Source: Candidatus Omnitrophota bacterium (GTDB lineage: Bacteria; Omnitrophota; Gorgyraeia; Gorgyraeales; Gorgyraeaceae). From it: DNA of 63,457 nucleotides. The notes under the pieces were generated by a model. The model did not search any database. It saw only the letters and a program-made list of their open reading frames with translations, and was not told where the DNA came from. Every line of letters begins with the position of its first letter. The stretch's first letter is position 1. Shown here piece after piece: positions 1 to 63,457 of the stretch. Location of the stretch: contig JAHJQM010000023.1 in assembly GCA_018819285.1 (NCBI GenBank), forward strand, positions 1 through 63,457, written 5' to 3'. The translations under genes were made by a program, and so were the position numbers.

Positions 1-10573: not shown

Positions 10574-10823
10574 GTCATCCATAGTTTATACTGAATTGGA
10601 TAACAGAGAAGCTGTTCTTTTAAATTTTAAGACAAAATGTTTTTACAGGCTTAATGAGGTGGGAGCAAAAATCTGGCAGCTATTGGATGGCAAAAATACT
10701 ATTGGAGAAATAACCGATGCGATAGTAAATGAATATGATGTTGATAAGGATAAGGCATTCAATAGCGTAAATCGTCAGATAAAAAAGCTTATAAAAGAGA
10801 AGATGGTAGAAGTTGCGGTTTAA
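10542..10823 (+). CDS. PqqD-family / RiPP recognition element protein 2
   Basis: EAVLLN...YRLNEVGAKIWQLLDG...EYDV. Confidence 0.9.
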   Translation: MINPKQRLRVKSSIVYTELDNREAVLLNFKTKCFYRLNEVGAKIWQLLDGKNTIGEITDAIVNEYDVDKDKAFNSVNRQIKKLIKEKMVEVAV

Positions 10824-10831
10824 TAGATAAT

Positions 10832-11989
10832 ATGGAAATTATGTCGCGTTATTTTAAATTTTTTCGCGCTTTTACCCTTCAATGGCATATAACTGAGAGA
10901 TGTAATTGGAGCTGCAAGCATTGCTATAGGGAAAAAGAAAGCATGAAAGAGCTGCCATTCGCTAAATTATGCGATATCTTTTTCCAGTATCTGGATTTAC
11001 TTAAAGCTTTAAACCTGCCAAAGGGCCATTCTTATCTCAACTTTGCCGGAGGAGAACCATTTATCAGAAAAGATTTTTTCCGGTTATTGGAATTTGTAAA
11101 TAAATATAATAAAGGCAGGTTTAGTGTAGGTATTTTAACCAATGGCTCTCTTGTTAATGAAAAAAATGTCTTAAAGTTGAAATCTTTAGGCGTTAAGAGG
11201 GTACAATTGAGCCTTGAAGGCATGCGGGAAAACAATGACAATATACGTGAAGAAGGTAGTTTTGATGAGGTAGTTGAGAAAATCAAATTATTGATAAATA
11301 CAGGCATACAAACCGCTATTTCTTTTACGCTGACAAGGAAAAATATGGCTGATGTTCCTGCGGTTGTCCAGCTATGCGACAAGTTAGGAGTGGGAAAGAT
11401 TGGCATAAGGAGGTTTGTTCCTATCGGGAAGGGCAAAGAAAATAAGTTAAATTTATTAAGCCCGGCAGAATTAAGAAAGATGTATCATTGGAAGAGAAAG
11501 ATGCGTATTGAATTAATGGCGAAACATAGCAAGCTTCATATTGCCAATGGATGCGAGGATGGTATATTTAACAGCGCTTTAACAAGAGACATGGCGCGCA
11601 GGAAAGTGTACTGCGGGGTAGTTGAAGGCAGAACATTATCTTTGTTCCCCAATGGCGATGTTTTGGCATGCAGGCGGCTTCCGATAAAAGTGGGCAATGT
11701 CCTGCAAAAGAGCTTGCTGGAAATATATTTTTCTTCAGACACGTTGTGGCAGTTGAGAAATTTGAATAATGCGCACTCTTTATGCCAGAGATGCCGCAAT
11801 TTTAAATTCTGCCATGGAGGAGCGCTGTGCATAAGCCATGCATACTTTAATCAATTCTCTGTTCCGGATCCGCAATGTTGGCGCGTTTTTAAAAAGCCTC
11901 CTCTTCAAACCGCTTTTAAAGGGTGGCCGGAAAAGAAAAACCTACATATAACCACAGCCTTTAGTTCGTCTTTTGCAGATGAAAATTAA
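10832..11989 (+). CDS. Radical SAM/SPASM peptide maturase
   Basis: CNWSCKHC, GGEP, TNG; SPASM cysteines YCG...NGDVLAC...CQRC...FCHGGALC...PDPQC. Confidence 0.92.
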   Translation: MEIMSRYFKFFRAFTLQWHITERCNWSCKHCYREKESMKELPFAKLCDIFFQYLDLLKALNLPKGHSYLNFAGGEPFIRKDFFRLLEFVNKYNKGRFSVGILTNGSLVNEKNVLKLKSLGVKRVQLSLEGMRENNDNIREEGSFDEVVEKIKLLINTGIQTAISFTLTRKNMADVPAVVQLCDKLGVGKIGIRRFVPIGKGKENKLNLLSPAELRKMYHWKRKMRIELMAKHSKLHIANGCEDGIFNSALTRDMARRKVYCGVVEGRTLSLFPNGDVLACRRLPIKVGNVLQKSLLEIYFSSDTLWQLRNLNNAHSLCQRCRNFKFCHGGALCISHAYFNQFSVPDPQCWRVFKKPPLQTAFKGWPEKKNLHITTAFSSSFADEN

Positions 11990-12983
11990 TTTTACATCAT
12001 ATTTTAATATACGCTATAAGTTCACAGAAACATATCTGATAGGAGGTTTATCTGTAAGGATAATGACAAATAGGAGCTCTTTTTATCGCGCTACTGACAA
12101 AATGTATCTTGTCAAAGACATTGTTAAAAAAAAGCAACCTGATATTGCCATGGCAGTCATTTCAGTCGAGCGCCTTTCTCAGATTCCTATAGATATGCCG
12201 CACGAAACAGATTGGCAGCCTGGAGTCTCTGAAGATTTTAAAGGGCCTCAGTATTTTAAAAATATCAAAGATATCAGATATCTCAGGCATCTTGGAAATT
12301 ATGGTGAAATTGCGCCCATGGCGGGGATTTGCCATCAAAATAAAATTTTATTGTTTATCGCAGGCCAGAATAAACCCATGAGTTTTAGAAATTCCATCCG
12401 CATTATATTGCTGTATTTTTTTAGATGCAGAGGTTTTTTTGCCTTACATACAGCTTATTTGACAAAGGATAAGGTTAGTATATTATTTCCTGGCAATAGC
12501 GGATGCGGGAAAACCACTATTTCTATGAATCTTGCCAAGTCTGGTTTTATTTGCCGTGGAGATGATATATCATTTTTATGCCGTTCAAATTCTAAGATAA
12601 AGGCTTATCCGTTTCCAACCAGAATGCTGCGCAGGGATTATAAAAAGGACACGAGAGTATGCATAAGGCACAAAACTTATTATAAAACAGCCTCTACTCC
12701 AGATTTTATTGTCTTTCCAGAGATAACACATAAAAAGAAAAGTAAACTTATACCTCTTTCTTCAAATGAAGCGATGATGAAGATAATCGGAAATCTCATG
12801 TTCTCATCTCTTGAGCCGGTTAGAGATGATCATGTTAAAGCTATGGAGATTTTAAAAAAGCTGGTTAAACAATGCTGTTCTTATCTGCTTCTTGGCGGAA
12901 AAGATATAATAAAGTCCCCTACTAATTTATCTTTGATTTTAAAGAGGTTGATAAAACATAAATATGAAGATATGCATTATTAG
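11973..12983 (+). CDS. HPr kinase-related P-loop kinase (PadeK/ScmC-like)
   Basis: LHTA, GNSGCGKTT Walker A and GDD motifs in the C-terminal half; ATG at 11979 is an alternative start. Confidence 0.75.
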   Translation: MQMKINFTSYFNIRYKFTETYLIGGLSVRIMTNRSSFYRATDKMYLVKDIVKKKQPDIAMAVISVERLSQIPIDMPHETDWQPGVSEDFKGPQYFKNIKDIRYLRHLGNYGEIAPMAGICHQNKILLFIAGQNKPMSFRNSIRIILLYFFRCRGFFALHTAYLTKDKVSILFPGNSGCGKTTISMNLAKSGFICRGDDISFLCRSNSKIKAYPFPTRMLRRDYKKDTRVCIRHKTYYKTASTPDFIVFPEITHKKKSKLIPLSSNEAMMKIIGNLMFSSLEPVRDDHVKAMEILKKLVKQCCSYLLLGGKDIIKSPTNLSLILKRLIKHKYEDMHY

Positions 12984-14205
12984 CAAATATCCTCCAATAG
13001 AAGGCGGGGTATCGTCCGGGATATACTGGTTAGCCAGAGGATTGGGCGAATTAAATCATAAGGTGCACGTTGTTACTAATTGTATGGAGGTTGAAGAGGG
13101 TTACCGCGAGGAAATCTTAGAAGATGAGCCTGGCCAATTTGAACCAAAGAATGTAAAGGTGCATAGCACAACTCTCAATACGCCATTTTTTATTCCTTCA
13201 TACAATCCGTATCTCTCAAAGTTAGTCAATATAGCTATAGAGGTTATAAGAAAATACGACATAGACCTTATCTATTCAGAATATCTTATGCCTTATGGAG
13301 CGGCGGGTTTAATGGCAAAGTATATTACTAAAAAACCATTTATGGCCGCTCATGCTGGAAGCGATATAACTCGGTTATTTGATTCGCCGTCTTTAAAGTC
13401 GTTTTTTATAGAAATATTTAAAGGTGCTGATAAGATATCGACTACGCAGCTGAGCAGCCAGAAAATTTTAAGGAGATGTAAAATAAGCCGGGATAAATTT
13501 ATATTTGGGTTACGCAGATCCATAGACCTTAAAGCGTTTCACCCTGATGTTAAGCCATTAGGCATATCTTTATATTTAAGGAAAAACAAAAAAGAGAAAC
13601 TACCAGCGTTTTTATATTTAGGCAAAGTTTCAAAGCTTAAAAAATCCTTTAATTTTGTAGATGCGTGCAGTATTATAAAAAAAGAAGAATTTAGGCTGAT
13701 ATTTGTGGTGGGCAATAATGAAAGATCATTATTGCTAAGAAAGTATGTCCACTCAAAAGGATTAGGAGAGAAAGCTATATTTCTGCCTTTTCAAGCTCCA
13801 TGGAGAATGCCGGCTCTTATAAATTCAGCCACATGTGTTGTTTCTCCAGAAACCTCTGAAGAGCCTTATCTTCCAAAAAACACGCATTATCCTAAGATTG
13901 CCAGGGAGGCAATGGCATGCGGCAGGTGTGTTATTATCGGGAAAGGCGTGGCTGAAAAAGGGGTATACCGCATGCTGCAGGATGGCGTAAATAGCTATAT
14001 AGTCGATCCTGATAATACAAAGGGGTTTGCGCAAAGATTGCGTTCAATCGTAAAAAATCCTGATATAACAATAAAAATAGGCCAGGAGGCAAGGAGGTTT
14101 TCTGAAAAGACAGAGAATTTTAATGAAAGCATCCAGCAGTGGACCATGGCTTGCAAGGCGCTTTTATTAGAGCATTCTCTCAAGTCAGAAGGCAGATCGC
14201 CATGA
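12964..14205 (+). CDS. Glycosyltransferase family 4 (GT-B) in the RiPP operon
   Basis: MKICIISKYPPIEGG, HAGSDI, EAMACG; overlaps both neighbours. Confidence 0.85.
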   Translation: MKICIISKYPPIEGGVSSGIYWLARGLGELNHKVHVVTNCMEVEEGYREEILEDEPGQFEPKNVKVHSTTLNTPFFIPSYNPYLSKLVNIAIEVIRKYDIDLIYSEYLMPYGAAGLMAKYITKKPFMAAHAGSDITRLFDSPSLKSFFIEIFKGADKISTTQLSSQKILRRCKISRDKFIFGLRRSIDLKAFHPDVKPLGISLYLRKNKKEKLPAFLYLGKVSKLKKSFNFVDACSIIKKEEFRLIFVVGNNERSLLLRKYVHSKGLGEKAIFLPFQAPWRMPALINSATCVVSPETSEEPYLPKNTHYPKIAREAMACGRCVIIGKGVAEKGVYRMLQDGVNSYIVDPDNTKGFAQRLRSIVKNPDITIKIGQEARRFSEKTENFNESIQQWTMACKALLLEHSLKSEGRSP

Positions 14206-14606
14206 AAGATATTTTTCTTTTTGCAAGAGTTTCTTATCTATTTTTTATCCTGCCAGTCATAATACATATAAAACCTCTTCCTGAAATCCTTAAATCATGG
14301 ACGCCTTGCATGTCTCCTAAATTAAGAGAATGGGATATATTAAAGATAACAAAATATCTTGATTTATTTTTTAAGCTGCGAGCGCTATTTTTTAGCAGGC
14401 GAGGGACCTGTCTTAAAAGATCTCTGATTCTTTATAAATTTTTGAGGGAAAAAGGCATTGAAGTCAGGATTAATATAGGCGTAAAAGGCGACAATAAAAA
14501 GATATATGGCCATGCCTGGCTTACGCTAGATGATAAACCATACCTTGCGCAGCCGCAGATAAACGAAGATTTTAAGGTATGTTTTATTTTTCCTCCCCAT
14601 GATTGA
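14202..14606 (+). CDS. Lasso B2-type (transglutaminase-like) leader peptidase
   Basis: TCLKRSL, IGV and GHAWL motifs; ATGA overlap with the upstream gene (track start 14139). Confidence 0.88.
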   Translation: MKDIFLFARVSYLFFILPVIIHIKPLPEILKSWTPCMSPKLREWDILKITKYLDLFFKLRALFFSRRGTCLKRSLILYKFLREKGIEVRINIGVKGDNKKIYGHAWLTLDDKPYLAQPQINEDFKVCFIFPPHD

Positions 14607-14644
14607 TTTAGCGGCTAAAGAATTTATTTCCATCAAGCATATGT

Positions 14645-15583
14645 ATGATATCCATAATAATAGTAAATTATAATAGAAAATATTTGTTGAAAGACTGCAT
14701 AGATTCTATAAAGGCGCAGAGTTTTAGAGATATAGAAATAATAGTAGTGGATAACGGTTCTTCAGATGGCAGCATTGACACAGCTAGCGCTTATTATCCT
14801 GAAGTTAAATTATTACAAAATACAGAAAACTTATTTTTTTGCAAAGCAAATAATCAGGGCGTAAAAGAGACAAAGGGGGATTTTATCCTGTGTTTAAACA
14901 GCGATTGCGTGTTGGATAAGGATTATTTAAAGGAGGCACTCAGCTCTTTTGATCTAGATGAAAAGATAGGCATGGTAAGCGGTAAGATTCTCAGGACGGA
15001 TAAGAAGACAATAGACTCCGCAGGGTTATTTGTAGCAAGGAACAGAAAACCGTTAGAAAGAGGATATGGAAAACATGATAAAGGACAATACGAAAGGCCG
15101 GAATATATATTTGGCGTAAGTGGCTCATGTATGCTTATGAAAAAAATCATGATGGACGATATAAAAGATAAGAACGGGTATTTTGATGAAACCTTTGAGA
15201 TATACTATGAAGACTTAGATTTATGCTGGAGGGCTCAGAAAAAGGGCTGGAAGGCGTATTATAACCCAAAGGCAATAGCGTATCATGAGAGAGGCGCGAC
15301 AGCAATTGTTCATCCTGTCCAACGTAGTGAATCGTCTACGGCGACTCACGGTTTTAGAGGCTATGAATTCAGGCGTATATCAGAGGAATTGAGAAAGAAA
15401 TATATAAGAAATAGATATAAGTGTATAAAAAAAAATGACTCTATGGCAGGATATTTAATAAACTTGCCGTTTATACTATCCTACGAAATTAAGATATATA
15501 GTTATTTAGTTCTCGACTTGGTCTTTAGACTAGCTCGAACAATATGTCCCAAGCGAAGCAGAGAAGAAGAAAAATTTCCTTGA
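14645..15583 (+). CDS. Glycosyltransferase family 2 (paralog of 3803-4690)
   Basis: ISIIIVNYN, IIVVDNGSSD, LNSD, FDETFEIYYEDLDLCWR. Confidence 0.9.
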   Translation: MISIIIVNYNRKYLLKDCIDSIKAQSFRDIEIIVVDNGSSDGSIDTASAYYPEVKLLQNTENLFFCKANNQGVKETKGDFILCLNSDCVLDKDYLKEALSSFDLDEKIGMVSGKILRTDKKTIDSAGLFVARNRKPLERGYGKHDKGQYERPEYIFGVSGSCMLMKKIMMDDIKDKNGYFDETFEIYYEDLDLCWRAQKKGWKAYYNPKAIAYHERGATAIVHPVQRSESSTATHGFRGYEFRRISEELRKKYIRNRYKCIKKNDSMAGYLINLPFILSYEIKIYSYLVLDLVFRLARTICPKRSREEEKFP

Positions 15584-15608
15584 CCATAATCTTTGGGCAT
15601 AGTATAAT
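15580..15608 (+). promoter_or_regulatory. Sigma70 promoter of rpsO-pnp
   Basis: TTGACC-17 nt-TATAAT, followed by GGAGG RBS. Confidence 0.7.
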
Positions 15609-15627
15609 CTGAAATTGGAGGTTAAAA

Positions 15628-15894
15628 GTGATAGTAAAGGAAAGAAAAAAAGAGGTAATAAAGAAGTTTGCTGAACACGAAAAAGATACTGGTTCCTGTA
15701 ATGTGCAGATAGCAATACTTACAGAAAGGATCAATGGCCTTACAGATCATTTCAAGTCCCATAAGAAGGACTTTAATTCAAGGGTCGGGCTTTTACGTAT
15801 GGTTGGCAAGAGAAAAAGGCTTCTGGATTATCTTAAGAAAGAAAACCCGGAAAAATACCGCGAACTCGCTGATAAGCTGAGTTTGAAAAAATAA
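15628..15894 (+). CDS. rpsO: 30S ribosomal protein S15
   Basis: DTGS.VQIAILT.RI..L..H...HKKD..SR.GLL. Confidence 0.98.
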   Translation: MIVKERKKEVIKKFAEHEKDTGSCNVQIAILTERINGLTDHFKSHKKDFNSRVGLLRMVGKRKRLLDYLKKENPEKYRELADKLSLKK

Positions 15895-15897
15895 TGG

Positions 15898-15967
15898 AAG
15901 GCGGATTTAACGACCTGCTGTTAGTTTTTTAGATAGAAAGGCAAAAGGTCTTTAAGTCCGCCTTTTT
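15898..15967 (+). terminator. Long stem-loop with T-tract after rpsO (terminator or processing stem)
   Basis: AAGGCGGATTTA...TAAGTCCGCCTTTTT; loop is large for a classic terminator. Confidence 0.45.
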
Positions 15968-15977
15968 CATAGTATTA

Positions 15978-16035
15978 ACGCAGACTAAAGTCTGCTACTC
16001 CAAAACATGAGGGAGTAGCGAACTTTAGTTCGCGT
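15978..16035. repeat. Inverted pair of GTAG-type REP-like palindromes
   Basis: acgcagactaaagtctgctactcc ... ggagtagcgaactttagttcgcgt. Confidence 0.6.
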
Positions 16036-16058
16036 AAAGATGGCAGAAAAGGAGACAT

Positions 16059-18140
16059 ATGGTTTATAGAGTCGAAAGAAAGATAGGTAAGGAAACGATT
16101 ATTATAGAAACAGGTAATATGGCGAAACAGGCCAATGGCGCAGTGTGCGTGCAGTATGGAGGCACCATGGTTCTGGTTACAGCTGTTTGTTCAAATGAGC
16201 TCAGGGAAGGTATTGATTTTTTTCCGCTTACTGTAGAATACCAGGAAAAAACATACGCAGCAGGCAGGATCCCTGGAGGATTTTTTAAGCGCGAAGGAAA
16301 ACCCACTGAAAAAGAGATCTTAACGTCTAGGCTTATAGACAGGCCGATAAGGCCGCTTTTTCCAAAAGGCTTTGTAAATGATGTTCAGGTTGTTGCAATA
16401 GTGCTTTCAAGCGATGGCCAGAATGACTCTGATATACCTGCGATTATAGGCGCTTCTTGCGCATTGGCTATTTCAGATATACCTTTTACGGGGCCTATAG
16501 GAGCAGTAAGGCTTGGATTAGTAAACGGAGAGTTTGTAATTAACCCTACTTTTAAAGAGCTGGATGAAAGCTCATTGAATCTAGTTTCAACGGGGCTTAA
16601 AGACAGGATTATAATGCTGGAAGCAGGGGCAAATCAGATTTCAGAAGAAAAAATGCTTGAGGCAATAGAGTTAAGTCAGGAGTATATAAAAGTAAGCATA
16701 GAATTGCAGGAAGAACTTAAGAAAAAATGCGGCAAAGAAAAGCAAAAACCTGAATTGAAACTTGTGTCTAGCGAGCTGCATGAAAAAGTAAGAAAGATCG
16801 CCATAGATGAGCTTAAGAAAATAAATGCCCTACCTGCAAAAGAACAGAGAGAAGACGCTTTTAATATTTTAGCCAAGCAGATTATCGAGAAATTAACCCA
16901 GGAAGATGAAGACTTGAGCGAATTTGACATAAAAAATGCGTTGTATGAAGTAGAAAAAACCGAGGTTAGAAAGTTTATTCTGGAGAAAAAAATAAGAATA
17001 GACACTAGAAAATATGAAGACATAAGGCCTATAAGCTGCGAAGTAGGTCTTTTGCCAAGGACTCACGGTTCAGGCCTTTTTACAAGAGGCCAGACCCAAA
17101 GCTTATCAATCACCACGCTTGGCACCAGCCAGGATGAGCAGAGGATGGATACGCTTGAGGGCGAAAAATTCAAAAGTTTCATGCTGCATTATAATTTTCC
17201 ACCTTTTAGCGTGGGAGAGACAAAGCCGATGAGAGGGCCTGGCAGGCGCGAGATTGGGCATGGCGCATTAGCAGAAAGAGCGCTTAAGGCAGTAATGCCT
17301 TCGAATAAAGAGTTTCCTTATACAGTCAGAGTTGTGTCAGAGATACTTGAGTCAAACGGTTCTAGCAGTATGGCAACTGTTTGCGCTAGCGCTCTTTCTT
17401 TGATGGACGCAGGTGTTCCTATTGCGAAGCCTGTTTCAGGTATAGCTATGGGCCTGATAAAAGAAGGCAATGACTCAGCTATATTAACTGATATTGCGGG
17501 ATTAGAGGATCATTATGGAGATATGGATTTTAAAGTGACAGGCACTGATTCAGGCGTAACTGCGCTTCAGATGGATCTTAAGATAGATGGAATAGATATG
17601 AATTTAATTAGAAGGATAGTTAAACAGGCGAATCCTGCAAGGGCGTTTATCTTAAACAAAATAGTAGAAACAATAAATGCGCCCAGAAAAGAATTATCAG
17701 AATATGCGCCAAGGATAACCACATTAATGATAGACAAGGAGAAAATAGGAGCTTTAATAGGGCCGGGCGGCAAAGTTATAAAAAAGATAATTCAGGATAC
17801 AGGGGCTACGATAGAGGTGGATGATGAAGGAAAGGTTTCTGTGGCTTCTGACAATGAAGATTCAGCTAAAAGAGCCATTGAGATAATAAAAGGCATTACA
17901 AGCGAGCCTGAAGTAGGCACGATTTACGAAGGCACTATAAAGCGCCTCATGAACTTTGGCGCATTCTGCGAGATATTTCCAGGCAAGGAAGGCCTGATAC
18001 ATGTTTCCGAGCTTTCAGACAAGTTTGTTAAAAACGCGGAAGATGCCGTTAAGATCGGAGACAAGGTCAGAGTAAAACTCATTAAGATAGACGAGATGGG
18101 CAGGTTGAACCTGAGCATCAAACAAGCAATGAGCAGTTAA
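16059..18140 (+). CDS. pnp: Polyribonucleotide nucleotidyltransferase
   Basis: GRIPGGFFKRE, RREIGHGALA, GDMDFKV, KH and S1 domains. Confidence 0.98.
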   Translation: MVYRVERKIGKETIIIETGNMAKQANGAVCVQYGGTMVLVTAVCSNELREGIDFFPLTVEYQEKTYAAGRIPGGFFKREGKPTEKEILTSRLIDRPIRPLFPKGFVNDVQVVAIVLSSDGQNDSDIPAIIGASCALAISDIPFTGPIGAVRLGLVNGEFVINPTFKELDESSLNLVSTGLKDRIIMLEAGANQISEEKMLEAIELSQEYIKVSIELQEELKKKCGKEKQKPELKLVSSELHEKVRKIAIDELKKINALPAKEQREDAFNILAKQIIEKLTQEDEDLSEFDIKNALYEVEKTEVRKFILEKKIRIDTRKYEDIRPISCEVGLLPRTHGSGLFTRGQTQSLSITTLGTSQDEQRMDTLEGEKFKSFMLHYNFPPFSVGETKPMRGPGRREIGHGALAERALKAVMPSNKEFPYTVRVVSEILESNGSSSMATVCASALSLMDAGVPIAKPVSGIAMGLIKEGNDSAILTDIAGLEDHYGDMDFKVTGTDSGVTALQMDLKIDGIDMNLIRRIVKQANPARAFILNKIVETINAPRKELSEYAPRITTLMIDKEKIGALIGPGGKVIKKIIQDTGATIEVDDEGKVSVASDNEDSAKRAIEIIKGITSEPEVGTIYEGTIKRLMNFGAFCEIFPGKEGLIHVSELSDKFVKNAEDAVKIGDKVRVKLIKIDEMGRLNLSIKQAMSS

Positions 18141-18176
18141 CTTTACAAATGGTGCCTGGCACGAATTGTAAAGTTA
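18138..18176. repeat. Palindrome family B (AACTTTACAA-N17-TTGTAAAGTT), copy 1
   Basis: Overlaps the pnp stop; same arms and spacing as 34024-34060. Confidence 0.7.
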
Positions 18177-18195
18177 GCGAATAGAAATATACGCT

Positions 18196-18945
18196 ATGGG
18201 ATTTTTAGATGCGGTGATTTCAGGGGTGGTGCAGGGCATAGCAGAGTTTTTGCCGATTTCAAGCTCGGGCCATTTAGTTATTTTGCATAAATTAACGGGT
18301 TTTAATGAGCCTGAAATCCTTTTCGACATATTTTTGCATCTTGGGACTCTGGCAGCTATATTTATAATATTTGGCAAAGAGATAATAGAAAGCGTAACTA
18401 CTAAAAAAAGAATAGGCTTATTAATTTTAGTAAGCACTTTGGTAACATTTGGTTTTGTTTGGTTCTTTATTAAAAACATAGAGGCCGCATTTAGCGATGT
18501 AAGGATAGTCGGCATTATGGTCATAGTAACAGGCCTATGGCTTATAGCGGGCAATTTTATAAGACTCGGAACAGAAGGTATGACGGTTTTTAAAGCAGGT
18601 TTGATTGGCTTGGTTCAGGGTATAGCGGCTTTGCCTGGCTTATCCAGAAGCGGTGCCACAATTTCCACAGGATTATTTTTAGGGCTTGACGGACAGGCTG
18701 CTGCAAAATTCTCGTTTTTATTATCTATCCCGGCAATACTAGGGGCATTTTTATTTAAAATCAAGGAAATAGGGTTTAATTTTACAGGTATAAATATAAA
18801 TTATTTCATTGGATTTTTTATATCTTGTATTGTGGGGATTTTTTCGCTAAAGCTATTGTTAAGGATACTGTATAAAAATAAATTTCACTGGTTTGGGGCG
18901 TATTGTATCTTATTGGGAATAACAGTATTATTGTTCGTAAGATAG
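18196..18945 (+). CDS. uppP: Undecaprenyl-diphosphate phosphatase
   Basis: QGIAEFLPISSSGHL; PGLSRSGATI. Confidence 0.96.
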   Translation: MGFLDAVISGVVQGIAEFLPISSSGHLVILHKLTGFNEPEILFDIFLHLGTLAAIFIIFGKEIIESVTTKKRIGLLILVSTLVTFGFVWFFIKNIEAAFSDVRIVGIMVIVTGLWLIAGNFIRLGTEGMTVFKAGLIGLVQGIAALPGLSRSGATISTGLFLGLDGQAAAKFSFLLSIPAILGAFLFKIKEIGFNFTGININYFIGFFISCIVGIFSLKLLLRILYKNKFHWFGAYCILLGITVLLFVR

Positions 18946-18946
18946 G

Positions 18947-19010
18947 AATTCCTTAACCAATTTTTAGATTGCTTTTGCAATCTGAAAAATTCAAAGGTGA
19001 CTGTACATTT
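18947..19010 (+). repeat. Element family C (conserved flanks, variable stem), copy 1
   Basis: aattccttaaccaatttt-[agattgc tttt gcaatct]-aaaattcaaaggtgactgtacatt. Confidence 0.7.
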
Positions 19011-21246
19011 GAGCAAGGATAAAAAAGATCTTATAGTTTCCATTGGATTATTTGTTCTGGCGCTGTTACTTTTGGCTGGGATGATTTCATACTCATCTTA
19101 TGACATCGGATTTGAAACATCCACTCCCAATATCCATATCCGTAATTATATAGGAATAATAGGCGCATATACTGCGTGGGCAATATTCAAACTAATAGGA
19201 TATGCAGGATTTTTTATACCGTTTCTTTTTATAGTATGGGGCATAGGGATTTTAGCTGAGAGGCTGACCGGGAGACTTTTATACAGAATTCTTGGCATTT
19301 TATTTTTATTTTCCGCAAGTTCCGCATTTTTTAGCTTAACAGCCAGGCCTGATTCAGTTTTAATGGTGTCCAGGGGAGGGCTTTTAGGGTTTTTATTGAC
19401 CAAAAGGTTTCTCTTAGATTACCTGGGAGCTATTGGCGGATATATAGTGACGATAAGTTTAACTATATTGGCGCTTCTAGTTGCCACGGAATTTTTAATA
19501 GTGCCTGTAGTTTCTATTTTATTCATGAAAATATGGACTGTGGCAGATAGGATAGGTAAGGTGAAAAAAGGAAGAGGCGTTGTTAACTATGCAAAAACTG
19601 AAAAACTTGCTAGCGGGCCGAGATTAAGGCCTGCGGTGAAAGTAGATAAAAAACCATTAACAAGTAATCAAAAGCCAGAGAAAAAAGATGAGATTGAGGA
19701 AGTGTCCAGGATAAATATAATGCCAAAACCTGTAGCCAAACCAAAACCTGCGCCTGTAAAAGTAGCAAAAGTTGAACCGAGAGTCGTGGGAGACTACAAG
19801 CTTCCAAGCCTTGAGTTATTGGATTTGCCTACTCGTGAGGTGGGAAATATTTTTGGGGAGAATCTTGAGGAAAGCGCAAGGATACTCGAGGATACGCTAA
19901 GGGATTTTGGTATAGAGTCAAAGGTTTTGGATATAAGCAAAGGACCTGTTATCACTAGATATGAATTGCAGCCTGCGCCTGGTGTAAAGGTAAACAGAAT
20001 TACAAGCCTTAGCGATGACATAGCCCTTACTATGAAAGCGACTACTGTAAGGATAGTAGCTCCTATACCTGGAAAATCCTGTGTCGGCATAGAAGTGCCT
20101 AATCTAGATACGTCTATGGTTTTCTTAAGGGAAATACTGGAATCCAGCGAGTTTCAGAAGATGGCAGCCTCTTCAAAACTGGCCATGGCCCTTGGAAAAG
20201 ATATATCAGGCAAATCAGTGGTTACGGATCTAGGGGACATGCCCCATCTTTTAATAGCAGGCACTACTGGTTCAGGAAAGACTGTTTGCGTAAATTCCAT
20301 GATAATGAGTATGGTTTATAATGCTACGCCTGAAGAATTGAAATTTTTAATGGTTGACCCAAAGATGGTAGAACTTGCAATATACAATGGCCTGCCTCAT
20401 CTATTGTGCCCTGTTGTGACTGATGCAAAAAAGGTCTCAGGTGCGCTTGGCTGGGTTGTGGGCGAAATGGAAACAAGATATAAAATGCTCGCAAAGATAG
20501 CCGTGAGAAATATAACAGCGTTTAACCAGAAATCAGAAGAGAAATTACCTTATATAGTTGTTATAATAGACGAATTAGCAGATCTCATGATGGTTGCCCA
20601 GGAAGACATTGAGAATGCTATCACGCGCCTTGCGCAACTTTCAAGGGCAGTTGGCATTCATATGATACTTGCTACCCAGAGGCCATCTGTAGATGTTGTG
20701 ACGGGCGTAATAAAGGCAAATTTTCCAGCTAGAATCTCCTTTAAGGTTGCGTCAAAGGTTGATTCCAGGACAGTCCTTGATATGAATGGCGCTGATAAAT
20801 TGTTAGGAAAAGGAGACATGCTATTTTTGGCGCCCGGAAGCCCAAAGCCCATAAGGGCTCAAGGCACATATCTTACAGACCCTGAAATAGAAAAGGTTGT
20901 GAATTTTATAAAGTCTCAGCAGGAACCTGTTTATGACAACGAGATACTTGAGCAGCAAAAAAAGAGCGTATCAGCCAGAGGCGGTTTTGAAAAAGATGAA
21001 TTCTTTGATGAGGCAGTGAAGATGGTACTGGAAACAGGCCAGGCGTCAGTTTCAATGCTTCAGAGAAGATTAAGGCTTGGCTATACAAGGGCTGCCAGGA
21101 TTGTGGATGCCATGGAAGAAGAAGGCATAATAGGCCCTTTTAGAGGCAGCAAGCCTAGGGAGATATTGATACAGGAATATCAGTCAAAAGAAGAGATTAG
21201 AGAAGATCAGAAGAATTTAACTACTCCAACCACAGAGCAGCAGTGA
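18997..21246 (+). CDS. ftsK: DNA translocase FtsK
   Basis: N-terminal TMs, PHLLIAGTTGSGKT, gamma domain (SVSMLQRRLRLGYTRAAR); in-frame TTG at 19009 may be the true start. Confidence 0.97.
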   Translation: MTVHLSKDKKDLIVSIGLFVLALLLLAGMISYSSYDIGFETSTPNIHIRNYIGIIGAYTAWAIFKLIGYAGFFIPFLFIVWGIGILAERLTGRLLYRILGILFLFSASSAFFSLTARPDSVLMVSRGGLLGFLLTKRFLLDYLGAIGGYIVTISLTILALLVATEFLIVPVVSILFMKIWTVADRIGKVKKGRGVVNYAKTEKLASGPRLRPAVKVDKKPLTSNQKPEKKDEIEEVSRINIMPKPVAKPKPAPVKVAKVEPRVVGDYKLPSLELLDLPTREVGNIFGENLEESARILEDTLRDFGIESKVLDISKGPVITRYELQPAPGVKVNRITSLSDDIALTMKATTVRIVAPIPGKSCVGIEVPNLDTSMVFLREILESSEFQKMAASSKLAMALGKDISGKSVVTDLGDMPHLLIAGTTGSGKTVCVNSMIMSMVYNATPEELKFLMVDPKMVELAIYNGLPHLLCPVVTDAKKVSGALGWVVGEMETRYKMLAKIAVRNITAFNQKSEEKLPYIVVIIDELADLMMVAQEDIENAITRLAQLSRAVGIHMILATQRPSVDVVTGVIKANFPARISFKVASKVDSRTVLDMNGADKLLGKGDMLFLAPGSPKPIRAQGTYLTDPEIEKVVNFIKSQQEPVYDNEILEQQKKSVSARGGFEKDEFFDEAVKMVLETGQASVSMLQRRLRLGYTRAARIVDAMEEEGIIGPFRGSKPREILIQEYQSKEEIREDQKNLTTPTTEQQ

Positions 21247-21255
21247 CAATGTATT

Positions 21256-21349
21256 AATTCCTTAAACCAATTTTGCCTTGCCCTTTTGATGATAACGCTT
21301 AAATATATTTTCAAAAGGGCGAGATAAGATTCAACTGTGGCTATACATT
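21256..21349 (+). repeat. Element family C, copy 2
   Basis: aattccttaaaccaatttt-[gcccttttga...tcaaaagggc]-agattcaactgtggctatacatt directly before ATG 21350. Confidence 0.7.
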
Positions 21350-22234
21350 ATGTCAGAGTCATTAGGTAAAATATTAAAAAGAACAAGGGAATCCAAGCAT
21401 CTTTCCATAGAAGAAGTATCCGAGAGAAGCCGCATACCTAAATATATAGTTTCTACCCTGGAAGAAGACAGGCTGAATGAAATAAAATCAGTTTTTTATG
21501 CAAAGAGCTTTGTAAAAACATACGCTACTTTTTTAGGGGCATTGGATGAAACGGGCATAAAAGAATATCTTGTTAAACCCGCTCATCTGCCAGAAGCGAT
21601 TTTAAGGCCAGTGGCAAAGCCTATTTTCGGAACCACACAACAAAAATCTCCCCCTGCAAAAGAAATACCACAGTTAGGGTTTTCAGGCATAATTAAATAT
21701 AAAAACCAGATAATAGCTATAATTATAGGGGTATTAGCGTTCTGGGTGTTGTCGTCAGCTATTATCCATGTCACTAAATTTATTAAAAATATACCTGTAA
21801 AAAAGCAAAATAAGATAGTTAAAAGCGCGTTTCCGTACCATAAGGGTACGGGGCAATCAACCCACCAACGCTCTGAACGAAAACCTTTAGTTTCGTACGA
21901 TTCAAGCTCTAAGGCGCCTGTAAAAGAGAAAAAAGAAAAAGCCGTAACTGTAAAAACCCAGCACCATAAGGATACGGGGCAGGCAGATGAAATAGAGATA
22001 GAAATTTCTGCTTCGGATAATACATGGCTCCGGATAATAAGCGACGGAGAGCTTATGTTTACAGGGATATTTAGGAAAGGTAGTTTAGATACATGGAAGG
22101 CAAAAAAAGAAATAAAATTGGAAGCAGGCAATTCCGGCGTTATTAAGATAAACGTAAACGGAAAACCCGCAATCTTTTTCGGGAAAAAAGGCGAAAAAAA
22201 AGAGGTCATAATTACAAAAGATGGGATAAGATAG
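21350..22234 (+). CDS. RodZ-like protein (HTH, TM, DUF4115)
   Basis: LGKILKRTRE HTH, single TM, C-terminal TWLRIISDG...GNSG; ftsK-rimO context. Confidence 0.85.
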   Translation: MSESLGKILKRTRESKHLSIEEVSERSRIPKYIVSTLEEDRLNEIKSVFYAKSFVKTYATFLGALDETGIKEYLVKPAHLPEAILRPVAKPIFGTTQQKSPPAKEIPQLGFSGIIKYKNQIIAIIIGVLAFWVLSSAIIHVTKFIKNIPVKKQNKIVKSAFPYHKGTGQSTHQRSERKPLVSYDSSSKAPVKEKKEKAVTVKTQHHKDTGQADEIEIEISASDNTWLRIISDGELMFTGIFRKGSLDTWKAKKEIKLEAGNSGVIKINVNGKPAIFFGKKGEKKEVIITKDGIR

Positions 22235-22273
22235 TTAAAAGTTTAAAGTTGCGGGGAGGAACCCAGTTTTTTT

Positions 22274-23527
22274 ATGGCAAAAACAGTAAGTATAATAAGT
22301 TTGGGATGCCCGAGAAATACCGTAGATTCGGAAAAACTCGTGGCTAGTTTTATAAAAAAGGGCTACAGATTTCAGAAGGATATATTAAATTCTGATACTG
22401 TAATCGTGAATACATGCGCTTTTATAGAAGATGCCAAGAAAGAATCAGTAGACAATATACTTATGGCGATAGACGCTAAAAAAGACGGAAATATAAAAAA
22501 GATTATAGTGGCTGGATGCCTTTCAGAAAGATATAGAAGAGAATTAGCCGAAGAATTAAAAGAAGTGGATGAATTTAGGGGTGTTTTGGATTTCAGGAAG
22601 CCTCAAAACCAGATCCTGAAACTTACTCCGCCGCATTACGCCTATATCAAGATTTCAGAAGGCTGCGCTAACAGGTGCACGTATTGTGTTATACCTTGCT
22701 TGAAAGGCAATTATAAAAGCAGGTCTATTAGCTCCATAAAGAAAGAAGCAACTAGACTAGTAAAAAATGGAGCAAAAGAAATTATCTTAATAGGCCAGGA
22801 TACTTCTTTATATGGCATAGATTTGTATGGAAAAAAGAGGTTGGGTAATTTATTAAAGGAGTTGGTTAAGATTTCAAAAGATATATGGGTGAGGCTATTG
22901 TATTTACACCCAGCGAATTTAGATAAAGAAGTTATCGAGATTATAAGGGATAATGAAAACATATGCAGGTATATAGATTTGCCGCTGGAGCATATTAATG
23001 ATAGAATATTAAAGCAGATGGCCAGGAGGACAAATAAAAGGGAGATAATAGCTCTTATAGAGCATATAAGAAAAGAGATACCAGATGCTGTTATTCGAAC
23101 TTCATTTATAGTTGGTTTTCCAGGAGAAAGAGATAAGGAATTTAAGGAACTTGTATCTTTTATAAAAGAAATGAGATTTGAAAAGCTAGGTGTTTTTAAA
23201 TATTCGAGAGAGGAAGGCACTCCAGCTTATGAGCATAAAAATCAGATTTCAGAAAAAGAGAAACAAATAAGATTTAACCGCATAATGTCAGCGCAGCAAG
23301 GCATATCAAGAAAGATAAATGAAAGATTTAAAGGCAGGGTATTAAAGATGCTAGTGGAAGAAAAAGGCAAGGGTTATTATATAGCCAGGACAGAATATGA
23401 TGCCCCTGATATAGACGGACTAGCGTATATTAAAGGCAAAAATTTAAAGATAGGGAACTTTTATAACGTTAAAATACAAGATACACACGAATATGATTTA
23501 GCGGGCAACTATGAATATAGCAAATAA
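22274..23527 (+). CDS. rimO: Ribosomal protein S12 methylthiotransferase
   Basis: SLGCPRNTVDSE, NTCAFI, CANRCTYC, TRAM-type end DAPDIDG. Confidence 0.95.
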   Translation: MAKTVSIISLGCPRNTVDSEKLVASFIKKGYRFQKDILNSDTVIVNTCAFIEDAKKESVDNILMAIDAKKDGNIKKIIVAGCLSERYRRELAEELKEVDEFRGVLDFRKPQNQILKLTPPHYAYIKISEGCANRCTYCVIPCLKGNYKSRSISSIKKEATRLVKNGAKEIILIGQDTSLYGIDLYGKKRLGNLLKELVKISKDIWVRLLYLHPANLDKEVIEIIRDNENICRYIDLPLEHINDRILKQMARRTNKREIIALIEHIRKEIPDAVIRTSFIVGFPGERDKEFKELVSFIKEMRFEKLGVFKYSREEGTPAYEHKNQISEKEKQIRFNRIMSAQQGISRKINERFKGRVLKMLVEEKGKGYYIARTEYDAPDIDGLAYIKGKNLKIGNFYNVKIQDTHEYDLAGNYEYSK

Positions 23528-24077
23528 ACTTACAATTTCTAGAATAATTTTGGCCGGCATTTTTATATGGTTTCTTTTTATAAAAGGCCCAAGCGCAAAA
23601 TTTACAGCAATGGCTATTTTTCTGGTAGCCTGCGCCACTGATTATTACGACGGTTATATGGCCAGGAAAACAGGCGACATTACTGCTTTTGGCAAATTAA
23701 TGGACCCTATTGCTGACAAGATACTTATTTTGGGGGCGTTCCTGGCTTTTGTAGAGATGGAGATAATACCCGCGTGGATGGTGATGGTTATTATAGCAAG
23801 GGAACTGGTGATTACAGGCATAAGGATTTTAGCGCTTTCGCAAAAAAGGGTTCTTAGCGCAGAGATGGGAGGAAAACATAAAACAGTTTCCCAGATGGTG
23901 GCTGTTGTATCTATGCTTATATTTTTAATAATCAGGGATCTAGGATTTGGTTTCAGGCATATGGAAGATTTTAAAATAGCTGTGTATCTACTGATGCTTA
24001 TAACGGTGGGTATGACTTTGACTTCAGGTATTTCTTATATGTCCAGGAACAAAGACATTTTTATGGGTGATAAATGA
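23511..24077 (+). CDS. pgsA: CDP-diacylglycerol-glycerol-3-phosphate 3-phosphatidyltransferase
   Basis: TDYYDGYMAR...GKLMDPIADK. Confidence 0.95.
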   Translation: MNIANKLTISRIILAGIFIWFLFIKGPSAKFTAMAIFLVACATDYYDGYMARKTGDITAFGKLMDPIADKILILGAFLAFVEMEIIPAWMVMVIIARELVITGIRILALSQKRVLSAEMGGKHKTVSQMVAVVSMLIFLIIRDLGFGFRHMEDFKIAVYLLMLITVGMTLTSGISYMSRNKDIFMGDK

Positions 24078-24532
24078 AAGACCGTTTATGTAAAACAATA
24101 GCAAGCGTTTTTTATATAGGCTATCTGCCTGTTGCGCCTGGCACGCTCGGGAGCCTTGCGTCGCTTGTTTTATATTATTTTATATGCCATGACGCATTAA
24201 TAATGGCCGTGGTTATCTTAATAGTACTTATACTCGGATTTATGACAACCGGCAGGGTAGAGAAAATTTTTGGAGAAAAAGACCCCGGGGAGATAATAAT
24301 CGATGAATTCGCCGGCATGCTTATAAGCTTATATCACTTACCTCCTACTATGGGTTATGTGGTTACAGGATTTTTACTATTCAGATTTTTTGATATAGTA
24401 AAGCCAAAGCCTATCAAGAGCCTTGAAAAATTAAAAGGCAGCACGGGTATCATGTTAGACGATATTATAGCAGGCGTATATGCCAATATAATTCTCCAGA
24501 CTATATATATAGTTAATCTGTTGCGCCATTAA
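24074..24532 (+). CDS. pgpA: Phosphatidylglycerophosphatase A
   Basis: APGTLGS, DPGEIIIDE, FRFFDIVKP, DDIIAG. Confidence 0.95.
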   Translation: MKDRLCKTIASVFYIGYLPVAPGTLGSLASLVLYYFICHDALIMAVVILIVLILGFMTTGRVEKIFGEKDPGEIIIDEFAGMLISLYHLPPTMGYVVTGFLLFRFFDIVKPKPIKSLEKLKGSTGIMLDDIIAGVYANIILQTIYIVNLLRH

Positions 24533-25098
24533 ATGTTCCGCAGGTATTTTTGTAAAATAATAGAATGTATAGCGCCTTTTGGATCAAGGTCGCTCTGGAA
24601 TAATGTAAGTTTATTGATTTGTATGTCGTCCTTTAAGCAAAAAGCTGTTTCCTCGAGCAGTTTTGTAAGGCGCGGCATATTCTTATTCGATTTGACCCTG
24701 CCTAGCGTGAGATGAGGCTTGAATTCGCGGCTTGCCCGCTCAAATCCTATTTTTTCCAAAGCTGTTTCTATTTTCTCGTTAAGCGTTTTTAAAAATTCCG
24801 AGCCTTTGTCAATACCGAGCCATATGACGGCCGGATGATTCAGGCTTGGAAAAGCGCCTATCCTGGAAAATACGATTTTAAAAGAATCGAAATTATCTGA
24901 GATATCGGATATTAAGTCAGAAATTCCCAGAACCTTACCTTTGTCGATATTTCCAAGAAACTTTAATGTGAGATGCATCTGGCTGTCGGTTATCCATTTG
25001 ATATCGGCATTGGATTTTTTGAGGATGGAAATAAGTTCGGATATTTTTTGCCTGGTTTGATTATCGATTTCAACTGCTATAAAACCACGAAGATGCAT
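24529..25098 (-). CDS. thpR: RNA 2',3'-cyclic phosphodiesterase
   Basis: Two HxT motifs (HLTLKFLG, PHLTLGR). Confidence 0.95.
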   Translation of the reverse strand: MHLRGFIAVEIDNQTRQKISELISILKKSNADIKWITDSQMHLTLKFLGNIDKGKVLGISDLISDISDNFDSFKIVFSRIGAFPSLNHPAVIWLGIDKGSEFLKTLNEKIETALEKIGFERASREFKPHLTLGRVKSNKNMPRLTKLLEETAFCLKDDIQINKLTLFQSDLDPKGAIHSIILQKYLRNI

Positions 25099-25173
25099 TG
25101 TCGCCTTTGAATTTTGTAAGTTGACACCGTGACATTGTCAGATTGTCAACTTACAAAATTGGCTAAGGGATTC
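25093..25173 (-). repeat. Element family C, copy 3 (minus strand), carrying a family A palindrome as its stem
   Basis: Reverse complement: gaatcccttagccaatttt-gt[aagttgaca...tgtcaactt]ac-aaaattcaaaggcgacaATGcat. Confidence 0.72.
25118..25152. repeat. 35-bp palindrome family A, copy 1
   Basis: aagttgacaccgtgacattgtcagattgtcaactt; contains the cinA stop. Confidence 0.85.
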
Positions 25174-26414
25174 ATAACTTCTTTCCTAATTATATTCAAA
25201 GCGGCTTGAGCGGATTTGTATTTTATGAGATCCCGGGTGCCGATAAAGCGGAATTCTTTACAGGTAGTTTTTGCTTTAGTTGACAGGGCTATATAGACAA
25301 GCCCTATTGGTTTTTTGTTTGTCGCGCCTCCAGGCCCTGCAATGCCGCTGATCCCTATGCCATAACCTGTACTAGCCAGAACTCTTACATTTTTTGCCAT
25401 TAATGCAGCAACCTGCTTTGAAACAGAGCCGTATTTTTTTATTGTATCCATGGGTATATCCAGGAGTTTATTTTTTGATGCATTGCTGTAAGAAACAATG
25501 CCGAGCTTAAAATAACAGGAGCTCCCTGGTATATCTGTGATCCTATTGGCCAGGAGACCGCCTGTGCAGGATTCAGCTATGGCTAGTGTTTTCTTAGCCC
25601 TTAAAAGGTATTTTCCAACAATCTCTTCAAGTTTATCATTATCGTAGCCAAAGATATAATTTTTAAGGCGCGATTTAATTTTATTTTCTATTCTAGCTAT
25701 TATTTTACAGGCAGACTTTTTGTTTTTCTCATTTACAGTGATTTTTACATGTATTTCCTCAGGATGCGGATAGATTCCCATCTGGACACCTCTGCCGCTT
25801 ATCTTTAAAAGGTCTTCTATCATTTCATTTACTCTTGATTCAGCGAGGCCTGTTATTTTTATAACCCTGGATTTTATAATTTGCCCTAGAGGAAATTTCT
25901 TTTTTAAATATGGAAGCGCAGTTTCTTCAAGCATCGGATAAAGTTCAAACGGTACTCCAGGGAAAGCTATTAAGACTTTATTTTCCATAGGGATTATGAG
26001 GCCAGGAGCAGTGCCTATATTATTAACTATTGGTATGGCGTCTTCAGGTAATAATGCCTGGCGCAGGTTATTAGCAGGCATTTTTATTTTACGTCTCTTA
26101 AAGTGAGTTTTTATGCGCTCAGAGATTTTTTTATTAAAGATTAGTTTTTTATTTAATGCCTTCTGGATACATTCAAGCGTTATGTCATCAACAGTAGGGC
26201 CTAACCCGCCGCTTGTGATTACTATTTCTGATTCACTGAGGGCTCTTCTTATAGAAGAGATGATAACTTCAGGATCGTCGGGTATATCCAGATGTTTGGA
26301 AGTTTTTATGCCTATAGAAGCGAGTTTATTTGAAACAAACTGGGCGTTTGTATTTGCAATATGGCCCAGCATTATTTCATTGCCTATACAGATTACTTGA
26401 GCGGGAAATCCCAT
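25146..26414 (-). CDS. cinA: CinA (MCF domain plus PncC NMN deamidase)
   Basis: IGNEIMLG, SGGLGPTVDD, AESCTGG, SGIAGPGG; probable ATG at 26414. Confidence 0.95.
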   Translation of the reverse strand: MGFPAQVICIGNEIMLGHIANTNAQFVSNKLASIGIKTSKHLDIPDDPEVIISSIRRALSESEIVITSGGLGPTVDDITLECIQKALNKKLIFNKKISERIKTHFKRRKIKMPANNLRQALLPEDAIPIVNNIGTAPGLIIPMENKVLIAFPGVPFELYPMLEETALPYLKKKFPLGQIIKSRVIKITGLAESRVNEMIEDLLKISGRGVQMGIYPHPEEIHVKITVNEKNKKSACKIIARIENKIKSRLKNYIFGYDNDKLEEIVGKYLLRAKKTLAIAESCTGGLLANRITDIPGSSCYFKLGIVSYSNASKNKLLDIPMDTIKKYGSVSKQVAALMAKNVRVLASTGYGIGISGIAGPGGATNKKPIGLVYIALSTKAKTTCKEFRFIGTRDLIKYKSAQAALNIIRKEVMNPLANFVS

Positions 26415-26449
26415 AGCCCATATTATATGCAATATTCAATCTATTGTCA

Positions 26450-26538
26450 AAATGAATTCCTTAGTCCAATTTTGCCCTCGTTGCTTCGTTTTGCGAAGCA
26501 AAACAGCGAGAGCAAGATTCAGAGGTGGCAATTCATTT
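26450..26538 (+). repeat. Element family C, copy 4
   Basis: aaatgaattccttagtccaatttt-[variable stem]-agattcagaggtggcaattcattt; 9-bp outer stem. Confidence 0.7.
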
Positions 26539-26599
26539 GAAAGAAAATCAGCTTAAGATGTGTCTAATATAATGAAAGGGGGTGATGGATACTTTGTGC

Positions 26600-26628
26600 T
26601 TTACTTTAACTTACTGTAAATGTATAAT
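26600..26628 (+). promoter_or_regulatory. Candidate recA promoter
   Basis: TTTACT-17 nt-TATAAT. Confidence 0.45.
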
Positions 26629-26733
26629 TTATGGTATGGAATTTCAAAAACCGAAATTCCAACCACTGAAAATCGCTTAAAAGTTATCGCGAAGCGGTTT
26701 TCCTGTATTCATAACAAAAAAAGGGGGGTTAGC

Positions 26734-27774
26734 ATGGTTAAGAAAGAAGAAAAAAAGGTAGTGGCGGCAAAGTCTGATGATAAAGAAAAGGCTATTGAAT
26801 CAGCTGTTTCGCAGATAGAAAAGCAGTTTGGCAAGGGATCTATTATGCGATTAGGCCAGGAAACCAAGTTTGACGTGGATGTTATTTCCACAGGCACATT
26901 GTCTTTAGACCTGGCATTAGGAGTAGGAGGAGTGCCGAGAGGAAGGGTTGTGGAGATATTTGGGCCTGAGGCAGGCGGAAAAACAACCCTTACCTTGACT
27001 ATAATCTCGCAGGCTCAAAAAGCAGGAGGTATTGCTGCTTTTATAGATGCTGAACATGCATTGGATCCGACCTACGCAAGGAAGCTAAAGGTGAATCTTG
27101 ATGATCTTTTAATATCCCAGCCTGATACAGGCGAGCAGGCGCTTGATATAGCGGAGATGCTTGTGAGGAGTAACGCAGTCGATCTGATAGTAATAGATTC
27201 TGTTGCAGCCCTTGTGCCACAGGCAGAAATAGAAGGACAAATGGGGGACAGGCATATAGGGTTACAGGCAAGACTTATGTCTCAGGCATTAAGAAAACTC
27301 ACAGCTATTATTGCAAAGACCCACACATGCGTTATCTTTATTAATCAAATAAGAGAGAAGATAGGAGTCATGTTTGGAAACCCTGAGACCACAACAGGCG
27401 GAAGGGCTTTGAAATTTTATTCTTCCGTGAGAATAGATATGAGGAATATAGGAGCAATAAAGACAGGCGATAAGGTTATAGGTAATAGAGTCAGGGCTAA
27501 GGTTGTAAAAAATAAGGTTGCCCCGCCTTTCAGGAATGCGGAATTTGAAATAATACACGGGGAAGGCATTTCAAGGGAAGGCAGTGCAATAGAACTTGGC
27601 ATAGAATCAGAAGTCTTGACTAAGTCAGGCTCGTCTATAATCTTTGGAGCAGAGAAGTTAGGTCAGGGCATGGAGGCTACCAGAGAATATCTTAAAAATA
27701 ATCCAAAAGTCTGCAGTGAAATAGAAAAGAAAATAAAAGAAACATTGGCAAAAGTAGATGCAGGGAAGAAGTAA
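26734..27774 (+). CDS. recA: Recombinase A
   Basis: [39 protein letters not shown]; ATG 26734 after AAGGGGGG. Confidence 0.98.
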
Positions 27775-27849
27775 TCTCGGGAAGGACGCGGAATTATGCC
27801 GAAATTAATTACTGATTTTCGCATATTTCCGCGATTAATAAGGAGATTC

Positions 27850-29292
27850 ATGAGGAGAGTTTTAATAGTTATCTCTGTATTTTCATTAGTTTCTTTGGCG
27901 TTTAGTGCGTATGCTGAACCATCAAAAGAAGCGCTGAGCCTCCAGGATGCGTTTGTAAAGGTTTCCAAAGATGTTGGCAGTGCAGTTGTCAGTATAAGCA
28001 CCGAACATACAGAGCGTTATCAGGCCAGATATTATCCTTTTGCGCAATTTGAAGACCAATTCTCCAATGATTTCTTCAATGATTTTTTCGTAGAAGGCCC
28101 TCAGAGGGAATTCAAAAAAATAGGCCTTGGATCAGGTTTTATTATTAATAAAGAAGGTTATATAATTACCAATGAACATGTAATTCATGGAGCTGATAAG
28201 ATTGCTGTTACATTGCCTGATGGCAGAGAGTTTGAGGCTAGTTTAACAGGTTCTGACGCATATTCTGACCTGGCTGTCATTAAGATTGAACCAAAAGGAG
28301 AATTATCGTTTGCAAAACTTGGCAACTCAGATGATGTCCAGATAGGCAACTGGGCGATAGCGATTGGAAATCCTTTTGCTTTTGCAGTAAAGAATCCAGA
28401 GCCAACGGTTACCGTGGGGGTAATAAGCGCTCTTCATAGAAGCCTTCCAAGGACAGATAAAAGGACGAGGGAATATTCTGATCTTATACAGACAGACGCT
28501 GCAATAAATCCGGGAAATAGCGGCGGGCCTTTGGTTAATATTTACGGAGATGTTATAGGCATTAATGTCGCTATATTCACTTTGAGCGGCGGGTCAGAGG
28601 GCATAGGATTTGCAATCCCGATAAACGCAGCTAAAAAAATAATAAATGACCTGATGCAGGGCAAAAAGGTTTTATATGGATGGCTTGGGGTGATTATACA
28701 GGATATGGACGCTAATCTGGCTAGCTATTTCGGATTAAGCGATAAGAGTGGAGTACTTGTTTCTAAGATAGTGGAGACAAGCCCTGCTGAGAAAGCCGGG
28801 TTAAGGCCAGGCGATATAATTATTTCTATGGATAATGACAGGATTAAGAATACAGAAAGCCTTATAATAGCGCTTTTAAAAAAGAGCGTAGGGGATAAAG
28901 TTACATTGGGCGTAACAAGGGATTCGAAACTTTATTCCGTTACCGTAGAGATAGGAAAGAGACCTGAGGATACATCTATAGTTGCGCAAAAAAAGACAAA
29001 GCCTCAAGTTGCTAAAAAAATTACTAAGTCATGGAGAGGGTTAGAGGTAACTGATATTACTGCCGAGATAGTTCAGCATTTCAAGATTAGCGCAGAGAGC
29101 GGCGTGATTGTCGTATCTATAGAGCCTGGAAGCCCGTCTGAACGCTCAGGCATAAGGCCAGGGGATGTGATTTATGAAGTAAGTAGAATGCCTGTAAAGA
29201 ACGCAAGAGATTACTCAATTGCCATAGAAAAAGTCTCTGGCGATGCGCTTATCGGGACTTACAGAGGTTATGTAGTGCTCAAGGAAAAGTAA
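27850..29292 (+). CDS. DegP/HtrA serine protease with two PDZ domains
   Basis: TNEHV, DLAVIKI, QTDAAINPGNSGGPL; signal peptide from ATG 27850 after AAGGAG. Confidence 0.95.
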   Translation: MRRVLIVISVFSLVSLAFSAYAEPSKEALSLQDAFVKVSKDVGSAVVSISTEHTERYQARYYPFAQFEDQFSNDFFNDFFVEGPQREFKKIGLGSGFIINKEGYIITNEHVIHGADKIAVTLPDGREFEASLTGSDAYSDLAVIKIEPKGELSFAKLGNSDDVQIGNWAIAIGNPFAFAVKNPEPTVTVGVISALHRSLPRTDKRTREYSDLIQTDAAINPGNSGGPLVNIYGDVIGINVAIFTLSGGSEGIGFAIPINAAKKIINDLMQGKKVLYGWLGVIIQDMDANLASYFGLSDKSGVLVSKIVETSPAEKAGLRPGDIIISMDNDRIKNTESLIIALLKKSVGDKVTLGVTRDSKLYSVTVEIGKRPEDTSIVAQKKTKPQVAKKITKSWRGLEVTDITAEIVQHFKISAESGVIVVSIEPGSPSERSGIRPGDVIYEVSRMPVKNARDYSIAIEKVSGDALIGTYRGYVVLKEK

Positions 29293-29294
29293 CT

Positions 29295-29329
29295 AAGTTG
29301 ACATTGTGACAATGTTAGAGTGTCAACTT
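29295..29329. repeat. 35-bp palindrome family A, copy 2
   Basis: aagttgacattgtgacaatgttagagtgtcaactt, 2 nt after the htrA stop. Confidence 0.85.
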
Positions 29330-29347
29330 CGGGGATGCTAGCATAGT

Positions 29348-29439
29348 AATTCTTTAGCCAATTTTGTCCCGCCCTTTTGGATAGCAGGCTGAAAAAATTG
29401 CTAAAAAGGCGGGGCAAAATTCAGCGGTGACAATTCATT
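29348..29439 (+). repeat. Element family C, copy 5
   Basis: aattctttagccaatttt-[gtcccgccc...ggcggggc]-aaaattcagcggtgacaattcatt directly before the alaS ATG. Confidence 0.72.
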
Positions 29440-32043
29440 ATGAAAGTTGATGAGATAAGGGAAAGGTTTTTGAGATTTTTTGAGGAAAAGGGCCACAGGA
29501 TTTATCCTAGCGATTCGCTTGTCCCTCGCAATGACCCGTCACTTTTGTTTACAGGAGCTGGTATGAACCAGTTTAAGGAAGAATTTTTGGGTAGGGTTAA
29601 AGGCTCTAAAAGAGCTGCTACATGCCAGAAGTGCCTCAGGACGGGAGATTTGGAAAACGTAGGTAAAACCCCTGACCATCATACGTTTTTTGAAATGCTT
29701 GGTAATTTTTCATTCGGGGATTATTTTAAGAAAGACGCTATTCTTTGGGCTTGGGAATTTCTTACAAAAGAGCTTGGGCTTAAAGAAAAAGACCTATGGG
29801 TTTCTGTTTATAAAGATGATAAAGATGCGCATGAAATATGGAGGAGCGCAGTAAAAATCCCGGAAGAGAAGATTTTAAAATTAGAAGAAAAGGAGAATTT
29901 CTGGCCGTCTAATGCGCCGAGCGATGGCCCGAATGGGCCGTGCGGGCCGTGTTCTGAGATCTTTTTTGGCGGGCCTGACGGGGTAGAGGTATGGAATCTT
30001 GTTTTTACACAATTTGACAGAAAAGGTAAAGGCATGTTGGAGCCGTTGCCTAATAAAAACATAGATACAGGAATGGGGTTGGAGAGGATTGCAAGGGTAT
30101 TACAGGGTAAAAATACAAATTTTGAGATAGATTCATTCGTTCCGATAGTTAATGAGATAATAAACCTATCCCGTTCGGCGAACGGGATAGGAGAAGGTTT
30201 TTCCGTTCGGCGAACAGAGGGGGCTCAGAAGATTAACGCAATAGCGGATCATATAAGGGCTGTTACATTCGCGATATCAGATGGGGTTTTGCCTTCAAAT
30301 GAGGAAAGAGGTTATGTGATAAGAAAACTTATAAGAAAGGCATTCTGGTATGGGCGAGGAATGAACCTTGGCAAGCCTTTTTTATACAAAGTAGTCCCTG
30401 TAATTAGCCACGTTATGAAAAAGCCTTACCCTGAACTTGTAGAACATAGGGAAAATATAAGCCAGATAGTAATGGAAGAGGAGAAAAGATTTAAAAATAC
30501 AATAGATGAAGGGATTGAGAGATTAAAAGTAATGTTAGTAGAATCCAAAAACTTAGGTATTTTATCCGGAGAGCATGTATTCAGATTGTATGATACTTAT
30601 GGGTTTCCATGGGAATTAACCCAGGAGATTGCAGAATGTGAAAATATAAAAGTAGATATTAAGGGTTTCGAAGCCCTTATGGAAAATCAGCGCTCTGCGT
30701 CAAAACAGGGCAGTAAAATCACAGGCAATATATTTAACGTTGAAGGAAATATTAATATAAAATTGCCGGATGTTTCTCTTTTTATAGAAGATAAGGAAGA
30801 TATAAGGACACGTGTGCTTCAGATAGTTTCAGATGGAAATTTAAAAAACGAAATAGAAAAGAAAGGAAAAGGAAGTATATTTTTAAAAGAAACGAATTTT
30901 TATGGCGAGAAAGGCGGCCAGGTAGGCGATAAAGGCTGGCTCTTAAAGGATGGGAAGATAACAGCTAATGTGACAAATGCTTTAGATATAGCGGGCAGGA
31001 CTCAGCATGAGATTGAAATGAAAGATGGCATTCTAAAAGCAGGGGACTGGGTTATAGCGAAAGTTGATATCGAGCGCAGACTAGACATAAGAAAAAATCA
31101 CACTGCCACGCATCTTTTGCATAATGCTTTAAGAAAGGTCTTGGGTCTGCACGTGAAGCAGGCAGGGTCTATGGTGGCTCCGGAAAAGCTGCGTTTTGAT
31201 TTTACGCATTTCAAACAAGTTACAGGCGAAGAGCTTTCCATGATAGAAGATATTGTAAATGAAAGCATAAGAAAGGATAGTGCTGTCAGGATAGATGAAT
31301 TGAGCCTGGAAGAGGCGAATAAAAGAGATGTGATTGCTCTTTTTGGAGAAAAATACGGAGATGTGGTCAGGATGGTGTCTGTAGGCGATTACTCTAGAGA
31401 GCTCTGCGGCGGGACTCATGTAGCAAGGACAGGAGAGATAGGTATGTTTAAGATTATTTCAGAATCTTCTATTGCTAGCGGAGCGAGAAGGATCGAGGCA
31501 ATTACAGATAAGTTTGCTTATGAAAAAATAAAACAGGAAAAAGGTCTGATAAAAGAGATTGCGAAAGAATTGAATGTGAGGCCAGAGGATATAGCAAAGG
31601 AAATAGAAAAACTTGCAGATAAGTTAAAACAGATGGAAAAAACCCTTGAAGTTTTTATCAATAAAAATGTCCAAGATAATGTAGCTGGTATCTTGCGGTC
31701 CATAAAGAGCATAAAAGGCGTGGATGTAGTTATTAATGAGATTAAAAATGCAGATTCTTATTTTTTAAGAAAAAATGCTGATTCAGTAAAGGATAGGCTT
31801 GTGAATGGGATATTTATGCTTGTAAGCGAGAAAAACGGAAAGGTTGCTTTGATAGTCGGGATAGGTAAATCGCTTCAGGCAGGAAAACTTGACGCAGTCG
31901 GTATTTTAAATGATATAGGAGCTGATTTTGGAATAAAAGGCGGAGGAAGGCAGGATTTTGCTCAGGCAGGCAGCCGTTCAGGCCCAAGAATTCAGGACAT
32001 ATTAAAAAAGGCAGAGGAAATAATTAAAACCAAGTTAACATAA
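29440..32043 (+). CDS. alaS: Alanine-tRNA ligase
   Basis: HHTFFEMLGNFSFGDYFK, DTGMGLER, HTATHLLH, ELCGGTHV. Confidence 0.98.
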   Translation: MKVDEIRERFLRFFEEKGHRIYPSDSLVPRNDPSLLFTGAGMNQFKEEFLGRVKGSKRAATCQKCLRTGDLENVGKTPDHHTFFEMLGNFSFGDYFKKDAILWAWEFLTKELGLKEKDLWVSVYKDDKDAHEIWRSAVKIPEEKILKLEEKENFWPSNAPSDGPNGPCGPCSEIFFGGPDGVEVWNLVFTQFDRKGKGMLEPLPNKNIDTGMGLERIARVLQGKNTNFEIDSFVPIVNEIINLSRSANGIGEGFSVRRTEGAQKINAIADHIRAVTFAISDGVLPSNEERGYVIRKLIRKAFWYGRGMNLGKPFLYKVVPVISHVMKKPYPELVEHRENISQIVMEEEKRFKNTIDEGIERLKVMLVESKNLGILSGEHVFRLYDTYGFPWELTQEIAECENIKVDIKGFEALMENQRSASKQGSKITGNIFNVEGNINIKLPDVSLFIEDKEDIRTRVLQIVSDGNLKNEIEKKGKGSIFLKETNFYGEKGGQVGDKGWLLKDGKITANVTNALDIAGRTQHEIEMKDGILKAGDWVIAKVDIERRLDIRKNHTATHLLHNALRKVLGLHVKQAGSMVAPEKLRFDFTHFKQVTGEELSMIEDIVNESIRKDSAVRIDELSLEEANKRDVIALFGEKYGDVVRMVSVGDYSRELCGGTHVARTGEIGMFKIISESSIASGARRIEAITDKFAYEKIKQEKGLIKEIAKELNVRPEDIAKEIEKLADKLKQMEKTLEVFINKNVQDNVAGILRSIKSIKGVDVVINEIKNADSYFLRKNADSVKDRLVNGIFMLVSEKNGKVALIVGIGKSLQAGKLDAVGILNDIGADFGIKGGGRQDFAQAGSRSGPRIQDILKKAEEIIKTKLT

Positions 32044-32044
32044 C

Positions 32045-32079
32045 AAGTTTACAAACTGACATTGTCAGAGTGTCAACTT
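32045..32079. repeat. 35-bp palindrome family A, copy 3
   Basis: aagtttacaaactgacattgtcagagtgtcaactt right after the alaS stop. Confidence 0.85.
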
Positions 32080-32110
32080 TGATAAATAAAAATAAAACCA
32101 AGAGGTAGGT

Positions 32111-33337
32111 ATGAAAATTTTAAAATTATCATCCAAAGAAATGCAGAAACTTTTCGAACGTTATTATACGAATAAAAGACACATTGAAGAAAAGGTCAGG
32201 AGAATCATAGATGATGTCAGGAACGAAGGAGACAAAGCTGTTTTAAAATACACAAAACGTTTTGATAAAGTAAAATTTACCTCCAAAGATTTAAAAGTTA
32301 GCGTAAATGAGACAAACGGTTCTTTTCAGAACATAGATACAGCTTTTATTACAAGCCTTAAAAATATTATTGAGAATATACAGAGGTATTATAAAAAAGA
32401 ATTGCCGAAGTCCTGGAAGATAAAATACGATGACGGCGCAGAACTTGGCGAAATATTCAGGCCTATTGAAAAGGTAGGGATATATATTCCGGCTGGCACA
32501 GTGCCTCTTGTTTCAAGCGTTTACATGAGCGTAGTACCTGCAAAGATGGCAGGGGTTAAAAAGATAATTCTTACTACGCCCCCTAATAAATATGGCAATG
32601 TGGATCCTCACATATTGGCAGTTGCTAATCTTTTAAAAGTAGATGAGGTTTATAAAGTAGGGGGCGCTCAGGCAATAGCAGCCCTAGCGTTTGGCACAAA
32701 GACTATACCAAAGGTGGACAAGATAGTAGGCCCTGGAAATGAATATGTTACCGAAGCAAAGAGACAGGTATTTGGCTTTGTAGATATAGATATGCTGGCA
32801 GGGCCAAGCGAAGTCGTTATACTTGCAAATCATTTTTCAGATAAATCTTATGTCGTGCAAGATCTAATGGCTCAGGCAGAACATGTTAAGGGCCTGGCGG
32901 TGCTAGTGACTACGTCTAAGAAGTTTGCAAAGGCAATGAAAAATGAAGATATAAAAGGATATATAGTCCTGACAAGAAATATTGACCAGGCAGTAGAAGT
33001 TATAAATAGAATAGCGCCGGAACATCTCGAGATATTAGTCAAGAGGCCTAACAGGATAATGAAGAGAATACAGAACGCAGGTGCAATATTTACAGGGCCA
33101 TATTCGCCGGTCTGCATAGGCGACTATGTTGCAGGGCCGAGCCATATATTGCCCACAGGCGGGACTGCGAGATTTTTTTCAGGGCTTGGCGCAAGGTCAT
33201 TCTTGAAGAGCATTCATACTATCTCGTATTCTAAAAAAGCGCTTGAAAAAGAAAAGGTCGCTATTGAAAAAATGACGAAGATAGAAGGTTTGCAGAAACA
33301 TTTAGAATCTTTTAAAGTCAGATTTAAGCAACCATAA
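32111..33337 (+). CDS. hisD: Histidinol dehydrogenase
   Basis: [39 protein letters not shown]. Confidence 0.96.
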
Positions 33338-33388
33338 AAAAACTCCATAGATTGCCTTTGGCAACCTGCGGAGCCGAGAAAGGTTAAT

Positions 33389-34015
33389 ATGAAAAAAAGA
33401 GCTGCGAAAGTAGCAAGGAAAACAAAAGAGACTGATATAGTTGTGAGTTTAACAATAGACGGAAAGGGTAATGCTGAAATCAAAACAGGCATAGGTTTCC
33501 TTGATCATATGCTTACGCTTTTTGCAAAACATGGTTTTTTTGATTTAGGCGTAACTGCTCAAGGCGACATGGATGTAGATATTCACCATACTAATGAGGA
33601 TATAGGCATTACGCTTGGAAGCGCATTTAAGAAGGCGTTGGGAAATAAAAAGGGTATAAAGAGATTCGGAGATAGTTTTGTCCCTATGGATGGTTGTCTT
33701 GTAAGGGTGGTTAGCGATATAAGCAATAGACCGTCTCTGCATACACACTATAAGACAAAGCGCAATATAGAAAATCTATTGGCTAATCTAGCAATAGGGG
33801 ACAGTGTAAAATATTCTTTTGTGAACATGGAACAGTTTATGCAGGCGTTTGTCATCAACGCAGGTATTAACATGCACATAGAGATTCTTGCGTTTGACAA
33901 GGATTTACATCATTTGATAGAGGCTATTTTTAAGGCAATGGGCCGTAGCCTTGATGAAGCAACGCAGATAGACATTAGATCCAAATCTATACCGTCTACT
34001 AAAGGCAAACTGTAA
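33389..34015 (+). CDS. hisB: Imidazoleglycerol-phosphate dehydratase
   Basis: RKTKETDI, GFLDHML, DIHHTNED, HHLIEAIFK. Confidence 0.96.
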   Translation: MKKRAAKVARKTKETDIVVSLTIDGKGNAEIKTGIGFLDHMLTLFAKHGFFDLGVTAQGDMDVDIHHTNEDIGITLGSAFKKALGNKKGIKRFGDSFVPMDGCLVRVVSDISNRPSLHTHYKTKRNIENLLANLAIGDSVKYSFVNMEQFMQAFVINAGINMHIEILAFDKDLHHLIEAIFKAMGRSLDEATQIDIRSKSIPSTKGKL

Positions 34016-34020
34016 AGCTA

Positions 34021-34063
34021 AACAACTTTACAAAAGTAACTCTGTCGGTTTTGTAAAGTTGTT
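34021..34063. repeat. Palindrome family B, copy 2
   Basis: aacaactttacaaaa...ttttgtaaagttgtt after hisB. Confidence 0.7.
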
Positions 34064-34073
34064 GGAATGTAAA

Positions 34074-34688
34074 ATGATAGTTATTATAGACTATGGGATG
34101 GGGAATTTAAGGAGCGTTCAGAAGGCGTTTGAGAAATTCTGTTCAAATGTTATTGTGAGTTCGTCTGCAGAGGATATACTTAAGGCTGATAAAATAATTC
34201 TACCTGGCGTAGGAGCTTTTAAGGTCGCAATGGATGAATTGAAAAAAAGAGGTTTGATAAAACCGATAAAAGATTCTATAGAAAAAGGTAAGCCTTTTTT
34301 GGGCATATGCCTAGGACTTCAGCTTTTATTTTCTGAAAGCGAAGAAGGCGGCAAGATAAGAGGCTTGGATGTCGTAGAGGGTAAAGTTAAAAGATTTAAA
34401 GAAAAGAATGGGTTAAAGATACCGCATATGGGGTGGAATAGAATTAGCCTAAAATTTAAAAGTTCAAAGTTAAAAGTTATAGATGGAGTGGAAGACGGAA
34501 GTTATATGTATTTTGTGCATTCGTATTATGCGGCGCCGAAAGATAAGAATGTGATTTTATGCGAGACAGATTATGGAGTGGGTTTTGCTTCAGGAGTACA
34601 TAAAGACAATGTGTATGGATTTCAATTTCATCCTGAAAAAAGTCAGTCTGCGGGGTTAAAAATTATAGAGAACTTTGTAAAATTATAA
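34074..34688 (+). CDS. hisH: Imidazole glycerol phosphate synthase glutaminase subunit
   Basis: IDYGMGNL, LPGVG, GICLGLQ, QFHPEKS. Confidence 0.97.
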   Translation: MIVIIDYGMGNLRSVQKAFEKFCSNVIVSSSAEDILKADKIILPGVGAFKVAMDELKKRGLIKPIKDSIEKGKPFLGICLGLQLLFSESEEGGKIRGLDVVEGKVKRFKEKNGLKIPHMGWNRISLKFKSSKLKVIDGVEDGSYMYFVHSYYAAPKDKNVILCETDYGVGFASGVHKDNVYGFQFHPEKSQSAGLKIIENFVKL

Positions 34689-34736
34689 CATCGCGCCGTC
34701 TACGCGACGAAAAATTCAAAGGAGGACAATACATTT

Positions 34737-35456
34737 ATGATGATTATTCCAGCTATAGATATTATTGGCGGTAAGGTTGTAAGGCTAGAAAAGGGAGATT
34801 TTAATAAGGAAAAGATCTATTCAGACGATCCTCTTGAGATTGCAAAATATTGGGAGAAAAGAGGAGCGGAATTTTTACACATAGTTGATTTAGATGGCGC
34901 AAGAGAAGGGAAGATGAAAAACCAAGACATAATAACCAAGATTATAGAAAATATAAGAACGCCATGCGAAGTAGGCGGAGGCATCAGGGATAAAGGCGAT
35001 GTAGAGTATTTTTTAAATAGCGGAGCAAGACGCGTGATATTAAGCACTAGGGCTTTTGAGGATCCAAGGTATTTAGAAGGATTGATCGGAGAATTTAGAG
35101 AAAAAATAGTGGTAGGTATAGATTTTTCTGGAAATGAGGTTGTGAAAAAAGGTTGGCAGGAAACAACAAATCTGAGCCCGATGTTTATTGTTCTGGAGAT
35201 GCAAAAAATAGGAGTTAAGACTATAGTGGTGACTGATATGGACGTGGACGGGACATTGAAAGGCCCGAAAATAGAGAGACTAAAACAAATTCTTAATGCT
35301 GTACACATCTCTGTTATAGTTTCTGGCGGTATTTCTTCCCTGAAAGATATAAAAAAATTGAAAGAGATTAAAAATTTTAATTTGGAAGGCGTTATTATCG
35401 GTAAGGCATTATATGAAGGCAAGATCAATTTACAGGAAGCTATGGAACTATGTTAA
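34737..35456 (+). CDS. hisA: ProFAR isomerase
   Basis: [28 protein letters not shown]. Confidence 0.96.
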
Positions 35457-36208
35457 CTAAACGCATAATCCCGTGTTTAGATGTAAAGGACGGCAGGGTT
35501 GTCAAGGGGGTCAAATTTCTGAATCTCAGGGACGCAGGAGATCCTGTTGAGGTCGCCCAGTTTTATGACAGAGAAAAGGCGGATGAGATCGTCTTTTTAG
35601 ATATTACAGCCAGTTTTGAAAAAAGAAATATAATGCTGGATGTTGTAAAAAAGACCGCAGAGACTGTTTTTATGCCTTTAACCGTAGGCGGAGGCATAAG
35701 AAATTTAGAAGATATAAGGCAGTTATTAAAAGCAGGCGCTGACAAGGTTTCTATAAATACAGCTGCTGTAAAAAATGCTAATCTTGTAAAAAAAGCCAGC
35801 GAAAAATTCGGCAGTCAGTGCATTGTGGTTGCGATAGACGCTAAAAGAAGCTCTAAAGACAGGTGGGAAGTTTATGTACATGGCGGCAGAACTCCAACAG
35901 GTATTGATGCTATGAAATGGGGTAAGATTGTGCAAAAAATGGGCGCCGGAGAGATTCTTCTTACAAGCATGGATATGGATGGGACAAAAAACGGCTATGA
36001 CATAGAACTTATAAAGAAATTTTCAGAAAGCTTAAACATCCCTGTAATAGCTTCGGGCGGCGCAGGAAACATGGAGCACATATGCGAAGCGTTTACAAAA
36101 GGCAAGGCAGACGCAGCTTTAGCAGCGTCTATTTTTCATTATAAAGAATATTCAATCAGAGAGGTTAAAGAGTATCTGAATAAAAGAAAGGTAAGAGTGA
36201 GGATTTAA
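35450..36208 (+). CDS. hisF: Imidazole glycerol phosphate synthase cyclase subunit
   Basis: [19 protein letters not shown]; VIASGGAG. Confidence 0.98.
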
Positions 36209-36243
36209 TAAAGGCGAAGTTGGACCTAAATGAAAGGCATGTA

Positions 36244-36579
36244 ATGAAACAAGAAAAATTCAAGATTAATAATTTGAAGTATGATAAGGCTGGATTAATG
36301 CCAGCTATAGTGCAGGATTATAAGACCGGAGAAGTTTTGATGATGGCTTATATGAATAAAGATTCTCTCAAGAAGACATTGAAAATTAAAAAGACATGTT
36401 TCTGGTCGAGATCCAGGCAAAGATACTGGATAAAAGGAGAGACTTCAGGGAATTTCCAGGTTGTGAAAGCTATTTATTATGATTGCGACATGGACACCCT
36501 TCTTATAAAAGTAAGACAATTAGGAGATGGTGTCGCGTGTCATACGGGAAACAGGAGTTGTTTTTATAGAAAAGTATAA
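36244..36579 (+). CDS. hisI: Phosphoribosyl-AMP cyclohydrolase
   Basis: [31 protein letters not shown]. Confidence 0.96.
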
Positions 36580-36580
36580 T

Positions 36581-38086
36581 ATGTATTATCCATCCAAACA
36601 AGAATTCATAAAGCTGGCTAAAAAGGCAAATGTAATCCCTGTCTATAAAGAAATTTTGGCAGATACATTAACCCCTGTTTCCGTCTTTCAAAAAATAGGC
36701 AAGGGGTATTCATATTTATTGGAGTCTGTTGAAGGCCAGGAAAAGATAGCGAGGTTTTCATTTATAGGCCTAGAGCCTTCTATAATATTAAAGAGCAAGG
36801 CGAATTCAATTGAGATGAATAAGGGCGGAAAAATTAAAAGATATCTTGCGGATGAGCCATTGAAAGAAATTGAAAATATAATGAATGATTTTAAAGCGGC
36901 TGAGACAAAGGGCCTTCCCAGGTTTTCCGGAGGGCTGGTAGGATATATGGGATATGATATGGTGAGATTTTTTGAGGACCTGCCTGATAAAAATCCTGAT
37001 GATTTGCAAGTTCCTGATTCTGTATTTATGATGGCGGACAGCCTAGTGATATTCGATCATTCAACGCACAAGGTTAAGATAGTGGTAAACGCGTATTTGG
37101 CTCAAGGCTCAACGCTCAAGGCTCGAAAGGTATACGAAAAAGCAATAGAAAAGATAGAAAAGATTATAAAGAAACTAGATAAGCCTGAAAAAAAACTAAA
37201 GGCATCCCTCGACTTCGCTCTGGATGAGAAAATAAAAAGTAAGAGGCACAAGATAAAATCAAATTTTACAAAAAAAGAATTTGAAGGCTTGGTTAAAAAA
37301 GCAAAGGAATATATAAAGGCCGGAGACATAATACAGGTTGTGCCGTCGCAGAGGTTTCACACAAAGCTCGACTGCGAGCCGTTTGATGTTTACCGTTCGC
37401 TTAGATCTTTAAATCCGTCGCCTTATATGTATTATCTGAATTTTAACGATCTAAAGATCGTAGGCTCGTCTCCGGAGCTTTTGGTTAGGTGCGAAAACGG
37501 AATAGTTGAGACCAGGCCTATAGCAGGCACAAGGCCGAGAGGCAGGAATGACGCCGAGGATAAAAAACTGGAAAAAGAGCTTTTAGCTGACGTAAAGGAA
37601 AGGGCAGAACATGTAATGTTGGTGGACCTTGGCAGGAATGACATAGGAAGGGTTTGTAAACCGGGCAGCGTGCACGTAACAGATTTTATGTTTATAGAGA
37701 GATATTCTCACGTCATGCATATTGTGAGTAATTGCAGGGGCATTCTTGATAAAAATAAGAATGCATTCGATGTCTTAAGGGCGTGTTTTCCAGCAGGAAC
37801 TGTATCAGGCGCTCCCAAGGTAAGGGCTATGGAGATAATAGACGAACTTGAGAATACAAAAAGAAGTTATTACGCAGGGGCCGTAGGATATTTTAGTTTT
37901 TCTGGGAATATGGACACTTGCATAACCATAAGGACTATGCTTGTTAAAGGAAGAGACGCTTTTATACAGGCAGGCGGAGGCATCGTAGCTGATTCTATCC
38001 CGTCCAGGGAATATCAGGAGACAGTGAATAAAGCAAAAGCAATGGTCAAGGCGATAGAAATCGCAGAAAGAGGATTGGCAAGTTGA
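36581..38086 (+). CDS. trpE: Anthranilate synthase component I
   Basis: [33 protein letters not shown]. Confidence 0.96.
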
Positions 38087-38114
38087 CACTCTAACATTGT
38101 CAGAGTGTCAACTT
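38080..38114. repeat. 35-bp palindrome family A, copy 4
   Basis: aagttgacactctaacattgtcagagtgtcaactt; supplies the trpE TGA. Confidence 0.88.
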
Positions 38115-38131
38115 AGAATTTGAGGTGTTGA

Positions 38132-38695
38132 ATGATTTTAATGATAGATAATTATGATTCATTTACCTATAATCTGGTTCAGTATTTGTCTGAACTTGGG
38201 GAAAAGTTAACTGTATATAGAAACGATAAGATAGGTATTGAAGAGATAAAAATATTAAAGCCGAATCATATTGTAATCTCTCCTGGCCCAGGAAGGCCAA
38301 ACGAGGCGGGTATTTCAGAAAAGGTTATAAAAGAGTTTGGAGCTAGGATTCCATTGTTGGGAGTTTGTCTCGGGCACCAGGCAATAGGAGAGGCTTTTGG
38401 AGGAAAGATTATCCAAGCAGATAAGCTTATGCATGGCAAGACTTCTTTGATATACCATAACGCCAATCCTATCTTTAAAGGTTTATCTAATCCATTCGAA
38501 GCTACTAGGTATCATTCGTTGATAGTTGAGAAAAAATCTTTGCCGGATGCATTGCAGATTATGGCATGGACAAAGGATAACGAAATAATGGGACTTGCGC
38601 ATAAAAAATTTCCAATATGGGGAGTTCAGTTTCATCCTGAATCGATATTGACTAAAGAAGGAAAACAATTATTAAAGAATTTTATTAATTTATAA
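38132..38695 (+). CDS. trpG: Anthranilate synthase component II
   Basis: [29 protein letters not shown]. Confidence 0.95.
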
Positions 38696-38706
38696 GAGAG
38701 GTTTGT

Positions 38707-39717
38707 ATGATAAAAGAAGCTATTGGGAAAGCAGTAGATGGGCTTGATCTGACGCGAGATGAGATGATTTCCTGTATGAATGAGATAATGACCGGAGTGG
38801 CCACTCAGGCGCAGGTAGGAAGTTTTATCACAGCGCTTAGAATTAAAGGTGAAACAGTAGAAGAAATTACAGGCGCTGCTATTGTTATGCGGGAGAAAGC
38901 AACAAAAATTGACATAAGTAGCGATTTAATAGATACCTGCGGGACAGGAGGGAGCAAGACAAATACCTTTAATATATCGACAACAGTTGCTTTCGTGGTA
39001 AGCGGGGCTGGGTTAAAAGTGGCTAAGCACGGAAATCGCGGGGTCTCTAGCGTTTGCGGAAGTGCAGATGTTATAAAGGCGCTTGGGATAAATATTGATA
39101 TATCGCCTGAAAAAGTTAAGGAATGCATAGAAAAGATAGGCATAGGTTTTTTATATGCACCACTTTTTCATAATGCAATGAAATTTGCAATAGGTCCCAG
39201 GAGAGAGATAGGAATAAGAACGATATTCAATATACTCGGGCCTCTTACGAATCCTGCAAATGCTACGGGCCAGGTTTTAGGCGTATACGAAGAAGACCTT
39301 ACGGATAAGCTTGCAAACGTGCTTAATAATCTGGGTGTTAAAAGGGCGTTTGTAGTGCATGGAATGGATACTTTGGATGAAATAACTATAACAGGCGAAA
39401 CAAAAGTTAGCGAGCTGAATAATAAAAAGGTAAAAGGGTATTATATAAAGCCTCAGGATTTCGGCATGAAGAAAGCGGAACTTTTAGACATAAAAGGCGG
39501 GACCGTGGAAGAAAACGCGAGCATTGTGAAAAAGGTCATTGAAGGAGAAAAAGGCCCGAGACAGGACGTGGTATTATTAAACGCTTCTGCTGCGTTGATT
39601 GCCGGAGGCATGGCAAAGGATTTTAAAGATGGCATTGAAAGAGCTAGGGTGTCAATTGAATCAGGAAAGGCGAAAGAAAAGCTAGAGAAACTCATAGAGT
39701 TCACGAATAAATCATGA
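38707..39717 (+). CDS. trpD: Anthranilate phosphoribosyltransferase
   Basis: DTCGTGG, NIST, KHGNR. Confidence 0.97.
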
Positions 39718-39739
39718 GTTCAGAGGAGAGCGTGTCATC

Positions 39740-40522
39740 TTGAAAAATTTTTTGCAGGATATAGTTACATTAAAGAGAAAAGAAGTCGATGCACTGAAAT
39801 CCAAAAGGGTCATAACAGAGTTTGTTGATTCAAAGCGCCTATTAAAAGGCATACGGCCATTTAAAGAAGCCATCTCCAGCGGGGAAGGTCTGAACCTTAT
39901 TGCAGAGATAAAAAAGAAAGCCCCGTCTTTTAAAAGAAATTTTTTCAGAAAATTAGACGTAACCACCATAGCAAATATATATAAGGCAGAAGGAGCTAAA
40001 GCTATATCAGTCCTCACAGATAAGAAGTTTTTTAGCGGGAATATCCTGCATATAAATGAAGTGAAGCGCACCGTAGATATCCCTGTCTTGAGAAAAGATT
40101 TTATAATAGACGAATATCAGGTTTACGAGTCCCGTTATTTCGGAGCAGACGCAATACTATTGATTGCTAGGATTTTATCAGTAGACCAGATAAAGAGTTT
40201 TATGCATCTTGCGAAAAAGATTAACATGGATACTATTGTTGAGATTCACGATGAATTTGATCTTGAAAAAGCCTTACTGAGCGGCGCAGATATAATAGGA
40301 GTTAATAATAGAAATCTGGAGACATTCATGATATCGATGGATATTGTTAGCAGGCTTATTCCTAAAATCCCTAAAGAAATTATAACAATTAGCGAAAGCG
40401 GGATATCCAGCAATGAAGATATCTCTAGGATCAGAAAGGCCGGGGTGAATGCTGTTCTAATAGGCGGGGCGTTTCTGGGAGCAGATGATATTGCAGGAAA
40501 GATAAGGGAAATCATGCAATGA
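39740..40522 (+). CDS. trpC: Indole-3-glycerol phosphate synthase
   Basis: IAEIK, AISVLTD, LRKDFII, GVNNRNL, SESGI. Confidence 0.95.
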   Translation: MKNFLQDIVTLKRKEVDALKSKRVITEFVDSKRLLKGIRPFKEAISSGEGLNLIAEIKKKAPSFKRNFFRKLDVTTIANIYKAEGAKAISVLTDKKFFSGNILHINEVKRTVDIPVLRKDFIIDEYQVYESRYFGADAILLIARILSVDQIKSFMHLAKKINMDTIVEIHDEFDLEKALLSGADIIGVNNRNLETFMISMDIVSRLIPKIPKEIITISESGISSNEDISRIRKAGVNAVLIGGAFLGADDIAGKIREIMQ

Positions 40523-41166
40523 GAGTAAGGGTTAAGTTTTGCGGAATAACATCAGTTGAAGACAGGAATAACGCAATAGCAGCAGGCGCTGACGCAATAG
40601 GAATTGTATTTTTTAAAGATAGTCCTCGTTTTGTAGCATTGAAAAAGGCAGAGAGGATAGTAAAAGATATGCCGCCTTTTATAAGCGCAGTGGGAGTTTT
40701 TGTTAATGAAGTTCTTGAATTTATTGAAGAATGCGTTGAAAGGTGTGATTTGAACGCTGTCCAGCTGCATGGCGATGAAGATGTGAAATATTGTTTTAAG
40801 TTTAAAGATTTAAACTTAAAAGGTGTAAAGCTTATAAAAGGCATAAGAATTAAAGATAAGGAAAGCCTTGTTTCTATAGAAAATTGCCCTAGCGATGCGA
40901 TTATCCTGGATGCCTATAAAAAAGGTATGTATGGTGGCACAGGTCAGGGTTTTGATCGCTCTCTTGCTATTATTGCAAAGGAATACGGGAAAAATATTAT
41001 CCTATCAGGAGGCTTAAACCCTGATAATGTTTATAATATAATAAAAGAAATAAAGCCATATGGAGTAGATGTATCCTCAGGTATTGAATCCAGTCCTGGT
41101 AAGAAGAATATTGAATTAATGGAGCGCTTTATAGAAGAAGTCAAGCGCGCAGAAGCAGACCTTTAA
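40519..41166 (+). CDS. trpF: Phosphoribosylanthranilate isomerase
   Basis: VKFCGIT, QLHGDE, GVDVSSGIE. Confidence 0.96.
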   Translation: MRVRVKFCGITSVEDRNNAIAAGADAIGIVFFKDSPRFVALKKAERIVKDMPPFISAVGVFVNEVLEFIEECVERCDLNAVQLHGDEDVKYCFKFKDLNLKGVKLIKGIRIKDKESLVSIENCPSDAIILDAYKKGMYGGTGQGFDRSLAIIAKEYGKNIILSGGLNPDNVYNIIKEIKPYGVDVSSGIESSPGKKNIELMERFIEEVKRAEADL

Positions 41167-41200
41167 TTTCTTCCCAAAATGCTCATACTTTAAACATGAT

Positions 41201-41235
41201 AAGTTGACAAATTAACATTGTCAGAGTGTCAACTT
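41201..41235. repeat. 35-bp palindrome family A, copy 5
   Basis: aagttgacaaattaacattgtcagagtgtcaactt. Confidence 0.85.
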
Positions 41236-41252
41236 TTGTTATGTCTATGGAC

Positions 41253-41292
41253 TTGACAAGCCCAATAAAATCATTATACTTCATTATACTTC
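41253..41292 (+). promoter_or_regulatory. Promoter with tandem 10-bp direct repeat (candidate operator)
   Basis: TTGACA-16 nt-TATACT; TCATTATACT x2 overlapping the -10 element. Confidence 0.55.
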
Positions 41293-41320
41293 GACTTAAA
41301 GGAATATAAAGGAATCTAGT

Positions 41321-41515
41321 ATGACTAAAGCCAAACAAGTGATGACCGTTAAGGAAATAGCTGAATATCTGGGCGTCCACCCTATGACAATATATAAATA
41401 TGTCCAGGAAAGCAAAATCCCTGCTTTTAAAATAGGCACAAGCTGGCGCATCCGAAAAGAGTCTATTAAAAAGTGGATGGATGAAAACGAACATAAAAAC
41501 CAGGAAAGTGCTTGA
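41321..41515 (+). CDS. Small excisionase/BldC-like HTH (HTH_17) DNA-binding protein
   Basis: MTVKEIAEYLGVHPMTIYK...IPAFKIG.SWRI. Confidence 0.88.
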   Translation: MTKAKQVMTVKEIAEYLGVHPMTIYKYVQESKIPAFKIGTSWRIRKESIKKWMDENEHKNQESA

Positions 41516-41597
41516 TATATAGGCAATTAGCGGTTGTCACGTTTTTAAGGCGTATGAAAAAGGAAAGATAATAAGGCGCAAAACATAGGAGACACCT

Positions 41598-42806
41598 ATG
41601 AAATATATAGTCCTGGTTGGCGATGGAATGGGAGACAGGCCTATTGAGGATCTTGGCGGAAAGACTGTTCTTGAGGCAGCTAAAATTCCTAATATGAATT
41701 TTATAGCTGAAAAAGGCAAAGTTGGTCTTACTAATATGATACCTGCCAGGATGCCGCCTGCAAGCGATGTGGCAAATCTTTCTATACTTGGATATAATCC
41801 AAAAAAATATTATACTGGCCGCGGCCCTCTAGAAGCGGTAAATATGGGCATAGATTTACAGGATAATGAAGTTGCTTTCAGGTGCAACCTGGTAACTATT
41901 TCAGACGATAAAATGGTGGATTATAGCGCAGGCCATATATCAAACGAAGAGGCGAGGGCTATAATAGAAGAATTAAATTCCAGATTAGGCGCAGAAGATA
42001 TAAAGTTTTACCCAGGCATAAGTTATAGGCACCTTGTGGTATTTAAGTGCAGAGATGAGGAAGAACAGAAAAATTTCGTAAAGACAAAATGCACACCGCC
42101 TCATGATATAGCAGGGAAGACAATTCATAGATTCCTGCCTGCAATAACGCCTCAGGCAGAAGTATTAAAAAGATTAATGCATGAATCCAGAAAGATCTTG
42201 TCTGACCATGAAGTGAACAGGGTGAGGCTTGACCTGAAAGAGAATCCTGCAAATATGATATGGTTGTGGGGCCAGGGCATAAAGCCTTTTATGCCCAAAT
42301 TTTCAAAGCTTTATCATGTAGAAGGTTCTATTATATCAGCGGTTGATCTTATAAAAGGCATAGGCAAGATTATAGGACTTGACGTCATTAATGTGCCTGG
42401 GGCTACAGGATATTATGACACCAACTATCTGGGCAAGGCAGAGTATGCTATTGATTCGCTGATGCATAAGGATTTCGTATTTGTTCACGTGGAAGCCCCT
42501 GATGAAGCAGGGCACAATGGAGATTTAAGAGAAAAAATATACAGTATAGAGAAATTTGATAAATTTGTGGTAGGCACGGTATTGAACCATTTTAAGTCTA
42601 GCAATGAAGAATACAGGATACTGGTTTTGTCAGATCACGCTACACCTATTGCATTAAAGACCCATTCCAGGGATTACGTTTGTTTTGCTATGTATGGCAC
42701 TGATATAGAGCAGGGGGCTATTAAGCATTTTAACGAAAAAGAAGCCCGCCTTTCCAAATTCCGCATAGATAAAGGCCATGAGTTAATGGAATTCTTTATA
42801 AGATAA
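41598..42806 (+). CDS. apgM: Cofactor-independent phosphoglycerate mutase, ApgM type
   Basis: DGMGD, SDVANLSILGY, GRGPLEA, HVEAPDEAGH, SDHATP. Confidence 0.9.
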   Translation: MKYIVLVGDGMGDRPIEDLGGKTVLEAAKIPNMNFIAEKGKVGLTNMIPARMPPASDVANLSILGYNPKKYYTGRGPLEAVNMGIDLQDNEVAFRCNLVTISDDKMVDYSAGHISNEEARAIIEELNSRLGAEDIKFYPGISYRHLVVFKCRDEEEQKNFVKTKCTPPHDIAGKTIHRFLPAITPQAEVLKRLMHESRKILSDHEVNRVRLDLKENPANMIWLWGQGIKPFMPKFSKLYHVEGSIISAVDLIKGIGKIIGLDVINVPGATGYYDTNYLGKAEYAIDSLMHKDFVFVHVEAPDEAGHNGDLREKIYSIEKFDKFVVGTVLNHFKSSNEEYRILVLSDHATPIALKTHSRDYVCFAMYGTDIEQGAIKHFNEKEARLSKFRIDKGHELMEFFIR

Positions 42807-42861
42807 AACCTTTCAATATTTTGATAGATTATTTTCAGCATTTGTGGTAATATTTGTCGAT

Positions 42862-44082
42862 ATGGGAAAATCTTTGATTGTTCAAAAATATGGAGGAAGT
42901 TCTGTAGCGAATACAGACAGGATAAAGAATGTAGCGAACCGCATTGCGCGTTATAAAAAACAAGGGCATAAGATAGTGGTAGTGGTTTCTGCTTTAGGAG
43001 ATACTACTGATGAGTTATTGGAACTGGCGGGCCAGATTACAGATAAACCAAGCGACAGAGAGCTGGATATGCTTATATCTACAGGCGAACAGGTATCTGT
43101 AGCGCTTTTGGCGATGGCTCTTCATAAGATAGGCATTGATGCTATATCTTTTACAGGAGCGCAAGTAGGCATTATTACAGACTGCTCTCATACAAAGGCC
43201 AAGATTCTTAAAATAAGCGCGGACAAAATCAGGGAACAGGTTGAAAAAGGGAAGGTTGTTATAGTGGCTGGTTTTCAGGGCATGAATACTGAACAGGAGA
43301 TTACAACGCTTGGCAGAGGAGGGTCAGACCTTACAGCTGTTGCTATCGCAAAGACCCTGGATGCTGATATGTGCGAGATATATACTGATGTGGAAGGTGT
43401 TTATACCGCTGACCCTAGGATTGTAAAAGACGCCAGAAAACTTTCAGTGATCAGCTATGAAGAAATGCTGGAACTGGCCTCTCTGGGCGCGCAGGTAATG
43501 CAGGCAAGGTCTATGGAGGTTGCAAAAAAATACTCAGTTCCTTTGCATATAAGATCGAGCTTTACAGATAAAGAAGGAACAATTATTTCAAAGGAGGTTA
43601 AGTCAATGGAAGAGGTTCTTGTTAGCGGAGTAACTGCAAATAAAGGCGAGGCAAAAGTAACTATTTGCGATTTGCCTGACAGGCCAGGTATAGCAGCGAA
43701 AATATTCGCAAGCCTAGCTAAACACGATATAAATGTGGATATGATAATCCAGAATATAAGCAGGCTTGGCTACACAGACCTGTCTTTTACGGTTCCTGCG
43801 GCTGAACTCAATAAGACAAAAGATGTGATGGCTAGAATAGCAAAGGCTGTGAAGGCAAAAGGCGTAGTATACAATAATGAGATCGCGAAGGTTTCAATAG
43901 TTGGCGTAGGTATGAAGACCCATTCAGGAGTCGCGGCAAAGATGTTTGGCGCTTTGGCTACAAAAAAGATCAACATAGATATGATATCAACTTCTGAAAT
44001 CAAGATATCGTGCGTGATAAATAAGAAATACGCAGACGATGCAGTGCGGGTATTGCATAAAGCGTTTGGATTGAAGAGGTAA
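42862..44082 (+). CDS. lysC: Aspartate kinase
   Basis: VQKYGGSSV, TTLGRGGSD, ACT domains. Confidence 0.97.
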   Translation: MGKSLIVQKYGGSSVANTDRIKNVANRIARYKKQGHKIVVVVSALGDTTDELLELAGQITDKPSDRELDMLISTGEQVSVALLAMALHKIGIDAISFTGAQVGIITDCSHTKAKILKISADKIREQVEKGKVVIVAGFQGMNTEQEITTLGRGGSDLTAVAIAKTLDADMCEIYTDVEGVYTADPRIVKDARKLSVISYEEMLELASLGAQVMQARSMEVAKKYSVPLHIRSSFTDKEGTIISKEVKSMEEVLVSGVTANKGEAKVTICDLPDRPGIAAKIFASLAKHDINVDMIIQNISRLGYTDLSFTVPAAELNKTKDVMARIAKAVKAKGVVYNNEIAKVSIVGVGMKTHSGVAAKMFGALATKKINIDMISTSEIKISCVINKKYADDAVRVLHKAFGLKR

Positions 44083-44085
44083 AAT

Positions 44086-45657
44086 ATGAGGGAAATCAAA
44101 ATTTACGATACTACATTGAGAGACGGTTCTCAGGGAGAAGGTATTTCTTTTTCTGTGATGGATAAGGTTAAGATTGCAAAGAAATTAGACAAGTTCGGAA
44201 TTCATTATATAGAAGGAGGGTGGCCGGGCTCAAATCCAAAGGATATGGAATTTTTCAAACAGGTCAGAAAAATTAAATTCAAGAATTCTGAGCTTGTCGC
44301 GTTTGGCAGCACAAGGCGCCCAAAGATCAATCCTTCAGACGACGAAAATCTGAAAGCCCTTATAAAATCAGGCGTGAGGCTAGCTGCTATTTTTGGCAAA
44401 ACATGGGATATGCATGTAACGGATATTCTCAGGGTATCTTTGCAGGAGAACCTGAGAATGATCTATGACACTGTAGAATTTCTCAAATCTAAGAATCTTT
44501 ATGTATTTTATGACGCGGAACATTTTTTTGACGGATATATGCGGAATAAAAATTATGCCTTGGAGACACTGCGTTCAGCTGTAAACGCGGGATGCGACGC
44601 GGTTGTTTTATGTGATACAAACGGCGGCATGCTTACTCATGAATTAGGGACTATTGTCAGGGCGATTTCCAGCGAGTGTTCTAATGTTACACTGGGGATT
44701 CACGCTCATAATGATGGCGGCCTGGCTGTAGCGAATACTTTAGCTGCGGTTGAGGCGGGCGCAAGCGTTGCGCAGGGCACGATAAATGGTTATGGCGAAA
44801 GATGCGGCAATGGAGATTTGTGCGGCATTATTCCGAATCTTCAATTGAAGATGGGATGTAAATGCTGCTCTGAATCTAAGTTGAAAGAGCTGACAGAGGT
44901 ATCCAGGTATATAAGCGAGATTTCGAATATGAGACCTCAGGATAACCAGCCTTTTGTTGGAAGGAGCGCTTTTGCGCATAAAGGCGGAGTCCATATTAAC
45001 GCGGTTATGAAGAATCCGGTGTCTTACGAGCATGTAATGCCTGAAAAGGTGGGAAATCACAGGAGAATCCTTGTTTCTGAATTGTCAGGCAAGACCAGCA
45101 TTATTCTAAAAGCAAAAGAGATGGAATTAGACCTTACAAAGGATGACCCTAAGACAAAAAGGATATTGAGATTGATTCAATCCATGGAAAATCAGGGGTA
45201 TCATTTTGAAGCTGCTGACGGGTCTTTTGAGCTTTTGATGAAAAAGGCGTTAAAAAAATATAAGCCGTGTTTCACGCTGGAAGGCTTTAAGGTCAGTATT
45301 GAAAAAAGAGAAGACGATATGCTGATTTCAGAGGCTATTATTAAGCTGAATGTGAACAAAAAAGAAGAACATACTGCTGCAATAGGAGATGGGCCTGTAA
45401 ACGCTTTGGATAATGCATTGCGCAAGGCCTTGGCAAAGTTTTACCCCGCGCTTTCAAAGATGCATCTCTCTGATTTCAAGGTAAGAGTGCTGGATGAAAA
45501 AGCAGGCACTGCTGCTAAGGTAAGGGTCCTTATTCAGTCAGAGGACGAAAATAGCTCATGGGGCACTGTCGGAGTTTCTGAGAACATAATAGAAGCAAGC
45601 TGGCAGGCTCTTGTGGATAGTGTGGAATACAAGCTATTAAAGGACAAGGCCAGATAA
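44086..45657 (+). CDS. cimA: Citramalate synthase
   Basis: DTTLRDGSQGEG, IEGGWPGSNPKD, AFAHKGG.H. Confidence 0.93.
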   Translation: MREIKIYDTTLRDGSQGEGISFSVMDKVKIAKKLDKFGIHYIEGGWPGSNPKDMEFFKQVRKIKFKNSELVAFGSTRRPKINPSDDENLKALIKSGVRLAAIFGKTWDMHVTDILRVSLQENLRMIYDTVEFLKSKNLYVFYDAEHFFDGYMRNKNYALETLRSAVNAGCDAVVLCDTNGGMLTHELGTIVRAISSECSNVTLGIHAHNDGGLAVANTLAAVEAGASVAQGTINGYGERCGNGDLCGIIPNLQLKMGCKCCSESKLKELTEVSRYISEISNMRPQDNQPFVGRSAFAHKGGVHINAVMKNPVSYEHVMPEKVGNHRRILVSELSGKTSIILKAKEMELDLTKDDPKTKRILRLIQSMENQGYHFEAADGSFELLMKKALKKYKPCFTLEGFKVSIEKREDDMLISEAIIKLNVNKKEEHTAAIGDGPVNALDNALRKALAKFYPALSKMHLSDFKVRVLDEKAGTAAKVRVLIQSEDENSSWGTVGVSENIIEASWQALVDSVEYKLLKDKAR

Positions 45658-45666
45658 GCCCTAGCC

Positions 45667-48327
45667 ATGAAAGACATACCTCCAAGATATAATCCAAAAG
45701 ATCACGAAGAGTCTATTTATTCTAAATGGGAAAATAGCGGGTTTTTTCATGCAGAGCCTGATTTTTCCAAGAAACCTTTTACTATAACAATTCCTCCTCC
45801 CAATGTTACGGGTATCCTGCATATGGGACACGCGCTGAACAATACATTGCAGGATATTCTTATAAGATGGAAAAGAATGCAAGGGTCTGCAAGTTTGTGG
45901 GTGCCTGGTACGGACCATGCTGGAATAGCTACGCAAAATGTTGTAGAAAGAAATCTGCATGAAAAAGGCATCACTAGGCAGGAGCTTGGAAGGGAAAAGT
46001 TTGTAGAAGAGATATGGAAGTGGAGGGAGAAATACGGGAATACCATTATAATGCAGCTTAAAAGACTGGGCGCTTCATGCGACTGGAAGAGAACGCGTTT
46101 TACCATGGATAAAGGCCTTTCAGAAGCAGTTTTGGAAGCATTTGTCCAACTCTATAATAAAGGTTTGATCTATAGGGGCAATTATATAATCAACTGGTGC
46201 CCCAGGTGCCGCACAGCTCTTTCCGATGAAGAAGCGCCTCACCAGAACGTAGAAGGAAAGCTGTATTATATATTGTATCTGTTTAAAGAGAGCGGAGAGC
46301 AGAGAGCGGAGAGTAAAGAAGGGGTGGTGGTGGCGACCACCAGGCCGGAGACCATGCTTGGAGATGTGGCAGTGGCTGTGAATCCAAAAGACAAAAGATA
46401 TAAGAAATTAATAGGAAAAAAACTCATATTGCCTCTTACGGAAAGAGAGATGGAAATAATAACGGACGATTTTGTGGATAAAAAGTTCGGCACAGGCGCT
46501 GTAAAAGTTACGCCCGCCCACGACTCTGATGATTACGATATGGCGAAGCGCCACAATTTGGAACCTGTGACTATTATGGGACCTGACGGAAGGATGAATG
46601 AAAATGCCGGCAGATTCAGTGGTCTGGATAGATTCGAGGCTAGAAAGTTAATAGTAGCCGAGCTTGAAGAAAAGAAACTACTAATAAAAATAGAAAAACA
46701 CGACTACGCAGTAGGGCATTGTTACAGGTGCCATACTGTTATAGAGCCGTATCTATCTTTGCAGTGGTTTGTGAGAATGAAGCCATTGGCAGAACCTGCA
46801 ATAGAAGTGGTCAAAAGAGGAAAAATTAAATTCCATCCAAAGAGGTGGACAAAGGTTTATCTGAATTGGATGGAGAATATAAAAGACTGGTGCATCTCAA
46901 GGCAGATATGGTGGGGGCATCGTTTACCTGTTTACTATTGCCAGAAATGTAACGCTGTGATTGTTTCAAAAGTTGCGCCTGAAAAATGCCAGAAGTGCGG
47001 CAGTCAGGATTTAAAACAGGATGAAGATGTGCTGGATACATGGTTTTCGTCTTGGTTGTGGCCGTTTTCAACTCTTGGATGGCCTGAAAAAACAAAAGAC
47101 CTGAGGTATTTTTACCCAACAGCTGTTTTGGTAACCGCGCCTGAGATATTATTTTTCTGGGTCGCAAGGATGATTATGTCAGGTAAGGAATTTATAAAAG
47201 AGATCCCATTCAGCGATGTTTATATACACGGGACTGTCAGGGACGCAACAGGCAAGAAGATGTCAAAATCTCTGGGCAATATAATAGACCCATTGGATAT
47301 AATAGACGAATTTGGCGCAGATGCTTTAAGATTTAGCATTATAGCTATAACCTCTGCTGGCCAAGATGTATTCTTATCAAAAGAAAAATTCGAAATAGGC
47401 AGGAATTTTGCGAATAAGATATGGAATGCGTCAAGGTTTGTGTTGATGAACGTGGGGGCGTCAGAGCTTCAGGGCACAGGAGCACTGGAAAAAGAAAATC
47501 TGAACATTGCTGACAAATGGATATTGAGTAGGTTAAATAGAACCATAGAAGCTGTGACCAAGGCATTAAAGAATTATAAATTCAATGAAGCAGAAAGCTT
47601 GGTGTATGATTTTTTCTGGCATGATTTTTGCGACTGGTATGTTGAAATGGTTAAGCCGCAGATTATAGGGCAAAGCGCGGAGAGCAAAGAGCGGAGAACA
47701 GGAGAAATTTTAATACACGTGCTTGAGAGTTCGCTGAAATTATTGCATCCGTTTATGCCGTTTGTGACAGAGGCAATATGGCAGAATATAAAAGAAAGAG
47801 AAAGCATAATGATTGCAGCTTGGCCTGAAGCAGACAAGCATTATATAGATAAAAAAATAGAGTCCGATATAGAAATAGTGAAAAATATTATAGTCAATAT
47901 AAGAAATATCCGTTCTGATATGAATATAGCTTATTCTAAAAAATTGACAGTAGGGCTTGCACCATTAAGACAAGGCGTTGGTTCTGTAATATCTGATAAT
48001 GCTGAATATATCAAAAATCTGGCCCATCTTGATAAATTGACAATAGATGAAAATTTTATAAGGCCGAAGAGCTGCCTCAGCGCTGTTGCAGAAGAGTTCA
48101 ATATATTTATTCCTTTGGAAGGCGTAATAGATGTGGCAGCAGAAAAGGCTAGGCTGACAAAGAAGCAGGATTTATTAAAGCAACAGATTGTGTTTACAGA
48201 AAAGAAATTGAAGGATAAGAATTTTATCAATAATGCTCCGGAAGAAGTAGTAAGGGCTGAGCATGAAAAGGCGGAGAAGATCAGAGAGCAAATAGATAGG
48301 TTGGGAAAGACTATTGAAGATCTGTAG
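45667..48327 (+). CDS. valS: Valine-tRNA ligase
   Basis: PPPNVTG.LHMGH, DWCISRQIWWGH, KMSKS. Confidence 0.98.
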   Translation: MKDIPPRYNPKDHEESIYSKWENSGFFHAEPDFSKKPFTITIPPPNVTGILHMGHALNNTLQDILIRWKRMQGSASLWVPGTDHAGIATQNVVERNLHEKGITRQELGREKFVEEIWKWREKYGNTIIMQLKRLGASCDWKRTRFTMDKGLSEAVLEAFVQLYNKGLIYRGNYIINWCPRCRTALSDEEAPHQNVEGKLYYILYLFKESGEQRAESKEGVVVATTRPETMLGDVAVAVNPKDKRYKKLIGKKLILPLTEREMEIITDDFVDKKFGTGAVKVTPAHDSDDYDMAKRHNLEPVTIMGPDGRMNENAGRFSGLDRFEARKLIVAELEEKKLLIKIEKHDYAVGHCYRCHTVIEPYLSLQWFVRMKPLAEPAIEVVKRGKIKFHPKRWTKVYLNWMENIKDWCISRQIWWGHRLPVYYCQKCNAVIVSKVAPEKCQKCGSQDLKQDEDVLDTWFSSWLWPFSTLGWPEKTKDLRYFYPTAVLVTAPEILFFWVARMIMSGKEFIKEIPFSDVYIHGTVRDATGKKMSKSLGNIIDPLDIIDEFGADALRFSIIAITSAGQDVFLSKEKFEIGRNFANKIWNASRFVLMNVGASELQGTGALEKENLNIADKWILSRLNRTIEAVTKALKNYKFNEAESLVYDFFWHDFCDWYVEMVKPQIIGQSAESKERRTGEILIHVLESSLKLLHPFMPFVTEAIWQNIKERESIMIAAWPEADKHYIDKKIESDIEIVKNIIVNIRNIRSDMNIAYSKKLTVGLAPLRQGVGSVISDNAEYIKNLAHLDKLTIDENFIRPKSCLSAVAEEFNIFIPLEGVIDVAAEKARLTKKQDLLKQQIVFTEKKLKDKNFINNAPEEVVRAEHEKAEKIREQIDRLGKTIEDL

Positions 48328-48334
48328 TTGGCTT

Positions 48335-48638
48335 TCTGCCCGTGCCAGCAGTTTAAGAGGCCTCTTTGACACGAGCGGGCACGGTGTCTGTTGAGCCAGG
48401 CGGAGCCATTCGGCACTGAATCGTTTCGCCGTCCGCTACGGTTTATGGTTCGTTCTTCTGTCGACTATCGTATTGTCAATCGAACAGAACTCACCATAAA
48501 TCCTTGCGGACTTTTGCCGAAACGATTCTAATGTGCCTCAGACCCCGCCTGGCTCAACAGACGAGCGAGGGTCAAAACGGAGCAAAATTTTCACGCTGGG
48601 AAAATTTTGCGTCCTCGCAAACTGCTGGCACGGGCAGA
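48335..48638. repeat. Large structured element family D, copy 1 (candidate ncRNA or non-autonomous element)
   Basis: 20-bp perfect terminal inverted repeat tctgcccgtgccagcagttt; nested stems; homologous to 49523-49838. Confidence 0.8.
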
Positions 48639-48655
48639 GTTAATGGTTAAATAAG

Positions 48656-49516
48656 ATGAAACTTACAAAAGAAAAGGTATTCCCAATAATTATAAGCGCT
48701 TTAAAAGAAGATATCGGTTCCGGAGATATTACAAGTGCAATTGTCTTTGAAAAGGACATTAATTTATTGGCGCATATTATAGCAAAAGAAGAATGTATTT
48801 TAGCCGGCATAGATGTTGCAAAATGGGTTTTTGACGCAGTTGATGAAAAAATAGCATTTACAGCTTTATTTAAGGACGGAGACAGTGTTAAGAAAAATAA
48901 AAGAGTTCTGTCTATAAAGGGTTCTGTGAAAAACATACTATCAGCCGAGAGGACTGTTTTAAATTTTCTTGGGCACCTTTCCGGCGTAGCGACGCTTACT
49001 GCTGAGTTTGTGAAAGAAATAAAAGGCACGGCTGCAAAGATATATGATACCAGAAAGACAACTCCTGGTTTAAGAGAAATGGAAAAATACGCTGTTGGCG
49101 CAGGAGGAGGATCTAATTTCAGAGTTGGTCTCTGGGACGGAATAATGATAAAGGATAATCATTTAAGAGCATTAAGAGAAAACGCTATAAAAGAATCAGT
49201 TTCTATGTTCAAAGGCAGGGGGTATAAAAATATTGAAGTTGAGGTGGAAAATATTGCAGAGTTTGAAGATGCTCTGGATGCAGGCGCGGATATTATAATG
49301 TTGGATAATATGAAGCCTGAAGAAATTAAAAAGGCAGTCAGGCTTAAAGATACAAGGAGTAAGGGCCGGTTTAGAAACGTAATTTTAGAAGCTTCTGGCG
49401 GGATTAGTTTGGAGAATGTAAAAAAGATCGCTAAAACAGGGGCTGACAGAATTTCAATAGGCAAACTCACCCACTCAGTTCCTTCAATAGATTTTTCGTT
49501 GGAGATTTGTAAGTAG
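48656..49516 (+). CDS. nadC: Quinolinate phosphoribosyltransferase
   Basis: EDIGSGDIT, DTRKTTPG, IKDNH, EVEV, MLDN, EASGGI. Confidence 0.95.
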   Translation: MKLTKEKVFPIIISALKEDIGSGDITSAIVFEKDINLLAHIIAKEECILAGIDVAKWVFDAVDEKIAFTALFKDGDSVKKNKRVLSIKGSVKNILSAERTVLNFLGHLSGVATLTAEFVKEIKGTAAKIYDTRKTTPGLREMEKYAVGAGGGSNFRVGLWDGIMIKDNHLRALRENAIKESVSMFKGRGYKNIEVEVENIAEFEDALDAGADIIMLDNMKPEEIKKAVRLKDTRSKGRFRNVILEASGGISLENVKKIAKTGADRISIGKLTHSVPSIDFSLEICK

Positions 49517-49522
49517 ATAATG

Positions 49523-49838
49523 TTAAGGGCCTCTGGCAGGCCTACGAAAAGCCTCGCCGATTCGAGCGGGCACGGTGTCCGCTGAGCCAGACTGGGGTCA
49601 TTCGGCACGAAATAATTTTGCCGTCCACTACGGTTTACAGCTTGTTTCTGTGTCGACTATCGTTTTGTCAACTGATCGAAACTCGCTGTAATCCCTTGCG
49701 GACATTTGCCAAAATTTTTCTAATGTGCCTCAGGCCCCAGTCTGGCTCACAGCGGACGAGCGAGAATCTGCGCGGAGCGAAGGACGCCACGCTGGGGCGT
49801 CCAAGCGTCTTTTTGTAGGCCTGCCAGAGGCCTCTTAA
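49523..49838. repeat. Large structured element family D, copy 2
   Basis: 18-bp perfect terminal inverted repeat ggcctctggcaggcctac; same loop motifs as copy 1 with different stems. Confidence 0.8.
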
Positions 49839-49853
49839 ACTAAAGCCTTATTT

Positions 49854-51824
49854 ATGCCAAAATTTCAATTAGTCGCTCCATTTAAGCCCTGCGGGGATCA
49901 GCAGCAGGCGATTGACAAGCTTGCAGATGGACTGCAAAAAAATCTGAAGTATCAGACGCTTCTTGGCGTTACTGGCAGCGGTAAAACATTTACTATGGCT
50001 AATGTGGTCAGTAATGTCCAAAGGCCTACGCTTGTGGTATCACATAATAAAACTCTTGCTGCGCAGTTATACAGCGAATTTAAAGAATTTTTTCCGCATA
50101 ATGCAGTTGAATATTTTGTAAGCTATTACGATTATTATCAGCCAGAGGCATATGTACCGCAGGCAGATATCTATATAGAAAAAGACGCTTCTATAAATGA
50201 TAATATAGACAGGCTCAGGCTATCCGCTACCAGTTCTCTTATGTCCAGGAGCGATGTTATTATAGTAGCAAGCGTGTCGTGCATTTACGGCCTAGGCGCG
50301 CCCGAAGATTATAAAGATTTATTGTTATTTTTAAAAAAGAAAGACACGATAAAAAGAAGCGACCTATTATCTCGCCTTGTAAACATACATTACACCAGAA
50401 ACGATATTGATTTTAAGAGAGGCTGTTTCAGGGTAAGGGGCGATACCATAGATATATTCCCTGCATATAAAGAAACATTTTTCAGGATAATTTTTTTTGG
50501 AGATGAGATAGAAAAGATTTCAGAATTAGAGCCTATTAGCGGCAGCGCACTCGCGGATTCTATTGAAAAGATAGCGATATATCCAGCTAAACATTTTGTC
50601 ACTACACAGGAAAGGATAGACTCGGCTATTATGTCAATAGAGACAGAGCTTGAAGAAAGGCTTAAGGAATTAAAGACGCAGAATAAATTATTGGAGGCGC
50701 AGAGGTTAGGGTCCAGGACGCGTTATGATATCGAGATGCTTCAGGAAATGGGATTTTGTAACGGTATAGAAAATTATTCAAGGCATCTAAGTCAAAGGCT
50801 TGCAGGTTCAAGGCCAAGCTGCCTTCTGGATTATTTCCCGAAAAATTTTTTGACAATAATTGATGAATCGCATGTTACAATGCCGCAACTGAGAGGCATG
50901 TATAAAGGAGATAGGGCTCGCAAGCAGACGCTTGTTGATTACGGATTTAGGCTTCCGTCAGCTTTGGATAACAGGCCTTTAAACTTTGAAGAATTTATGG
51001 CTATTGTTCATGAAACAGTATTTGTTTCAGCTACGCCTTCGGAATACGAGCTGCAAAATTCAGACCAGATAGTGGAACAGGTCATAAGGCCGACAGGGTT
51101 GTTGGACCCAGAAATAACTGTAAAGCCAACTAAGAATCAGATACCAGACCTTATTGAAAACATAAAACAAAGGGCATCGAAAAACCAGAGAGTATTTGTC
51201 ACTACTCTGACAAAAAGGATGTCCGAAGACCTTGCCGGGTATTTGAAAGAGTTGGGTCTGAGAGTAAAGTATATGCATTCAGAGTTAGATGCTATTGAGC
51301 GCTCAGAGATATTAAGGGATTTAAGAATGCAGAAATTTGATTGCCTTGTAGGGATAAACCTACTAAGAGAAGGCTTGGATTTGCCAGAGGTGGCTCTGGT
51401 GGCTATTTTGGATGCGGATAAAGAAGGTTTCCTTAGATCAGAGACATCTTTGATTCAGGTGGCAGGAAGGGCGGCCAGGAATATTGACGGCCATGTTATA
51501 ATGTATGCGGACACTATAACAAGTTCAATGAGAAAGGCTATTGAGGAAACAAATAGGAGAAGAGAGAAACAGATAGAGTTTAATAAGACAAATAATATTA
51601 CGCCCCGCTCTATTGAAAAGGCCATTAGAAACGGCATAGAATCTCTTAAAAAAGCAGAAGAGATTGTTATTGAGGCAGCTGGCCAGAGTGAAGAAGATTA
51701 TGAAAAAGAAATGGTAATTACCGAACTTGAAAGAGAGATGGAGCTTTTGGCTAGGAATTTACAGTTTGAACGCGCAGCGAAATTGAGAGACAGGATAAAG
51801 GGATTAAAAAATAATGTTAAATGA
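49854..51824 (+). CDS. uvrB: Excinuclease ABC subunit B
   Basis: [27 protein letters not shown]. Confidence 0.98.
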
Positions 51825-52776
51825 TAAGATATTGAATTATTTTAAGAGACACGAAGAAGGGTATATTTCAGGCGAAGATCTTAGCCATGAACTTGGAATT
51901 TCTCGCGCAGCAGTGTGGAAGCACATAGAAAATCTAAGAGAAGAAGGTTATGATATCGAGGCATTTCCGCATCTGGGTTACAAGCTAGTCTCCGTACCTG
52001 ACTCCTTGACAGAAGTAGAGCTAAAGTGGCGTCTTAAAACAGATATTATAGCCAAAAAGGTTTATTCTTACAAAGAAACAGCCTCTACTAATGATGCGGC
52101 GTATGATCTCGCAATGCACGGAGAAAAAGAGGGATCTATTGTTATAGCAGAATCGCAGACTGCTGGCAGAGGAAGGATGGGTAGAATTTGGATTTCTCCT
52201 AAATCCAAAGGCGCGTATTTTTCTGTTATATTGAGGCCGGATATATTGCCAAAAGAGGTGTCTAGCATTACGCTTTTTTCAGCCCTGAGCGTTGCAAAGA
52301 CAATTAGAGAAATGACAAATCTGGCCGCGTTTATAAAATGGCCAAACGATGTTTTGATAGATAGCCAAAAGATATGCGGCGTATTGACTGAAATGAATGC
52401 CGAGACAGACAAGATTAATTTTGTTATAATAGGTGTAGGGATTAATATAAATACAAAAAAAGAACTTCTGCCGAAAGGCGCAACCTCTATTGCAGAAGAG
52501 TCTGGCAGAGAGCTATCCAGAGTTGAAATAGTAAGAAGTGTTTTTAGAAATATGGACAAATATTATAGGTTTTTTAATAGCGGCCATATAGATGAGATTA
52601 TAAGAGAATATAAAGAATTTTCAAACTTTTTAGGCACAAGGGTTCAGGTGACATATCACGAGACAAAGATCGAAGGCTATGCTATAGATGTTGACAGAGA
52701 CGGCGCCCTTGTATTAAGAATGGATTCAGGACTCAATGAAAGAGTTCTTGCTGGCGATGTGACAATGTTGAGGTAA
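51814..52776 (+). CDS. birA: Bifunctional biotin ligase/repressor
   Basis: N-terminal HTH, QTAGRGR, KWPND. Confidence 0.96.
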
Positions 52777-52778
52777 TT

Positions 52779-53513
52779 ATGTTGTTAGCAATTGATATTG
52801 GTAATACAAGTATCCATAATGGTATTTTTGATAAAAAGACTTTAAAGAGAGATTTTAGAATACTTACGTATTCTGGTGATTTGGCTGGAGACTATGAGGC
52901 AAAGTTAAAGCCTTATCTTAAGGTTATAGATTCTGTGATCGTAACTAGCGTAGTGCCGATTGCTTTAAAAAATGTAGAAAAGATTATTAAAAAAGTAATT
53001 AATAGAAATCTCATAGTTGTTGGAAGAGATGTGGGTAGCGGGGTTAAGAATCTTTACAAAAACCCTAAACAAGTAGGTTCTGACAGGCTTGTGAATGCCA
53101 GGGCTGCATATGAATTATATGGCGGGGTTTGTATAATTGTGGATTTTGGCACAGCTATAACAATAGATATTGTAAACGAGAAGCGGCAATATATTGGTGG
53201 AGTTATAGCGCCTGGCCCAGGGATTTCATTGTGGGCATTGCATGAAAAGACAGCGCTTCTGCCAAAAGTTATTATCAAAAAACCAAAAGGCATATTGGGC
53301 AAAGAAACAAAAGAAAGCATGCTCATAGGGATCATATATGGTTTCAGTAGTTTATGTGATGGCATAGTGTATAAGCTTAAAAGGCGGTATTCTAGAAATG
53401 CCAAGGTTATAGCTACTGGGGGTTTTTCTAAACTTATAGGGCCCTATTGCGAAAGCATTGATAAAATAGACCCAGAGCTTACCCTTAAAGGCCTTGCAAT
53501 AATAGCAATATGA
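52779..53513 (+). CDS. coaX: Type III pantothenate kinase
   Basis: IDIGNT, GSDR, VDFGTA, ATGG. Confidence 0.95.
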   Translation: MLLAIDIGNTSIHNGIFDKKTLKRDFRILTYSGDLAGDYEAKLKPYLKVIDSVIVTSVVPIALKNVEKIIKKVINRNLIVVGRDVGSGVKNLYKNPKQVGSDRLVNARAAYELYGGVCIIVDFGTAITIDIVNEKRQYIGGVIAPGPGISLWALHEKTALLPKVIIKKPKGILGKETKESMLIGIIYGFSSLCDGIVYKLKRRYSRNAKVIATGGFSKLIGPYCESIDKIDPELTLKGLAIIAI

Positions 53514-54583
53514 AGAATAAGCGAGTGCTAGTTGCGATGAGCGGTGGGGTGGACAGTTCAGTAGCAGCAGCTATATTAAAAGAAGAAGGTTATGAAGTCA
53601 TAGGCGCCACCATGAAGGTTTGGCCGAGGGAGTTGTGCGGCCAGGAAAAAGCAAAGGCATGCTGCTCATTAAAAGATATAGAAGACGCAAGAAAAGTTTC
53701 AAGAGCCCTTGGCATAAAACACTACGTTTTAAATCTTGAAGCGGATTTCCAAAAGAATGTAATAGACTATTTTGCAGATGAATATCTTTCAGCCAGAACG
53801 CCCAATCCATGCATTGTTTGTAATGAAAAAATAAAATTTGGAAGCCTGCTTAAAAAAGCCGTTGGCCTGGACTGTAATTTTATCGCAACAGGACATTATG
53901 CCAGGATAGAAATAAATGGTTCTTATGGGCTGAGAGAATCTGTTGATAAAGCAAAAGACCAATCCTATGTTTTATTTTGCCTGAAACAGAGCCAGTTGAA
54001 AAAAATATTATTCCCGATAGGTAAGCTTACAAAGAATGATGTCAGAAATAAGGCAAAAGAATTAAGGCTTAACATATACGATAAGCCTGATAGCCAGGAG
54101 ATATGTTTTGTGCCGGATAATAATTATTCCAATTTTCTAAAGAAGCATAGAAATATAAAACCTCAGAAAGGCAATATAATAGATAAATCTGGCAAGGCAA
54201 TTGGAAATCATATGGGTTTCTGGAATTTTACAATAGGCCAGCGCAGAGGGCTTGGCATAGCGGCCAAAGAGCCTCTATATGTTATAGAAATAAGGCCGAA
54301 GCATAATATTATTGTTGTCGGAAACGCAGAAGATGTGAAGAAAAAAAGATTTCTGGTAAGGAAAATCAACTGGCTGGTAAAGGATGCTAAAAAGGAAAAA
54401 GAATTAGAGGTAAAGATAAGATATAATCATAAAAAGGCTTTAGCTTGCGTAAAGGATTTGGGCGGTAATATTGCAGAAGTAGATTTCAAAGAACCGCAAA
54501 GCGCAATAACGCCAGGACAAGCAGCTGTTTTTTATAATGGGGGATATGTTTCAGGCGGCGGCTGGATAGACAAAGTTCTATAA
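53510..54583 (+). CDS. mnmA: tRNA-specific 2-thiouridylase
   Basis: MSGGVDSS, TPNPC..CN, KDQSY, DSQEICF, PGQ. Confidence 0.97.
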   Translation: MKNKRVLVAMSGGVDSSVAAAILKEEGYEVIGATMKVWPRELCGQEKAKACCSLKDIEDARKVSRALGIKHYVLNLEADFQKNVIDYFADEYLSARTPNPCIVCNEKIKFGSLLKKAVGLDCNFIATGHYARIEINGSYGLRESVDKAKDQSYVLFCLKQSQLKKILFPIGKLTKNDVRNKAKELRLNIYDKPDSQEICFVPDNNYSNFLKKHRNIKPQKGNIIDKSGKAIGNHMGFWNFTIGQRRGLGIAAKEPLYVIEIRPKHNIIVVGNAEDVKKKRFLVRKINWLVKDAKKEKELEVKIRYNHKKALACVKDLGGNIAEVDFKEPQSAITPGQAAVFYNGGYVSGGGWIDKVL

Positions 54584-54616
54584 GTTGACACTCTGACATT
54601 GTCAGAGTGTCAACTT
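54582..54616. repeat. 35-bp palindrome family A, copy 6 (perfect)
   Basis: AAGTTGACACTCTGACA-T-TGTCAGAGTGTCAACTT overlapping the mnmA stop. Confidence 0.9.
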
Positions 54617-54627
54617 AGAAGGAGAGT

Positions 54628-55428
54628 ATGGACAAAATAGAGGCGTTGAAAGAGATTTTAAAGAAGATGGGCAGAGTGGTGGTGGCATTTTCAGGCGGGG
54701 TGGATAGTAGCTTCCTGCTTAAGATGGCAAAGGATACTTTGCAGGATGGGAATGTCCTGGCTGTAACAGCTGTTTCAGAGACATATACTGGAGCTGAACT
54801 TAAGCAGGCAAAGAGATTTGCAAAAAAGCTAGGAGTTAGGCATAAAATAATTTTTACAAATGAACTTAAAAATAAAAATTTTACAAAAAACCCAATAAAC
54901 AGGTGCTATTATTGTAAAAAAGAATTATTTAGCAAATTAGCTAAAATAGCAAAAAAACTAGATTTTGATTGTGTGTTAGATGCGTCGAATATGGATGATA
55001 GAAAAGATTACAGGCCTGGTAGCAGGGCAAAAAAAGAGTTTAAGGTTAGAAGCCCTCTCATAGAAGCAAGTTTTTCAAAACATGATATAAGAAGCTATTC
55101 TACGAAATTAAAACTAGAGACTGCTATGCTGCCTTCAATGGCATGCCTTGCTTCAAGGTTTCCATATGGCGAAAAGATAAACAAGAAGGTATTGATAAAA
55201 ATAGAGGCAGCAGAAGATTTTATAAAAAAGCTAGGCGCATCTCAAGTAAGAGTTCGTTGCCACAATAATATCGCAAGAATTGAAGTAGAAAAAGAGGATA
55301 TAAAAAGGTTTGTGAATAAAAAATTTTGTGATAAAATAACAAAACGTTTAAAACAGCTTGGGTTTAAGTATATTACACTGGATTTGGAAGGATACAGGAC
55401 TGGGAGTTTAAATGAAGTGTTGAAGTAA
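54628..55428 (+). CDS. larE: LarE-family ATP-dependent sulfur transferase
   Basis: FSGGVDSS PP-loop, RCYYCK, DYRPG, CLASRFPYG, GYRTGSLN. Confidence 0.9.
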   Translation: MDKIEALKEILKKMGRVVVAFSGGVDSSFLLKMAKDTLQDGNVLAVTAVSETYTGAELKQAKRFAKKLGVRHKIIFTNELKNKNFTKNPINRCYYCKKELFSKLAKIAKKLDFDCVLDASNMDDRKDYRPGSRAKKEFKVRSPLIEASFSKHDIRSYSTKLKLETAMLPSMACLASRFPYGEKINKKVLIKIEAAEDFIKKLGASQVRVRCHNNIARIEVEKEDIKRFVNKKFCDKITKRLKQLGFKYITLDLEGYRTGSLNEVLK

Positions 55429-55433
55429 TTTAT

Positions 55434-55510
55434 GGCGGCGTAGCTCAGCTTGGTAGAGCAGTCGGCTCATACCCGGCGTGTCACTGGTTCAAATCCAGTC
55501 GCCGCTACCA
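55434..55510 (+). tRNA. tRNA-Met(CAT), elongator type
   Basis: Cloverleaf GGCGGCG...CT CAT AC...GGTTCAAATCC...CGCCGCTACCA. Confidence 0.9.
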
Positions 55511-55534
55511 GATTTTGCAAATTGCAAATATATC

Positions 55535-56542
55535 ATGCTTGCCACTTTTTTAGATAAAGTTAAATCCACTATAAGAAAACATAGCATGTTAGAGAGAAAT
55601 GATAGTGTTCTGGTAGGTCTTTCGGGAGGGCCTGATTCAGTTACATTGCTCCATGTTCTTTATAGCTTGAAAAAAGAATATTCATTAAATATATTGCTCG
55701 CGCATCTTGATCATAAATTTAGAGGTGAAGAATCCAGAGCTGATAGGAAGTTCTGCGAAGACTTGGCAAAAAAATATAACCTTGAGATTGTCTGGGAAGA
55801 AATAGATGTCCCAAGAATTAGCAAAGAAAAAGGAATTTCTCCAGAAGAGGCTGCGAGGTTCGAGAGATATGATTTTTTTAAGCGCTTGGCAAAAAAAAGA
55901 GATATAAATAAAATAGCTGTTGGCCATACAAGCGATGATCAGGCTGAGACAGTCCTTATGAGAATCATAAGAGGCGCTGGCATGAAAGGGCTAGGAGGGA
56001 TTAGTCCCGTTAAAGATATACAGGGGTTTAAGATAATAAGGCCGCTTATAGAGATATCCAGAAAAGAGGTAGAGGCTTTTATTTTGGAAACAGGCCTTAA
56101 ATTCAGAAAAGATTCTTCGAACAATAAAACTATCTTTACAAGAAATAAGATCAGACTGGAATTAATCCCTCTTCTGGAAAAAAATTTTAATTCTAATATC
56201 AAGAAAGTCCTTGCCAATATGGCAGAAAATCTACGGACGGAGGATGAATTTTTAAATAAGCATGCAAAGAGAAAATTTAGGAGTGTGTCGAAAGTTAGCC
56301 AGGAAGAGATTCTGATAGATATCAAAAAATTTAAAAAGCAGCCAGAAGCTGTAAGAAAAAGAATTTTAAGAGCTGCTCTGGAAGAATTCAAGGGCGACCT
56401 GAGGAGACTTACGTATCAGCACTGGAAGGAAATGGAAGATTTGATTGATAATAGGCCTGTGAACTCAATAGTTGACTTACCAGCAGGTATAAGCGTTGCG
56501 AAAGATAGAACAAATATTGTCTTGAAATTAATAAAAAGTTGA
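55535..56542 (+). CDS. tilS: tRNA(Ile)-lysidine synthetase
   Basis: SGGPDS, EEAAR..RY, GHTSDDQAET, RNKIR. Confidence 0.96.
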   Translation: MLATFLDKVKSTIRKHSMLERNDSVLVGLSGGPDSVTLLHVLYSLKKEYSLNILLAHLDHKFRGEESRADRKFCEDLAKKYNLEIVWEEIDVPRISKEKGISPEEAARFERYDFFKRLAKKRDINKIAVGHTSDDQAETVLMRIIRGAGMKGLGGISPVKDIQGFKIIRPLIEISRKEVEAFILETGLKFRKDSSNNKTIFTRNKIRLELIPLLEKNFNSNIKKVLANMAENLRTEDEFLNKHAKRKFRSVSKVSQEEILIDIKKFKKQPEAVRKRILRAALEEFKGDLRRLTYQHWKEMEDLIDNRPVNSIVDLPAGISVAKDRTNIVLKLIKS

Positions 56543-56596
56543 TTTATTCAAATAAGCTGTGGTAATATATGTATCTAATTTAGGAGATGTATTAAT

Positions 56597-58432
56597 ATGG
56601 AAAAAAAAGGCGGAAATAAGGTTAATAAGAATATTTTATTGTGGATAGGGCTGTTTTTGCTTCTTATATATATATTCAGGATAGATTCTTTCTCCCAGGC
56701 TTCGCTTCCGAAAGAGCTGAGTTATGGTGAATTTTACAGGCTATTGCAAGGCAACAAGCAAACAGTGGCCATTAAGTCTGTTGTAAAAGTAGAAGACGAG
56801 CTCAAAGGCACGCTTTCCAGCGGAACGCGTTTCACAGTGCATATACCCCAAGAAGATCCTGAGCTTTTAAATTTATTACGTAACAATGTGCCTGATTTTG
56901 ACGTTAAGCCTCCAAAGACGTTATGGACAAATCTTTTTTATTCGCTTGGGCCAATGCTTTTATTTATAGGATTCCTGTGGTTTTTTGTATATAGAGGCGC
57001 GCAAGGCGGAGGCAAGATACTTTCGTTCGGGAAAAGCCGCGCAAAACAGATAGCAGGCGATAAATTAAAAATAACATTTGATAATGTTGCCGGGGTTGAC
57101 GAAGCAAAGGAAGAACTTAAGGAGATTATAGAATTTTTAAAAGATCCCAAGAGGTTCCAGAAATTAGGAGGGAAGATTCCAAAAGGGGTATTACTCATGG
57201 GGCCTCCTGGCACTGGAAAAACCCTTCTAGCAAAGGCAGTGAGCGGCGAAGCAGGCGTGCCATTTTTCAACATAAGCGGTTCTGACTTTGTAGAGATGTT
57301 TGTGGGCGTAGGCGCCTCCAGAGTAAGAGATCTTTTTGAGCAAGCCAAGCGCTCTGCAAAGATAAGCGGCAGAGGATGCATTATTTTTATTGATGAAATA
57401 GATGCTGTTGGAAGACAGAGGTTTGCAGGAATTGGCGGAGGGCATGATGAAAGGGAGCAAACCTTAAACGCGCTTCTTGTAGAGATGGATGGATTTGATA
57501 CGCAGGAAGGCGTAATATTGATAGCAGCTACTAACAGGCCTGATGTTCTGGACCCAGCATTGTTAAGGCCAGGGAGATTTGACAGGACAATAGTTATCTC
57601 CAGGCCTGATATCATGGGCAGAGAAGCGATATTAAAAGTTCACACAAAAGACATTAAGCTCAACAAAGACGCTGATCTTAAATACATTGCAAGACAGACA
57701 TCTGGCTTTTCAGGGGCAGACCTTGCTAATCTTGTGAACGAGGCTGCTCTTTTGGCTGCGAGGAGAAATAAGGAAAATGTGGAGATGAAAGAATTAGGAG
57801 AGTCTATTGAAAGAGTTATTGCAGGGCCTGAAAAAAAGACAAGGGTTATAAACCTAGAGGAGAAAAAAATAGTTTCGTATCATGAATCAGGCCATGCGCT
57901 TTTAGCGCTTCTAATACCAGGAGCTGATCCCTTGCATAAAGTTTCTATTATACCAAGGGGCATTGCGCTTGGCTATACTATGAGGCTACCTCTGGAAGAC
58001 AGGTACATAGTGACTAAAAAAGAGCTGACAGGAAGGATAGTTGGCATATTGGGCGGCAGGGCTAGCGAAGATCTTACGTTTGGAGAGCTTTCAACGGGCG
58101 CTCAAGACGATTTAGAAAAATCTACTGATATTGCCAGGGATATGGTAATGAGATGGGGTATGAGCGAGAAACTTGGAAATCTTACTTTTGGGAGAAGAGA
58201 AGATCAGATATTTCTTGGCCGCGATATTGTGGAAGAAAGAAATTACAGTGAAGCAACAGCTGTAGAAATAGATAAAGAGATACGTAAAATCATAGAAGAG
58301 TGCTATAAGCGGGCAAAAGATGAACTGACAGCTAATGTTGAAAAATTAAAAGCCCTTGCTGAAACATTGCTTGAAAAAGAGGTATTAGATTCGGAAGAGG
58401 TAAAAAAGATAGTTTTTCCTGCACAAGTATGA
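56597..58432 (+). CDS. ftsH: ATP-dependent zinc metalloprotease FtsH
   Basis: [13 protein letters not shown], two TMs. Confidence 0.98.
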
Positions 58433-59253
58433 TAGATTTTAAATTCGGTTCCCGTACCTATATAATGGGGATACTGAATGTTACGCCTGATTCTTTTAGC
58501 GGAGACGGTATATATCAAGATGTAGATAGAGCAGTCAGAATAGCAGAAGGGATGGTTGAAGACGGAGCTGATATAATTGACATAGGAGGCGAGTCTACCA
58601 GGCCAGGAGCAGAGCCTGTGGCTATTGAAGAAGAGATAAAAAGGACAATACCTGTTATCAGGAGATTGTCAAAAAGAATAAGTGTTCCTATTTCGATAGA
58701 TACAGCCAAGGCAGAAGTTGCAAGACTTGCGTTAGAAAATGGGGCATCAATAATAAATGATATAACAGGATTGGAGTCGGATTCTGAAATTATAGACGTA
58801 GCTAGGGAATTTAATGCAAGGGTTGTGCTGATGCATATAAAAGGCACCCCACAAACAATGCAACATAGCCCGAATTATAGGAATGTTGTTCAGGAAATTA
58901 AAGAGAGGTTAAAAGTCATTATTGAAAAATCAATAACAAGAGGCATAAAAAAAGAAAATATAATAATAGACCCTGGAATTGGGTTTGGAAAAACACTAGA
59001 GCATAATCTTCAGATTTTAAACAGGCTCTCTGAATTTAAAGAATTTAAGCTGCCCGTACTTATCGGAACTTCAAGAAAGTCTTTTATAGGAAAACTCACA
59101 GGCGCTGAACCTGATAAAAGACAATTCGGTACTGCAGCGTCAGTAGCTATAGCGATCAAAAACGGCGCAGATATAGTAAGGGTGCATGACGTTAAAGAAA
59201 TGAAGCAGGTTGTTATAATTGCCGATGCAATTAGCCGTAACGGAGAAAAATAA
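58429..59253 (+). CDS. folP: Dihydropteroate synthase
   Basis: GILNVTPDSFS, GGESTRPG, DPGIGFGK, SRKSF. Confidence 0.97.
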   Translation: MIDFKFGSRTYIMGILNVTPDSFSGDGIYQDVDRAVRIAEGMVEDGADIIDIGGESTRPGAEPVAIEEEIKRTIPVIRRLSKRISVPISIDTAKAEVARLALENGASIINDITGLESDSEIIDVAREFNARVVLMHIKGTPQTMQHSPNYRNVVQEIKERLKVIIEKSITRGIKKENIIIDPGIGFGKTLEHNLQILNRLSEFKEFKLPVLIGTSRKSFIGKLTGAEPDKRQFGTAASVAIAIKNGADIVRVHDVKEMKQVVIIADAISRNGEK

Positions 59254-60011
59254 TGACTGATTACCTATCATTAGCCAAGATATTGATAGAGATAGGCATA
59301 TTATGGTTTGTGTATTATGGTATTTTACTGTTTGCAAGAGGCACCAGAGGCGTATATATTTTAAGAGGAGTAATTTTAATAACCCTGATATTTGTCATTA
59401 CCAGGCAGCTTGGGTTCGATAGGATAAACTGGATATTTACAAAAATATTTGCATTGTCTATATTGGCATTTCTTATAATATTCCAACAAGAGATAAGAAG
59501 AGGCCTTGCTAACATAGGGCAGCGCAGATGGTCCAGATTTTTCCTCAAAGAGTCAGAGATAATAAGCGAAATAACCACAACGTGTTTTTTGCTATCCAAG
59601 AAAAAGATAGGGGCGCTTATTGCTATCGAAAGAGAAATGAGGCTTGAAAATTATATAGAAAGCGGCATAGAAATAGATGCAAAAATGAATTCAGAGCTTT
59701 TGATAACTATATTCATGCCGAATACCCCGCTTCACGACGGAGGTATAATTGTTGCAGGGGAAAGGATAGCCGCTTCAGGATGTCTTTTTCCGCTTACGCA
59801 GAATCCAAAGGTTTTAACGACTCTTGGCACAAGGCACAGGGCAGCCCTTGGTTTAAGCGAGGAGACTGACGCTATAGTAGTTGTTGTGTCTGAAGAAACA
59901 GGAGGGGTTTCTGTAGCAATAGGCGGCAGGCTTACACATGACCTAGACAGAGAATCTCTGGAGAGAGTTCTAAGTAATCTTTACAGGCCGGATAAGAAAG
60001 ACAGGAAATAA
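59253..60011 (+). CDS. cdaA: Diadenylate cyclase CdaA/DacA
   Basis: Three TMs, PLHDGG, GTRHRAA. Confidence 0.95.
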   Translation: MTDYLSLAKILIEIGILWFVYYGILLFARGTRGVYILRGVILITLIFVITRQLGFDRINWIFTKIFALSILAFLIIFQQEIRRGLANIGQRRWSRFFLKESEIISEITTTCFLLSKKKIGALIAIEREMRLENYIESGIEIDAKMNSELLITIFMPNTPLHDGGIIVAGERIAASGCLFPLTQNPKVLTTLGTRHRAALGLSEETDAIVVVVSEETGGVSVAIGGRLTHDLDRESLERVLSNLYRPDKKDRK

Positions 60012-60204
60012 GTAAGGACATAACTTACGGAGTCCGTAGGACGATGTAAGTTATAAGTCCGAACTTATCCTTGACATTTTGCGGGGGATTTGAACGCACT
60101 AGAAGCTAGTTATTTTAATGTACTACGCAAAATATCAAGGATTAATTCGCACATTGACTTATGTTCACTCGCTTTGTTCGTTCCATAAGTCAAGTGTTCA
60201 TTAA

Positions 60205-60387
60205 ATGAATAATTGGATGACAAATAATTTCTGGATAAAAATAGTATCGCTGGTACTTGCTGTAATAACGTGGTTTTATGTTAACGAAGAGCTGATCAAA
60301 GAAAAAAATATGGTCAAGCAATTATATAAAACTTCGACTATAAGGCAGATTCAAAATCCATCCTATAATAAAAAGCCAGTGAAATAA
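60205..60387 (+). CDS. Short CdaR/YbbR N-terminal-like single-TM protein
   Basis: NNFWIKIVSLVLAVITWFYV directly downstream of cdaA; no YbbR domains follow. Confidence 0.6.
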   Translation: MNNWMTNNFWIKIVSLVLAVITWFYVNEELIKEKNMVKQLYKTSTIRQIQNPSYNKKPVK

Positions 60388-60407
60388 AGATCTTTTCAAG
60401 AGAAAAA

Positions 60408-61124
60408 ATGCCTAAATTAGGAGTTAATATAGATCACGTTGCAACTTTAAGGCAGGCCAGGGGAGGCGTGGAACCTGGCGCTATTGAAGCTGCTTTGATA
60501 TGCGAGAAGGCAGGTTGTGACAGCATTGTTGCGCATCTAAGGGAAGACAGGCGGCACATAAATGATAGTGATGTCATTGAGTTAAGGAGAAGAATAAATA
60601 TAAGGTTTAATCTTGAGATGTCAATAAATCCGGAGATAGTGGCTATCGCCTTGAAGCTTGGGCCTGATCAAGTTACTCTAGTGCCTGAAAAAAGGCGGGA
60701 ACTTACAACAGAAGGTGGATTAAACGTTATAAAATTTGAAAAAAAGCTGGCTAAGGTAACAGCATTGTTCAATGAAAAAGACATAGACGTGAGTGTTTTT
60801 ATTGGGCCTGACAAGAAGGAGATCCGTTCTGCTATATATATAGGTATAGGCATTATAGAAATACATACAGGAGAATATAGTCTGGCGAAAGATAAGAAGT
60901 CTATGTCCAAAGAGTTTAAGAAAATAGAAGATTCAGCCGAATACGCAATGTCCAAAGGCATTATTGTAAACGCGGGGCATGGCCTTAATTATATGAATGT
61001 TAAACCAATAGCTAATATTAAAGGCATAAACGAGCTAAATATCGGCCATTCTATAATATCTCGGGCTGTGTTTACAGGATTGTATAAAGCAGTTAGGGAT
61101 ATGCAGGCGTTAATATCAGAATAA
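60408..61124 (+). CDS. pdxJ: Pyridoxine 5'-phosphate synthase
   Basis: LGVNIDHVATLRQAR, HLREDRRHI, TTEGG, NAGHGL. Confidence 0.97.
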   Translation: MPKLGVNIDHVATLRQARGGVEPGAIEAALICEKAGCDSIVAHLREDRRHINDSDVIELRRRINIRFNLEMSINPEIVAIALKLGPDQVTLVPEKRRELTTEGGLNVIKFEKKLAKVTALFNEKDIDVSVFIGPDKKEIRSAIYIGIGIIEIHTGEYSLAKDKKSMSKEFKKIEDSAEYAMSKGIIVNAGHGLNYMNVKPIANIKGINELNIGHSIISRAVFTGLYKAVRDMQALISE

Positions 61125-61157
61125 GTTGACACTCTAACATTGTTGGAGTGTCAACTT
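61123..61157. repeat. 35-bp palindrome family A, copy 7
   Basis: aagttgacactctaacattgttggagtgtcaactt overlapping the pdxJ stop. Confidence 0.88.
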
Positions 61158-61175
61158 ATTTAAGATAATAAGATA

Positions 61176-61556
61176 ATGATAATAGGAACAGGCATTGATA
61201 TAATAGAGGTATCGCGGGTAAAAAAAGCTCTGGATATGTGGGGCGATAAATTCCTGAGCAGGGTTTTTACCAAGAGGGAACTTTCTTATGCGAACAAAAA
61301 AAAATTTCCGCATGAAAATTTGGCTGCGAGGTTTGCCTGCAAAGAAGCAGTCTTAAAGGCATTCGGAGATACAAGGGTGGGCATAAACTTAAAAAATATA
61401 GAAGTCCTGAATGATTCAAAAGGCAAGCCGGAAGTAATATTGCACGAAGAAGCCATGAAATTTGCAAACAAGAATAAGTTAAACAAGATAATAGTCAGCA
61501 TGTCTCATACAAATAATTACGCAATCAGCAATGCAATACTCTGGAGAAACGAGTAG
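61176..61556 (+). CDS. acpS: Holo-[ACP] synthase
   Basis: GTGIDIIE, ARFACKEAVLKA, GKP, SMSH. Confidence 0.96.
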   Translation: MIIGTGIDIIEVSRVKKALDMWGDKFLSRVFTKRELSYANKKKFPHENLAARFACKEAVLKAFGDTRVGINLKNIEVLNDSKGKPEVILHEEAMKFANKNKLNKIIVSMSHTNNYAISNAILWRNE

Positions 61557-61581
61557 GGGGCAGTCGTGACTGTCCTCTACT
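61552..61581. repeat. GTAG...CTAC REP-like hairpin
   Basis: agtagggggcagtc-gt-gactgtcctctact overlapping the acpS stop. Confidence 0.5.
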
Positions 61582-61591
61582 ACATAATATT

Positions 61592-62542
<951 letters not shown>

Positions 62543-62698
62543 TGTAAGCTTAAAAATAGTAGGTAGCAGGGGATTTGAATAGAGCTTTGCGCCGAGCGAA
62601 GCGAGGAAAAGTCCGCCAAGAATATTGGCGGACGACAGCAAAGCGAATGGCCGACTTTGCCCGAAGGGCAAAGCGCCAAATCTTTCTCTGTCTATCAT

Positions 62699-62769
62699 GC
62701 GGGTGTAGCTCAATGGTAGAGCGCTAGCCTTCCAAGCTAGTTACGACGGTTCGATCCCGTTCACCCGCT
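62699..62769 (+). tRNA. tRNA-Gly(TCC)
   Basis: GCGGGTG/CACCCGC acceptor, CT TCC AA loop; no encoded CCA. Confidence 0.95.
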
Positions 62770-62792
62770 CCGAATTTTGCTTCACAAATTTC

Positions 62793-62867
62793 GCTGGCGT
62801 AGCTCAACGGCAGAGCAATGGTTTTGTAAACCATAGGTTGGAGGTTCGATTCCTCTCGCCAGCTCCA
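62793..62867 (+). tRNA. tRNA-Thr(TGT)
   Basis: GCTGGCG/CGCCAGC acceptor, TT TGT AA loop, CCA end. Confidence 0.95.
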
Positions 62868-63022
62868 GATTATTGAAGAGGAATCGAAGTGAGTCCCGAT
62901 AAATGCGACGCATAGGAGCATTTGTTTATCGGGACGAGTGGCCGACTTTGCCCGAAGGGCAAAGCGCCGATTCCTCTCGCCAGCTCCAGATTATTGAAGA
63001 GGAATCGAAGTGAGTCCCGATA
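62847..63022 (+). repeat. 55-bp perfect direct repeat duplicating the tRNA-Thr 3' end (121-bp period)
   Basis: 62847-62901 is identical to 62968-63022. Confidence 0.88.
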
Positions 63023-63141
63023 GTTCCACAATTTTTGTATTATTTGAATAGTTAGGTAACATATATTGCAATAGCCAGGGCTGGCAAGAACAATCGGCGT
63101 TACCTATTATTGAAAATAGTATAAAATATATTATTTTTTTC

Positions 63142-63169
63142 TTGACAATAGCCTAGAATATGGTAAAAT
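63142..63169 (+). promoter_or_regulatory. Promoter for tRNA-Thr(GGT)-tuf
   Basis: TTGACA-16 nt-TAAAAT with extended TG. Confidence 0.6.
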
Positions 63170-63211
63170 TCCTAATTCTATATACCATATACCATGATAG
63201 CGGCATTTAAT

Positions 63212-63284
<73 letters not shown>

Positions 63285-63316
63285 CCGTCGATTAACGTTT
63301 AATCAGGAGGATTAAC

Positions 63317-63457
63317 ATGGCAAAAGAAAAATTTGAACGTAAAAAACCACACGTAAATATCGGCACCATAGGACATGTTGATCACGGCAAGACCACGCTT
63401 ACCAGCGCTATCACAAAGGTTCTTTCTAGCCGCGGCTTAGCCCAGGCAAGGAACTAC
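63317..63457 (+). CDS. tuf: Elongation factor Tu (5' partial)
   Basis: [29 protein letters not shown] after AGGAGG. Confidence 0.98.

What the first reader, a model, noticed from the sequence alone, without database searches (positions are those of the whole stretch)
48335..49838. Two ~305-315-nt GC-rich rod-like elements with strong covariation flanking nadC
Seen: 48335-48638 and 49523-49838 are in direct orientation. They share motifs in the same order (cgagcgggcacggtgtc, cattcggcac, ccgtcc.ctacggttta, gtcgactatcgt.ttgtcaa, ccttgcggac, ctaatgtgcctcag, gacgagcgag, cacgctggg), while paired segments differ but stay complementary. The terminal stems are unrelated (20 versus 18 bp perfect); gcaaaatttt/aaaattttgc versus ggacgc/gcgtcc close the same loop; ttatggt/accataa corresponds to ttacagc/gctgtaa. 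Conserved loops with swapped stems indicate selection on structure. I cannot assign these to a known RNA family. Inference: a novel large ncRNA/ribozyme-like element or ssDNA-hairpin mobile element.
Basis: partly seen in the sequence, partly recalled or inferred. Interest (0 to 1): 0.78.

Follow-up and report, generated by a model that had tools for sequence, protein, structure and literature searches.

The report
Nested palindromic mobile DNA repeats, Omnitrophota
The two GC-rich rods on either side of nadC are real, but they are copies of a many-copy, modular, hairpin-forming DNA repeat that comes and goes between genes in one group of uncultivated Omnitrophota bacteria, and their base-pairing pattern looks like that of a DNA palindrome, not a working RNA.

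Summary
Observation confirmed: 48335-48638 and 49523-49838 fold into rods (z -11 and -14) and share ordered motifs, with swapped but still complementary stems. Neither matches any Rfam 15 family.

They are not a two-copy RNA. The genome (1.56 Mb, Ca. Omnitrophota, named in earlier notes) holds 36 loci of this family, all intergenic. A model of the 168-nt core finds it in 26 of 38 genomes of the family and 17 of 151 sampled from the phylum.

The family is modular. The core occurs alone or inside one of two outer modules: A is type 1, B is type 2. At the same gene junctions in relatives, copies are present, absent, swapped or flipped.

Covariation is very strong (40 of 49 pairs), but it looks DNA-like. 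G-U (38) equals A-C (34), whereas RNase P RNA from the same genomes gives 202 versus 7. Both strands fold equally well.

Framed type-2 copies carry TGT...ACA inverted repeats, and 6 of 7 have about 15-bp target duplications, the IS1202/ISTde1 hallmark. A, B and bare cores have none, so what moves them is unknown. No tyrosine (Y1) transposase gene lies next to a copy (0 of 23).

This scan found the family before on other DNA. I read it as a new member of a known kind (MITE/REPIN/BIME-like).

The parts
48335..48638 (+). Element A: 304-nt rod of the type-1 subfamily, filling the valS-nadC spacer. It starts 8 nt after the valS stop and ends 18 nt before the nadC start.
   Evidence: Sequence; fold; nhmmer 312 bits, self hit; ORF map.
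48335..48354 (+). A, 5' arm of the 20-bp perfect terminal stem. It pairs with 48619-48638.
   Evidence: stem run of 20.
48372..48388 (+). A, conserved unpaired 5' junction motif of the outer module (CGAGCGGGCACGGTGTC). It is shared by type-1 and type-2 copies.
48390..48557 (+). A, core module of 168 nt: helices P1-P5 around conserved internal loops. The best-kept part across the class is around 48423-48446 and 48491-48534.
   Evidence: R1 match 193.3 bits, E 3e-40; conservation map.
48558..48638 (+). A, 3' half of the outer module: GACGAGCGAG junction, side hairpin 48582-48610 closing the CACGCTGGG loop, then the 3' arm of the terminal stem.
49523..49838 (+). Element B: 316-nt rod of the type-2 subfamily in the nadC-uvrB spacer.
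49528..49545 (+). B, 5' arm of the 18-bp perfect terminal stem. It pairs with 49815-49832.
49582..49749 (+). B, core module.
   Evidence: R1 match 192.3 bits.
49750..49838 (+). B, 3' half of the outer module, with side hairpin 49782-49802 (GGACGC / loop / GCGTCC) and the 3' arm of the terminal stem.
49508..49527 (+). Possible decayed left inverted repeat of the IS1202-like frame seen on other type-2 copies (starts TGTAA, holds AATGTTA). No target duplication. Inconclusive.
   Evidence: Compared by eye with the frames; empty site of G006.
45667..48327 (+). valS, the gene upstream of A.
   Evidence: NCBIfam valS 1251.8 bits.
48656..49516 (+). nadC, the gene between A and B.
   Evidence: TIGR00078 304 bits.
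49854..51824 (+). uvrB, the gene downstream of B.
   Evidence: NF003673 1059.7 bits.

Best explanation
A and B are two resident copies of a non-coding, modular, nested-palindrome DNA repeat family. The family is limited, in the genomes sampled, to one class of Ca. Omnitrophota. Its basic unit is a core of about 168 nt: a rod of five helices around conserved asymmetric internal loops. The core occurs alone or enclosed, almost always in one orientation, in one of two outer modules (type 1 = A, type 2 = B), giving rods of about 300 nt. Some type-2 rods are further enclosed in an IS1202/ISTde1-like frame, giving a 393-459-bp miniature transposon.

The elements behave as mobile or recombining DNA, not as RNA genes. 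They settle in the spacers, or at the overlaps, between tightly packed genes. They are gained, lost, swapped for other palindromic repeats, internally deleted and occasionally flipped.

Shown here: copy number, distribution, modularity, insertion polymorphism, DNA-type covariation, and the inverted repeats and target duplications of the framed copies.

Inferred: framed type-2 copies are moved in trans by a DDE transposase of the IS1202 family. Bare rods such as A and B either spread by a still unidentified route that needs the hairpin form, or are frame-less descendants spread by recombination between copies. The arms stay complementary because only intact hairpins propagate, and because copies exchange ready-paired segments. 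Once inserted in an operon the rod is simply co-transcribed and tolerated.
For: Copy number: nhmmer finds 41 hits, which merge into 36 loci in the 1.56-Mb assembly. 27 are complete and 9 are cut by contig ends. None of the 36 is spanned by an ORF of 80 aa or more.

Distribution: BLAST finds the family in 20 of 41 relatives, including 12 of 12 in the genus. Core model R1 finds it in 26 of 38 genomes of the family and 17 of 151 of a phylum sample. All 17 are labelled same class or closer.

Modularity: of 77 distinct full-length cores with flanks, 37 sit forward inside an outer module, 29 stand alone, 3-4 are reversed and the rest have a partial outer module. One outer module has no core and is nested upside down inside another, at C59:19249-19603. 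Tip, P3 and outer variants reassort between copies.

Orthologous junctions: the valS-nadC junction is filled by type 1 in 2 of 11 genomes. 4 have a 23-nt hairpin instead, 1 has other palindromes and 4 have no spacer. The nadC-uvrB junction is filled in 4 of 9: one with the core reversed (G008), one with the 3' branch deleted (G001). G000 has clean empty sites where G005 or G006 are filled (C24:42813-15, C40:4300, C61:13330), and a different repeat where G006 has a type-1 rod (C45, C40:6600).

DNA-type pairing: on 68 cores, 96.8% of cells pair, against 75.7% when shuffled. 40 of 49 pairs show double changes. The covariation score is 0.570, against 0.119 or less with slid partners. Yet G-U = 38 and A-C = 34 of about 3,170 cells, once a single fixed G-T column is set aside. 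In 16 RNase P RNAs of the same family, G-U = 202 and A-C = 7 of 1,334 cells. In single-sequence folds G-U counts are 113 (sense) and 140 (antisense). Both strands fold equally well.

Orientation relative to co-directional neighbouring genes: 12 the same, 8 opposite.

Frame: 6 of 7 framed type-2 copies have flanking direct repeats matching at 12-14 of 15-16 bases. Mismatched control pairs average 6.6, maximum 10, n 42. The ends are TGT...ACA. A full IS with an ISNCY_2 transposase, TGT...ACA ends and a perfect 16-bp duplication exists in the same genus (G001). Siguier et al. (bioRxiv 10.1101/2022.12.17.520857; passages read) give TGT ends and 15-17-bp repeats as marks of the ISTde1 subgroup.
Against: A and B themselves have no conserved inverted-repeat frame and no target duplication. 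7 type-1 and 4 core-only copies match at 4-8 of 16 flank bases, against a control mean of 6.4. Their own mobility mechanism is therefore not shown.

No IS with the same inverted repeats as the type-2 frame was found in 38 family genomes or in the genome collection. G000 has no ISNCY_2-type transposase.

The internal loops are strongly conserved and strand-specific: R1 scores about 190 bits on the sense strand and about 65 on the antisense. One G-T pair is kept in 41 of 67 copies. Something therefore reads one strand or one orientation, and an RNA or a protein that binds one strand is not excluded.

Element A is 97.7% identical to its G006 orthologue while the coding flanks are 84-90% identical. 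That needs constraint or concerted evolution.

Expression was not testable. The alignment used for pair counts was fitted to the model's structure.
Confidence: 0.68

Rival explanations
1. REPIN-like elements: all the rods, including A and B, are moved as single-stranded DNA hairpins by a domesticated HUH tyrosine (Y1, RAYT-type) transposase. That enzyme would recognise the conserved asymmetric loops. This would explain the lack of target duplications.
For: Bare rods have no target duplication. They are strict hairpins with common compensating changes, as described for REPINs (Bertels & Rainey 2011, PMC3116915; passages read). Y1 transposase genes occur in 36 of 38 genomes of the family, with 3 in G000. 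One of them is a working REP system of another sequence family, with about 95 palindromes. The conserved loops are strand-specific.
Against: None of 23 Y1 gene neighbourhoods examined (+-2 kb; 3 in G000, 20 of about 100 listed in relatives) holds a core or an A/B-like sequence. RAYT genes are typically flanked by their own REPs. Y1 genes are also present in genomes without the core, so their presence does not discriminate. The rods are 5-10 times longer than REPs. The framed copies clearly use another route.
Confidence: 0.15
2. A structured non-coding RNA, cis-acting or free-standing and possibly catalytic, kept by selection on RNA structure and multiplied by retro- or DNA-level copying.
For: Stability is very high and covariation is strong. 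Unpaired nucleotides are conserved between variable helices. The sequence is GC-rich in a 39% GC genome. One G-U pair is kept. In operons the rods must be transcribed.
Against: No Rfam 15 family matches, at gathering score or at E up to 10. G-U equals A-C (38 versus 34), against 202 versus 7 in RNase P RNA of the same genomes. The antisense strand folds as well and has as many G-U pairs. Either orientation occurs relative to neighbouring genes (12 versus 8). Copies are absent from orthologous sites in close relatives. No promoter or terminator signal exceeds chance.
Confidence: 0.07
3. Repeats domesticated by the host: the rods persist because, as DNA cruciforms or as double-stranded RNA in polycistronic transcripts, they serve the cell. 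Possible roles are operon punctuation, RNase III processing, mRNA stabilisation, or supplying a stop codon and a ribosome-binding site between formerly overlapping genes.
For: Copies sit exactly between a stop and a start, often where relatives have overlapping ATGA junctions. The filled junctions carry their own stop codon and spacer before the next start. A is more conserved than its coding flanks (97.7% versus 84-90%). The family persists across a class.
Against: The same junctions work without any rod in close relatives. Other orthologous copies diverge faster than their flanks (67-91% versus 90-95%). Orientation is not fixed. Selection against disruptive insertions explains the placement equally well.
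Confidence: 0.1

Closest known systems
REP / BIME / REPIN elements with RAYT (Y1) transposases of Proteobacteria (Bertels & Rainey 2011, PMC3116915)
   Same: Both are extragenic, high-copy palindromes that form hairpins, with common compensating changes in the stems. Both form mosaic or higher-order arrangements, are vertically persistent within a lineage, and make no target duplication (as for the bare rods here).
   Different: The units here are 168-325 nt with five or more nested helices and conserved asymmetric loops, not doublets of 20-40-nt REPs. No Y1 gene was found beside any copy (0 of 23). The REP/RAYT pair in this genome uses an unrelated palindrome.
IS1202 family, ISTde1 subgroup, and its non-autonomous derivatives (Siguier et al., bioRxiv 10.1101/2022.12.17.520857)
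   Same: Framed type-2 copies start with TGT and end with ACA, carry inverted repeats of about 26 bp, and are flanked by direct repeats of about 15 bp (6 of 7). A full IS of this kind with a 16-bp repeat lives in the same genus.
   Different: A and B lack the frame and the duplication. The inverted repeats of the frame differ from those of the full IS copies found. The bulk of the element is a GC-rich rod that also exists on its own, so it is a passenger or a separate element and not a shrunken IS.
Hairpin-forming bacterial MITEs that are co-transcribed with neighbouring genes (Correia/NEMIS, ERIC/IRU, RUP, BOX; Rickettsia RPE). These names are recalled; none was tested here.
   Same: Small, non-coding, dispersed and intergenic. 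They fold into long hairpins, are present or absent between close relatives, and occur in either orientation.
   Different: Those families have conserved termini and usually short target duplications. Here the termini vary, the interior junctions are the conserved part, and modules nest inside one another.

Membership tests
Any Rfam 15 RNA family (including self-cleaving ribozymes, HEARO, OLE, GOLLD, ROOL) | Match to the family's covariance model at its gathering score | tested here: not met
   The whole window at gathering score gives only 5 tRNAs. Region 48200-49950 at E up to 10 gives 4 chance-level hits, none above 19.2 bits.
Structured RNA under RNA-level selection (generic) | Wobble (G-U) pairs tolerated far more than A-C, and one strand favoured | tested here: not met
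   G-U 38 versus A-C 34. RNase P control: 202 versus 7. G-U counts 113 sense versus 140 antisense. Folding energies are equal on both strands.
REPIN / RAYT system | High-copy extragenic hairpin with compensating changes | tested here: met
REPIN / RAYT system | A single-copy Y1 (RAYT) gene flanked by the same repeat | tested here: not met
   0 of 23 Y1 gene neighbourhoods hold the element. About 80 further Y1 genes listed were not examined.
REPIN / RAYT system | Unit made of two inverted short REPs (20-40 nt) with a spacer | tested here: not met
   The unit is a 168-nt multi-helix rod with conserved asymmetric loops.
IS1202 family (ISTde1 subgroup) derivative, i.e. MITE | Terminal inverted repeats beginning 5'-TGT | tested here: met
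   Met for framed type-2 copies. Not met, or decayed, for A and B.
IS1202 family (ISTde1 subgroup) derivative, i.e. MITE | Direct target repeats of 15-17 bp | tested here: met
   6 of 7 framed copies match at 12-14 of 15-16 bases; control mean 6.6, maximum 10. For A, B, type-1 and core-only copies: not met.
IS1202 family (ISTde1 subgroup) derivative, i.e. MITE | A parent IS with matching inverted repeats and an IS1202-type transposase | tested here: not met
   ISNCY_2 transposases score over cut-off in 6 of 38 family genomes and in none of G000's contigs. Their inverted repeats differ. The inverted-repeat pattern gives only 3 exact hits in the genome collection, all at known copies.
Classical MITE (for A and B themselves) | Conserved terminal inverted repeats plus a target-site duplication | tested here: not met
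   Terminal stems differ between copies. There are no flanking direct repeats. The site left empty in G006 shows none for B.

The most novel reading that the evidence does not exclude
The bare rods are substrates of a hairpin-specific DNA mobilisation or maintenance system that has not been described. It would be neither RAYT-linked nor DDE-framed. It would read the roughly 50-nt conserved asymmetric 'heart' of the core on one strand, insert without duplicating the target at stop/start junctions, and keep the arms complementary by copying one arm from the other. That last step would explain all four Watson-Crick pairs at single stem positions with almost no intermediates.
Probability: 0.12. 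Interest if true: 0.7.

Novelty: new member of a known kind. Interest (0 to 1): 0.35.

Why it matters
The finding guards against a tempting mistake. Here is a 300-nt element with textbook 'covariation' that is not an RNA. The G-U versus A-C count, run against RNase P RNA of the same genomes, is a cheap test that separates DNA palindromes from structured RNAs. It should be applied to the many similar candidates in Omnitrophota and CPR genomes.

The family also shows how compact 1-2-Mb genomes with overlapping genes tolerate hundreds of nested palindromes at operon junctions. It gives a concrete case of a hairpin module riding inside IS1202-type miniature transposons.

If the bare rods turn out to have their own enzyme, that would be a new mobilisation system.

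Tried and rejected
- Rfam at gathering score and at E up to 10: nothing.
- RNA evidence: no RNA holder listed among the 24 runs found, so expression is untested.
- Laid contigs of 4 groundwater DNA runs. Contigs break inside the rods, and depth there is inflated by repeats. One contig each in X4 and X2 skips 293 and 319 nt of B, at 85% likeness with sides of 41 and 36 nt. I treat these only as a weak hint of rod-less alleles in related populations.
- Y1/RAYT linkage: not found.
- Parent IS for the type-2 frame: not found. The only rve-type gene in G000 (contig C13) is IS481-like and has no matching ends.
- Promoter or terminator signals in 48200-49950: 4 and 3 sites, against 2.4 and 1.8 expected.
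- Plasmid and phage collections: no match.
- Protein-coding reading: the 66-codon ORF at 49618-49818 lies inside B only, and copies differ by insertions of non-triplet length. Rejected without a homology search.
- Integron attC, viroid-like and retron readings were considered from memory. I dropped them because the flanking genes are housekeeping genes in conserved synteny and there are 36 dispersed copies.
- Core insertions in RNase P RNA genes: none.
- Literature: searches for 'Omnitrophota + palindromic + repeat' gave 4 papers, 3 listed, none on such repeats. 'Omnitrophica + miniature inverted-repeat' gave 0. Supplements of the IS1202 preprint were not seen; its table of family members might list related IS.
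Full report
**Observation.** The two stretches are as described. They lie in direct orientation in the valS-nadC and nadC-uvrB spacers; the gene names were confirmed with NCBIfam. They align at 83% mean column identity, with all listed motifs in the same order. As RNA, A folds at -159.2 kcal/mol (z -11.1) and B at -169.3 (z -14.1). None of 100 shuffles does as well. No Rfam 15 family matches, at gathering score or at E up to 10.

**It is a large repeat family.** The window is contig C24 of a 1.56-Mb, 69-contig, 39% GC assembly; the elements are 53-55% GC. Earlier notes of this scan name the organism as Ca. Omnitrophota, and the DNA runs that hold it are groundwater metagenomes.
- nhmmer with A gives 41 hits, which merge into 36 loci. 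27 are complete and 9 are cut by contig ends.
- On a crude ORF map, none of the 36 lies inside an ORF of 80 aa or more. Many fill the whole spacer to within 8-30 nt of the gene ends.
- BLAST finds the family in 20 of 41 relatives, including 12 of 12 in the genus.
- A covariance model of the 168-nt core (R1, 49 pairs) finds it in 26 of 38 genomes of the family and in 17 of 151 genomes sampled across the phylum. All 17 are labelled same class or closer.
- There is no match in the plasmid or phage collections.

**Architecture.** The family is modular.
- The core is a rod of helices P1-P5 separated by conserved asymmetric internal loops.
- When the core stands alone, it measures 167-169 nt between the ends of a perfect 15-18-bp stem.
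- The core can also sit inside an outer module, of which there are two main versions. Type 1 is A; type 2 is B. Both share the unpaired junction motifs and the CACGCTGGG hairpin loop, but use different helices.
- An outer module can exist without a core and can be nested upside down in another one (C59:19249-19603).
- Variants of the tip, of P3 and of the outer module reassort between copies.
- Across the class, the best-kept part is a stretch of about 50 nt around P3-P5. The apical tip is not conserved.

**Behaviour at orthologous sites.** Synteny valS-nadC-uvrB holds across the genus. The junctions differ as follows.

| Junction | Genomes with the junction on the locus | Filled by this family | Other states |
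|---|---|---|---|
| valS-nadC | 11 | 2 (G000, G006; type-1 rod) | 4 have a 23-nt hairpin, 1 has other palindromes, 4 have no spacer |
| nadC-uvrB | 9 | 4 (G000, G005, G008, G001; type-2 rod) | 2 have no spacer, 1 has 36 nt, 2 have unrelated sequence |

In G008 the core is reversed inside the same outer frame. In G001 the 3' branch is deleted.

In the other direction, G000 has clean empty sites where G005 or G006 are filled:
- Window position 42813-15, where G006 has a 438-nt composite.
- C40:4300.
- C61:13330, which is an ATGA stop/start overlap.

No target duplication is visible at these sites. At C45 and C40:6600, G006 has a type-1 rod where G000 has a cassette with a different palindrome. 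At C38:13250, G000 keeps only an internally deleted remnant.

Orthologous copies range from 67% to 98% identity, while their flanks are 84-95% identical. They differ by 31 fully compensated pairs, 18 changes to G-U and 9 changes to A-C, among other changes. A is the exception: 97.7% identical, against flanks of 84-90%.

**The covariation is real but is the DNA kind.** On 68 cores aligned to R1 (67 distinct):
- 96.8% of cells pair, against 75.7% after shuffling.
- 40 of 49 pairs show changes on both sides.
- The score is 0.570, against 0.119 or less when partners are slid by 1-3 columns.
- The alignment was fitted to the model, which favours pairing.

The mismatches are the telling part. Setting aside one column that is G-T in 41 of 67 copies, there are 38 G-U cells and 34 A-C cells among about 3,170. 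Distal P1 positions show all four Watson-Crick pairs with almost no intermediates.

The same count on 16 RNase P RNAs from the same family of genomes (MAFFT plus RNAalifold) gives 202 G-U and 7 A-C of 1,334 cells.

Without any alignment, single-sequence folds of the 27 complete copies hold 113 G-U pairs on the sense strand and 140 on the antisense. Both strands fold equally well.

Of 20 loci whose two neighbouring ORFs run the same way, 12 share the core's direction and 8 oppose it.

An RNA under selection should tolerate wobble pairs, prefer one strand and keep one orientation. This element does none of these. What remains strand-specific is the set of conserved loops: R1 scores about 190 bits on the sense strand and about 65 on the antisense.

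**How it moves.** One layer is explained.
- Complete type-2 elements carry a further outer frame: inverted repeats of about 26 bp that start with TGT and end with ACA.
- In 6 of 7 framed copies, the 16 bases outside the two ends match at 12-14 positions as a direct repeat of about 15 bp. The mean is 6.6 and the maximum 10 in 42 mismatched control pairs.
- TGT ends with 15-17-bp repeats mark the ISTde1 subgroup of the IS1202 family (Siguier et al., bioRxiv 10.1101/2022.12.17.520857; passages read). The lead to this family came from earlier notes.
- ISNCY_2-type transposases score over the curated cut-off in 6 of 38 genomes of the family. Two of those genomes are in the genus. One copy in G001 has TGT...ACA ends and a perfect 16-bp duplication.
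- Their inverted repeats differ from those of the frame. G000 has no such gene. No parent IS was found.

A, B, the other type-1 copies and the bare cores have no such frame and no flanking repeat beyond chance. B has at most a decayed left repeat.

The obvious alternative is a RAYT-like Y1 transposase, and it has no support. Y1 genes are in 36 of 38 genomes whether or not the core is present. The three in G000 go with other palindromes or with none. None of 23 Y1 neighbourhoods examined holds the element.

**Reading.** A and B are resident copies of a mobile, recombining family of nested DNA palindromes.
- Shown: number, distribution, modularity, site polymorphism, DNA-type covariation, and the transposon frame of one subfamily.
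- Inferred: trans-mobilisation of framed copies by an IS1202-type enzyme; an unidentified hairpin-dependent or recombinational route for bare rods; maintenance of complementarity by propagation of intact hairpins and by exchange of ready-paired segments; passive co-transcription.
- The conserved asymmetric loops and the high conservation of A are not explained by pure junk. They keep open a protein-recognition, host-use or RNA role.

**Comparison and novelty.** The element works like REP/BIME/REPIN repeats and like hairpin MITEs. One subfamily meets two of three tested marks of an IS1202/ISTde1 derivative. It fails the REPIN marks of a linked RAYT gene and a short REP doublet.

I found no paper on such repeats in this phylum.

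This scan has reported the same family before on other DNA: e1-803582 in this genome, and e1-1101060 at the nadC leader of another genome. Both reached the same general verdict.
- The G-U versus A-C test with an RNase P control.
- The class-wide distribution.
- Counts of module arrangements.
- The measured 15-bp duplications of the framed subfamily.
- The negative Y1 linkage.

**Not done.** Expression could not be tested because no RNA run is listed. Replication-strand bias could not be tested on a fragmented assembly. About 80 further Y1 genes were not examined.

Noticed in passing
window 25129-25150, 29297-29327, 32056-32077, 38082-38112, 41212-41233, 54584-54614, 61125-61155; G000:C30:19321-20250: A separate REP-type palindrome family, with 179 arm matches (about 95 palindromes) genome-wide. 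The same motif flanks a 310-aa Y1 (RAYT-like) transposase gene on contig C30. It is unrelated in sequence to the rods and never lies next to them.
   Followed up: partly
window 15979-16034; G000:C3:4790-5407: A second, low-copy palindrome (10 matches) flanks another Y1 transposase gene on contig C3. Two copies lie in the window.
   Followed up: partly
window 42813-42815: This is an empty site. The close relative G006 (L110:1312-1749) has here a 438-nt composite of the same family: a half core, a core-less type-1 outer module upside down, and a reversed core. No target duplication is visible.
   Followed up: yes
L135, L139, L140, L141, L143, L144 (RNase P RNA genes of relatives): RNase P RNA genes in this family range from 334 to 511 nt. 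The extra length comes from 55-72-nt hairpin insertions with shared GATCCYTCGG...CYTCGGGATC arms, at three different places of the gene in different genomes. This looks like a small mobile hairpin landing inside a functional RNA gene.
   Followed up: partly
L158 (G001:C26), about 1240-2830 in the transposase's orientation: A full IS with a 444-aa ISNCY_2-type transposase (380 bits, over cut-off), TGT...ACA ends and a perfect 16-bp direct repeat. This is a live IS1202/ISTde1-type element in the same genus.
   Followed up: partly
L041, L044, L045, L051 (valS-nadC spacer of G005, G002, G003, G011): A 23-nt perfect hairpin (GGGAACGGTTT.AAACCGTTCCC) occupies the same spacer that holds element A in G000 and G006.
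   Followed up: no
L113:747-884 (G005:C40), empty at G000:C40:12690-12693: A 138-nt AT-rich palindromic insertion of yet another family lies between two genes. It is absent from G000.
   Followed up: no
G000:C13 (2,023-bp contig): A short contig holds only an IS481-like transposase (199.5 bits, just under the 224-bit cut-off) and a second partial one. It may be a collapsed IS or a stray contig.
   Followed up: partly
G000:C46:1553-2011 and C63:102-548: About 20 nt outside two type-2 copies lies ATCATATTGGGAGGAC, the reverse complement of the left end of the IS1202-type IS seen in G001 (L152).
   Followed up: no
window 55434-55507 and 62457-63284: Five tRNA genes lie here, four of them clustered at the end of the window (Rfam).
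   Followed up: no
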